Counted from the whole stretch's first letter, positions 1 through 63,994 are shown. The stretch: 63,994 nt of DNA, filler included, from Octopus bimaculoides (GCF_001194135.2; 7 parts of 7 records of this genome joined end to end with filler, not necessarily neighbours in it); one strand, 5' to 3'. Program-made: numbers and translations. Notes: generated by a model from the letters alone, not told the origin.

Positions 1-239
1 TGGAAATTTTCAGTTATTATTTTCAAACTGAAGCCGACAAGTCAGTCGCATAACATGTATCCCCAAAACAAAAATTAGCTTCTCAATATTTTTCAAATTA
101 AACGTTTACAATTAAATTGTTCCGAATACGAAAAGAGATTAACTTATTGATTTTATTTATTTATTTATTTTTTTTTTTTTTCCGCAGGGATGACATTTCT
201 TTACCTTCAAAGTTCTTCAGACAACCACATAAATAACTG

Positions 240-620
240 AAACGATTTTCAAAGGAACACATTTGTTGAAAGCTGCTCAAACTTTTGTCAATGTCGCACC
301 AGCGATAACTTTGAACTGTAGCGTTGAATAACAGTTTCCATTATGTGAAGTAAATTGAAGTACGCAGCTGCATTATCAAACACAACTTGATTTATGTTGG
401 TTTCACCAAAGGAAAATTAAAGAAAAGATTTAATGGGCATAAGTATGACGTCAGACACGGAAACACTCTTTCGATGGAATCGCAGAGTATTTTACAGCAA
501 GTGACTGTAATTTTGACGAACATCTCAAAGAGCGCATTCTCAGAAAATATTCTGACTTCACTGAACTTTCAACCATCAAAACAGATGAAGTTACTAGCGT
601 CTAGCCGTGGAAGTGGGGAG
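240..620 (+). mobile_element. Degenerate Penelope-like element, GIY-YIG endonuclease remnant
   Basis: ORF 387-677 begins LIYVGFTKGKLKKRFNGHKYDVR, matching the second GIY-YIG motif (YVGxTxRxLxxRFxxH) of Penelope-like elements. The flanking frames are disrupted. Confidence 0.55.
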
Positions 621-1089
621 GGAAGAACTAAACGACTGCTGAGTTCCATCAGATTTATACAAAACTCTTTTGAGTAACAGTTTTTTTTACCGCATCTCTT
701 TTGTTTGGTGGGGATGTTTTAACCTGCTACGATTTATGTTGTTTGCGAATGTTTCATTTCTCATTATTTTCGTGTCTGCCTTGTGAGGTAAACATATGAC
801 GTACACTTATATTTGGACGCCTGTCTTAGCAAATCACTATTCTATACCATCACATTCCGTCACTGACCCGAATTTCTATGGTCACACTATTGAAATTCTA
901 TAATTCAATAATTCAATGCTAATTCAATAACGTTACAGTTTTATAATTTCATGATATAAAATCATGACTTTGTAATGTAATAATGCTGCAAATTTGATTA
1001 TCCTCAATTGCTATACAAATATAATGTTGCGACTTTGTCGTTTGTAATATGTATTGCATTTTACATCTTATATTTTTAATTTTGCTGTT

Positions 1090-1246
1090 GGAGTGACTGT
1101 GTCGTAAGTAGCTTGCTTACCAACCACATGGTTCCGGGTTCATTCCCACAGCGTGACAACTTAGGCAAGTGATTTCTACTATAGCCTCGGGCCGACCAAA
1201 CCCTTGGGAGTGGATTTGGTAGACGGAAACTTAAAGAAACCCGTTG

Positions 1247-1279
<33 letters not shown>

Positions 1280-1496
1280 CTGTATGTTTGTGTGTCTGTG
1301 TTTGTCCCCCCAACATCGCTTGACAACCGATGCTGGTGTGTTTACGTCCTCGTAACTTAGCGGTTCGGCAAAAGGGACCGATAGAATAAGTACTAGGCTT
1401 CTAAAGAATACGTCCTGGGGTCGATTTGCTCGACTAAAGGCGGTGCTCCAGCATGGCCGCAGTCAAATGACTGAAACAAGTAAAAGAGTAAAAGAG
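1090..1496 (+). mobile_element. tRNA-derived SINE, family A, near full length
   Basis: tRNA-like head with A/B-box-like motifs (GTGTCGTAAG ... GGTTCATTCC), internal TA/TG tract and 3' tail ending GAAACAAGTAAAAGAGTAAAAGAG. Homologous copies at 2254, 42668 and 49770. Confidence 0.85.
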
Positions 1497-1659
1497 AATG
1501 TAATAACTTTGTAATATGTACTTTATCTTTTGTAATCTTAATTACTGGCTTTTGGTTTTCGCGTATTTTGTATTTTGTAATTCATATTTTGCTATTACTA
1601 CCTTAGTTCAAAAATACTCTTACTTTTAAATTTTTATATTGTATTGATAAAAAGGGTAA

Positions 1660-1990
1660 AGACCGTCTTGGGTCATGAATGACCATGGGATTGCACCAAG
1701 AGAGTTTCCCTCCGAGACACAAGTCCAGGCAAGGTTGTTTATAGAAGACCGGCAGTTGTCCATGCATATCAGCCTCCCCTATCCACACCACCTATGTTAT
1801 CAACGGAAAGGCAAAGGCCGATACAGCTTGGCATCAGTGACATCGCAATTCCTTTCCACAGCTGAGGAACTGGAGCAACGTGAAATAAAGTGTACTCCTC
1901 AAGAAAACAACAAAGAACCAGGTCCGAGAATCAAACTCACTACCTCATGCTTGTGAGCCCATCACTCTGATCACTGAGCCAATGTGTTGA
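1660..1990 (-). mobile_element. SINE-like element, decayed
   Basis: Minus strand reads as a tRNA-like head (ATTGGCTCAGTGATCAGAGT...GTTTGATTCTC) plus body. A similar segment occurs near 63320-63420. Confidence 0.45.
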
Positions 1991-2253
1991 TAGGTATATC
2001 TTTAATCATTACATCAAAATTTATGCACTTTTAAGTTTCTATTCTTGTATTTCTACATTTGTGCGTATCTGGAATTCTGTATTTTGCAATTCTTATGTTT
2101 CAGTCATTAAAGTTTGTAACTTTCTAATTTTTTTCATATTGTAATTTTACAGGTTTATATATGTGCACCACTAAAATGTTCTTGTGTACCTACCGTCATC
2201 CTCAGGTACATGGGTGGATGGGTGCAAATGAGAATATATATATATAGGCTCAT

Positions 2254-2323
2254 GAGTGGCTGTGTGGTAAGTAGCTTGCTTACCAACCACATGGTTCCGG
2301 GTTCAATCCTACTNNNNNNNNNN

Positions 2324-2404
<81 letters not shown>

Positions 2405-2640
2405 ATGTATGTGTGTGTATATGTTTGCGTGTCTGTGTTTGTTCCCCCCCAAACATCGCTTGACAACCGATGCTGGTGTGTTTACGTCCCCGCAACTTAG
2501 GGGTTCGGCAAAAGAGACCAATAGAATAAATACTAGGCTTACAAAGAATAAGTCCTAGGGTCGATTTTCTCGACTAAAGGCGGTGCTCCAGCATGGCCGC
2601 AATAAAATGACTGAAACAAGTAAAAGAGTAAAGAGTAAAG
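2254..2640 (+). mobile_element. tRNA-derived SINE, family A, gapped copy
   Basis: Near-identical head and tail to 1090-1496, with a small N gap in the middle. Confidence 0.85.
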
Positions 2641-2831
2641 CGTATATATATATTACACATTCCATCTCCTACTTTATTAATACTGTTACCTCAACTGCCA
2701 TTGCGAAGTTCCTGAAGTAAATCTACGGATAACAACAGGAAACCTAAACTATGCCGGTGCTTTACTCATCATCTAATTATACATTTTTATACATCTTTGT
2801 ATAATTTTTCCATTATTATCTATATATTTTA

Positions 2832-3830
2832 GGTTGTCCGGAAAGGTCTGAATGTATTTAAGCTAAATCTTTTAACACTTCTTTGAACACACCCGAAACG
2901 TAACACAGTTAAAATGTTGGAGTGGCTTGAAGTGGTCGTGAGTCTCTTCTTTGTTCCTGACTGGAAATAGATTTATCTTTCATTCCTGTTACCCTATTTT
3001 TGTCATTTGAAATGGATAACCAAAAATTTCATATTCGCGTTGTAATGCTTTTCTTTTTTAAAAAAGGAGAAAATGCTACAAAACTTCCAAAAGCATTTGT
3101 GAATTTTATAGTGATTATGCTGTAGGTGAATCAACTGTTCAAAGGTGGTTTGCAAAGTTTAAAGCTGGACAATTTGGCTTGGAAGATGACAGTCTCAGTG
3201 GAAGACCTTCAAATTTGGATAAAGATATTTTGAAGACAAAAATCGAAGAAAATTCAAATATCACGACTAGAGAACTTTCAGAGGAGTTGGAAGTTTCTAA
3301 ACGTTCAGCTCATGAACATCTAGTGAAGCTAGGATACATATTATAATGTATGGGTACCTCACAAACTCTCAGAAAATAATTGCTTGGACCGGTATTCCAT
3401 TTGTGATAGACTTTTGAAACGGAATGAAAGCATGGCTTTTTTGAAGCAACTTGTGACTGGAGATGAAAAATGAATTGTGTATGAAAATGCAGTGCGAAAA
3501 AGATCCTGGAGTTTGAGGAAGGATCCCCCAAAACAGTAACCAAAGACAGATATCCCTGCCAAAAAAGCTATGCTTTGTGTTTGACGAGATCATAAAGGCA
3601 TTATTTATTATGAGCTTCTCCCACAAAACTATGCCATTAATTCTGATGTCTACTGTCATCAGGTGGCTAATTCGAACCAAAAATCAAAGAATTGAGACCG
3701 GAGATTGCCAACAGGAAATGAGTAGTGTTCCAACAAGACAATGAACTTGGCTGGGATCTCTTACTCTATCCACAATATTCCCTTGATATTAAGCCATCCG
3801 ACTATCACTTGACATTTTTTGGTAAAAAAT
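2832..3830 (+). mobile_element. Mariner (DD34D-type) transposon, degenerate
   Basis: TA followed by a GGTTGTCCGGAAAG TIR-like start. From ATG 3012: MDNQKFHIRVVMLFFFKKGENA...VQRWFAKFKAG...SGRP...WVPHKLS...LVTGDEK, with stops and frameshifts. Confidence 0.9.
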
Positions 3831-4191
3831 GAATTCTTGTTGAATAAAAAACTTGACGTGATAGAAAATTTCTGAGGGCATTTTTGAACCCAGCATCATC
3901 AAAGTAGATAGGACTAATTGTAAAAAGCAAGACAACTAAAAACCTTTTTGAAAATGTTCCCTGGTTTTATCAATAAAATAATAAAACCAGCTGCACAACC
4001 CTACTACCTATGGATGAACGATAAAATTGTGCTTATTCAGTGGTTCATTCCATTTTTATCATGCATTGATTCATAAAACGTGCAAACATAACATATATAT
4101 ATGCGTATGTGTAATGTATGCATACACAAGCGTATGCATGTACACCCCTCATATATTGTGTGCATATTTCTAAGTATATTTGTGTGCGCGC

Positions 4192-4223
<32 letters not shown>

Positions 4224-5024
4224 ACTTAATCATTTGTAATTTGTATATGTGCATGTGCCTCCGTGTACGTTCTTATCTAAATTTAGGCTTTTAACATGTT
4301 TGTATCAATGTACAAATGCTGTATTTGATAGTGTGTGTGTGTGTGTGTGCTCGTGTGCGAACACGTCTGTGTATTAACAGTCCAAATACAAAGTAGTTTA
4401 CCGAATAAAAATATAGAAAAAAAACAGAATAAATACCTTATATTGAACTACTGAAGAGTAACGCGCTATGATATATAGTAATATAGTGAGTATTTTGAAA
4501 AAAAAAAATCAAATTAAATGACTTACTAAAAGATAACTAATACTGTTAGATTGAATTAAGAACACCAGACGTGATAGAGCGTCAATTCCATGTAAAAAGA
4601 CAAAACACCTCTTTTTATCTCTTTGACGTGTGATTCTAATTCAGGATTCGTCAATAAGTTAATCTCTTTTCATGAAAAGTTCAGCAATTGCTGTTATTGA
4701 ATAGAAAATAACAAACTCTTCGATGATATTCTATTATGTACCGCACATCTATATAATACATATACAAAGCTACATGCAAAACTACACCCGTTCATACTTT
4801 TATATATATATATATNNNNNNNNNNNNNNNNNNNNNNNNNNNNNNNNNNNNNNNNNNNNNNNNNNNNNNNNNNNNNNNNNNNNNNNNNNNNNNNNNNNNN
4901 NNNNNNNNNNNNNNNNNNNNNNNNNNNNNNNNNNNNNNNNNNNNNNNNNNNNNNNNNNNNNNNNNNNNNNNNNNNNNNNNNNNNNNNNNNNNNNNNNNNN
5001 NNNNNNNNNNNNNNNNNNNNNNNN

Positions 5025-5055
<31 letters not shown>

Positions 5056-7379
5056 TACATATATATGAATACATAAATGCATAAATGTGCGTGTTTGTGT
5101 GTGTACATACTCTTGTGTTTGTGCTTTTGAAAGTAATTCAATTTATATTTATTTTAATAGCATTACAAATATGTAAAAGAATATTAAATATGTTTAAAAA
5201 TACGTAATGATATAAAATATCATCAAAATAGCTCCATAATCGCCATATTTTAAATTTGGAACATTTCTTTATCTTCATCCCGCCTCTTGTTTCTCTTTCT
5301 AGCTTGATGTCCAATTTTGAATTCCTTTTTCAGATACTTTCGTCCTCTCTCTTACACTGTCTCTTGCTCTTTGTGTGTGTGTGTGTGTGTGCGTGTGGAG
5401 AGAGACAGAGAGAGACAGAGAGACAAACAGACAGGCAGACAGACAGAAAGAGAGAAAGAGAGAGAGAAAGAGAAAGAGAAAAAATAAAGGAGTGAACGAG
5501 TCAGATTGCCGCTATTACTTCTTTCTATCTCGTACTGCTTTTGTTGATTATATTTGACGCACAGCTATGCTGGAAACATACTAGGACCCAACACTGCACA
5601 GATACCTCTACATACATTCACGCACATATTATGTACATACATATAGAAAATTAAATTTCCTTTTATAGAAAATTATAGAAAATTAAGCCTCCTTATATCT
5701 TCTTGTATTTAACTATTTTTTACTGTCTTTAATTTATTTCATTTTATTCAGTTTTATTTTCTTTTATTGTCTTACCTAACCTTCCCTACTAACGGTATTT
5801 TCCTGTTACCTTACTACACATTAGGACTTGCAGACCTATATATTTCTGTGAGTCTCTGTGTGCGCGTGTGTGTGTATGTGTGTGTATTGGTGTCAATGTC
5901 TGAGCACCATTGTTACCATTGTTACAGCACGGCTGTATTGTTGCATGTATTTGTTACCACGCTCTTTCTCTCTCTCCCTCCTTCATTCTCTCATTGATTT
6001 CAATGTTTATTCATTATACTTTTCAATTTATTTCTCCCTTTGCCTCGGTGTCACCTGAGCACTTCCAGCTGCAGTCCGATTTTTATCTTTGCGCTTCAGT
6101 TTGACGAAGTTATAAAATTATCCTCTGATATATATATATATATATATANNNNNNNNNNNNNNNNNNNNNNNNNNNNNNNNNNNNNNNNNNNNNNNNNNNN
6201 NNNNNNNNNNNNNNNNNNNNNNNNNNNNNNNNNNNNNNNNNNNNNNNNNNNNNNNNNNNNNNNNNNNNNNNNNNNNNNNNNNNNNNNNNNNNNNNNNNNN
6301 NNNNNNNNNNNNNNNNNNNNNNNNNNNNNNNNNNNNNNNNNNNNNNNNNNNNNNNNNNNNNNNNNNNNNNNNNNNNNNNNNNNNNNNNNNNNNNNNNNNN
6401 NNNNNNNNNNNNNNNNNNNNNNNNNNNNNNNNNNNNNNNNNNNNNNNNNNNNNNNNNNNNNNNNNNNNNNNNNNNNNNNNNNNNNNNNNNNNNNNNNNNN
6501 NNNNNNNNNNNNNNNNNNNNNNNNNNNNNNNNNNNNNNNNNNNNNNNNNNNNNNNNNNNNNNNNNNNNNNNNNNNNNNNNNNNNNNNNNNNNNNNNNNNN
6601 NNNNNNNNNNNNNNNNNNNNNNNNNNNNNNNNNNNNNNNNNNNNNNNNNNNNNNNNNNNNNNNNNNNNNNNNNNNNNNNNNNNNNNNNNNNNNNNNNNNN
6701 NNNNNNNNNNNNNNNNNNNNNNNNNNNNNNNNNNNNNNNNNNNNNNNNNNNNNNNNNNNNNNNNNNNNNNNNNNNNNNNNNNNNNNNNNNNNNNNNNNNN
6801 NNNNNNNNNNNNNNNNNNNNNNNNNNNNNNNNNNNNNNNNNNNNNNNNNNNNNNNNNNNNNNNNNNNNNNNNNNNNNNNNNNNNNNNNNNNNNNNNNNNN
6901 NNNNNNNNNNNNNNNNNNNNNNNNNNNNNNNNNNNNNNNNNNNNNNNNNNNNNNNNNNNNNNNNNNNNNNNNNNNNNNNNNNNNNGACCTGTGGGTTGCA
7001 GGATTAGTGAGTTTATCGAATGAACTGTAGTTCTACTTCATATATTCATTTACCCAACAATAAACCACCTCATCCCATTTTTAAAATACCCTGTAAATTA
7101 ATACGAGTGGATAGATAAAAGAAATAAGAAAATGAGATACAAATAGAAAACAGGTAAAATAAAAGGTACAGGTTCATGAATTATATTGGCTGACATAAGA
7201 AACCTCTTCATTGACTGTTTGTAAGTGAAGATCTGGAATTTACTACTTGGCAAAGTTATATATCATGAAGTAGAGGCTGTTGCAAACTCCCTGCCTATCT
7301 TGACAAGGTGTTGAATCGTTAGGAGTTAGTGATGAAACAGTCACAATATTTTTCTACAATATCTTCTTCAGAAATTGGT

Positions 7380-8230
7380 GGTGATGATAGCAACACATCT
7401 GGATGAGCAGACGTTGATAAAACAGGATTTTCAAATGTCGACTACTTTGTTGCCAGAATTTAGCTTTTTACTATATTGTGGTCTTTTTGTGGTTAGTTTA
7501 TACTACAGAAAGTAAACGTTTATTATTTCGAATTCCGTTATAGAATTGTGTTGCTCTATACTTTTTCGCACTTCATTTGACAACTGAATTAACCTAAGAA
7601 TAGAAATTCTTTCTGATATTTCACTATTACATTCTTATCCACCACCGTCTTTTTCCGACTTACAACCATCTGCGCAATTTCCGAGTCATTGTGATGAAGA
7701 ATATTAGCTGCTGCGTCATTTACATTCATCCATTCGGCAATATTATCTTCACCTTCGATGTAAGAGCTTCATAAGCAAGATTAGTTATATCATGAACAAA
7801 AGAAAGTTGTTTTGCATAATATGCTTTCCTAAGTTCTCTAAAGTAATTTCCAGTGTCTTTACTAGACACACAAGGCATACACTTCTTTAAGATTTCCGAG
7901 TATTGAGAATGCAGTTAAATATGTCTTGCACATTAAATCCTTTAAGAAACTCATGTACTGGTCTGCCAGGCTTAACTACACTTAGTACGTAGCTCATAAA
8001 CAATAAACGATGCTTAGATTTATTAGAATGTAAAATACTGTTGTTCAGGAGTTGAATTGATGACGGGCAGTTAGTAGCTGAGGTAAATACCGGAAACATT
8101 TTTCTTTTTACAAGAAGTTCTGTTTTCGGTTGCGCAGAATATGTTTAAAATAAGTATTATCATAAGTTGTGATACATGCCAAGACATAATTGTGCATCAA
8201 AAACAAATTTGGCATCAACAAATACAACTT
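7380..8230 (-). mobile_element. Tigger/pogo-like (DDE_1) transposase remnant
   Basis: Minus ORF 7887-8099 FPVFTSATNCPSSIQLLNNSILHSNKSKHR resembles the FLPPNTTSxIQPMDQGIxxxxKxxYR motif. It is followed by an acidic C-terminal-like stretch (EGEDNIAEWMNVND), with frameshifts. Confidence 0.55.
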
Positions 8231-9152
8231 TTGCGTCTTTGTTTTTCGAATGTTTATCGCTACAAACTACATGATAGTTTAAGTCATGTCTCTTCTTGAA
8301 AAAAAAAACCGAGCCAAACGTCATTATATTCACACTAGTAATCTAGTTCTATTTCTTCGTGAAACATTTTCGGTTGCCCCTTTTCCAAATCTCTAGGCAA
8401 AATAGAATAAGAAAGGAGGCACATGGGGCAGAGAGTCACTAATGTGATCACGGGACGTGTGACGAAAGAACTTTGACAGACATATCGGCTAAAAATAATA
8501 CGAATAAAAAGTAAAGTGGAGATCAAATAAATAGTGCATGTGTTTAATTGGGGACAAAAATGAGTATAACAATATCTGTTTCAACACACGTTTTCACATC
8601 AAGAATCTTGCAAGACAGATACATAAACATATAGACCACGAGACTTTATGAGAGATCTTTTCAAGGTAAATAACGCAGTATTCTGTGTTCTAACACAACC
8701 TCGACCTTAAGTTTGAGATCAACATTACTTTTGGTATTAATACTGTTTCTGTCACTATTAATTATTTTTTCATAAACACACTGTCTATTTGCGATACCAG
8801 CGCCTGAATAGACACTGAGATTCTATATGTCGTTGACAGGAGATTCAGAAGTTATCCTGCTGCTGGATACCTGTTACTGAGAAACCCATAGTAGGATGAA
8901 ATCACCTGATCTGACAGTTCCAACGGCCGTAGCAGAAGATTCTCTTCTGTCAATGATATAAAAAAAGAGTGCTTTTATGCACCACGAATCCTTATGAGAG
9001 ATCCTTTCAAGAGAAATAACGCAGTGTTATGTGTTCCAGCTCAACCACCACGTTAGTTTGGAAACTGAGATTACCATTTGCTAATATTGATACTGCTCCT
9101 GTCGTTATTAATTATTATACCTGTGTGAGTGTGTGCGTGTGTGTGTGTGTGT

Positions 9153-9192
<40 letters not shown>

Positions 9193-9321
9193 NNNNNNNN
9201 NNNNNNNNNNNNNNNNNNNNNNNNNNNNNNNNNNNNNNNNNNNNNNNNNNNNNNNNNNNNNNNNNNNNNNNNNNNNNNNNNNNNNNNNNNNNNNNNNNNN
9301 NNNTTTTTTTTTTTTTTTTGG

Positions 9322-9478
9322 TGGGAGTCGTTATCGGTTACATCAACCCCAGTGTTCAACTGGTACCCCGAAAGAATGAAAAGCAAAGTCGACATCGGCA
9401 GAATTTGAATTCAGAATGCAAAGACGGACGAAATGCCGCTAAGCATTTTTTCTCGGCGTACTAACGTTTCTGCCAGCT
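9322..9478 (-). mobile_element. tRNA-derived SINE, family B
   Basis: Reverse complement gives GAGCTGGCAGAAACGTTAG...CTGAATTCAAATTC...GTCGACTTTGCTTTTCATTCTTTCGGGGTACCAG, shared with copies at 34955, 40460, 40745, 58140 and 62320. Confidence 0.8.
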
Positions 9479-11722
9479 CGACTCCTTAATTATAATTATA
9501 ACACTACACTTTGATCTTAGCTAAAAGGCCGTGAAGCCTTATAATTATAATGATATATAGAAATATGTATGACTCTGTACATGTATGTATGTGTGTAAAT
9601 ATATGAACTTGGTATCATGTGTATTTGTGCATCTGTACTATGTTTTACCTAAGCGATTTCAAAAACAGCTACAGTATGAAAAGTATGCATTTCATACTGC
9701 AAAACAGGGAATTTTCTACGACCCTAAGTGTGAAGCATTGGCCGCTTCTCTTATGGAGGTCAAACTTATCATGACAATAGAATTAATTCGGAGGTCTTCA
9801 AAATTCCTTTACCAAATAAATATCAGGTACCAAACCATCGGACAGAATTGTGAAACATTAGGATTTTGAATTTAAAAATCGATTCTACCAATATTGACCT
9901 TTATCACAAACAATATGATGTTTCATGAACGTGAAGCGACATGAGTATCCGTTATTTAATCTCTAATATACGTAAAGACATACATACACACATGGACACA
10001 CTAGCGCACACGTACACACACATACATATTTGTAAAGTCTTTACTCTAAATTTTAGTGAATATATTACATATTCTCAGAAGATCGAATAGCATCAGGCTT
10101 TAATTTTTTATCCTTTTATCGGAACGGTGATATGATATACTAGTTATATCTTTCGGTTGAGTTAGGCGACTGTATCGCTAATTCGTAAGAAAGATAGGTG
10201 CGTCCTTTGAAGCCAGTGAGAGAAATCATTATATTCTGAATCGAAGAATTATAATTAAGATTATGATTGAAATTCACATACAGGTTTGTGTGCATGCGCA
10301 AAGATACACACGGGAACACGCTCACACACCCACGCGCGCACGCACACGCACTCACGTACGCACATACACACACACACACTAAACCGGTTGTTGAGTTCTA
10401 TCCTTCAAGGAAGTCGTTTCAATAATTAAGAGTTAATTGGAGGGAGTGATTAGCATTTCATATTTTCTTTCCCTATTTTTAAAATGCAAATGCAAATTTT
10501 CCAGAATGATTACTCGATTAAATTTTTTACAATGTTCTGTTTCGAAAGCATTTCATTGTTGAGAACGGATATTCAAATTCTAATGCCTCCAGTTGTGTCC
10601 ACAATGCACCGGATGAAACAAGCGATGGATGAAAAGTGAATCGCGGATATATGCCACTGGGTCTAGATGTATCTCTATCATGGCAGTTTATTGTTTCAGT
10701 TGTTGCATTAGAACCATCACATTATAAATAAAATCACATAGAAAAGTGCATATGAATATATAATATTTCCCTGTGAATGATAGCCTGAGATGTTGAGAAA
10801 GTCAGGCAAATTATGCATAATCAGTGGGTTCAATCATTGTAACGAATTATTATCTTTGATTAATGTAATAACCTTAAGATGAATTATGACTTTAATAATA
10901 AATGAATTCTTACACTTTATTTTTAACTGATTGATTCGTTGAAAGAGATTTTCATGTGAGCAGGATTACAGTAGTGCTTGAGATGTGTGGGATAGCTCTT
11001 CTATTAAAATTCCATTCACATCTGGAATGCATTATAAAGAATACAAATTGACGCCAGTTATTGACTGGTACTTTATTTTATCAAATGAAATGTAACTGCA
11101 GGGAATAAATGAGCCAAACAGGAAATGAAGAGTAATGTATATTTTGTGGTAGGTGACGTTGAATTATCCTACGAAACTGTTTCTGCGGGCAGCAAAATGA
11201 GATACATACATGTCTAAAAGCATATTAGAATGTGTAGTTTGTAATAAATATGAAATGTAACTACCAATGTTAAAAGAACAGAATAGATCACAGTAGTCGT
11301 GTCAGAATCTAAAATAGAAAGCGCAGTTTGATTTTATAAAGAACTGAAAGCTAAAACGTTAAAAGTTTAAAGCCCTATGAACGCTATTACCTTTACTGAG
11401 AAGCAAATAGAATCGTAATAACTTTCTAATGCTAGCAAACTCATAAACTAAACAATGCTACCGCATAGTTTTCTGCGTGTGTCGGTGGGATGCAACTGTT
11501 TATCTTTTATTCTTTACTTGTTTCAGTCATTGCACAGCAGCAATGGTGGTTCATCCAGGCACATTAACCTAATTTTTTTAAAGTCTGATACTTATTTTAG
11601 TGATCTCTTTGTCGAGCCCGTAAGTTACTAAGACGTAAACAAACCAGCACCAGTTGTCAAGTGGTGGTGGTGGTGGTGGTGGTGGATACGGATGCACACA
11701 CATATATGTATACATATATATA

Positions 11723-11822
11723 NNNNNNNNNNNNNNNNNNNNNNNNNNNNNNNNNNNNNNNNNNNNTTAATTAATTAANNNNNNNNNNNNNNNNNNNNNN
11801 NNNNNNNNNNNNNNNNNNNNNN
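11723..11822. other. Artificial scaffold-join spacer (N44-TTAATTAATTAA-N44)
   Basis: An identical 100-nt spacer recurs at 22060-22159, 41467-41566, 49656-49755, 52509-52608 and 62662-62761. The 12-mer places stops in all six frames. Confidence 0.95.
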
Positions 11823-11960
11823 AGAATAAAAAATATTTTTAAAAAAATTATTATCTTCGTTAAAAGACCGCTTCCTTCAAATCTTCCACCGGTTCTGTTG
11901 CCTAATTCCATCGATGTTATTGGATTAGATATGTTTTTGTATAGGGAGCCCGGTGTAGCA

Positions 11961-11962
<2 letters not shown>

Positions 11963-12031
<69 letters not shown>
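11963..12031. repeat. (ATT)n microsatellite followed by (CAT)n/(CAG)n tracts
   Basis: Directly visible. It explains the poly-Tyr ORF 11898-12167. Confidence 0.95.
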
Positions 12032-12032
<1 letters not shown>

Positions 12033-12487
12033 CCTTCATCTTCTTCTACTTCTTCGTCATCATCATCATCATCATCATCATTTTCATTATCGTCATGTTC
12101 ATCATCATCAGCAGCAGCAGCAACATCATCATTTGTCTGCATTCCATGCTATCGTGGGTTTGACTAAATACCACAGAATGCAACAATAAATCTAAAGGTC
12201 CAACGCTAGCAACCTCTTGAAACTTTTAACTGCAAACATATTCCAGACTTGTCTACTCGCATACTAAACATATGCACCTAAGTAAGTTTTGTGATTATTT
12301 GAATTTTCTCTGATCGTTCGTAATGTTTCGTGTAAGGCACATCGACGACCAGCTGCTAACAGTTCTCTCATTTGTCTATTCGAGAAATTGCAGGTTATAA
12401 AACCGACAAAAGTAAATATAAACTGAAATTAACAACGATAATATGTGTATTATATGTGTATGTGAGTGTATGTGTATACGCACACAC

Positions 12488-12640
12488 ATGTATGTATGTA
12501 TGTATGCATGCATGTATTATGTATGTATGTCATTGTTCAGTTTTATTTCAAGATTTCTTCCCAATAGAGAAAGACTCGGTTTCAAACCTAGATACCAAAG
12601 CTCCTTCATTGGGATTTCAACATCAAGCACAGGGTATTTT
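12488..12640 (-). mobile_element. 3' terminus of an R4/Dong-type (RLE) LINE with (ATAC/ATGC)n tail
   Basis: The same ~110-bp segment occurs at 47080-47190, directly downstream of an RT remnant, and at 48100-48200. On the minus strand it ends ...GAAATAAAACTGAACAATGAC followed by ATAC/ATGC repeats. Confidence 0.6.
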
Positions 12641-13085
12641 TGTTTGTATGCATGTATGCATGCATGTATGTATGTATGCATGTATGTATATATATGTGCA
12701 CATTTGTATGTTTTGCTTTATATATGTATTCTGATGCATATAGTTGCATATCTAGACATGCTCGTATGTATGTATGTATGTATGTATGTATGTATTCCTG
12801 TCATTCTATACAAGTATATATGAATGTATATATGTATATATACATGGAATTGCTAATTTTAAAATTCTGGTGTTGATACGATTCAACGTTTAAGTATACA
12901 TGCATGCAAGTATATTCGAAATATTTTTGAATTCACAAATATTTTGAGCTCTTCGTATATCAATGCATTCAAAAAGATGTGTGTTGTGTACGTACGTGAG
13001 TGTATTTTATACGCATATGTGAAAATATTATGTGTGTGTGTATATATATAAATGCTTATACATTCATTCATACATACATACATAC

Positions 13086-13128
<43 letters not shown>

Positions 13129-13241
13129 ACATAAATATGTATATATAAATGCATGTGTACGTGAAAATGTGCTTGCATGTTTGTATGCAGATATATGCGT
13201 ATATGTTTGCGCATATGCTTACATATATATATATATATATA

Positions 13242-13274
<33 letters not shown>

Positions 13275-13926
13275 TGTGTGTGTGTGTGAATATTCTTAAA
13301 TCAAAGATCTAGAAGATCAGAAATCCAAAGAAGGCTCTATACGAGTTAAAGATAACTGCAGAATAAATAGTTGTTTTATAAATTCAATATTTTAACCAAT
13401 GATTTCATATCAACATTCGTGCACGTACATGCTTGTGTAGATAAAACTTCGCAACCGTCAGTGTTATATATGTTTGCAATACACGTGTGTGTATGTGTGT
13501 GTTCATGGGTGTGTAGTTACGATTATACGCACACACACATACCGTTATATAAAAATATATATATGTATATATTATCAATATGACACCTGAGACACCTAAA
13601 GCTATACCTGATTATGTATGCATATGCGTGAGTGCTACATTTCAGCGAACAGCGTACGTGTATATATATGTAGAGATGTATTTCTTTTAGCATGTATACG
13701 TCATCGGTATTTTGATTTTCTCATATATCAGCGAGCGAGAGAATTTTTGATTATTACAATTATCACATGGCAATAAGCATGTTTTGTTTGTTTTCCGAGA
13801 AAAACTTCATACTTTGGAGAATGTTTGATATCTTGTTTAATGTGAAATCTATATTTTAGTTTTGTTTGGTTTGACATGTACTTGAGACTGAATATAAGGT
13901 CTTTTGTGACTGCTATAGCTTCTTAG

Positions 13927-13977
<51 letters not shown>

Positions 13978-15599
13978 GTTGAAATTTACAGAAAAACAAA
14001 AGACGAAGACAGGTGTATAAACAACAGAAAGGAACATGAGGAAATAAACAGAGAGAGAATGAAAAAAAACTTGTGGAGTTAGCGACCAATCATGGCAACT
14101 GGTTGGACAGAGGTAGTTAGACAGGAGAGCTAGGAAGAAGGGGAGATGATAAAGTACTGGTAATCCCAAAACGAAGGTGCGCGTGTGTGCGTGTATGTTA
14201 GAGTTTGTAAGTGTGTGCGTTTGGATAGGGGCTGGTGACTTTGATGTGTGGATGTGTGAGTGTGTAAGGTAAGTGTCAGCGTTTGTAATGTGTGGGTGTG
14301 TAGATGGTGGTGTGGGTGCTGGGAAGTGGTCAGTGCTTGTGTGTGTGTGTGCAGTGTTGTGGGGTGGTGTGATGCGGTATGGTGTGTGGTGTGGTGGTGT
14401 GGTGGTACAAAAGTGGTGTGGTGTGGCGGTTTTGGGGTGTGTATATGTGAGGGTTGGGTGTGAGCTTGGGGTGAAGATGCAGGGGTGAGGATTTCGTACA
14501 ACCTGTTGTTTAATTTCTTAAAAACGATATCCCTTGAATATTATGTATGTCTCTCATCCTTCTTTCCTCGCTTTTCTCACTTATTCCTTCCTTCTTTCTC
14601 TCTCTCTTTCTCTCTTTTTCTCCTTCTCCCTCTCTGTCTCTCTCATCCTCTTTTCCTCATCTTTGTCCCTTATTCGTTCTTTCTCTCTCTCTTTTTCTCT
14701 CTCTCTCTCTCACTCTCACCTCGTTCCTCTGATTTCCTTTTCCCTCTCTCGTATTCCTTAATCTTTTCCCCTTCCCTCTTATTCTTCAATCTCTTTGCTT
14801 TCTTTCCTCACTTTCCTTGTACCTTTTTCGCTCTCTCTCTCTCTCTCTCTCTCTCTCATTCTTTTGACCCTCTGATTTCTTTCTCCTCTCTCCTATTCCT
14901 TAGTCCCTCTGCCCTCTTCAACTCCTCCCATTCTCCTACCACGTAATCGCTGTCCAGTTAAGGCATTGCCGTCCTTTTTCGGCCAGCCGCTTTTGAGGAT
15001 GGTCGGGTCCGTCTGTCTTGCTGCCCCGTCTGTTACAATTTTCCATTTTCCTTTGCGCCAGCTTACCACACTAGTCTGATAGTCGAAAGACGCTTTTTGT
15101 TTTATTTTTGTTGCATTTGTACAATTATTTTCCTTTTTTTATAGCCGAAAGGCGTTTATCCATTGAATATGTATAATTCTATTCATTAACGTTACGTTCG
15201 TCCGAGAGTCGAAAGACCCTTTCTCTTATTTACTTATGTGTTTTCGTATATGTACAAAAAATGTTTTCCCTTCTATTGCATATCCGATAGACATTCTGTC
15301 GTACGTGTATAATTCTAGCTTCCTCGTTTTTGCTTCCTTTTTTTTTCGTTCTTGTAAACATTCGCTTCCCTTTCCCAGAAGCTTAACGCTTTTAGCTTAA
15401 GTCCCTGGCCCCGCCGAATTCGAATAGTATCGGAGATAAGGGGGCGAACCTCCAAGGACATTCCGGACTCCGGCTAAAGAAGTAATTGGTTGTGAATGAT
15501 CCGTGTATCTTGTTTTTGTCTTGTTTGCCGTTTGTCGTGCTATTGTCCATTTTTCTGCATGTTGTGTTTGATGGATTCCGTTTCTTGTGTCCTTTATGT

Positions 15600-16090
15600 T
15601 CTAACTTTGCTTTTTGGACTGTGTTTTGGTGGCTCGTCTTTGTCCAACCATTGTGCTGAACGTTTACGGTTGTTGTATTGGATCCATTTCTCATCATATG
15701 TTACAGTTCGATTCAAAAATGATTCATTTTTGTGACGAGAAAGTAGCGTAATTCAGGCTTCCAAACGTTGCTGCTTCTGATTTTCATTGAGTTCATGTGG
15801 AACCCACATATCCAACTTTTTCACTTTACCGATTTGAAATTGTGAAACAATATTGTTTGCTTGCCAACACCAAACAACAACGATAATTCACGGCCACTCT
15901 GAGATGGATCTGACACGATGTTGGCTTTCAGTTCGCCATTATCCACCTTTGTTTCTGGTCGAGTGCGTTGCTCCTTTGTGAGGAAATCTTGCAAACTAAT
16001 TTGATGTTGTTTGCTGTGTAATAGCATTTGAATGAAACACTCCATTAATATTCCGAGTTGTCTGTGATGCTGTATTTCCAAGATCACAAT
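15600..16090 (-). mobile_element. Mariner transposase 5' fragment
   Basis: Minus strand encodes RPETKVDNGELKANIVSDPSQSGRELS...WVPHELNEK...WIQYNNRKRSAQWLDKDEPPKH across frameshifts. Confidence 0.8.
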
Positions 16091-16418
16091 GCAAAACTGT
16101 ACGAATTTCCGACTTATCCATCTCTAAACAAAAATAGCAAAAAATGATTTAATAAATACTTTATGAAGCGCAACATGAGTTAGAATAATAGATGTATCAG
16201 CTTTCTAACAAAAAATAAAGGTTGTCAAAATATAATAATGGCGCAAAATGAGCAGCTGTCAAAGTTTACCATATACCTTACTAAAAATTTCACACTTGAC
16301 GACCTAATATTAGGAATATTAGGTGATTGGACCCTATTAGAGCACTGGTATTGTTCTGCAAGAATGCGCAATTTAGAGGAGTATTATTACTATTACTGCT
16401 ATTTGGGTAAATCATGGG

Positions 16419-16420
16419 GG

Positions 16421-16473
<53 letters not shown>

Positions 16474-16484
16474 CATCATCATCA

Positions 16485-16557
<73 letters not shown>

Positions 16558-16558
16558 C
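16419..16558. repeat. (ATT)n microsatellite with internal (CAT)5
   Basis: Directly visible. Confidence 0.95.
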
Positions 16559-17070
16559 ATAAGAAGTACTTCTATTCAAGTAAAATATGTCTAATTTCTT
16601 ATCTATAGCTGCAAGGTTATGGGTTAAAATATAACCTACATTAATAATTTTATATTAATAATTTCATGGTATTTATTGTTATTATTAAAATGTTTAATAA
16701 TAATTGAAAGAACAGATTTTATCATCTTGCTCTTAATTTACATTGCAAAAAGTAGCATCAACCAGATATTATTATTAGATACGACATTATTATCATTAAT
16801 AATGGGGGTACTATTTCCTGTTAGGTATTTATTAGATTTATATTTAGTTCTATTATCAAGTGTGATTTCGTTTATTTTTTTATCATTCTTATTGCAATTT
16901 TGCTTGGTGTTAGTTATATTTAAGTTTCTGTACATGCTTTTAATATTATTTATATTATATTTATTTTTATCATTTATTGCAATTTTATTCTTATATCTAT
17001 TTTTATTTTATTTTTATTTTTATTTTCATTTTTATATCTAGCATAAAGACAAATATAGATTATTGCAGAT

Positions 17071-17213
17071 TGATATTGAAAACTACTATTCCTCTATAAA
17101 GCCTACGGTACTAAATTTGATTTTGAAAACTAGTATTCCTCTATAAAGCCTACGGTACTAAATTTGATACTGAAAACTACTATTCCTCTATAAAGCCTAC
17201 GGTATAAAATTTA
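17071..17213. repeat. 47-bp minisatellite, three copies
   Basis: TGAAAACTACTATTCCTCTATAAAGCCTACGGTA... starts at 17077, 17124 and 17171 (period 47). Confidence 0.9.
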
Positions 17214-17349
17214 CTAGCAAATATACGAATATTTCAATGCAAATTAAGAGCAACAGGATAAAATTTATTCGTTCAGTTATCAATAAGCATTTTAATAATA
17301 ACACTAAATACCATGAAATTATTAATAATAAAACTATTTATACAGTTCT

Positions 17350-17635
17350 ATATATAAGAGATGAGGAATTATGTGCATTTTTTTACATTATTTGCCTTAT
17401 TTACTTTCGACGGATATCTTCTTTGTTATTAACACAACGTTTCGGCTGATATATCCTTCAGCCTTCTTCAGGTGTCTTGGGGAAATTTTGAACCTGGGTT
17501 CTCATTCCTAAGGTATTCTTCGATGTTATTATTATTATTATTATCGTTGTTGTTGTTATTGTTCAGGTCACTGTTTGGAATCGAACTTGGAATCTTAGGG
17601 TTAGTAGCCTGCGATTTTAACCACTACGCCGTGGG
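17350..17635 (-). mobile_element. tRNA-headed SINE (family C) carrying a hammerhead motif, copy 1
   Basis: Minus strand: GGCGTAGTGGTTAAAATCGCAGGCTACTAACCCTAAGATTCCAAGTTCGATTCC head, (AAT)n linker, conserved body and hammerhead core. Homologous to 35855-36155. Confidence 0.75.
17431..17476 (-). ncRNA. Minimal type I hammerhead ribozyme
   Basis: Minus strand GACAC-CUGAAGA-A-GGCUGA(AGGAUAUA)UCAGCC-GAAA-CG-UU-GUGUU. It has both core boxes, a 6-bp stem II, a 5-bp stem I, a loopless palindromic stem III and a GUU cleavage triplet. Confidence 0.7.
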
Positions 17636-17869
17636 CAATTATGGAGTGGATTTTAGCGCTTATAAATCTAATATTTTCCCATCCTTCCTTAATACCGGTT
17701 CCCATATGCTACGCATATCTGCAATCGGTCTGCTTAGGAGGTTGTTGTGTCCTTGCATATGTGCTGCTTCTTTTAGTTTTCGTAATTTCCAGTGGTGTTC
17801 TCTGTCTATTATTAAAACAACTTTTCAATACTGCTACATAAATATAATGAGGTTCTAGGTACATGCAAC

Positions 17870-18261
17870 CACCGCTTTTTTCATATCTTCAAATTTTAAC
17901 ACAAATCTAAATTCAACCTAAATCACCACACTGTATATATCCCGAAAACCCCTTCCATTTTGAGGTTTACTACTCACTTTAGTAACCACCCCGTACCATT
18001 TTCTGTACCCATCCCTCCACCTTAGCGCTTCTCAAACATATCACCCTACCTCCAACGCCTCACACATATTCATTCTTTACATTCTTATCTCTTTCTATCC
18101 CTCTGCTACTCCTCTCTCATCCTCCTCATAATATCTTGACCAGCAACCTTATTTGATTTTCCGTAGTTTTCATTTTTAAATCTCCAATCTTATTTTTTCA
18201 TTATTTAATAATATATATATGGATGTGTATACATGTATGCTTGCATGTGTATAGATGTATA

Positions 18262-18300
<39 letters not shown>

Positions 18301-19400
18301 ACATACGTATGTATGGGTGTGTGTGTATATATGTACACATGTGTATGAGTGTACGCATATATCTATGGCTGTGTGCATANNNNNNNNNNNNNNNNNNNNN
18401 NNNNNNNNNNNNNNNNNNNNNNNNNNNNNNNNNNNNNNNNNNNNNNNNTATATATATATATATATATATGCATATATTCGTATGGGTTTAAGTACATAAG
18501 TATGCAAGCCTATATAATAGAGCAAATACACACGTATATACGTGTGTACGTGCATGCGTATATCAGTATATACTTCTTTCTTTCTCTCTCAGATGCTTCA
18601 GCCCCCCCCCCACTGTCACTTTAGCCAGTACAATAAATACTTCTGTCTATTTTTATAAACTTCACCATTACATCTTATTATTCTTCCCTTCTATTTTGAG
18701 ATTTACTACCTTCTTTAGTAACCACCCCGAAACCATTTTCTGTACCTATCCCTCCATCTTAGTGCCTTTCAGACATATCACTCCACCTCCAACTTCTCGC
18801 ATATATTCATTCATTACATTCTTATCTCTTTCGATCCCTCCCTTACTCTTCTCTCGTCCCCTTCATAATATCTTGACCACCAGCTAACACTCCTTTTTCC
18901 TTTTTTCGCTTGCTCTCTTTTCCTCTTTCTCTCCTCTTCTTTCACCACCTATTCCTTTTGACCATTCTCCTCCTTTTCACGTACACATCTTTTCTCTCCT
19001 CTCTATACTATCACTAATTCTCAAAATTTAAATTACACCACAAGACCACAAGACGCATTTGAGACTCCACACTTTCCATTTGTAATGACAAAATATGAAC
19101 TCCTATCGGAATTTGCTTACCATGCACAAGAAGCATTTCTACAACTTCTACACATCACTTTCCTTGGATAATGGAACTGCAACTATAACATGTTACATTT
19201 CTTTTCACTTTTATCCTCATATTTCGCTTTAACTTCGTATTTCCATCCTTTTCCAACATAACTCCTTATATTGAACTCTACTATTTCTCTCTATTTAACC
19301 ATCTCACATCGTCTCTGATGAAGGAATATCCCTAATATCCCAAATACAGCTGTAAGACTAAATTTCTCTTTCTAGATGTCCTGAAAATTCCACACAGCCT
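17870..19400 (+). mobile_element. Penelope-like element 3' remnants, with a ~250-bp local duplication and a decayed hammerhead
   Basis: 17950-18150 is duplicated at ~18690-18890. The 19030-19150 segment resembles a PLE C-terminus (..MHKKHF). A hammerhead-like motif follows at 19311-19358. Confidence 0.45.
19311..19358 (+). ncRNA. Degenerate minimal hammerhead ribozyme
   Basis: GUCU-CUGAUGA-AGGAAUAU(CCCUA)AUAUCC-CAAAU-ACAGCUGU-A-AGAC. Stem I (GUCU/AGAC) and the palindromic stem III are intact, but the GAAA box is mutated. Confidence 0.5.
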
Positions 19401-19568
19401 TGGTTTTGTTGTTTCATTTTATCTAACAGACACATACACATACACACACATATATATGTATAAATATGTATATATATGTTTGTGTGTGTGTGTGTGGATA
19501 TCTATGTGTGCAAATATATATACATATTTAAAATTCTGTATGTACAAGTATAGATATGTGAATATATG

Positions 19569-19623
<55 letters not shown>

Positions 19624-20140
19624 NNNNNNNNNNNNNNNNNNNNNNNNNNNNNNNNNNNNNNNNNNNNNNNNNNNNNNNNNNNNNNNNNNNNNNNNNNNNN
19701 NNNNNNNNNNNNNNNNNNNNNNNNNNNNNNNNNNNNNNNNNNNNNNNNNNNNNNNNNNNNNNNNNNNNNNNNNNNNNNNNNNNNNNNNNNNNNNNNNNNN
19801 NNNNNNNNNNNNNNNNNNNNNNNNNNNNNNNNNNNNNNNNNNNNNNNNNATATATAAGGAGAGAGAGAAAGAGAGAGAGAGAGTGAGACAGACAGATGTT
19901 TCAGTTTTTAGCTAAGGTCAATGTAAAGCACATTTAACAATTTTAAATTCCCTAATCGTTATACACGTGTGTGTATGAGTGTGTGTATGCGTTTGTGTAT
20001 TTGAATCTCTTTGCATGTATGAGTCACAACAAATAGGGAGTGCGAAGTGAAATATTAAATGGTGAATGTTTTGTGTATATGTCTGTGTACATGCTAAGAG
20101 TGAGTATTAAATATATAAGTATTTATATATATGTATAGAT

Positions 20141-20234
<94 letters not shown>

Positions 20235-20519
20235 TGTTTGGGCTGTGACGAGCTATGTGTTGTGGTGGAGAGGGGTGAGGCAAACAGAGGTGAAGCCAGA
20301 CCGGAAGGGTCAGATCGGAAGTCGGCGACACGCGGTCGAAGGTTAGCACGTGGGGCCAGTGAGAAAACAGGGACGTTACGAGAAAGACATGTTCTGATTA
20401 GGAGCGATCGTGTACCCCGCTGCGGTCGGCAAGGTAAGGTCCAACGCTTCATTCTGTCCTTTTGCTTCTTGTTGTCTTCTTCCTCCATCGCACCACAAGC
20501 TATTTCGGCCCATAAGAAA
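20235..20519 (+). mobile_element. Probable 5' LTR of the adjacent gypsy element
   Basis: GC-rich non-coding block starting TGTTTGGGC after a (GT)n run and ending ...GGCCCATAAGA before the gap. It lies upstream of the pol fragment. Confidence 0.4.
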
Positions 20520-21231
20520 NNNNNNNNNNNNNNNNNNNNNNNNNNNNNNNNNNNNNNNNNNNNNNNNNNNNNNNNNNNNNNNNNNNNNNNNNNNNNNNNN
20601 NNNNNNNNNNNNNNNNNNNNNNNNNNNNNNNNNNNNNNNNNNNNNNNNNNNNNNNNNNNNNNNNNNNNNNNNNNNNNNNNNNNNNNNNNNNNNNNNNNNN
20701 NNNNNNNNNNNNNNNNNNNNNNNNNNNNNNNNNNNNNNNNNNNNNNNNNNNNNNNNNNNNNNNNNNNNNNNNNNNNNNNNNNNNNNNNNNNNNNNNNNNN
20801 NNNNNNNNNNNNNNNNNNNNNNNNNNNNNNNNNNNNNNNNNNNNNNNNNNNNNNNNNNNNNNNNNNNNNNNNNNNNNNNNNNNNNNNNNNNNNNNNNNNN
20901 NNNNNNNNNNNNNNNNNNNNNNNNNNNNNNNNNNNNNNNNNNNNNNNNNNNNNNNNNNNNNNNNNNNNNNNNNNNNNNNNNNNNNNNNNNNNNNNNNNNN
21001 NNNNNNNNNNNNNNNNNNNNNNNNNNNNNNNNNNNNNNNNNNNNNNNNNNNNNNNNNNNNNNNNNNNNNNNNNNNNNNNNNNNNNNNNNNNNNNNNNNNN
21101 NNNNNNNNNNNNNNNNNNNNNNNNNNNNNNNNNNNNNNNNNNNNNNNNNNNNNNNNNNNNNNNNNNNNNNNNNNNNNNNNNNNNNNNNNNNNNNNNNNNN
21201 NNNNNNNNNNNNNNNNNNNNNNNNNNNNNCT

Positions 21232-22059
21232 CTGATGGCGGTGGTGCAGCCGACGAAGGGAAAAGTCAGACCAGCGCTGGACTTTAGGGAGCTGAACGAC
21301 CATATATCGTGCCACACGGGAGGCGAGGCAACGGACGTTTGCGGTGAGACGTTACGTGTGTGGAGACAGTCGACCAAAGCAGCGACGATCGTCGACTTGA
21401 AGTCGGCATATTTGCAGCTCCGTGTGAGTGACAAGCTGTGGCGATACCAGCTGGTGCGGTACAAGGGCCGGGCGTACTGTTTAACCAGGCCGGGTTTCGG
21501 GCTGAATTCCGCTCCGAAAATTATGGCGATGGTGCTCAAGTCCGTCCTAGGGAAAGAGGAGAGGATAAGGAAGGCCACCAGTTCCTACAACGACGACATT
21601 TTGGTTGACGAGACTGTAGTACCAGCCACCCAGGTAGTGAGACACCTGGAGAGGTTCGGGCTGATTGCGCAGCCGCCTGAGTCGATGGTGGGGGGAGCTG
21701 CGCTGGGGCTGAAGCTACAAAACGACAGATCGGGCGAGCTGGTGTTCCGGAGAGGAAACGAGATCCCTGAACTGGGCACCAGCGTGAGTAGGCGGGAACT
21801 GTTCTCGGTGTGCGGGAAGCTGGTGGAACATTACCCGGTTGCAGGATGGCTTTGGACAGCATGTAGCTTCATCAAGAGACGAGCAGAAGGAGCAAAGTGG
21901 AATGACAGAGTTGGGGAGAAAACGACCGACATGATGCAGGAAGTCTTGGTCAGAGTGAGAGCAGAAGATCCAGTGAGGGACAGTTGGTATGTTCCCAAAT
22001 CAAAGAGTGGGATCGTTTGGTGTGACGCCAGTAGCATCGCAATAGGGGTCGTCTTGGAA
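21232..22059 (+). mobile_element. Ty3/gypsy pol fragment (reverse transcriptase and start of RNase H)
   Basis: Open frame between gaps: RPALDFRELN, VDLKSAYLQL, GFGLNSAP, YNDDILV (YxDD) and WCDASSIAIGVVLE (RNase H DAS motif). Confidence 0.92.
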
Positions 22060-22159
22060 NNNNNNNNNNNNNNNNNNNNNNNNNNNNNNNNNNNNNNNNN
22101 NNNTTAATTAATTAANNNNNNNNNNNNNNNNNNNNNNNNNNNNNNNNNNNNNNNNNNNN

Positions 22160-22196
<37 letters not shown>

Positions 22197-22223
22197 TGAT
22201 CCGGGAAACATTTTAAACTCCAG

Positions 22224-22338
22224 GAAAGAAGTAGTTAGTCAGTGCCCTCATGATGTTTTCTGCTACAAGCTTGGGCTTCACTATTTGTTGAATAGAAATG
22301 TGACAGCATCTTTGAATATCACTATGGTTGGAACCGAT
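22224..22338 (+). CDS. Candidate upstream exon of the uncharacterised repeat-exon gene
   Basis: TTTTAAACTCCAG acceptor, open frame KEVVSQCPHDVFCYKLGLHYLLNRNVTASLNITMVGTD and a phase-0 GAT|GTAAGA donor compatible with the exon at 22776. No repeat homology supports it. Confidence 0.35.
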
Positions 22339-22775
22339 GTAAGAGAGATAACCCTGTCCATCCTGTAACACATCCTGCATGGCCATTCTAGATATATATC
22401 TTTTGTTTATAAACCTAACTGACTATGACGTCTTTCTCCTTCCAGTTGTAGAGAGGTTATGTGTCTTTGACCATTTGAGTCTGATGAGTTGCCTTTACAG
22501 CTTTAACAATTAACTTCCTAAAAACATTTTACTGCTCTAATCTTTTAGAGTGTGCTTCTTTTTCAGATATATGAACTACTGATGATTCATTACACACTCT
22601 AGTTGCAGAATGTTTTTCAAAAGGCCACCACATAATCTGTGTTCTATCACTGTACTTCTGGCCATGTGTTTCTACATAATCACAAAAGTTACTGTCTCTT
22701 GTATACTATGGAGTTATATGATCTCGGTTATTCTACAAAATATATATATTTATGTATGTGCTTGTTTCATTTTAG

Positions 22776-22919
22776 AAAAGTATCAAATATGTGGTAGCTG
22801 GTAGTAATGTAGAAACATGTAATGCATGCAGAGCCCTTGTACCTTTTTCAACATTTGCTCTATCTAAAGAGACCCGTGAACCCCGTGAGATCAACATAGA
22901 CCTTGCTAAACAAGAACAA
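22776..22919 (+). CDS. Exon A of uncharacterised repeat-exon gene
   Basis: CATTTTAG acceptor and CAA|GTAAGT donor; 144 nt, phase 0-0; KSIKYVVAGSNVETCNACRALVPFSTFALSKETREPREINIDLAKQEQ. Confidence 0.7.
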
Positions 22920-23649
22920 GTAAGTTTATAATCTTATATATTTTTGTCTTAGTTTGTCTGGAGTGACATCATTATTAAGAATTGAAAGATATAAGGCTCT
23001 GGTTGGAAAAGCAGATGCTTTTTAAATTTTAATGTATTTTACATATTTTAGTAATTGGACTGTGGTCTTGCCAGGGTATTGAAGGGTTTAGTCAAAGAAA
23101 TTGAACCCTAGTACAATCTTTTGTAAATATTAAATATGATACTTAATTTATCTGTCCCTTTTGCTGAACTGCTAAGTTGAAAACACATAAGCAACTCAAC
23201 ACCAGCTGTCTAGTGATGGTGGTGGGTGGTTGGGGTTGGGAATAAACACACAAACACATGATGGAGTTCCTCAGTTTCTATCTACCAAATTCATTCATAA
23301 GGCATTGGTTGGCTTGGTACAAAAGAAGAGACATTTACCCAGGAGGTGCCACACAGTGCGACTGAACCCAAAATCACATGGTTGCAAAGTGAGCTTCTTA
23401 ATCACACAACCATGTTTAATATGTGCAAAGGATAATGCGCTTCAATTAAAAATTTTTATTGTTTATGATTGTGCAAACCAGTAATAACCTGGGGAAAAAA
23501 TTCATTATTTATTCTGATGAGAGAAAGAGAGAGAGATATTGTTATGGTTTAAATATAGGAGCTATTTTTACCTCAAAGCTGAATGTATGTTTAATAAATG
23601 TACACTTGTAAATTTGTCTAAAACTTGTATGTAATATGTGTTATTTTAG

Positions 23650-23784
23650 GATACTGCTGAATATGTAGTGCTTGAGGATACGAAGGAAAAATGTGACACA
23701 TGCAAAAATATGGAGTCTCTTCCAACACCCACTACATCTACTCAACTCCAAGAGGTCAACATAGACCTTGCTGAACAAGCAGAA
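23650..23784 (+). CDS. Exon B of uncharacterised repeat-exon gene
   Basis: TTATTTTAG acceptor and GAA|GTAAGT donor; 135 nt, phase 0-0; DTAEYVVLEDTKEKCDTCKNMESLPTPTTSTQLQEVNIDLAEQAE. Paralogous to exon A. Confidence 0.72.
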
Positions 23785-23847
23785 GTAAGTTTATATTCTG
23801 ACACAGTTGATCTAACTGTGCTTATAGTGAGTTTATTATTAAGTTAT

Positions 23848-23905
<58 letters not shown>

Positions 23906-24083
23906 TGTTATTGGTGTTGTTTAATCCCTGCTCAACTCTGATCTCAAACACACTTGTCTTACTGTTGCTTCCTGTTTCCCCCTTTCTTTTCACACTTTTC
24001 TGATGGGCTGTAGTGCACATGAGCACTGGATACAGTAAGCTCTAAAAAATATATACTCACAACAGAGGCAGTGTTAATACCAA

Positions 24084-24672
24084 GAGGTAATATTTATCCC
24101 TATTTAAACGCGGATGTTCTATAAGAACAAACTATGCTGTGGTAGATACCATGAGAGAAACTCTCATACGGGCTTTTGGTGCAAAATGTATACTTGTTTA
24201 TATCACTAACAGGGGAAATAATTCCTCACCATTTCCAGCACCAAGACCACCAGATCATGTAATTTTGACCTTCCTTGATCTTGTCAATGATGGGATAAAC
24301 GCTCGGCTGCTAGAGATAGCAGTGACTCATCTTCCTACCAGTGATATATAGAATAACAGTTCTAGGATAGATGCTGGTGTCACAGTTAGCCAATGAGCTT
24401 GTTAAAAAATGTATATCAGTGACAGAAGCACTGTTAATCTATATATCGCTGGCAGTTGAGTGTCCATCATTGACAAAACCAAAGAAGGTCAAAATCATAT
24501 GATCTGGTGATTTTGGCACTGGAGATGGCAGGGATTTATCTTCCTGCTAGCGATATAAACAAGAGTACACTTTGCACCAAAAGCCAATATGAGAGTGACT
24601 CTCATGGTATCTACCACAGTATAGTTTATTCCAATAGAACATCCACATTTGAGTGGGGATTAATATCACCTC
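24084..24672. mobile_element. Diverged ~590-bp fold-back (MITE-like) element in the intron between exons B and C
   Basis: The left arm (GAGGTAATATTTATCCC...GTGGTAGATACCATGAGAG...GGTGCAAAATG...GTCAATGATGG) is the diverged reverse complement of the right arm over more than 200 bp. Confidence 0.8.
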
Positions 24673-24769
24673 ACAATAATCTCTCTCTCCCAATTTCTAC
24701 ACACACACATGTGTATGTGTATGTATATATGTGTGGCTGTACGTGAAATACATATATATCTTATTTTAG

Positions 24770-24898
24770 GGTAGCACTAAATACTTCGTGACTAATGATA
24801 ACAAGTACATTGGTACCAATGCTGTTTCGACATCCAGAACAGTCAAAGAGGTGTATCAACCCCAAGATATCAACGTTCACTTTGCAGAACCAGAACCG
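24770..24898 (+). CDS. Exon C of uncharacterised repeat-exon gene
   Basis: TTATTTTAG acceptor and CCG|GTAGGT donor; 129 nt, phase 0-0; GSTKYFVTNDNKYIGTNAVSTSRTVKEVYQPQDINVHFAEPEP. Confidence 0.68.
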
Positions 24899-25684
24899 GT
24901 AGGTATATTATCTAATATATTCATATTCATAGAAACTTTATTATTTACTTATTTGTTATATATATTAGTTATTTATGGTTTTGTTATTTGGCACCAATTG
25001 AGCTCTGATTGAGCAGACCTATTATCAAAAGTCATTCCAAATGTGACCATCACCCACATTTTGTTTCAGGTGTAATGTATATAGGATTACACTATTTAAT
25101 GTGTGATATTTCTGAAGATGGTAGGGTGTTAACTTCAGGGAAATTTGCCTGCAATTTTTACGGAGGGCTACATTGAGGTTCCTTCATTGATCTTTTATCT
25201 TCTTTTACTTGTTTCAGTCATTGGACTGTGGTCAAGCTGGGGCACCACCTTGAAAGATTTAGTCAAACAAAGTGACTTCAAGACTTATTTTATTGATCAC
25301 TTTTATTAAACCGCTAAGTTACTGGAACATAAACAAACCAACACCAATTTTCAAGCAATGGTGAGAGACAAATACAAAGGCACAGACAGACAGACACACA
25401 GACACACACACACACACACAAGGTATCTATCTGTCAAATTCCTCTCAAAGCTTTGGTTGGCCAAAGGCTATAGTAGAAGACATTTGCCCTAGGTGTTATG
25501 CAGTAGAACTGAACTCAAGACCATATAATTTGGTAAGCAAACATCTTAATTACACAGCCACACCTGATGAAGTGTCTGTGTGTGTGTGTGGAACATGTGA
25601 GATCTTCATTGAGAAATTTTGATGCTTAAATTTCAAGGATTGGTTTGTGAGCTATCCTTGAACCTCACAAAGTAGCTCAGCCTA

Positions 25685-25792
25685 ACAACTACATTAGTTT
25701 GCATTAATCTGTCATAGCTGCAACAGCCACTATAAACCAAAGAGACTTGTCAAATCCAAGATATCAATGTTCACTATGCAAGTAATCATTGA
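25685..25792 (+). pseudogene. Decayed fourth copy of the repeated exon (pseudo-exon D)
   Basis: AAC AAC TAC ATT AGT matches exon C NKYIG, and CAA GAT ATC AAT GTT CAC TAT GCA matches QDINVHFA. It has in-frame stops, a frameshift and no good splice sites. Confidence 0.55.
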
Positions 25793-26092
25793 GCATTATA
25801 TCCTTTTATATTCAAATTCTAAAGGGGTTAGAATTGTTTTCCCTTCCACTGTAAAAAAATAGATAGTATGAGGGTGATTGACTACAATATGGTGTCTCTA
25901 TGGTGTCAGTGTTATGGTGTATGTTTGTGGTAGCCATGGAATGTCAACATTCATGCCCATGCATGCACACACACACATGCATATATATATATATATGCAT
26001 ATATATATACATACATACATATATGTACATATACATATATATACATAAACAGGCTTCCACATGAATGTCTTAACCACAGAGCCATGCTTATA

Positions 26093-26128
<36 letters not shown>

Positions 26129-26432
26129 TATAAATATATATGTGTATTTATATATTCATATATATTTTTGTATTTATTCTTAAACACGAAATCAGACTGG
26201 TGAGTGTGTTAACTTAATAAGGTACTAAAAGAGAATGACTCTCGCCAAAAGAATTTTATTGACAGTGACTTTGAAATTTTGACCAATGAAACCGTCATCA
26301 AAGTCACTGTCAATGACAGTGTAAGAATAATAAATTTGTAAAGTTGTACTCTACAAAAGTATAGAGTAATGTAAAATTGTTTTTAATATAACTGAACATA
26401 AAAAAAACAAATATTAACTTAATATACATCAT

Positions 26433-26463
<31 letters not shown>

Positions 26464-27233
26464 AGTTTATATATATATTAATATTATTTCAGTTATTAAA
26501 ACTTTCGATATTTTAAATACGTTAATAGTTACCAGAGGTAGCAAAATTACACTAAAAAACAAGATATCACAGCCGTACACATGTATATACGCGCACACAC
26601 ACACATATGCAAACCTTCATTAGACTACGATGTTTCATTTACTTTCAATTTTATTTACTTTTTCGCTACATATAAATATGTCATTAGGTTCCCTCATATG
26701 ATGTACTACCTTAGTTCCCTCCCTTCCTCCCTCTTTTCTGACTCAGCAATTAGCTCTCTCTAATTTAACAGAACCACAACATATTTATCTCCCCATATTT
26801 AAATAACTCTCTGAGTTTAACCTTTAGCATCACGTCAAAAACACCCTCCCTTTATATCTCTATGTAAACTAGCGTTCTTATTCCTAAAGCCCATGGAATA
26901 ATATCGTTGACCCCTTTACATCTCTATGTAAACAAACCTTCTAACGGTCACTGACCATGTAACATCTCAGCTNNNNNNNNNNNNNNNNNNNNNNNNNNNN
27001 NNNNNNNNNNNNNNNNNNNNNNNNNNNNNNNNNNNNNNNNNNNNNNNNNNNNNNNNNNNNNNNNNNNNNNNNNNNNNNNNNNNNNNNNNNNNNNNNNNNN
27101 NNNNNNNNNNNNNNNNNNNNNNNNNNNNNNNNNNNNNNNNNNNNNNNNNNNNNNNNNNNNNNNNNNNNNNNNNNNNNNNNNNNNNNNNNNNNNNNNNNNN
27201 NNNNNNNNNNNNNNNNNNNNNNNNNNNNNNNNN

Positions 27234-27267
<34 letters not shown>

Positions 27268-27335
27268 CTCCTACTCAGCTGATAAATTTTCTTTTGAGAA
27301 ATATAGAATTATAAAATGTGATTGATATTTTTCAG

Positions 27336-27641
27336 ACCTGTCATTATTGTTTGGTGGATGACATTGATGATACCGTAGATGTTAGCAGTTCTTTTCTCAC
27401 TTTCCAAGAGCCTTGTTGCTGTTGCAATAAACCACATAGTTTCGAAACTGAATTCACTCAGATCCTCGAAGATCATATTGCTCAGCCATGTTGTGCTCAT
27501 GTTGTAACAAGGAACCTAACAAGCATGTGTGAAGACAACCTTCTTTCATGCAGTTCTAGTACATCTTCCTTGGAGGCCTTTGATTTTTTATTCACCAACC
27601 ATGCAGACAATTTTGATCTTAAATTTACGAATATTGATTGA
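27336..27641 (+). CDS. Probable terminal exon of the uncharacterised gene (Cys/Asp-rich)
   Basis: GATATTTTTCAG phase-0 acceptor; 101 codons TCHYCLVDDIDD...EPCCCCNKPH...QPCCAH...TNID then TGA; AATAAA about 10 nt after the stop. Confidence 0.55.
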   Translation, partial: TCHYCLVDDIDDTVDVSSSFLTFQEPCCCCNKPHSFETEFTQILEDHIAQPCCAHVVTRNLTSMCEDNLLSCSSSTSSLEAFDFLFTNHADNFDLKFTNID

Positions 27642-28732
27642 GTATAAAAATAATAAAAGAAACTATACTTTCTTTTTCTGACTTATATTTATTTTTTTTC
27701 TATTTTCTACTTTACTTGACTGCTTTCCCTGTCTCTTTTCTCCTTCTTCTCCCAGTGCACATCCCTGACTAGAAAGTTACAAACAAACAATGTAACACTA
27801 TTTTTTTTTGTTTTTGTTTCACTCACTGTGGTCATGCTGGGGCACTACCTCGAAGAGTTTAGTTGAATAAATCGACCCCAGTAATTTAAGTCTGGTAGTT
27901 ATTCTATCAGTATCTTTTTGCTGAATTGCTAAGTTATGAGAACAAAAAAAAAACAACTTCTATTGTCAACTAGAGGTGGGGGACAAACACAACACAATGG
28001 CATGTGCACACACACACACACACACATACCAAAAGGACTTTCATACAGATCCCATCTACTAAATTCCATCATTGGTCAGTACAGGGTTATACTAGAAGAC
28101 ACCTGCCCAATAAACTTTCTTGGTTTTTCTTCTTTTGGCAATCATTTTTGCTAATATTAAATCATTACATTTATATCTTTTATAAATACAATTTCTATGT
28201 ATTCTAAATTCCAGATTGAATAATCAATATCTCCGTTGTTATGTTGTAATCATTTTAGCAATTTTTTTCCAATAACAGAAGTACAATAATGTGTATGTGG
28301 AAAAGGATAAAGATGAGTAAATATACTCTACAAGTATTGAGCACTCCTGTTTGGAAAATTAAGAATGTGCATATATCCTCCTCCTTATTAGTTGTCTATG
28401 CTAGCCTGGGTTGACACTACTATGTGATTGCATATGTATACACAAACACATATTGGTAAAATAGCACAAATGGAACAATAGGAATAAGAGACAACTTGAG
28501 AGGTTATAGCAAGTAGACAAAAATTAAAACATAGTAGACAGAATGTAAACAAAAATAATGAGCATAAAAAGTTGTGCGCAGTGAAATGTATGTTGAAAAA
28601 AGGGAAAGAAGTAAACTGATATTTCGACTGAACCCTTTATCAAAATAAAGTAAGAAAGAAATAAGAAAAAAATATGAAGCAAAGAAACAATATCTGCTAA
28701 TACTGAGCATTCTTTGTCTTGCTGTATATATA

Positions 28733-28974
28733 CAGGATTCATTTATTCACTAAAAGTCACCTGACAGTAAATCAAAACCATTTTATTCCAAGATTTATTT
28801 ATGTGTAACAACTGAATGAATTTAATAAAAGCATCTAAATATGAAACATCATGCAAATTATTCAAACTGAAGTCCTTCTTGAATGACACCATTTTTCCAA
28901 ATGAATAAATAAAATTGAATATTAAGTATTTATGGAATTTTGATTTACTGTCAGGTGACTTTTGCCCAACCCTG
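28733..28974. mobile_element. Tc1/mariner-derived MITE
   Basis: TA flanks, CAGG...CCTG ends and a perfect 26-bp inverted repeat AAAAGTCACCTGACAGTAAATCAAAA (28752-28777 and 28938-28963). Confidence 0.8.
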
Positions 28975-28999
28975 TATATATATGTATATAACGTGTGTG

Positions 29000-29791
29000 T
29001 GTGCATTTAATTTGTCCAGCTGGACATAGTACCAATCCAAGTTCGTAAAAGACAACACCCCTACAATCCCACTAAATTGAAAGTATAACCTTCTTTGGGT
29101 GAAGTCCTGCTTTGGTGTTTGTGTGCGCTGGTTCACCACGCTTTCCTCATGACTGTTTGCACTTCATATTGTTAAAGATGATCCATTTTTCATCTTCTGT
29201 CACCATTCTCTTCAAAAAAAGAATTGTTTTCTTCACACATCTGCAGCAAGTTGAAGATGGATATTCATTGGCCCATTTTCTCCTCATTAAATTGGTGTGG
29301 GACTCAAATATTGAGCCTGCTGATCTAACCAAGTTAATGCAGAGGGTTTTCAACTTTCGATTTGGATATTTAGAGAATATCTGCAATCATCCTGGTCGTA
29401 TAATGAGTATTGGTCTCAACTAACTGCTTTACTTTGTCACTGTTAATCTCGGACAGCCAGAACGAGGCACACCTTGAATGGGAAGATTTCCCAATCAAAA
29501 TCTTCAAAACCACTTCTGGCACATGCATTCTGTAACAATATCCTCTCCGAACACAGCAAATATCTTCTTGCAGGTTTCCACTGCTTTTTGTCTTTTTGAA
29601 ATAAAAGAAAAAGCATAAGGTGTTGATGATGTTTGTTTTGGTTCTCCCTTTTCAGTGTGATTCCAACCACACAAAATACAACTAGTCTCAATACAAGTTC
29701 GCATTGAACTTCATTAATGTGTTGGGTATCTAACGAGCACACATGCACAAAGGAAAAGAAAAAACAAATGAACTTGTTAGCTAACCCAATA
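29000..29791 (-). mobile_element. Mariner transposon, 5' two-thirds, degenerate
   Basis: TATTGGGTTAGCTAACAAG TIR at 29791. Transposase remnants include KAVETCKKIFAVFGEDIVTECMCQKWF, IWVPHQ and RMVTEDEKWIIFNN. Confidence 0.88.
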
Positions 29792-29799
29792 CACACATA

Positions 29800-31040
29800 C
29801 ACACGACGGTATGACAAACTTCCACACAATTTCCGTCAACCAAATTCACTCACAAAGGATTACTTGGGTCACGGTTATTCTAGAAGATGGATGTCGTTCT
29901 TGTTGAACCAATCTTGATGTTTCTTCACCAGTTTGCTAAATCATGCTTGGAGCAAGAGTGCATCCAAGTGATTTTTGATGGTTTTTTTGTACTTGAAGAC
30001 AGTGTTTGTAATTACTAGGTTGAACTCAGAGCAGAGGGCTAGTAGAAAGTCACCATTTAAATTTCACTTTCCTGCTCCATGTTTGCCTATCATATCAGGC
30101 CTTCTGTCTACACTTCTCCCTACTCTTGCATTGAGATCTCCAGAAATTATCTGCTTGTCTTTGCAAGGAACTTTCCCCAGCACCTCTCTCAGCTTATTCA
30201 ATGTGGGTGCGTAGACACTGACAATTGTGGCATAGACCTTTTTGTGGAGTAGTAGTCTTGTTATGATCCTGTCAGTAACTGGTGTTGGGTCTTCCTTCAG
30301 TTGTAGAGCGGTGGAGTTCCTCATTGCAAGGCCAACACCAGCGCCCCTCCTTATTCTCACCCCAGAAGTATTTGTAGCCATGATCTACCATTCTGTCATG
30401 TCCAAGTGAAAGTGTTTCACAACACAAAGCTGTTATGTCGATGTAATATCTATCTAATTCCTTTTCAACTAGAGTAGCCTGACGGTCAGATCTTTCAGAT
30501 TTGGTTTTATCAAGTAGTGTTCTAATAGTCCAGTCAGCAATAGTCATTATTTTCTTTTGCCCTATCCTACATTTCACTAGCTGCCGGAGTGGGAGCAAAC
30601 CAGCACAGACCTTGTTTACTTGGACGATGTCTGAGTTGGAATGCAAATCTTTTGCCTTTGTGATTTCATTTACCATAGAACTACTTGCAAAGTCATGGAA
30701 TGAAACTAGCTTTTGCAATTGGCTAGTATCACTTTCGATACAGCACTAATGTTTTCCAGCGGGCAAGGACAAGCCAAGACATGCTGGCATCAGTGCCATA
30801 CTGCAGCGACTGGCTGGATTATAGGTTTGTTTATCTCCGCCCTTGGGTGATGCCACCTGTCAATCATCTGGGAGTGGTCTATCATAGACACGTGCACACA
30901 TTATTGGATGGCCATTGATTCTTATGAGTTCCTCTGTTCTTTGTCAGGTTTTGTTTTTAGTCCCCAGGGTGTCCAAAATCACTCTCGTCACCAAGCAAGC
31001 TTGGCAGGGTTGCCGGTTTAGTCACCAACGACTCGACCAT
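29800..31040 (-). mobile_element. RTE-clade LINE 5' UTR and apurinic endonuclease domain, degenerate
   Basis: MTIADWTIRTLLD...ELDRYYIDITALCCET...GVGLAM...TIVSVYAPT...IISGDLNARVG...LVITNTVF, which are APE motifs of the RTE type. Confidence 0.88.
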
Positions 31041-31180
31041 GCAACAAATTGTACTGGGTTACATGTTACCAGATTCTAGAAGATACTTGCCAAAAGTGCC
31101 AAATATTGGGACTGAACCCAAAACTATGTGGTTGCAAAGTGAGCTTCTTAACCACAGACACACACACACACACACATATA

Positions 31181-32018
31181 TCTATATATATAAAAATGAG
31201 AATGTGTGTCTGTCTGTCTGTGTGAATCCCTAAAACTCGAGAACTACGCAACCAATTTCATTCGAATTTTACACATGCCTTACTTAGGGTTCCAGTTGTG
31301 TTTTAGTCAAAAAAATTATTAACTTCTTGCAGAGTTCGAGCACACGGCAACATAATATCTCCTCCACTATTTAAGTATTACGTGTCAAAAGTGAAACAAA
31401 AACACTCATGTCAAATACTTTCACTTTAAAAATGAAACTATTCCACTAACTGAAACAATCACATTTCGATACTGNNNNNNNNNNNNNNNNNNNNNNNNNN
31501 NNNNNNNNNNNNNNNNNNNNNNNNNNNNNNNNNNNNNNNNNNNNNNNNNNNNNNNNNNNNNNNNNNNNNNNNNNNNNNNNNNNNNNNNNNNNNNNNNNNN
31601 NNATTTCATAAAGATCCATTCAGTACTTTTGACGTAGTTTTGGATAAGAAAACAAATGACTAATGTGTGTGTTTGTGTGCATGTGTATGTGTGTGTGATG
31701 GGTGTATATATATATATAGATGTACATGTAATATGTACACATATATACATATATACATGCATACAGATATCTATATATATATATACACCCATCACACACA
31801 CATACACATGCACACAAACACACACATTAGTCATTTGTTTTCTTATCCAAAACTACGTCAAAAGTACTGAATGGATCTTTATGAAATTTGGAAATTATAT
31901 TCTTTGCATAACGGCCATAACTCCCATGAAAATTCATATAACTTTGATGCGTAGTCTAGACGGCGTTTTTAGATTTCATTATTCTCTTTACCCGGGCAAC
32001 GCCGGGTATTTCTGCTAG
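31181..32018 (+). mobile_element. Non-autonomous Helitron
   Basis: A|TCTATATATAT 5' end and a subterminal hairpin ACCCGGGC-AAC-GCCGGGT followed by CTAG|T, giving the canonical A-T insertion signature. Confidence 0.85.
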
Positions 32019-32036
32019 TATATATATATGTATATA

Positions 32037-32267
32037 TAAAGTGATGGTTTGTTGCCAACTTAATGTGGCAGTCCCAGGAAAGGGAAGAATGCTACTGCTA
32101 TTTAGCCCCAGGAAACACCGTTTCCAGTTTGCTATGTGACACAAGCTTTCTGTGTCCTTATGTGTCACATAGCCAACTGGAAATGGTGTTTCCTGGGGCT
32201 AAATAGCAGTAGCATTCTTCCCTTTCCTGGAACTGCCACAATAAGTTGACAACAAACCATCACTTTA
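32037..32267. mobile_element. 231-bp near-perfect fold-back MITE
   Basis: TAAAGTGATGGTTTGTTG...TATGTGACACA and TGTGTCACATAG...CAAACCATCACTTTA form arms of about 105 bp with only a few mismatches. Confidence 0.85.
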
Positions 32268-32336
32268 TTGTGCTGCTACTGTATAAGTCTCTCTCATAGA
32301 TTTAGAAATGCAATATTTCTAATATATATACTCTCT

Positions 32337-32505
32337 GAGTGGTCGGCGTTAGGAAGGGCATCCAGCTGTAGAAACTCTGCCAAATTTAGATTGGAGCCTG
32401 GTGTTGCCATCCGGTTTCACCAGTCCTCAGTCAAATCGTCCAACCCATGCTAGCATGGAAAGCGGACGTTAAACGATGATGATGATGATGATGATAATAT
32501 ATATA
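32337..32505 (+). mobile_element. SINE/LINE 3' tail ending in (GAT)n
   Basis: GGCGTTAGGAAGGGCATCCAGCTGTAGAAAC...AACCCATGCTAGCATGGAAAGCGGACGTTAAAC(GAT)n, a recognisable RTE-like tail. Confidence 0.6.
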
Positions 32506-32527
32506 TCATAAATGAAAAAAATGTATT

Positions 32528-32703
32528 GTAAATAAACAAACGACATAACGTATACTCAGTGTACAACCGGACGGGAGACAGACACACCATTAATGATAAA
32601 TGGTGCGAAATTGAGTAATACCATTTCGTTGATAACTGACGAAGTACTAAGGAATCCCGTCCGGTTGTACACACAGTATACGTTATGTCGTTTGTTTATT
32701 TAC
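32528..32703. mobile_element. MITE with ~50-bp TIRs
   Basis: GTAAATAAACAAACGACATAACGTATACT..TGTACAACCGGACGGGA is mirrored at 32655-32703. Confidence 0.8.
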
Positions 32704-32759
32704 GTTTTTTGGTTTGTTAAGTAATGGACTGCAACGCACCCCGACTTACATTAACTGTT

Positions 32760-33065
32760 TTATATATATATATATATAAATGAGAATGTGTGTCTGTCTG
32801 TCTGTCTGTGTGAATCCCTAAAACTCGAGAACTACGCAACCAATTTCATTCAAATTTTACACATGCCTTACTTAGGGTTCCAGTTGTGTTTTAGTCAAAA
32901 AAAATTATTAACTTCTTGCAGAGTTCGAGCACACGGCAACATAATATCTCCTCCACTATTTAAGTATTACGTGTCAAAAGTGAAACAAAAACACTCATGT
33001 CAAATACTTTCACTTTAAAAATGAAACTATTCCACTAACTGAAACAATCACATTTCGATACTGTA
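32760..33065 (+). mobile_element. Second copy of the Helitron 5' portion
   Basis: About 285 bp almost identical to 31190-31474. Confidence 0.85.
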
Positions 33066-33969
33066 GTGACAGATACTTTCACAGAGAGAGAAAGAGAGAG
33101 ACAGNNNNNNNNNNNNNNNNNNNNNNNNNNNNNNNNNNNNNNNNNNNNNNNNNNNNNNNNNNNNNNNNNNNNNNNNNNNNNNNNNNNNNNNNNNNNNNNN
33201 NNNNNNNNNNNNNNNNNNNNNNNNNNNNNNNNNNNNNNNNNNNNNNNNNNNNNNNNNNNNNNNNNNNNNNNNNNNNNNNNNNNNNNNNNNNNNNNNNNNN
33301 NNNNNNNNNNNNNNNNNNNNNNNNNNNNNNNNNNNNNNNNNNNNNNNNNNNNNNNNNNNNNNNNNNNNNNNNNNNNNNNNNNNNNNNNNNNNNNNNNNNN
33401 NNNNNNNNNNNNNNNNNNNNNNNNNNNNNNNNNNNNNNNNNNNNNNNNNNNNNNNNNNNNNNNNNNNNNNNNNNNNNNNNNNNNNNNNNNNNNNNNNNNN
33501 NNNNNNNNNNNNNNNNNNNNNNNNNNNNNNNNNNNNNNNNNNNNNNNNNNNNNNNNNNNNNNNNNNNNNNNNNNNNNNNNNNNNNNNNNNNNNNNNNNNN
33601 NNNNNNNNNNNNNNNNNNNNNNNNNNNNNNNNNNNNNNNNNNNNNNNNNNNNNNNNNNNNNNNNNNNNNNNNNNNNNNNNNNNNNNNNNNNNNNNNNNNN
33701 NNNNNNNNNNNNNNNNNNNNNNNNNNNNNNNNNNNNNNNNNNNNNNNNNNNNNNNNNNNNNNNNNNNNNNNNNNNNNNNNNNNNNNNNNNNNNNNNNNNN
33801 NNNNNNNNNNNNNNNNNNNNNNNNNNNNNNNNNNNNNNNNNNNNNNNNNNNNNNNNNNNNNNNNNNNNNNNNNNNNNNNTGCGAACCAAAGGAGATGGCG
33901 ACGTAGACGGGAAAAGGCTCCTTTTTACCACGGCTCACGGTCGAACACAAAAATAAAGATATATATATA

Positions 33970-34850
33970 TATAATAGAAGAAGGCTCCTCGTAAGAGAAT
34001 ACGAGCCATAGTGCCAGTAATAAGAACTTAGGACAACTCAACCGTTAGATATATAATGAGAATACGTTTATTAACAAAGTGAAACTGTTTGTGTCTGTGT
34101 GTGCGTGCATGCGACATATAAAACACAATGTAAGACAGGCCGTCATGTAAGCAAAGAGTGTGTATACAAATATATGTATGTGAATGCAAGAGATACAGAG
34201 CATAGAAAAGAGTCAGTAACACGGATAAGACAATACCAGTTCGTAGTTAGGGTACACAGTAGTTAGAAAGTCTGTATATAAGAGGTTGAGGCGTTGAGGC
34301 AGGGCTAAGTCACTTGTCGTGCAGTTGAGGCTTCTATGCCGGGCCGGGCTACTTGATACAGATGGTTTCTCGCAGGTGTCGAATTCTGTTAACCTTGGTG
34401 AAGATATTTCACAACAGTATTGGTTGAACCTGTGCGGGCGCTGTTTGGTTGCTGTTGGTAGCTTGTGTACGTAGAGACGTTGGGGAAGCTTGTAGTAAAC
34501 AGTTGAACGATGGTGTTGATGTCGTCGCTGGAAACTGGCTGGTTGGTGTTACGTGTGGTCAACGACCAGATTTTAGAAGATCTGAAACCGCGACAAAGTG
34601 ACGCGTATAAAACAGGCTATTTATAGGTAAATAGAGGCTCCAGAAAGATCAGAAAAACACTCTCTCACGTGACCTTATTAGATGGCCACGATTGGTCGGT
34701 TTGCACCCTGGCGCGAAAGGACTGGAGACAATTGCCGCGCAAATAATAGTCAGTCAGGTGACAACAGCCGGGTCCAAGGCGGGAAAGAGAGATATTACCT
34801 GCTACGTTCGCATTTGTAAATAAATAACGGAGAGAGGTGGTTTCACTACA
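33970..34850 (-). mobile_element. Probable solo LTR in a (TA)n tract
   Basis: Minus strand begins TGTAGTGAAACC, contains TATAAATAG and AATAAA, and ends ...CTATTATA (degenerate CA end). TA runs flank both sides. Confidence 0.55.
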
Positions 34851-34954
34851 TATATATATATATATATTGTGTGTGTGTACGTATTTATGCTCTAAATTTT
34901 ACTTCTCTGTTTTGCACAGGATTAAGTGACGGGCTATTTAAAACTTTTCCAGTA

Positions 34955-35165
34955 ATTTCTTTATTGCCCTCAAGGGGCTAAACATAGAGGGGGCAAACAA
35001 GAACAGACAAAGGGATTAAGTCGATTACATCGACTTCAGTGCGTAACTGGTACTTAATTTATCGACTTAATTTATCGACCTCGGCGGAATTTGAACTCAA
35101 AACGTAACGGTAGACGAAATATTGCTAAGCATTTCGCCCGGCGGGGTAACGTTTCTGCCAGCTCG
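34955..35165 (-). mobile_element. tRNA-derived SINE, family B
   Basis: Homologous to 40460-40660 in reverse orientation. Confidence 0.8.
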
Positions 35166-35522
35166 CCGCCTTTTCCAATAATTTCTTTTAACGCTAATAG
35201 ACAAATAAATATACATAATGTCCACTCCACGTCTGAAACGTCAGAACTTTCCTCTTCTCAAAGCACACAAACTTCTCTTTAACTTAACAATTGTACTAAA
35301 TGTTACTTGCTGACGCAGACCCTCACAAGTTTGTTAAAATTTCTAGTTATTTTTCTTCTTTCTTTATTGTTTGACGTCTTAGTTTCCATACAAACTTACC
35401 TTAATGGGGAGTGAAACTATTTAAGCTAAACATGTTCGTTTAAACAACTCACGTCTAAGTGCAGGATCGGCTTTCATTCTTATTGTCCTTTCTCTTTCTT
35501 TCTCTCTGTCTCAGTCAGTCTG

Positions 35523-35553
<31 letters not shown>

Positions 35554-35854
35554 TTCCCCCCTCTCTCTCTAGCTTGTCACCTTTTGAAACATCAATCTAG
35601 CCTGAATTGCGGTCATCGAATTAATTCATCTCAAAATATAATGTCTCAGTTATGTTAATGTACTTTAATCGTTAGTTCGTAAGTAAACTCGTTAAAACAA
35701 GGAAGGTATGATTTCGTATTTACTGTCCAAAGAATATATAATTTTAATAATTTTTTTCTCTTTTCAAACTTAATGAAAGTTAAGTGCAAAGCAGAGTTGA
35801 CCTTTCCAGGATGTGAACTTAGTCACTCTGAAATAATTCAACTAAATAGTGCAT

Positions 35855-36155
35855 TTCTATATTTAAGAGATGAGGAATTATTTACATTATTTACATTATT
35901 TACATTTGACGGATATACGTCCTCATCTTGTTTGTTGTTAACACAACGTTTCAGCTGATATACCCTCCAGCCTTCGTCAGGTGTCTTGGGGAAATTTCGA
36001 ACCTGGGTTCTCATTCCTATCGATGTTACTATTATTATTATTATTATTATTATATTATTATTATTATTACTATTATTAATCAGGTCGCTGCCGTGAATCG
36101 AACTCGGAACCTTGGGGTTAGTAGCCCGCGCTCTTAGCCACTACGCCATATGCCC
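35855..36155 (-). mobile_element. tRNA-headed SINE (family C) carrying a hammerhead motif, copy 2
   Basis: Minus-strand head GGCGTAGTGGCTAAGAGCGCGGGCTACTAACCCCAAGGTTCCGAGTTCGATTCAC, (AAT)n linker and the same body as 17350-17635. Confidence 0.75.
35940..35985 (-). ncRNA. Minimal type I hammerhead ribozyme
   Basis: GACAC-CUGACGA-A-GGCUGG(AGGGUAUA)UCAGCU-GAAA-CG-UU-GUGUU. The core is intact and stem II is kept with G.U wobbles. Confidence 0.65.
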
Positions 36156-37818
36156 GTGCATCTCTCGCGTTACGACTACTTCAGGTCATTTCCAATATTA
36201 TGCATGCCGTGCAATCTCGTCAGCTACATGTTCTGCAAACGGTACTCTGAGGCCACCCCTATCTTTTAATCCTCTGACACTCTCAGTCAGGTTTTTCCCA
36301 ACCTTGTAAGAACATCCACCTTATTTTTCCTTAAGAGCACAAAAATCACTTATAACTTCGAACAGAATTCAGGTATTCAAACTCTCTTCTCACTGGTAAT
36401 TATCTATCACACCTTGCCCTTGTGGCAAAAATTCGTAATAATTATTTATCATACCTACTCATATACAGTATACAGTAACTGACTCAGTTCTGATTTCGAT
36501 ACTACGCACCCCTATCTCAAAGCCTAATTTATGCCCCTAAACAAAACATCAATTTGGCTATATCGGGTCGTTGCAGTCGTCTTTCATCTTAAACTGGATT
36601 TTTCATCGTAGCTACAGACCTTTCTTTCATCGTATCTCCGCAGTTTATCCCACTATCTTTCCTCTTTACATAGCAACGTAGTCCCGAGCCTTTTAACGAC
36701 AGAACTAGTAGCGTAACAGATTTCTATATATTGAGCATAATTCCTATCGACTCAGATTGTCTTAGATCTGAAATCTCATTCCCTCTCTGTCTTCTTCAAC
36801 CTCTACTATTTCCATTGCTGTCGCTTCCGGTGGTTTTGCAATCAACCGCTAATTTTCAGATGACTTATGACCTTTGCTGCAGTCACCAATGTTGTTCACC
36901 AAAATATCATCTATGTAATACTTAGTCACCTCTTTCACTTTGCCCACTTTCTCCAGTATCGTGTTGAGGACTGTCGCCACGATCTTTGATTAGACATCAT
37001 GTCTTGAAGCTGATACTTAACAAACTCTGAGCCACATGAAGCTTTAGATAGACTGATTTCAGATCAACACTTGCAAAAGCCTTTGTCATTTGTCTTCACT
37101 CTCTCAGAATCTCCCTACATACATATGTGGCCTTACCGTCTGTGTGACTTGCTGCAGATCCCGAAAGGCTAACACTAACCGAACTTAATCTTTGTTGACT
37201 GTGGCATAGCAGGTACCACGCCTGAAGTTAATAAGGACGTTAGTGAGCGATGTGCCGGAAGTAAGGAAGGAAATGACATTAGGTGACGAAGCGGGCGATT
37301 TGAGCGTTTTCTTTTTACTCGGGCAATGGCTGAGAACGAACGTGTGCAATTAAGGGGGCCTTGGAAATTCTTTCTATTGGCCAACGGGTAGATAGTATTT
37401 CACAGCTATCCACTTATCACCTCCTCTGTCCAAGGCATTAGAATATCTTCTTCATTCCATCTCTCCTTCTCAAATTTTACTCTCGTCTCCCTTTTTAAAG
37501 GTATTCTAGTAGCTCACTGGAAGCTCACTTCCGGAAACGTTCGACCATCCATTACTCATCACACTTTGCATAGAAATCCCTGGCCTCAATCGCATAAGAA
37601 ATATTCCTTTTACTAGAGCTCACTTAACAATTCTACTGTCCTCTCTCTTTAGCTGTACGCTCACAGTACATTGTACCTCGCTAAACTCTATTCCATCCTC
37701 ACTGACTGTAACACCCTCCCAGTAGGCCGTTCGCACCCATACTCATCACAACAACGACACCCTTAACAAGTGGTACTCAATCACAATCACATTGATCTTC
37801 ATTCACATTCCACGTACT

Positions 37819-38399
37819 TGTAGCGTACGTCTCTCTCTCTTTCTCTCTCTGTTATATGTACATGGATGCGGACGTAGTGGATAACAGCTAGCCTTTGGTC
37901 GCATCTTTGGACCCTGTTGTGTCCACCACTCTGCTTGGTTGGTATTGGCGCATTTTGTCTCCTGGTCACACGGTCGTTACAAACTGGTGACCCCGACGTG
38001 ATACGCGGCTGTACCCGACGTGGATCACGCGGTCGTGCCCGACGTGATTCCAACACGCAGCCCGACGTTCACACGGACGTTTACAAAATGGTGACCCAAT
38101 GCCATCTTCATGACCACCGCTCTTTCTTCTTTTCGCTACAGTTATTTCATCCTTTTCGTCTATTTTGCCTTACACAAAATGACTGGTGGTGGTGGTGGTG
38201 GTGGTGGTGGGGGCTCTGTGGCGTACTTCTCTCTCTCTCTCTCTGTCTCTCTCTCACTCTTTCTCTCTGTTATATATACATGGATGCGGACGTAGTGGAT
38301 AACAGCTAGCCTTCGGCCGCATCTTTGGACCCTGTTGTGTCCACCACTCTGATTGGTTGGTATTGGCGCATTTTGTCTCCTGGTCGCACGGTCGTTACA
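37819..38399 (+). mobile_element. TRIM-like miniature LTR retrotransposon
   Basis: LTRs at 37819-37981 and 38217-38399 (TGT(A/G)GCG...CGTTACA); PBS at 37985-38002; purine-rich (GGT)nGGGGG tract before the 3' LTR; 235-bp non-coding interior. Confidence 0.85.
37985..38002 (+). promoter_or_regulatory. Primer-binding site complementary to the tRNA-Trp 3' end
   Basis: TGGTGACCCCGACGTGAT is the 18-nt reverse complement of the animal tRNA-Trp 3' end (ATCACGTCGGGGTCA-CCA, recalled). It lies 3 nt after the LTR. Confidence 0.85.
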
Positions 38400-39710
38400 A
38401 ACTCTACAGTGCTTGTATCCTTCATGTAACCTTATATTCCACCAACTGCTTTTATGCGTAGCTAGGTGGATGATGAAGGGGTGAGCATGAGTAGGTGGTC
38501 TGACCTGAATAGATAGATATAGGGCAGTACGTTTGGGTCTGATGTATAAGCCTGTTCAGATTTAGAGGTCCGGAGCTGGTAGACAGTAAATTTATGGGGT
38601 ACCACGGGTGGCACACACCCTAGCTACGTCACTGTTTATACTATTCCTTCTCAACCAGTTATCAACCAGCCTGGGAGTCACGAAAGTGGCTGTGCAACCT
38701 GTATCAACAGTGATCCTTGCCGCACTCCCTGCGGCTCTAATTATTTGCGATTTATCACATTGTCACAAGTCCACATGTTTATAATAGACGAATATAGTTT
38801 ATTAACTCGTTACTGGTGAATAACTGGTACTTGTTTTAACAACATTGGACAGCGTATTTAGATGGTGGCGATAGGGTCGGTTCGGTACTTTTGGGCCTGC
38901 CCTTTAATTCTGTATAAGGGGCGGTAATGGTGGAAATCTTAAGAGTGGCTCCAGGAGGCACACACTCAAGCTATGCCGCTGCTTGAATAAGATTTCAACT
39001 CTGACGAAACTGAATAGTGTGTAGCATTTTCGTCCGATGTTCTACCCCCTCACCATTCTAATACAGTACCGGACCAATTACCCAGCACACTTAGAACCGG
39101 AAATGTCCCGGATTTCTTGATTTTTCGGTTTTCTGAAGACAGTCTTAAAATTAAAACATAAAATAAACTACGAAAAGTAAAGAGCTAAATTGTATTAAAA
39201 AAAGGATCAAAGGTCTTTCCTGAGCAATAGGCTCATAAAGCCGGTTTCCTGAATTCTTTAGCACGTATATTCTGGATTCCTATGAGTCGGATAAGAGATC
39301 TGTAACTGAACTTTAGCTCTTCTTTTATTAACGAAATGTTTGCTGGATTCAGCGATAAAGGAAATACCAGGCACGTAACAGGAGTACAATTCATCGATTA
39401 TATACTTTTCTTCGAAATCTTTACCATTGTAGCAACGTAAAATTATTTTACTTAAGAATAAATCTTGATTCTGTCAACTTCCTTTATATCAATTAACAAA
39501 AAACCACGTCACTCCATCCCGTCTTTGCAGTAAATTGGAGGAAAATTACCGTGCAAATAACCGTCTAATACGTGTCTTTTATTGAAATCGTTTGAAGAAG
39601 TTTCTTTCATCTCCCGAATGAGTTAAAATATTCAAAACCTCTCTACCGTACGTTTAAAGGTGCGACAAAAGAATACGACAGAACTTAAGAGTTAAACAAT
39701 AAAACCTCAC

Positions 39711-39722
39711 ACACACACACAC

Positions 39723-39816
<94 letters not shown>
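39711..39816. repeat. (CA)n microsatellite, about 105 bp
   Basis: Directly visible. Confidence 0.95.
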
Positions 39817-39818
<2 letters not shown>

Positions 39819-40173
39819 GACTATAAAAAAAAAATAAAATGCTTTTCCTTTTTATATCATGAAATGGAAAATCGTTTATGAGCGAAGCACATTAATACAA
39901 CATTAGTGAAGTCTTATACGCTATACAGACATTTGATAAAATTAACCAAACATAACACGTTTCACTTCTTAACAATGCGCAGGATGTAACTCGGGTCACA
40001 AGGAAAATAAGCTGACCTCGGGGGCCATTTAATAGCTATAAACAGGAAAATGCATAAAATGTGAGGTGTGTTCCGAGAGCTGTTCACACTCTCCTTCGTC
40101 AAAAGCACAGCAACAACACGTGTACTGATGCACGTATACATAAACAGATATGTTTACATATAAGATATATGAA

Positions 40174-40208
<35 letters not shown>

Positions 40209-40459
40209 CGCATGTACATATTTGTGTATTCAAACATTTATGATTATATTTTTGCATACATGTATGTATGTACGTATATTCTTTTATGAGTTTCAGGCCA
40301 AAGGTTGTGGCCATGCTGGGGCACTGGAACTAGATATCGAAGCACATATGCTATAAATATTAGCATGTAAATATTGGGTCAAAATAAAACCATTTTGGAT
40401 AGAAAAAAATCGAAGGTTGTTCTCCAAACGGCATGCTATTATTTGCAGCTTCGTCAAGG

Positions 40460-40900
40460 CGGCGAGCTGGCAGAATCGTTAGCACGCCAGGTAAAATGCT
40501 TAGCGGTATTTCTTCCGTCTTTACGTTCTGAGTTCAAAATCCGCCGAGGTCGACTTTACCTTTCATCCTTTCGGGGTCGTTACAATAAGTACCAGTTGAG
40601 CACTGCGGTCGATGTAATCGACTTACTCCCTCTCCCGAAATTGCAGGCTTTGTTCCTATATTAGAAAGAATTATTTACAGCTTTGTATGTGCTTCGAGAT
40701 CCAGTTCCAATTCATATGACGTCAACAGTATTACACATACAGGCAGGAGCTGGCAGAATCGTTAGCTCACCGGGCGAAATGTTTAGCGGCATTTCATCCA
40801 TCTTCATGTTCTGAGTTCAAATTCGACTTTGCCTTTCATCCTTTCGGAGTCGATAAAATAAGTACCAGCTCAGTATTGGAGTCGACGAAATTGCTGGCCT
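40460..40900 (+). mobile_element. Two family B SINE copies (40460-40660 and 40745-40900)
   Basis: Both begin GAGCTGGCAGAATCGTTAGC and share GTTCTGAGTTCAAA and CTTTCATCCTTTCGG.GTCG.TA.AATAAGTACCAG. Confidence 0.8.
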
Positions 40901-41171
40901 CGTGCCAAAAGTTGAAATCAATGTTATAGATACATACATACATAAAATTTCTTATGCAATAAAACATGTGTATATATGACTCTGCCTTTCGTATTGTGTT
41001 CTATATCAATATTTTATTAGTCTTTCATTGGGGTTCGAATTCTGCTATGGGTTACACTCGTTTAGGGGCTTCTTGCTATGGAGGTTTTGTTGCTCATGTG
41101 TGTGTTTACATATATATGTTTATATACTTATATATATATATATGTATATACATACATACACACATACACAC

Positions 41172-41204
<33 letters not shown>

Positions 41205-41430
41205 TGTATGTAGTGTGGGATGAGAATTTATGGAAAGGTATCCCATAGAAATTCAACAAACTGTTAAAGATGGAGATGAGAAGATGTTAACATTTAAAAA
41301 AAAAGAATTTTAATACATGCATATTAACATGTAAAATACATGGTAGAATAATTAGAAATTAATTAAATTAATTACATATCACTGTTATACATATATACAC
41401 ATATGTATATATATACATATACATACAAAC

Positions 41431-41461
<31 letters not shown>

Positions 41462-41759
41462 CATATNNNNNNNNNNNNNNNNNNNNNNNNNNNNNNNNNN
41501 NNNNNNNNNNTTAATTAATTAANNNNNNNNNNNNNNNNNNNNNNNNNNNNNNNNNNNNNNNNNNNNATATATATATATATATACATACCATACGTATATA
41601 TATGAATATAAATATATAAGCGTGTGCGGATATATACGTGTGTGTGTGTGTGTGTGTGGATAGATGGGTGGATTTGCATAAAGTGCTTAATACAGTGACA
41701 GTAATTAAAGAAAGATTTTCTTGAAAGTTAATAACTAATAGTTGTTAACTTTTAGAATA

Positions 41760-42620
41760 AAAAAACTGATTTTTTGAAACATAATGTCACAGATCTTTTG
41801 AGAAGTTTTCGTAGTGTGGTAAATCTTAAAGATTCTAAAACATTTCAAGCCAATATTTTTTCTAACGGCTAAACATGTTAATATCTCACCAACCCCACCC
41901 CACCCCCCGCCTCCATCTACACCATCAACTATATCCATAATATACGTAAAAATCACTTTTACAGCTTTACACAAAACAAGTACTGTAGAAAATTGTTTAA
42001 AAGTTTCCACCTCCAACCAAAATCCCCACAAAAGATTTACTAATATAAGTACACAAAATTACAAACATATGTGAAAATATATTACTATGCAAGCAAGTTG
42101 GAAGATACCTTTTCTATTTTAATTTTAAATTTAAATTTTTTTAATTTTTAAATCATTTTTTAAATTAGATTTTATTTTTATCCCATTTTTATACATGAAT
42201 ATAATCACACCTTTTGCAATGCCCCACTTTCGTATATATCGAAAGGTCTAAAATAATATATTATAAAATACCCACGTTTGAAACAGAATTAAAGAAATAT
42301 TTATAAACACATAACCCACAAACTCTATCTCCATAAAACACAAGGTTTAAAATTTCTATACGCTAAAAAAAATTGCTCATTGAACCATAGACACCTAGAG
42401 AGAAACATACTGACCAACAACCCTTGCACCTACTTATATATTCTTATGAACATCAAAGCACAAGATAAACAAATTTCTATACTAACAAACCATGACATGC
42501 CTGACTAATAACCCTCACCTTCCAAATAAAAATAGGAAATACTCTAAATAACAAGTAAAGAAACTGCCTCGCTAATATATACCACCTACTTACATTATGC
42601 TGTGAAGCCCTAAAGAATTC
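41760..42620 (+). mobile_element. Highly decayed Penelope-like RT remnant
   Basis: Weak motifs resembling YxDDTF (CAAGTTGGAAGATACCTTT) and xxYRK; many stops. Confidence 0.3.
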
Positions 42621-42667
42621 CACTAGAATTAGAAAAAGGTTTCCATTAGAAAAAAAGTTGACACACA

Positions 42668-42950
42668 GGCGTAGGCATGGCTATGTAGTAAGAAGTTTGC
42701 TTCCCAGCCACATAGTTCCGACCAAAGCCTTGTGAGTGGATTTGGTATGTATCTGTGTGTCTGTTTGTCCTCCCACTATCGCTTGACAACCGATGTTGGT
42801 GTGTTTACGTCTCCGTAACTTAGCGGTTCGGCACAAGAGAGCCATAGAATAAGTACTAAGCTTACAAAAAATAAGTCGTAGGATCGATTTATTCGACTAA
42901 AGGCGGCAATCTAATGACTGGAACAAGTAAAAGAATAAAAGAATAAAAGA
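42668..42950 (+). mobile_element. Family A SINE with an internal deletion
   Basis: The head is joined to the CCAAAGCCTTGTGAGTGGATTTGG segment and the standard 3' tail. Confidence 0.8.
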
Positions 42951-43399
42951 ATATATATACATACATAAATATAAATAGATAGATGCATACATACACACAC
43001 ACATATATATATATAAATACATACACACAAGCACATGCAGACACACACATACATACATACATATGCATTTTTGCAATGTTACAATAGTTTCACCTATAAT
43101 TCTGTCAAAAGTATATGTGAGAAATACAATAACATTGTTACAAATTTCTCAGAAAGTAGACGCTAAGAGTAAAAGATAGTACGGGATTAATCAGAGCAAT
43201 AATCATAAGGAACTAAGTCAGGTTATATCCGGAGAGTGATAGGAGGTTTTGAATGTGTTTGTGTTCAGTAACTATGGGAATCGGTAAAAGGTGTGGCAAC
43301 GTTACATGTAGGATGGAGTCAAGAATTAAAGATCAAAGAACAGACTTCTACTTGCACCTGTTTAGTCTGGTGGGGAAATGGACTTCCAAAATTTCAATA

Positions 43400-45300
43400 G
43401 AAAATAGAGATTTTCTGCGATATCTGCAGAAAATCATTGATATTATATTTAAATACTTTGGATGCTCATTTCATACTGTTCTCTATAAGACTTTTCTCAG
43501 CAGTACATAAATGACGTCGACCTCTGATGTTTATGTAAATTTGCTCCACTCCAGTAATTTTCCATTTTATTTGATAACCGATATTCTCTTTCATCTAACA
43601 TTAGTAATTAAATAAAGATTTTTTCTTGCCGATATGCTTGAAGAAAACAGTAAGATTGGCTTATCGTTGCTTGTCTTATCTGCTGTCGTTCTTGTCTATT
43701 ATTCACTATTGTCGCTCGATCCATTTGATTTGATAGAAGCAATATCGGTATGGCACACTGTATCTCAGGGTCACAAGGCTGGTTGAGGAAAACTGCGTCA
43801 GTGTCTTTGCTTGTATGACCTGACCTTGAAGGAACCGTTGTTCTGATGTTTTTCATACTGTAGGTGCAACACATTCAAACAGTGTAAGAAAGCGTATATG
43901 TTAAAGTCTGTCATACCGGCCATGACGAAGGGAAATAGCCCTGAAACTCGAGTCGCCTTTATATATTTATATTTATATATTTGATCCTTTATATTGAACA
44001 CTCAATATTTCATCTACATTCAATACTTTCTTTCATGGTGCCATCCATTTTTATTTTATTTTATTTTATATTATATATTGTATATTATATTAAATATTGT
44101 ATATTCCATATTCTATACCCCACATTGGTTCTGCAGGAATATAAATAAAACATAAAAAACAGACAGTGTTGGAACTCTTTTAAACAAAATAATATATATA
44201 TATATATATATACTCGTCCTGGAAAGCTTTTAGATATGTTGGTTCTTACATTTAATTTATGATAGTATGAACGAGATAATATTGTGTGGGATTGTACTGG
44301 AGTGAGGTTAGATTCATATTTAATTTTGCTTTTGAATACGTTATTCGCTAAATTACTGTTGCACTATGAGGACATCCTATAAAAGACATTGTTAGGAGGA
44401 AATTCGGATATTCTTCTGCTAATGTTGTTGATTAGACGTTAAAATTATGGACGGATTACAGGATTTAGTGTTGATGTAAGTCACTTGTTCATTGGCTTTG
44501 TTATAGAGTTTCTATTTGTTCGTGTTTAATTAAAGGGTGATATTAAAGAAATTTACAATGATTTAGCTAGTTGGCTATAGATATTTTTAGATCTATGTGG
44601 TTAAAGGCAATTATGAGGTTCTTCATTTTATATAACTCATGTCCACTTGTGTATGATATAGCAGCTAATTTATCATCCATAACCTGATGTTCAATTTGAT
44701 GAACCTATTCTGTTAAACATCCAGTATGTGTAAGCCGTCAACATCACATGTATCTGCAATATCGTATGACTCTATACTGATATCTAATGTACTTCTTGTA
44801 TCACATTGTTTCACTTACACCAATCTTTACTAAAGAGTAGTGTATTTATATTGTGTATGTCATCTGTATCAATATATACTTTGACAAAGTCTTTGCCGAG
44901 TATAGAATGTGTTATCGACAGGTAAACCAGTTAATTACTGCGGTATTGTTGGTTGTTGTGCTCTAGTAGCTTTCCTAATTCTCGCTTATATTAGAATTTT
45001 TTCACTGATTAGTCTTATCCTAACTGGATTTATTTGTCAATACTTGGTGATGGTGATGAAATGTTCTTTCTAGTCCTTGAAATGCCTCTCACATAAGTAG
45101 GTATGCCATTCTGTTGTTAAATTTAATTTTCTGAGTAATGGCTTTTATCTCAGTGTTAATGTTGCTATATGTGTCTGTACAGTAGTCTGTCTAGTGTTTT
45201 ATTGCGGTTCCCTTCAAGTAACCGTTTATATTAGGTGTAATCTACTTCATATAAGTTCTTTGTCTTACCAAAGAATATAAATGCCAAAAAAGTATTGTAA
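43400..45300 (-). mobile_element. Degenerate Penelope-like element (RT thumb and C-terminal endonuclease region)
   Basis: Minus strand gives VNFFNITL.LNTNK.KLYNKANEQVTYINTKSCNPSII (cf. VNFLDVTLNL..YKPYxKPN....YINxxSNHPP), then IGYQIKWKI...LCTAEK...CRYRRK at 43400-43590. Confidence 0.65.
43918..43957 (+). ncRNA. Hammerhead-like motif with a one-base core insertion
   Basis: GGC-C(A)UGACGA-AGGG(AAAUAG)CCCU-GAAA-CUCGAG-UC-GCC, with a palindromic stem III, a GUC triplet and a 3-bp stem I. Confidence 0.45.
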
Positions 45301-45806
45301 TTTGGTTGAAGCATTGCATTATATGTAAATGATATAAGATTTTGAAAAAGTAATCCAGGTGATGAGTTAGACAAAATATGTGAAGTAATATCAATGTATG
45401 AAAACAAAGAGAAAAAATATTGTTTCATCACATAGGTTGTTTAATCATCCAATGATATTTTCGGGGAAAATTCTCCTTTTCAAATAGAAAATACAATAAA
45501 TTTTCGAAGAGTTCGAAGTAATCAGTTGTTTCTGGCAGGCCACGTTGGCACTAAGTTTGTACTGATATTTTTGATAATCTGGAGTTGTTATAAAACGGTC
45601 TCATAAGTTTGACAGATTTAAATTCAAAAGATAAGAACTTTATCAACATATGTTCTGAGATTTAATCCGCCGCTCCACAGTTTCTACCATTCACCACTGT
45701 GATTCTTTTTCATAGAAGAATTCTGTTCTTCAGATATAAATTTTTGATATTTTCTCCTCGTCGCTTTTCTCAGCTTCTTTCGGATCCTAGCAATCTATGT
45801 ATCGCC

Positions 45807-45858
<52 letters not shown>

Positions 45859-45898
45859 NNNNNNNNNNNNNNNNNNNNNNNNNNNNNNNNNNNNNNNN

Positions 45899-45951
<53 letters not shown>

Positions 45952-46275
45952 CTTTATCCTTAATGCTGTCTTTATTTCTTGCTCACCTTCTTCCTCTCTT
46001 ACTATTATTTTCCATTCCCGCCAACCACCTTAATTTTCAATCTTCATTACAACGCTCCGAACATTCTCACCTCATAATCATTTTCAGATACATGTATATG
46101 TGCGTGCACCCACACACATACTCGCACACGCATACACGCATAAGTAAAGTACCTATAATGACTACTGGAAACAGCTGTAAGCCAAATTTGCTCCAATAAA
46201 GGAATAATATGTATTGATCATTATTTTTAACTTGTTTTTGATATATATATATATATTATTTTTAACTTGCTTTTG

Positions 46276-46354
<79 letters not shown>

Positions 46355-46756
46355 CCCATTAGATTTATACTACTTACATAGCGTATATAATCTGCATACA
46401 TACCTAGATACTCTTTTAACCTGTTATCTTATATTTACCCCAATTTTATGTTAAACCGATAGTTTCGATTTTTCTGAATCTCTTTATCACCTCGTTTCCT
46501 TTCCTTCTTATGCCTCTCTTACCACCTCTCTCTCTCTCTCTCGCTTCCTCCTCCTCTCTCTCTTTCTCTCTTCCTTCTCTCTCTCTTCCTCCTCTCTCTC
46601 CTTTCTCTCTCTCCCTCCTCTCTATCCCTCTGTAATATGTCTGTGTATGTGTGAGTGTGAATGTGCATTAGTGTGTGCGTGAGTGTGCGTATTTGTGCGT
46701 GTATGTGTGTGTGTCTGTGTCAGTGTGTGTCGGTATGAGTTGATGTGTGTCGGTGT

Positions 46757-46805
<49 letters not shown>

Positions 46806-47059
46806 GGTGTGTGTGTGTCTGTGTAAAGGGGAATAGCACGTGTGTATTTGTATTTGACGATCATACATTGAGATTATACAAACATGCACACAGATAAATA
46901 TACCTGTGGGCGGGTTTATGTATATATCCTTGAGTGTGTACATTACATATATGTATATAGATTATACACATAGTATATAATAATGCATAAAGGTATACAG
47001 CATAGACGGCTAGATGGATAATATATATAATAGGATGTAATACACGCATAAATATATAT

Positions 47060-47990
47060 GAATGTATGTAAGTATGTATGTCATTGTTCAGTTTTATTTC
47101 AAAATTTCTTGCCAATAGAGAAACAGCTGGTTTCTAACCTAGATCCAAGTCTTCTTCATTGGAATTTCAACATCAACAACAGGGCATTTTTGATTGTATG
47201 CATGTATATATGTATGTATGTATATATGTATGTATGTACGTGTGTAGATTTGTATGTTTTGTTTTATGTATGTATTCTCATTCATATAGTTGCATATCTA
47301 GACATGCTCATATATATTTAAATGCTAAACTTCTGGAAAGTTTTACAGATTTCGTTTTAGGTAGAGAAGGTCTACGTCACTGTTTATGTGGAAATTATGT
47401 GTGTTTGTTATTATTTTTCGGGTTTTCACATAAATGGCTCGAATCTCATCAAGTATCCAATCAAGCAGCCTAAATGTTGATATGAGTACTGGCGTTGCAA
47501 ACACAGTGTTTTATTGAATACAGAGAGTTCTGAGGTCCAAATTTTCTATATTCGGCAGTAATATTCTTTAGTGACACGTGTTTTGTTACAGGTTCCATTG
47601 TAAGATATGTTTTCATCCACCCCTTAATACCTGCAACATTCCTCGTCAGATATAGGGGAAACAGTCAAATGATTGATGGAAATGTTGCTAGCCTGGTTTA
47701 TAGCTTCCCCCCTTTCACAACCATATAACATTTAACCTGACCAATCTCCAACCCTACTCGCGTTTGAAAATGTTGTAACTAAGTCAAGGCTCTTTTTCGT
47801 TTCATGCATATTCTTTGCATAAAGTTTCAAGTCATCCACAAAGAAACAGTGTGTAATTTTGGTATTTCTATTTCTTTGTGAACCAGTGAGATATCTTTCA
47901 GATATCCTTAACATGAATGACAAGGGATTTACAGAAAGTATAAGCAGCATCACAAAGAGGCTATCCGCTTGGAATATACCTTTGAGATAT
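47060..47990 (-). mobile_element. R4/Dong-type (RLE) LINE RT remnant plus 3' end
   Basis: QADSLFVMLLILSVNPLSFML...ITHCFFVDDLKLYAK, followed by GVDENI...TKEYYCRI.KIW.SELS and the shared 3' terminus. Confidence 0.8.
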
Positions 47991-49463
47991 TGCATTCTAT
48001 CAGTGATAATACAGTCTTTCTTTGTGTTTAATTGTATGCATGTATGTATGCATGTATGTATGCATGTATGTATGTATGTATGTATGTATGCATGTATGTC
48101 ATTATTCAGTTTATTTCAAGATTTCTTACCTATAGAGAAAAAACCGTTTTCTTACCTAGATTCAAGGCTCCTTCATTGGAATTTTAACAACAGAGTATTG
48201 TTGTATGTATGCATGTATGTATGTATGTATGTATGTATGTATGTATCTGTGACATATCTGTGATATATCTGTGACATCTGTCCACATCCTTTCTTAGCTG
48301 TTGTTTTACATGTTTTCGCTTTTACTCCTTGACGTAGGATATAGATAAAATTGCGTCTAATAACGTAATGCTTTGCGTTTTCCTTCTTTCTTTCTAATAT
48401 AAATGTTCACACGCACGCACACGCNNNNNNNNNNNNNNNNNNNNNNNNNNNNNNNNNNNNNNNNNNNNNNNNNNNNNNNNNNNNNNNNNNNNNNNNNNNN
48501 NNNNNNNNNNNNNNNNNNNNNNNNNNNNNNNNNNNNNNNNNNNNNNNNNNNNNNNNNNNNNNNNNNNNNNNNNNNNNNNNNNNNNNNNNNNNNNNNNNNN
48601 NNNNNNNNNNNNNNNNNNNNNNNNNNNNNNNNNNNNNNNNNNNNNNNNNNNNNNNNNNNNNNNNNNNNNNNNNNNNNNNNNNNNNNNNNNNNNNNNNNNN
48701 NNNNNNNNNNNNNNNNNNNNNNNNNNNNNNNNNNNNNNNNNNNNNNNNNNNNNNNNNNNNNNNNNNNNNNNNNNNNNNNNNNNNNNNNNNNNNNNNNNNN
48801 NNNNNNNNNNNNNNNNNNNNNNNNNNNNNNNNNNNNNNNNNNNNNNNNNNNNNNNNNNNNNNNNNNNNNNNNNNNNNNNNNNNNNNNNNNNNNNNNNNNN
48901 NNNNNNNNNNNNNNNNNNNNNNNNNNNNNNNNNNNNNNNNNNNNNNNNNNNNNNNNNNNNNNNNNNNNNNNNNNNNNNNNNNNNNNNNNNNNNNNNNNNN
49001 NNNNNNNNNNNNNNNNNNNNNNNNNNNNNNNNNNNNNNNNNNNNNNNNNNNNNNNNNNNNNNNNNNNNNNNNNNNNNNNNNNNNNNNNNNNNNNNNNNNN
49101 NNNNNNNNNNNNNNNNNNNNNNNNNNNNNNNNNNNNNNNNNNNNNNNNNNNNNNNNNNNNNNNNNNNNNNNNNNNNNNNNNNNNNNNNNNNNNNNNNNNN
49201 NNNNNNNNNNNNNNNNNNNNNNNNNNNNNNNNNNNNNNNNNNNNNNNNNNNNNNNNNNNNNNNNNNNNNNNNNNNNNNNNNNNNNNNNNNNNNNNNNNNN
49301 NNNNNNNNNNNNNNNNNNNNNNNNNNNNNNNNNNNNNNNNNNNNNNNNNNNNNNNNNNNNNNNNNNNNNNNNNNNNNNNNNNNNNNNNTATATATATATA
49401 TATAAATAACTTCATATATATATATAACTTCATATATATTCATATATATCCATATATAAGTTC

Positions 49464-49500
<37 letters not shown>

Positions 49501-49769
49501 CGTATGCATGCATGTATGTATGTATGTACGTATGTATGTTTATATGGATTATGTATAAAACCAACGTCCTGTATGTCTGCATACATACCTGCTCATATGT
49601 GAGTGCATATGCTGTATAATTTGTATCAAGAAGTGTATTGTTTTGTGTATATGTANNNNNNNNNNNNNNNNNNNNNNNNNNNNNNNNNNNNNNNNNNNNT
49701 TAATTAATTAANNNNNNNNNNNNNNNNNNNNNNNNNNNNNNNNNNNNNNNNNNNNATATATATATATAT

Positions 49770-49930
49770 ACACGACGGGCTTCTTTCAGTTTCCGTCTAC
49801 CAAATCCACTCACAAGGCTTTGGTCGGTCCGAGGCTATAGTAGAAGACATTTGCCCAAGATGCCACGCAGTGGGACTGAACCCGGAACCATGTGGTTGGT
49901 AAGCAAGCTATTTACCACACAGCCACTCCA
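49770..49930 (-). mobile_element. Family A SINE 5' half
   Basis: Reverse complement of the head seen at 1090. Confidence 0.85.
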
Positions 49931-49941
49931 TATATATATAT

Positions 49942-50197
49942 TGTTGTACTGTAAACGCCCGCACCTGAATGTAAGTGGACTGGATGAGACTTATAAACAG
50001 AGGAGCCAGTAGACAGTTGAGGTCGAACTGTCAGAGCGTTAGTCTCGTTATTGACTCTGCGTTGGAGTATGGGATTGTTATTTGCTGATGGTTATAATAA
50101 GATAACCAACTATTGTTACGTTGCTTATTGTTATACGGTTATATTTGGTACTGTGATATATTGTTACATATATATACGTCATATATCGTAACTGACA
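49942..50197. mobile_element. Possible short solo LTR
   Basis: TGT...ACA ends with ATAT on both sides (possible 4-bp TSD, weak evidence in an AT-rich context). Confidence 0.4.
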
Positions 50198-50413
50198 ATA
50201 TAACAGGCGTGGCTGTTACGTATGAAGGTTGCTGCGCAATTACATGGATCCTGGTTTAGTCCTACTTTGTGGTACCTTGGGCAAGTGGCTTCTACTATAG
50301 TCTCCGGCTATAGCAGAATCAATCGAACACACACAGAGAGCCTTGTGAGTGTAACTGATAGAAGGAAACCGAAAGAAGCCCGTCGTGTGTGCATATATAT
50401 ATATATATATATA

Positions 50414-51568
50414 CAGTGTGCGATGGGTAAATTGTCGCCATTTTATAATTTTAATTTCGAGCATGCACATTGCTGTTTGTTTTTGTTTTGTCGACTACAC
50501 AGTATAGTAGGATCAGTTGGGCACCGTCTGTGAGAAAAGCAGCACCATGACGCAATTCACTCAGCCCAAAATTTGGAAAATATATGCTGTACTGCTTGGC
50601 ATTCGCGCCGGAAGCTCCGATACGAACATTTCAAAGTGTTTGAGTGTCAATCTGAGGACATGCCGTATAAAAATCAAACATTCAGTCAACATCGTGGTGA
50701 ATATATTGTCATCTAATTGACGCAAAAATGAAAATAACACTGACATCTCATTTTAACAGATATATTTGCCAAAATTACATCAAAATATCTTTAAAAACTA
50801 AACAGTAAATTTATTCAATTAAATCGCTATTGCCTTCAAACACGGACTTCGGAATCTACTGCAACTCTTTTGGACGATTTCCATGCTTAAGTTAGTGAAT
50901 GCTTCTATAATTCTTGCCTTCAGTTCACCTTTGGTGTTACAAGGAGTTTTGTTGGTCTCTCGCTCATCTGCGCCTCACACATAATTTGGAGTGATCACTA
51001 TTGATGGCGACATTATGCCTTCATTCGTATTCCCATACGGCCTCAGACTCAGCATGGAAGCCTACACCAAGTACCAGAAGGAGATAGTGCTCTCCTGGGT
51101 GAAGAGGGTGGCTGCTGGAAGACCCTATGTCTAACAACAAGACTCTGCACCATGCCACACAAGCAGGAGAGCCCAGTCATGGATGTCAGACAATTTCTGC
51201 GACCACATCACCCCTAACATCTGGTCACCTGACTCCCCATACTGCAAATCCCCTTGATTCTCATGTGTGGGGCGCAGATGAGCGAGAGACCAACAAAATT
51301 CCTTGTAATACCAAAGATGATCTGAAGGCAAGGGTTATAGAAGCATTCACCAACTAAAACAAGGAAACCGTCCAAAAGAGTTGCAGCAGATTCCGAAGTC
51401 GTCTGGCGGTCGTGGTTGAAGCCAATGGCGATTTAATTCAATAAATTTACCGTTTAGTTTTTCAAGACATTTTCATGTAATTTTGGTAAAAAATATCTGT
51501 TAAAATGAGCTGTCAGTGTTATTTTCATTTTTACGTAACTTAGATGACAATATATTCACCGCACCCTG
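50414..51568 (+). mobile_element. Rearranged Tc1/mariner (maT/DD37D-like) element
   Basis: TA-CAGTGTGCG and CGCACCCTG-TA ends; N-terminal remnant MTQFTQPKIWK; C-terminal remnant GVITIDGDIMP...QQDSAPCHTSRRAQSW...WSPDSP...VWG; internal inverted copy of the 3' end. Confidence 0.85.
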
Positions 51569-53166
51569 TATATACACACACACACATAAATATATGTATA
51601 TGCGTGTAGATAGTGAGAGAGAGCGAGAGGTAGACAGATATACATGTTTACACACACACACACACACACACATTTAGGATAAAATAAAAAGACAACAAAC
51701 GGAAAATATGACATACCTATATATATATAATTCTTTTGTATGTCATATTTTCCGTTTGTTGTCTTTTTATTTAATCCTGAAAATATCAGTTAAGTAACGC
51801 ACGCACTCATTCATTTTCTACCTTGTATATATATATGTATGTATATGTGTATGTATATATGTATGTATATATGTANNNNNNNNNNNNNNNNNNNNNNNNN
51901 NNNNNNNNNNNNNNNNNNNNNNNNNNNNNNNNNNNNNNNNNNNNNNNNNNNNNNNNNNNNNNNNNNNNNNNNNNNAAAAAAAAACCCCCAAAAAATACAA
52001 AGAACTGGGGTCGATTTATGCAACTAAAATTTCTTCAAAGCGGCACTCCAGCATGGCCGAAGTCTAATGATAAAAGTTAAAAGATAGCACACAAAATATG
52101 TGAATAGTTGGGTGGTGCTGTCCTGCTCATACAAGTAAGCCTCTAGTGAGGCCCAGTCAAGAAACCCCACCATTCCAGGATAACCATCTCATAAAAAAAA
52201 GTTATATTATAAAAAAAGGAATCGTCGAACATTGTACCCATGTGCAGTACAGAATGGAAATAAAAAAAAGGAAAACAACCCAGCAGTTATTTTATCAATC
52301 TTAGGGTAGGGGTGGGGTTCGAACTTAGATGAACGTAAATGAACTGCAAGGCAATTTTTTTTTCCGTAGCTCAATAGGTGAGTTACATACTGGATGCTAT
52401 AAACCCCTAATATTCAATAATACTCGGAAAAAGACTGGTCCAGTTATGTTTGGTACCTGGAGCATAACCGGCTCACTCTAATGGTACCCATCGTTTCAAT
52501 TTGTAGGTNNNNNNNNNNNNNNNNNNNNNNNNNNNNNNNNNNNNNNNNNNNNTTAATTAATTAANNNNNNNNNNNNNNNNNNNNNNNNNNNNNNNNNNNN
52601 NNNNNNNNAATTAAATTCTAAAATAAACGTGAATTCAGGTTGGTTTTAAAAACAACTACAACGATTTTTATTAATATATTAAATTAGTTTTTCGTGCACA
52701 AGAATCTTACATAGATCTTTTGGGAACTTTTGTCTCAGAAGCTCATTTGATTGCATATAAGTGCAGGAGCAATCTGAAATAAAAAGTCGTTTAGATTTTG
52801 TCCACGTATCACTGTATAGAATGGGCGTTAGCTAATCTTATTTTATGCTATAAACGTTTCTAAATGCGCAGCGACATTGCGAAGCGGGGGGGGGGACAAA
52901 AAATGTCAGCTCAGAAACCGTGAAATTAGGCAAGATTGCATCATCTAATGTGTTTTTACCTTATTCAAAATTAGATTTGAAGGACATTTGCCAGCTAATT
53001 TCAACAGGTCGTACGACAACCTAATAGCTTTCTCTCTGTCTCTTATATCAGTAAGTATTTGAACAAAATGGGAATTGATATTTAAAGAAAAAGTAGAAGG
53101 TACATTAAAGGGCTAAAACTAAATGCTCCAAAATATTTACTCAGACAGTAAGAAAAAACTACCAAC

Positions 53167-53718
53167 CTTTTTCTTGAAAACTAATGGTAATGCATCATCA
53201 TCATCGTGACCATTACCATCATCATCATGATCGTGGTTATCGTGACCATTACCATCATCATCATGATCGTCATCATCGTGACCATTACCATCATCATCAT
53301 GATCGTCATCATCGTGACCATTACCATCATGATCATGATCATCATGGTCATCATCATCATCATCATCGCTATCGTGATCATTGTGACCATCGTCACTATC
53401 CTTAGAGTGTTCACCATGACCATCACGAGCGTGGTCTTCATTGTCATGGTCATCGTCGTCTTGGTGGCCGAGATTTAGAAGTTTGTGAAGAAACAGGTCG
53501 ACTTTAATTTTGGATATAGTTTTAGAGTCTTCCGTTAATAAATGCATCATTTTGGTTTGATAGTTTATGAAGGAACCCCCCGGAGACTGACAATCATTGG
53601 AGACGTTCTGCAAATGGTAGAGTAAAACCAAAGAGAAGTTTGAAAATTCTTCTCTGGTTATGACATCAGATGATGAATTCAGCTGAACGATTCCAAGGAT
53701 TTCTTTAGCAGTGAAGCA
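53167..53718 (-). CDS. Internal exon of a LIV-1 family (ZIP4/ZIP12-like) zinc transporter ectodomain with His/Asp-rich tract
   Basis: TTTATTTTTCAG|TGC acceptor and AAG|GTTGGT donor; 552 nt, phase 0-0. CFTAKEILGIV...ITREEFSNFSLVLLYHL...C resembles the CxxAxxL...F..LSPALLxQ...C unit of ZIP4/ZIP12 ectodomains. A 92-residue His/Asp tract follows. Confidence 0.7.
53194..53330 (-). repeat. Coding 36-bp tandem repeat (GNGHDDDDHDDD, about 3.7 copies)
   Basis: GTGACCATTACC recurs at 53206, 53242, 53278 and 53314. Confidence 0.92.
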
Positions 53719-54995
53719 CTGAAAAATAAAGAACCAGATTTTAATGAATTGTCTACTTCTTTTCATCCTTCCTATATCTACCCTACGTGTTAAGAATAAA
53801 TATGAAAATATTCATTCTAGATCTCGCTTAAGACAGTGAAAACAGCAGTTATATAATGTGTGTGTGTGTGTGTGTGATTTGTTTTGTCAGACAATAAGTC
53901 TACTCATTATATTACTACATTATTATCTAATGCTCAGTACCATACTTCGAGGATTTATTTTAAGACCAGCTGATGACTTACAACGTCTAAAACAAACGCG
54001 ACAACCAAAAAAGAAACACAGTATTTCAACAGAAATGTTTGAGAATATCAATGGATCTCTCTTCAGATGTTTTTGTAGTCCCGGTTTCTATTTGTGCACT
54101 TTGTCCTGTGCTGCACAAGTGATATACTGTAGATATAGCGGTTGGTAGCCATAGATTGTTTCAATGCGTATAATATGCGATTTTATATGATTAACAAAGC
54201 TTGTCTCCCGAAAGAACATATCCACAGCTATCACAATTCAGGCTCTTCAATAAAGCCTTTGTGTAACATACCTATGAGCTCAGCATATTTGATGTTCCTT
54301 TCGCAAACATGTTACGACCCTTCTTAACGGAATGTCTCCAGTTATTCTGTTATTTTATATCATCCTAAACACTCACATTTATGGGGTTTCTGTTTTTTTC
54401 ATTTCTATTTTAAGCAGTGCTCGTATCTTTTTCATGTTTGTACTTCCCATTTGCATTTCGCCCAACGAAACCTGTACAAGGCTACTAATGACAAAAAAAT
54501 GTCGATAAAATTGATTATCAGACAAAATAATTTTCCATGGTATTTACTATTCCGGGTTACAAAGGCTCTACTTATCTCTTTTAACTGCGTTTAACCAGCG
54601 ATATAGTGACTGGAATGTTAAAAATGCATATACAATGACACGATTGTTCATAAATTAATGAAATAAATATTTAAAGTAATTCACTATTTTAAAAAGGAAA
54701 TCCCCCACGCCATACACCTGCTTACTTTCTACTGAAAACCACTAAAAACATAGAAGTTGTTTCAACTTAAACGATATTATTTCCTCACAAATTTTCTGAG
54801 CCACTCCTTCCTAAATATTATGATACACACATGGAATATTACTACAGAAGATCTTAATTCCTCATTCCAGAACTCACATTTATGGGGTTTCTGGTTTTCA
54901 TTTCTATTTTATGCAGTCCTTGTTTCATTTTCATGCTTGCCCTTCCCATTTGCATTTCACCCACCGAAACTTACGAATTAGTATCAAACAAAAGC

Positions 54996-55567
54996 GGGAT
55001 CTATTTTAAAACAGGGGCGCCAGTTTTCATTAATGTTTTACGTAGTGTTTTTGGTACGGAAAGACTTTCAAACTTCGTATACTTATCTATTTTGTGTTAT
55101 AGAACAGAAAAATATTTTTGTATTCGAATTTATTTCATGTAAAAAATTGTCTTATTTCGATAATTTCAACCAATCACTGACAAGTATTCAGTTGTTTATA
55201 TTTACTCCTTTGGCTGATTAAGCGATGTAAAGCGTATTTAATCTCCATACCTTCGTTTTATTTGCTTTTTTCATTTTAAATTTGCTTTAACCCTAACCCT
55301 AACCCTAGGGTTAGGGTTAGGGTTAATTGTTTCAGAATCGTTTGTTTATGTAGTCGGCACTTAATGTATATCGGCTGAATGGACGTCAGTGATTGGTTGA
55401 AATTACAGAAATACGACAACTTTAACATGGAATAACTTATGGATTTCTTTTTTTTTTTAAAGAAGACTAAGAGAAAAAGATGTTTTATATGACACATTCT
55501 ACCAGTGTTCCAAGTTTCAAAGTGTTTCGTTAATGAAAAATGTGGCCCCCGTTTTAAAAAAGATCCC
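54996..55567. mobile_element. TIR/fold-back element with a central telomeric palindrome
   Basis: GGGATCT.TTTTAAAAC.GGGG TIRs, an inner inverted pair at 55139-55192 and 55373-55430, and a (CCCTAA)3/(TTAGGG)3 palindrome at 55287-55326. Confidence 0.7.
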
Positions 55568-56636
55568 AAAAGCGTTCTCGTAGTAGTTACTCTCCCGGGT
55601 TACAGAGGCGTCACCTATGGAAGTAACCAGCAAGTTGAAAACAAAGGAGTGGTCTAAATATTCAAGCAATACAAAACGTAAAACTTGTTTCCATTTGAAC
55701 GATTTTATTTGAACGATATTATTTACTTACAGCTTTTCTAGACCAGCCCTTCCTAGTAATTATGTTACAAACATGGTATATTACTAGAGAAGACCTTGGT
55801 ATTGTTTACAGTATAATAAATAAATAAAAACAAAAATATACATTTCAATTTTGGATTTTAAAAATCTGATATGTCGCTGCCGAATTCATTTATGTCAATG
55901 GACTATTTTTAGGTCCATGAACAATTCTCATTAGTCAGGTTAGTTTTTAAGATATTTAATATGGGAAGAGTTTTAAATGTTTACTAATAATATGTAAGGA
56001 GGGAAATAATAATATTAGTCAATGTCTAATTTTTATTTATTTATTGCGGCAGTACAGGAGACAACGCTGGCCATATTTCGGTCTTATGATTTCTGTCAGC
56101 AAACTACAACTTTCACCGTATTTGTTAAAATATTGACAGAAATATAATTTAATAAAGATACAAGAATGCACATGGCAAAAAAGTATAATCGTTTAGAGAA
56201 ACAATAACTTAATGAAGGATACGAGAGAAATAAACATGAATTAACTCTAGACAGAAATATAAGTACACCCTTAGAATGTACTAGGATTTATAACAATAGT
56301 AACACCGAAATAATGTTGTATGAATTTAACAGTTAAAATTCAATTACCAGCAGTAATGTCGACATTAATCACATCGGCCCTGCCTACTATAAATTGGCAC
56401 CAATGTGCGTCATCATCATATCATCCTAAAAGCAATGTGAAGGTTTAAAATCGTTGTTAGTGGATTTAGGCATTTTATTGTTCCAAAAAACTTCCAGGAG
56501 CTCGAACGAAAATTTGAATAAAAAACCTTAATAGTAAAGCTAAAAGTGAAACACTGCGGAATTTAAAATGCAACGCATACCCGCCTCCCCCATACACACA
56601 CGTTATATTGATGGTGAATAATGAATATTCTCATTT

Positions 56637-57070
56637 TTATTGCGGAGGCTCCTGGGCCTCAGATACAACACCGTCCCCACTTCTCACTACGCTCCGAGGT
56701 TTCGTACCGTACAGCCCCCTGATGTTACCGTTCACCTTTGTCATCTGTTTTCTGTCCACCCAGCCCCCGAATATACGATCTCAGAAGTTCTGGACCCTGG
56801 TAATATAGACAAAATATCGTAGTTTTTGCCATCTAACCATCGTCACAAACTTTCGTTCCGTTCCCATCTCCTCCAAGACTGAATTATTCCCTCTGTGGGT
56901 CACCAAACAGATCCACGGCGCTCACTTGTAGCACATCATCTTCTTCCTTAGAATCCAAGTTTCACTCCATCCAACATTAATAACAAGATCATGATTTTTT
57001 AGACGCTTCAGCTTGATGCTTTTGCTGGCCTCAGAGCAGATCTTGCACCAAAACTTGTTCTGATTTCCTA
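56637..57070 (-). mobile_element. RTE-clade LINE 3' end, degenerate
   Basis: Minus strand resembles GxETWxLRKED...NNSVLEEMGTERKFVTMVRWQKLRYF...VVSEAQEPPQ-stop. Confidence 0.7.
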
Positions 57071-57596
57071 ATTGCACCCCTTGACACTTTATGGTAAGCT
57101 ACACCTTTACGAAATTCCATTGCGAATAATCACATTTAATATCAATGGCATCTTAGTCATTTTGAACATATTTTCAAAAGAAAAAACATGGAGTTTAAGA
57201 ATAAGCATCCTCCTGTTGTATTTTTATTTTGTTACAATTTTCGAAAATTTCTCCATATTTTTACGTTTTAAACATGGGAGATTACCACTCTACAAAAAAA
57301 AAAATTCAAATTTCCAAGCATTTCTGTAAGGTTAGAATAATTTTTTCACAACTACATGAGTTCGGGTTTAGTCACACTGCGCGGCACTTCGACTGAAAAT
57401 CTTCCATTATAACCACGAGCTGATAGTCTGTGAGTACATTTTGAGAGATGGAAGCCATATTGGACACTTGTCATATATATGTAAGTATGTGTGTGTGGTT
57501 GGATGGATGGATGCATGCATACATGCATGTAACTGTGTATGGATGTAACTGTATGTATGTATGTATGTATGTATGTAATGTATAAGTATGCATATA

Positions 57597-58040
57597 CAGC
57601 GGTGGACAAAAGAAGGTATACCGTTGTTTAATATGAGTGGAATATTATTTTCATTTCTCTACTTCTTTTTAGGATAACAAATCAATGATTCTATGTTCTT
57701 TTTAACTAATTCTTCTATAATAAAATAATTATTCCTCATTTCAGAACTTTATTAAAATGGCTGGAAACGATGAACGAAAGTGGATCATCAAGCAGTACTG
57801 GAGAATGCAAAAATGGTTAGACAGAAATGAACCGAAGAATTTCAAAGACCAGCTCAAGATTAACAGTTAACAAGATACGTGACAAATTTGAACAGACTGG
57901 ATCCATCTGCAATGCAGAGAAAAGTGGTCCACCAGTCAGTGTTATCACTGAAGAAAATGAAACGCTTGTGGCTCAAGCATTCATTCAAAGTCCCCAGGGA
58001 TAAAAAAAAAAGGTTGGATTCCAATAATCTACGCAACTCC
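57597..58040 (+). mobile_element. Tc1/mariner-superfamily 5' fragment (rosa/DUF4817-like N-terminus)
   Basis: TA-CAGCGGTGGACAAAAG start; MAGNDERKWIIKQYW...TVNKIRDKFEQTGSI...SGPPVSV...VAQAFIQSP. Confidence 0.7.
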
Positions 58041-58139
58041 CACAGATCCCATAGAAATAGAGAAATGAAAAGAACATTTCAATCATATTGGGTTTAAATT
58101 TTGGCACAAGGCTAGAATTTTGGGATTTCACCGACCCTA

Positions 58140-58280
58140 CTACGTGACTGGCACTTGTTTTACTGACCCCGAATGATGAAAGGCAAAGTCAACCTCGGCG
58201 AAATTTGAACTAAAATGTAAGGAACGACAAAATGTCGCTAAGCATTTTGCCCGGCATGCTAACGATTCTGTCAGCTCATA
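58140..58280 (-). mobile_element. Family B SINE
   Basis: Reverse complement of the GAGCTG.CAGAATCGTTAGCA head and body. Confidence 0.75.
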
Positions 58281-58387
58281 TCACACAACTGTATACCAAC
58301 TTTTGCCCATCACTGTGTAGGTTTGTGGGTGGGGGTGCGCGTGCGTATGGGCATGTATGTATGTATGTATGTTTGTACGCATGCATG

Positions 58388-58430
<43 letters not shown>

Positions 58431-58432
<2 letters not shown>

Positions 58433-58972
58433 GGGTGTATAAGGTATTTGAGAATATACCATTTTGGGGGTCATTGCTGCATTTTTTGCAAACTGTGTAT
58501 AATCTTTGTTTCAGAAAATAATAATGGCAGACTCTCAGCTTACTCGAGAAATGAAGAGGCTGTTACTGTGGTTATAAAGGTTGAGAATAACGATTTAGAA
58601 ATATCTTGATTTTTAAAAGTTGCCAAATCTTTCGTCTACAAAGTTTGTAATGTGCTAGAGACTGAAGATGGAAACGTATCACCAGTATCAAAGCATAAAA
58701 AACATTCTAAACGCTCTGAAATCATCAGAACATCTGAATTTATCCAACAAGTTCAACAGACCATTGATTACAATCCCAGAAAGTTCATGAGGTCAATTAC
58801 AAAAGATCTCCATGTGTCACAAGGAATACAAAGAAAGTTCAATTTGTCAGAAAAAGCAAAAGAAAATCACTACATCACATTTAAAAGGCTCTTAAACAAA
58901 CTGAAAAATCCAGCAGAAGATTTTATTTGTTTTTTCTCAAACGAGAAAAACCTCGACCAAGATCAAAAAGTA
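58431..58972 (+). mobile_element. maT/DD37D-like transposase 5' fragment
   Basis: CAGGGTGTAT start; RTSEFIQQVQQTIDYNPRKFMRSITKDLHVS...RLLNKLKNP...FFSNEKNLDQDQKV. Confidence 0.8.
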
Positions 58973-59365
58973 GTCCTTTGTAACGGTTTTTCTCACGGAA
59001 TGTACATAACATTAGGAGGCACTTATTTATGCATAAACTTGAAAGAATAATCGAAGAAAATTATCCAGGAACGCTGACTGCATGGAAAGTTATTAGTAAA
59101 GTGGCTGCTAATATACAAGCCAAGATATTTTAAACCAAGCATAAGCAATTTTTCCGAGACGCAAATACACGCACAAATACACAAGCACATACGCACACAT
59201 GCATATACACACACGCACACACACATAAATATGCACACACAGACACAGACACACATGCACACACGCACACACACACATACACACACAAATACACACACGC
59301 ATACACACACACATGCACACACGCGCACACACATAGACACAGACACACATACATACACATACACG

Positions 59366-59408
<43 letters not shown>

Positions 59409-59883
59409 ATATATATATATATATATATATANNNNNNNNNNNNNNNNNNNNNNNNNNNNNNNNNNNNNNNNNNNNNNNNNNNNNNNNNNNNNNNNNNNNN
59501 NNNNNNNNNNNNNNNNNNNNNNNNNNNNNNNNNNNNNNNNNNNNNNNNNNNNNNNNNNNNNNNNNNNNNNNNNNNNNNNNNNNNNNNNNNNNNNNNNNNN
59601 NNNNNNNNNNNNNNNNNNNNNNNNNNNNNNNNNNNNNNNNNNNNNNNNNNNNNNNNNNNNNNNNNNNNNNNNNNNNNNNNNNNNNNNNNNNNNNNNNNNN
59701 NNNNNNNNNNNNNNNNNNNNNNNNNNNNNNNNNNNNNNNNNNNNNNNNNNNNNNNNNNNNNNNNNNNNNNNNNNNNNNNNNNNNNNNNNNNNNNNNNNNN
59801 NNNNNNNNNNNNNNNNNNNNNNNNNNNNNNNNNNNNNNNNNNNNNNNNNNNNNNNNNNNNNNNNNNNNNNNNNNNNNNNNNNN

Positions 59884-59884
<1 letters not shown>

Positions 59885-59929
<45 letters not shown>

Positions 59930-59962
59930 AATAATAATAATAACAACAACAATAACAACAAC

Positions 59963-60025
<63 letters not shown>
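59885..60025. repeat. Compound (GTT)n/(AAT,AAC)n microsatellite
   Basis: Directly visible. Confidence 0.95.
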
Positions 60026-60027
<2 letters not shown>

Positions 60028-60129
60028 AAGGAAGCGGGCGGAGTCTGCCCATGTCCTGATTGATGATACATCTAGTGATGGTATCACAATAAAAACACTG
60101 GTAATTGCGCAAGCTGATAATCGCTACTT

Positions 60130-61474
60130 CATATGAGTGACAATGAAAAAAACAAAATATTGTGAATAACGGTGGGAATGAAACTGAAGCCAATGATGGT
60201 GACAGTGATGCACCCAGCAGGCCCAAAGATATTGGTCCGACCCAAGCCAGTCGTTATCCAGCAAGTGACCAGCATTCACGGTATAGATGGAACAAGCAAG
60301 TCAATGCTGTGGTCATGAAGTGTTACTACTACCTAAGCAACCCTGTAGACGAAAATGGGGCTCATATTAGAGGATACCGATCACGTAGATCAATGGAGAG
60401 GAAGAGGATTGTTTCAACTCATGGAACAGAGATTATGTGATCGAGCTAAAGCAATAAGAAAAAAATCGTTAGTTCACAGAAGTAGAGATCGAAGCTATCA
60501 AAAGTCGGGTATTGGAAAACAGCAGCAGAGGAAACGATGAAACTACAGTTCCTACCGATAAAAGTAATCTCATAGCAGAAAACAGAGGTGAAATCTCTAA
60601 TAAACCACAGGAAAGGTACAGTGACAGCTTGCTCGATGAGAGACAAAGAGATGGTTTGGAAGAAGACAATAAAACTAATGGTGACATGACAGATGGGCAA
60701 AAGGCAATCTACAACAGAATAAAAGCAAGGCTACAGGAGAACGATAGCGACATTATTTGCAACCTTAAAAAGGTTGGAAGTTGAACCAAGAAACGAAAAA
60801 TGTGAATGAAATTCTGAAATACATCAGAACAAAAAACATCACAGAAATAAATAATTTGATCAAAGCAGCAAGTATTGTTGTAGCAGAAAATGTTGGTGTT
60901 GAATGTCAATAAAAATAAAAATAATGGGAGTGACAAAAGAGAGGATTCATGGTGGAAAAGAAGAATACAGGTGGGGTCAGATATGCTCTCAAAGGACATT
61001 TCTGTGTTAGACGGAAAAGAGAAGGGGGAGCTTAAAAACAAGCAAAAATACAGTGCACTGAACAGGAAGTATGATATTGAAAGAAAGGGCTTGAAAGTGG
61101 TAATGGGGAATTGAAACAGCGCCTCGTTGCAAACAAAGCAAAGATGGCAAGATACGACCAAAGAATGAAGGGATCCAGCAGAATAGCTTATTCAGAGTAG
61201 ATCAGAAGAGATTCTCTAAAGAAATAAATGGAGAGTGTATAGATGAAAAGTTGATACCAGATAACAATAAAAGTCAAAGGTTTTGGAGTGACATCTGGAG
61301 CAAAGACAAGGAGCACAAGTAGGATGCTGAATGGTTGCAAGAACTGAAACAAACAACAGTCTGTCCACAACAGGCAGAACTAGTCATTTCAGTTAAGGAA
61401 GCGAAGGAAATCAGCAAAAAATGGGCAACTGGAAGGCCCCAGGACCAGACGGAGTTCAAGGCTACCGGATGAAA
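60130..61474 (+). mobile_element. R4/Dong-type (RLE) LINE ORF, 5' half, frameshifted
   Basis: RWNKQVNAVVMKCYY...EQRLCDRAKAIRK...INNLIKAASIVVAE...SWWKRRIQ...RFWSDIWS...WKAPGPDGVQGY. Confidence 0.85.
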
Positions 61475-61489
61475 ATAATAATAATAATA

Positions 61490-62060
61490 AATGGTTAATG
61501 TTTACAATATTACCTGGAAACGAAATTTTTAAAAAATAGTACAACAGTTGTAAAAAAAAATGTGTAGGAAACGAATATGAAAACAAAAAAACGCGCAAAG
61601 CAATGGAATGGGGTGGGAGAGGACTTAGGAAAATTCACAAGATCCGATGTTTTTCTCTCGTAACTTTTCGGAAAATTCACAAGATCTGAATTTTTCTCTC
61701 GTAACTTTTANNNNNNNNNNNNNNNNNNNNNNNNGTTTTTCTCTCGTAACTTTTCGGAAAATTCACAAGATCTGAATTTTTCTCTCGTAACTTTTAGGAA
61801 AATGGGGTTTTTAAATGAAATTCTATATGAATACCTTTCAAACAGCATAGATTACGATAATAAAGAAATTTGTGGGTAAAATCTTTTCTGAGGGGGTGGG
61901 GAGAGGACTTCAGAAAATTCACAAGATCCGATGTTTTTCCTTCATAATTGTAAGGAGAATAGGTTTATTGGAAAATGTTGTTTTCCTTTTTTTTTTCGAT
62001 AAATGAATTACGATGACCTACTATGCCACAATCTGGGTAATATTGTAAACATTAACCATT
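61490..62060. mobile_element. MITE with 25-bp TIRs and internal 42-bp tandem repeats
   Basis: AATGGTTAATGTTTACAATATTACC at 61490 with its reverse complement at 62036-62060; GGAAAATTCACAAGATC...CTCTCGTAACTTTT units of period 42. Confidence 0.8.
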
Positions 62061-62319
62061 CTTTTTACTACAAGCACAAGGCCTCAAATTTTCGGAGAGG
62101 GAGCTAGTCATTTTCATCGACCTAATTGCTCAACTGGTACTTATTTTATCGACCTCGGAGGAATAATAATAAAAAACAATACACCCTTAAGAACGTATTA
62201 GTGAAAAGAAGAGATAGCATGGTACTGTAAGCTGCAGGTAGCAAGCTTGCTACGCATGCAAAACTCCAAGAGTTTCAACAAAATCCAAGTTAAAATAATA
62301 TTATTTCTATTCTAGGCAC

Positions 62320-62515
62320 ATGGCCCTGAAAATTTTGGGGAATGGGACTAGTCGATTACATCGACCCCAGTGTTTCATTGGTACTTAATTTATCGACACC
62401 CCGAAAGACTGAAAAGCAAAGTCGACCTCGGTGGAATTTGAACTCAGAACGCAAAGGCCGTCAAAATACTGATAAGCATTCCGCCCGGCGTGCTAACGAT
62501 TCTGCCAACTCACCG
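62320..62515 (-). mobile_element. Family B SINE
   Basis: Homologous to 40460-40660 in reverse. A second partial tail lies at 62070-62160. Confidence 0.75.
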
Positions 62516-62524
62516 TCTTAGATA

Positions 62525-62661
62525 ATAATGATACACACAGATAGAGAAATTAAGGATAATAGGCTAGATACAGTTGTCACAGATCATCAAGACAAAAAAT
62601 GCTTTCTAATTGATGTCTCAATGCCAACAGATGACAACGTTTCCCTAAAAGAAATGGAGAA
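62525..62661 (+). mobile_element. Restriction-like endonuclease fragment of an RLE LINE
   Basis: IKDNRLDTVVTDHQDKKCFLIDVSMPTDDNVSLKEME matches the NRPDIVV...LIDVxxP...KExEK motif. Confidence 0.8.
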
Positions 62662-63065
62662 NNNNNNNNNNNNNNNNNNNNNNNNNNNNNNNNNNNNNNN
62701 NNNNNTTAATTAATTAANNNNNNNNNNNNNNNNNNNNNNNNNNNNNNNNNNNNNNNNNNNNTATATATATATATATATATATATATATACGCAAGTATGT
62801 ATGTATATATATATTAATAAGGAGAAATACCTTACGGATGGAGATTTTATATTTTTATTAATGCATTGCTACGTATATTTCGGCATGGCATATATTTTTA
62901 TGGGACCACCTCACTATATCCATAGAATATAACTAAATATTTATAATATCCATGGACCCTATGTTAGCCCATTAATTAGACATGCATACTTTTTCAGACA
63001 GTTTTTATGAACCACTGGTAGACATCTGCTATATACTATGTTTGTGTGTGTGCGTGCGCACGCAT

Positions 63066-63115
<50 letters not shown>

Positions 63116-63711
63116 TCACGCTCAAATATATATATAAAGATATGTACGCGTGTATGTATATGTAAGACGTTTGTGTTTACGTCCCTTTGACTGTAGTAAG
63201 TCCCTGGATGCTACCGTCTCGAGGCCTAGGACTCATGGGACCGATTACCCGGCTTCCATGGCGTTTAATTGGCCGAAGTCAAAATATTTTCCCTGAACGG
63301 GGCGCCAATCTGTCGCATTTACAATTGTGCGAACTGAAGCAACGTGAAATGTTTTCCCTCAAGAACACAACGATCTCGCGATCGTGATTGCAGCACCTTT
63401 AATCACATGGCCACACATCTTCACCTTCTACTTTCTTTTTTTTTTTTTTTTTTTTTTTTTGCAAGGCTTCAAAAAGGAGGCTCATTTAAATGTGTTTCTT
63501 TGTTATTCAATTTCTTCTACTCATTGACGTCATTTCTTTCGCATTCTTCTGCATTGCTATGATTTCTTGGCAGAAAAGTTCAAAAGCGAATATTTCAGTG
63601 GTGTTTATTTTCGTGTACCACATACAAAAATGAAGCTTTGTCTTCTGTGACAATCTTAAGTTTGGTTATGCTTTCTTTTATTCATTTACTTGTCTCAGTC
63701 ATTTTGACTTC

Positions 63712-63994
63712 GGCCAAGCTTTGGATTGATCCAAATTGATCAGGGCCCCACCCATGCCAGGTTCCTTAACTACCCTCTCTATGATGTAGCGCATCATATG
63801 GAGGTTGCCATGGATGCTCCGACCCGGCACGGCACATGTCTGCTCCGTGCCGACCAGTTTCTCGATGACAAGCGCCAACCGCTTGGCTAACACCTTGGCC
63901 AAAATTTTCAAGTCTGCATTGAGCAGAGTGATGGGCCTAAAGTTATCTATGGCGTCCCCCTTGTTTGGATCTTTCTTCAGCAGCGTTACCGCTC
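63712..63994 (-). mobile_element. L1/Tx1-clade LINE RT fragment (continues beyond the window)
   Basis: AVTLLKKDPNKGDAIDNFRPITLLNADLKILAKVLAKRL...QTCAVPGRSIHGNL...LINLDQSKA. Confidence 0.9.

Follow-up and report, generated by a model that had tools for sequence, protein, structure and literature searches.

Four exons lying between positions 22,224 and 27,641 of the window (the whole stretch of 63,994 nucleotides analysed here, assembled with filler from Octopus bimaculoides, GCF_001194135.2) are the 3' end of O. bimaculoides LOC106876992 and encode the last three repeat units and the terminal exon of this gene. When exons A, B, C and T are joined, the product agrees at every residue with the C-terminal 237 aa of the RefSeq and UniProt models (XP_014781255-57, 1660-1768 aa), and the annotated coding sequence ends at window position 27641. 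The chromosome-level O. bimaculoides record, L002, is identical to the window at an offset of 17807, with exon A at L002 40583-40726. We put at roughly 0.8 the probability of the explanation as a whole, in which the segment is the 3' end of a BTB-BACK gene with an array of CxxC units encoded one per exon.

Exons, splicing and gene context

Exon A (22776..22919, + strand, 144 nt; KSIKYVVAGSNVETCNACRALVPFSTFALSKETREPREINIDLAKQEQ) corresponds to unit 11 of 13, exon B (23650..23784, + strand, 135 nt; DTAEYVVLEDTKEKCDTCKNMESLPTPTTSTQLQEVNIDLAEQAE) to unit 12, and exon C (24770..24898, + strand, 129 nt; GSTKYFVTNDNKYIGTNAVSTSRTVKEVYQPQDINVHFAEPEP) to a degenerate unit 13; terminal exon T (27336..27641, + strand) comprises 303 nt plus TGA. 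These intervals had been proposed in a preliminary description, and they hold on splice sites and reading frame: a ttttag or tttcag acceptor precedes every exon, gtaagt or gtaggt donors follow A, B and C, and reading frame 0 alone is open in each of the four. Also confirmed are the phase 0-0 symmetry of A, B and C, the donor flank gtaagtttata common to A and B, the CCCC and CC clusters in T, and the in-frame join of the units to T. The CxxC motif is found as described in A (TCNAC), B (KCDTC) and T (TCHYC), with none in C.

The same description attributed exons A-C to tandem exon duplication, and their DNA similarity, which exceeds that of shuffled sequences, supports this origin. In local DNA alignments with 500 shuffles, A and B score 73 against a shuffle maximum of 35 (z = 17), and the A/C and B/C pairs each score 42 (z = 7.1 and 7.2). 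A repeat search of the stretch returned family D5 (82% and 74% identity over 65 nt), which runs across the donor site. One more copy of exon C with its 3' flank lies within the last intron (25683..25819, + strand; alignment score 77, shuffle maximum 41; repeat family D6, 81% identity over 43 nt; tblastn E = 0.002). This pseudo-exon is decayed, with in-frame stop codons and its donor gone. It has a counterpart in O. vulgaris (L001 53964-54100) and is therefore older than the species split.

The intron between C and T also contains an assembly gap of 261 N (26973..27233) that adjoins a (TA)n microsatellite and ends 102 nt upstream of the T acceptor; an identical 261 N gap is present in the chromosome-level record (L002 44780-45040). 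Nothing in the available sequences indicates a hidden exon here. The O. sinensis and O. vulgaris proteins join unit 13 straight to the tail (...AEPEP/ACHYC...), and in O. vulgaris the matching interval (L001 54306-55005) contains a SINE-like element and microsatellites but no reading frame resembling a unit. Downstream of T, the stop codon and the next 23 nt are the same in O. vulgaris. They include an AATAAA hexamer (27652..27657, + strand), 11 nt past the stop codon, that is a candidate poly(A) signal; hexamers of this kind are frequent in AT-rich DNA.

The exons had been presented as an unrecognised gene, which they are not: LOC106876992 has been annotated since the first O. bimaculoides release, though it is uncharacterised. 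The preliminary description was right about the exons but not about the extent of the gene, because, of a protein of 1768 aa, the window holds no more than units 11-13 and the tail. Units 1-10, placed on L002 by exact matches to the O. bimaculoides protein models, are located upstream, past the edge of the piece. The full protein begins with BTB and BACK domains of the KLHL/KEAP1 type, followed by about 700 residues without a recognised domain, 13 tandem units of 43-54 aa and a 101-aa acidic, Cys-rich tail. In the O. sinensis orthologue, Pfam BTB (PF00651) scores 71.6 bits against a cut-off of 20.5 (7e-20, residues 46-150) and BACK (PF07707) 59.7 bits against 20.9 (3e-16, residues 170-254); the BTB match is also precomputed for the O. 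bimaculoides proteins, where the domain falls outside the window. The closest sequence relatives in the PDB are the BTB-BACK regions of KEAP1, KLHL3 and KLHL11 (phmmer E about 1e-17 over roughly 235-240 residues).

The protein has the defining domains of the BTB/POZ and BTB-BACK groups. A Pfam scan of the 1610-aa O. sinensis orthologue at E up to 1 returned BTB, BACK and noise, with no Kelch repeats, and we reject membership of the BTB-BACK-Kelch class, including IPP/KLHL27, whose name the O. vulgaris model carries, for want of a Kelch beta-propeller. BTB-BACK-PHR proteins (BTBD1/2/3/6) carry at their C-terminus a PHR domain some 170 residues long; the scan of the orthologue gave no PHR match, and this class is likewise rejected. 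The C-terminal 237 aa match neither a Pfam family nor a PDB sequence, in agreement with the original impression that no known domain family is represented there.

An array of symmetric exons

The typical unit, with the consensus DTVxYVVxGxxMERCKICKN...EIDIDLAKQEQ over about 50 aa, consists of a strand-like Y-V-V motif, a single CxxC, a linker rich in S, T and P, and the acidic EIDIDLAKQEQ end. CxxC is found in 10 of the 13 O. bimaculoides units, and in a two-unit alignment the conservation of C15 and C18 reaches at least 90%. Each unit occupies one phase 0-0 exon, both in O. bimaculoides (13/13 unit exons) and in O. vulgaris (13), with boundaries of the form ttttag/GAT...CAG/gtaggt and lengths divisible by 3; thirteen such lengths would arise by chance with a probability of 6e-7. 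The array has expanded as exons, each with its flanking intron, were duplicated in tandem, and dead unit copies persist at the locus. Species differ in the number of units: O. bimaculoides has 13, the longest isoform of O. sinensis has 11, and O. vulgaris has about 13 when exons are counted.

Because every unit exon is symmetric, the frame is kept when any one of them is skipped. The modular skipping that had been anticipated from this symmetry is indeed seen in the annotation, where RefSeq predicted isoforms lose whole units in the manner of a cassette-exon repeat array. A presence/absence matrix of the 14 RefSeq isoforms of O. sinensis shows differences by entire units: the orthologue of exon A, unit 9 in that species, is a cassette exon missing from X4, X11 and X12, and in X5-X14 further units are lost singly or in blocks. 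The O. bimaculoides isoforms X1, X2 and X3 vary by 54-aa units. These whole-unit differences, like the splicing of the array, are those of predicted gene models. The tail encoded by exon T, with a net charge of -14, contains ten Cys, made up of TCHYC, CCCC, CC and two single residues.

Orthologues of LOC106876992 are found in O. sinensis and O. vulgaris. A phmmer search of 1.84 billion representative proteins, using a 275-aa query made of the spliced peptide plus an "exon 0" that we later rejected as an exon, returned one cluster, the LOC106876992 gene itself, and no relatives outside Octopus. On these matches the unit array appears to be found only in Octopus.

Constraint on the array and alternative readings

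Between O. bimaculoides and O. sinensis, identity falls from 96% in BTB-BACK to 87% in the tail and 82% in the repeats, and the C-terminal repeat tail is a fast-evolving array. The orthologue of exon B (O. vulgaris L001 50994-51119) has one in-frame 9-nt indel and a dN/dS of 0.48, that of exon C (L001 53064-53192) has no indel and a dN/dS of 0.61, and exon T, whose product shares 87% identity with the tail in O. sinensis and O. vulgaris, has no indel and a dN/dS of 0.82. A lack of purifying selection, which the preliminary description had named as evidence against the gene, is borne out only by half: the reading frame and splice sites are conserved, but constraint on the amino acids is weak. 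For the window exons dN/dS is 0.58 overall (range 0.36-0.82), a value that does not lie significantly below 1 (binomial P = 0.069); the exons have diverged by 7.4%, as much as noncoding DNA (6-9%); and dN/dS between paralogous units is scattered around 1.

These values lend some weight to the possibility, which we doubt but take seriously, that the three window units are translated yet functionally inert, near-neutral relics serving at most as disordered spacer, with any specific function residing in canonical units 3-10, in the BTB-BACK head and, perhaps, in the tail. Unit 13 has no CxxC and unit 11 no DTV start; in O. vulgaris the exon A orthologue has lost its ttttag acceptor through 3- and 7-nt deletions and is skipped by the gene model; one further copy, the pseudo-exon, is already dead; and AlphaFold pLDDT for the units is about 30. 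Against complete inertness, all O. bimaculoides and O. vulgaris models and all but one of the 14 O. sinensis isoforms retain units 12 and 13 together with the tail. All three species keep open frames and splice sites, and the 9-nt indel is the only one seen in B+C+T, for which the rates in introns predict 4.9 (Poisson P = 0.044). Of the indels in introns, only 15% are multiples of 3. The positions of the Y, the CxxC and the (E/D)(I/V)N(I/V)(D/H)(L/F)A motif are also retained. No other units of the array are as degenerate as the three in the window, whose role may chiefly be that of a linker leading to the Cys-rich tail.

Two other readings assign the cysteines a chemical role. The preliminary description suggested that the CxxC units and the Cys/His-rich tail might bind metal. 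Such binding could involve Zn(Cys)4 sites, with ligands supplied by two adjacent units or across a BTB dimer, or Cu(I) as in MxCxxC chaperones. The frequency and conservation of CxxC in the array, the retention of all ten tail Cys in three species, and sub-threshold Pfam knuckle matches over G..MERCKICK (zf-FCS 9/20, zf-C2H2_ZN292 9/20, HPIP_like 12/20) are compatible with this idea. We nevertheless regard it as improbable, given that a unit supplies only two ligands and lacks a conserved His, no Pfam zinc-finger match reaches its gathering score, the unit profile finds PDB entries only at E = 0.75-1.2, and AlphaFold builds no confident knuckle; by our estimate, at 87% tail identity chance alone would preserve all ten Cys in about one case in four (0.87^10). 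Classical zinc fingers, C2H2 or other, need four ligands per unit (Cys2His2 or Cys4) and are rejected on the ligand count and the scores below threshold. By eye, the unit also recalls the HMA domain of ATOX1, Atx1 and CopZ, its YVVxG..M..CxxC resembling xVxGMxCxxC and its EIDIDLAKQ..DTVKY resembling KIDISLEKQLVDVY, but it is some 15-20 residues shorter and has a proline-rich linker in place of HMA helix alpha-1. The HMA assignment is not supported: hhalign, run with a hand-written set of HMA sequences, gives a probability of 2-3% over 10-13 columns, and there is no Pfam HMA match at E up to 10.

Lipidation, to which we give slightly less credence again, would have the CCCC and CC runs of the tail S-palmitoylated and the N-terminus (MGTRFSQ) myristoylated, so that the protein is held at a membrane. 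The Cys runs do stand out within an otherwise acidic tail, and M-G-T-R-F-S, conserved in three Octopus species and a fourth octopod contig, fits the myristoylation consensus G-x-x-x-S/T; however, both motifs are of low specificity, and the middle region has a cluster of basic residues that might just as well direct the protein to the nucleus. There is hardly any likelihood that the exons form an independent unannotated gene or that the unit is part of a transposable element. All that speaks for a separate gene is that the piece contains neither a start codon nor an upstream exon, and this reading is refuted by the annotation match to LOC106876992; gene models of three species link the exons to a BTB-BACK head and ten further units upstream. 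Nor is the repeat unit a transposable element, a match to which had been named as evidence against the gene: across the 19-kb piece and the O. vulgaris locus of 63 kb, unit-like coding sequence is limited to array exons and dead copies, with no dispersed copy; the copies form a single array in one orientation and one phase; the protein search gave a single cluster; and neither the spliced peptide nor the O. sinensis orthologue contains a Pfam transposable-element domain.

Proposed role and comparison with known systems

The role that we infer as likeliest for the array and tail is that of a lineage-specific C-terminal interaction module, of length made variable by splicing, on a KLHL-like BTB-BACK scaffold. 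A fuller model, which we offer as tentative, is that the BTB-BACK head would form a dimer and may recruit Cullin-3, as KLHL proteins do, while the array and tail would stand in for the Kelch propeller, forming a multivalent interaction module, flexible and probably disordered, with exon skipping setting its valency. Adaptors contact Cul3 through a phi-x-E motif in the BTB alpha3-beta4 loop and through the 3-box with which BACK begins. KLHL3 and KEAP1 can be aligned across the BACK region; the phi-x-E of these proteins (M-S-E, L-R-E) aligns to Y-S-N-H / S-N-H, with an I-T-E four residues upstream. Since the glutamate is not clearly conserved, Cul3 recruitment is uncertain. Two AlphaFold runs gave a mean pLDDT of 30-35 and no confident structure for units or tail; this low confidence fits disorder but may only reflect shallow alignments.

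Titin, with its PEVK exons, and tenascin, with its FNIII repeats, are exon-per-repeat proteins with cassette skipping. They share with LOC106876992 the encoding of each repeat by a symmetric exon, growth through exons duplicated in tandem, and isoforms that gain or lose entire repeats, although the repeat here is unrelated, the array belongs to one genus, and skipping is known only from predicted RefSeq isoforms. ZBTB proteins likewise combine a BTB head, a long and likely disordered linker and a tandem array of short Cys-containing units, and RCKICKNF of the unit resembles the first knuckle of a C2H2 finger; the weakest matches in the PDB and Pfam are to fingers of this kind. However, ZBTB proteins lack BACK, and the LOC106876992 units lack the His pair and fall below all zinc-finger thresholds. 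Homology to ZBTB zinc fingers is not supported.

Among BTB protein architecture classes (PMC1257465), the nearest counterpart is the BTB-BACK-Kelch group. LOC106876992 differs from it in having about 700 unannotated residues between BACK and the array, in a phi-x-E Cul3 motif that is not clearly conserved, and in carrying, where Kelch repeats would stand, 13 CxxC units and a Cys-rich tail without known relatives. The N-terminal BTB and BACK module is nonetheless the same as that of KEAP1, KLHL3 and KLHL11, and the overall plan, in which a dimerising head precedes a recognition module at the C-terminus, is that of the KLHL proteins.

The exons at the 3' end of LOC106876992

The four exons A, B, C and T, which the preliminary description took for an unrecognised gene, are the last four coding exons of an annotated O. 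bimaculoides locus, LOC106876992, that lies only partly inside the window; the gene call itself is therefore ordinary. An index-free phmmer search over 1.84 billion representative proteins, with a 275-aa query consisting of the spliced peptide plus a candidate further exon upstream of A (exon 0), returned exactly one cluster (E = 9e-167, eight matched stretches), that of O. sinensis LOC118765495, for which RefSeq gives 14 isoforms under the name 'uncharacterized protein'. The longest of these isoforms, used as a query in its turn, led to two further proteins. One is the orthologue in O. vulgaris; the other is A0A0L8GHP2 / XP_014781256 of O. bimaculoides, whose final 237 residues are identical to the product of A+B+C+T. 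The O. bimaculoides gene has isoforms of 1768, 1714 and 1660 aa. Its genomic record, CM046611.1 (56.08-56.13 Mb), matches the window piece base for base, offset by 17807; a gap of 1063 N immediately precedes the piece, and the CDS annotation stops at window position 27641. A word-indexed protein search with the 275-aa query and with a 23-unit profile was empty and carries no weight, since it failed its positive control: the Octopus proteins belong to the collection. The contig search has on record no contigs encoding the terminal-exon genomic ORF or the O. sinensis isoforms X4 or X1, and no paper on LOC106876992 came up in the literature, either under its locus and accession names or by topic.

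Reading of the window from 22160 to 28200, with translation of the exons, bore out every coordinate first proposed, and the boundaries are exactly those of the annotated CDS. Exon A (22776-22919, 144 nt) carries its CxxC as TCNAC, exon B (23650-23784, 135 nt) as KCDTC, and exon C (24770-24898, 129 nt) is without one; exon T (27336-27641, 303 nt plus TGA) holds the third CxxC, TCHYC, together with the CCCC and CC runs, and AATAAA follows downstream at 27652-27657. The acceptors of the four exons read ttttag or tttcag, the donors of A, B and C gtaagt or gtaggt, and frame 0 is the sole open frame in each exon. Exon 0, at 22224-22338, lies between an AG acceptor and a GTAAGA donor and is open in a frame that is in phase with exon A, yet was rejected: none of the orthologue models includes it, and its O. 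vulgaris counterpart has indels of 4 and 3 nt and a donor changed from GT to AT.

The last intron contains a gap of 261 N (26973-27233) that adjoins a (TA)n run. This gap is still present in the chromosome-level record, so that continuity across it cannot be read directly. The answer comes indirectly, from the orthologues in two independent gap-free assemblies, both of whose proteins read ...AEPEP|ACHYC... at this junction. The O. vulgaris exons at 53064-53192 and 55113-55415 of its 63-kb locus record (L001) have the same boundaries, and where O. vulgaris matches the gap region its sequence contains simple repeats and a SINE-like element, and no reading frame that resembles a unit.

An exon-per-unit array in a BTB-BACK protein

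Exons A, B and C are related far above chance. Local DNA alignment scores are 73 for A/B and 42 for both A/C and B/C, against shuffle maxima of 35, 39 and 33 (z = 17, 7.1 and 7.2); a repeat search places three copies of one family (D5) over their 3' ends and donors, and A and B have a gtaagtttata donor flank in common. A dead fourth copy, of exon C, lies in the last intron at 25683-25819 (score 77, shuffle maximum 41) with in-frame stops; its O. vulgaris counterpart aligns at L001 53964-54100, with a tblastn footprint at 54024-54083. As paralogous exons are alike in their intron flanks too, the duplicated block comprised an exon with flanking intron. The unit is not a transposable element, being confined to one cluster among the 1.84 billion representative proteins and having no dispersed copies in the 19-kb piece or the 63-kb O. 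vulgaris locus.

In the whole protein, Pfam recognises a BTB domain (residues 46-150), a BACK domain (170-254) and no other; among solved structures, those closest to it in sequence are KEAP1, KLHL3, KLHL11 and KBTBD2, in their BTB-BACK parts. Some 700 residues without a recognised domain separate BACK from the repeat array, which in O. bimaculoides comprises 13 units of 43-54 aa, each on its own exon with boundaries ttttag|GAT...CAG|gtaggt and with the consensus DTVxYVVxGxxMERCKICKNxKxxSTSASPKxIxxxQETRQPxEIxIDLAKQEQ. Exons A, B and C encode units 11, 12 and 13, the most degenerate of the array: the DTV start is missing from unit 11, the linker of unit 12 is shortened, and unit 13 has no CxxC. 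Outside the window, the N-terminal MGTRFSQ (residues 1-7 of the O. bimaculoides model P0017) matches the N-myristoylation consensus (Gly2, Ser6), and is kept in O. bimaculoides, O. sinensis, O. vulgaris and a Logan contig, L003. This contig and two others (L004 and L005) are short genomic sequences from SRR11869390 and SRR11869391 that contain exons 1 and 2 of an orthologue. It falls in one 90%-identity cluster with the Octopus proteins, hence with at least 90% identity to them, and is an exact match to none of the three species; the contigs derive from a fourth octopod.

The O. vulgaris locus and the window piece are collinear, with 88-92% identity, and the O. vulgaris locus likewise has one unit per exon, all of lengths divisible by 3. 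The array still gains and loses units between species: their number varies, and dead and partial copies persist. Predicted splicing offers many unit combinations. Across the 14 predicted O. sinensis isoforms whole units are cleanly missing, either singly (2, 3, 7 and 9) or in blocks (6-7, 6-9 and 3-7). Predicted X4, X11 and X12 skip unit 9, which is orthologous to exon A, and in O. vulgaris the acceptor of the same exon is destroyed by 3-nt and 7-nt deletions, with the gene model skipping the exon. Apart from the one that ends early, every O. sinensis isoform has units 12 and 13 as well as the tail. One O. vulgaris unit exon is partial, lacking the DTV.YV..G 5' part (L001 37082-37231), and X2, X9, X10 and X12 of O. 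sinensis contain chimeric units in which the first 22 residues of unit 5 are joined to the 3' part of another; together these suggest splice sites inside units or else an artefact of the models.

The O. vulgaris model P0015 stops early (...CCAHIYRVEDCRHNL), and the genome (L001 55113-55415) encodes a full 101-aa tail, 100% identical to that of O. sinensis. The early end, the skipped exon and the name 'actin-binding IPP', which is unsupported because the protein has no Kelch repeats, are probably annotation errors, and the present case corrects the name and the truncated C-terminus, both of which lack support.

Selection at the amino-acid level on the window exons is weak. Against O. vulgaris, dN/dS is 0.36 for the 3' part of A, 0.48 for B, 0.61 for C and 0.82 for T; the pooled value is 0.58 (15 synonymous and 35 non-synonymous differences), with a synonymous excess that is not significant (P = 0.069). 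Exon divergence, at 7.4%, is no lower than the 6-9% of noncoding sequence, and dN/dS between paralogous units is scattered around 1. Despite this weak selection the reading frame is protected: intron rates predict 4.9 indels in B+C+T, which contain a single one, of 9 nt (P = 0.044), multiples of 3 make up just 15% of intron indels, and the splice sites are all kept. O. bimaculoides and O. sinensis are 96% identical in BTB-BACK, 87% in the middle region and tail and 82% in the repeats, a profile in keeping with a translated, fast-evolving and probably disordered region.

Repeats elsewhere in the piece

The intron between B and C holds a long imperfect inverted repeat (24084-24293 and 24464-24672; arms of 143 and 81 nt, 80-82% complementarity) that looks like a foldback or MITE-type element and occurs also in O. 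vulgaris, where L001 52365-52954 aligns reversed. Further downstream a direct repeat of about 300 nt (31176-31474 and 32764-33063), 100% identical over its final 166 nt, is either very young or one copy assembled redundantly; the first copy adjoins an assembly gap (31475-31602), the second stops 41 nt short of another (33105-33879), and a relative lies in an intron of the O. vulgaris gene (L001 25768-25978). From the first base past the gap at 31475-31602 runs a perfect 119-nt palindrome (31603-31721 / 31769-31887), whose place at a contig edge gives it the look of a foldback element or an artefact of assembly; a second hairpin (32036-32143 / 32161-32268) is 95% complementary. A 156-nt direct repeat at 37830-37985 and 38248-38403 (95% identical, 418 nt spacing) lies in a GC-richer stretch.

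On the minus strand, 30064-30718 contains two overlapping ORFs of 105 and 148 aa that resemble a LINE endonuclease fragment by eye (...GDLNARVG...) and have no Pfam match with E of 0.01 or less; O. vulgaris has a conserved counterpart of the stretch (L001 55840-57249, 90%). The downstream ORFs at 29112-30718, 37917-38309 and 40374-40664 belong to no Pfam family. Short interspersed repeat copies occur at about 23058, 25222 and 27825 and at 40464-40541 and 40747-40824, one type carrying 'ggactgtggtcatgctggggcacc' and the other 'gagctggcagaatcgttagcacgcc', the latter tRNA-like in appearance; ARAGORN tRNA and Rfam scans of the piece found nothing, at these repeats included.

Possible roles of the array and comparison with known proteins

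Although the gene is known as an annotated locus, its repeat and tail belong to no family, and sequence searches give them no supported relative. The spliced peptide has no Pfam family and no match among PDB sequences; the unit profile reaches an E of about 1 at best in PDB, to C2H2 fingers, and 20 two-unit segments gave recurrent matches to zinc-finger knuckle families in Pfam over G..MERCKICK, all sub-threshold. AlphaFold2 placed no residue above a pLDDT of 50, either for the 237-aa spliced tail (3 aligned sequences, mean 30.4) or for two canonical units (20 sequences, mean 35.5), so that neither run yielded a usable model. A resemblance to the HMA copper-binding domain, seen by eye, was rejected as homology at an hhalign probability of 2-3%. 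'EIDIDL' and 'VxYVV(V/A/F)' were also compared by eye with the SUMO-interaction, LC3-interaction and ITIM consensus patterns, which the units match inconsistently.

BTB-BACK-Kelch and BTB-BACK-PHR proteins provide a model for how a head and a C-terminal module might be combined (PMC1257465). By analogy, the BTB-BACK head of LOC106876992 would dimerise and may dock on Cullin-3, while the C-terminal part would act as a recognition or scaffolding module, here a flexible array whose length would be set by the choice of cassette exons. We give this reading a probability of about 35%. Alignments to BTB-BACK structures show no clear conservation of phi-x-E, the motif that contacts Cul3, so that a Cul3-independent scaffold is a real possibility. 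The CxxC units and tail might bind metal, although it is a structural difficulty for this idea that each unit offers just two ligands. Going by motifs, the CCCC and CC runs might instead be sites of S-palmitoylation, paired with the conserved N-terminal MGTRFSQ myristoylation consensus. A bolder proposal, which we regard as a long shot, makes the unit of about 50 aa a new Octopus-specific metal-dependent mini-module: CxxC knuckles of neighbouring units, or of the chains of a BTB dimer, would pair as Cys4 sites, exon skipping would adjust how many metal-clamped beads there are and, with that, the reach or valency of a Cullin-3-type adaptor, and the tail would serve as an extra metal or lipid anchor.

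The array was found in Octopus only, among the 1.84 billion representative proteins. If it proves to be a binding module, the gene would illustrate in compact form how exon duplication gives rise to an adaptor of a ubiquitin ligase, or a scaffold, that is lineage-specific, and also how splicing can set protein valency. In contrast to KLHL/IPP proteins, which are defined by Kelch repeats, and to BBP proteins, defined by the PHR domain, the LOC106876992 protein has neither; it differs from ZBTB proteins in having a BACK domain and no complete zinc fingers, and its units show no profile similarity to HMA. In the literature searched, the architecture is undescribed: a KLHL-type BTB-BACK head with an exon-per-unit CxxC array and a Cys-cluster tail replacing the Kelch propeller. 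By definition the protein is at once a BTB-BACK protein and a symmetric cassette-exon repeat array.
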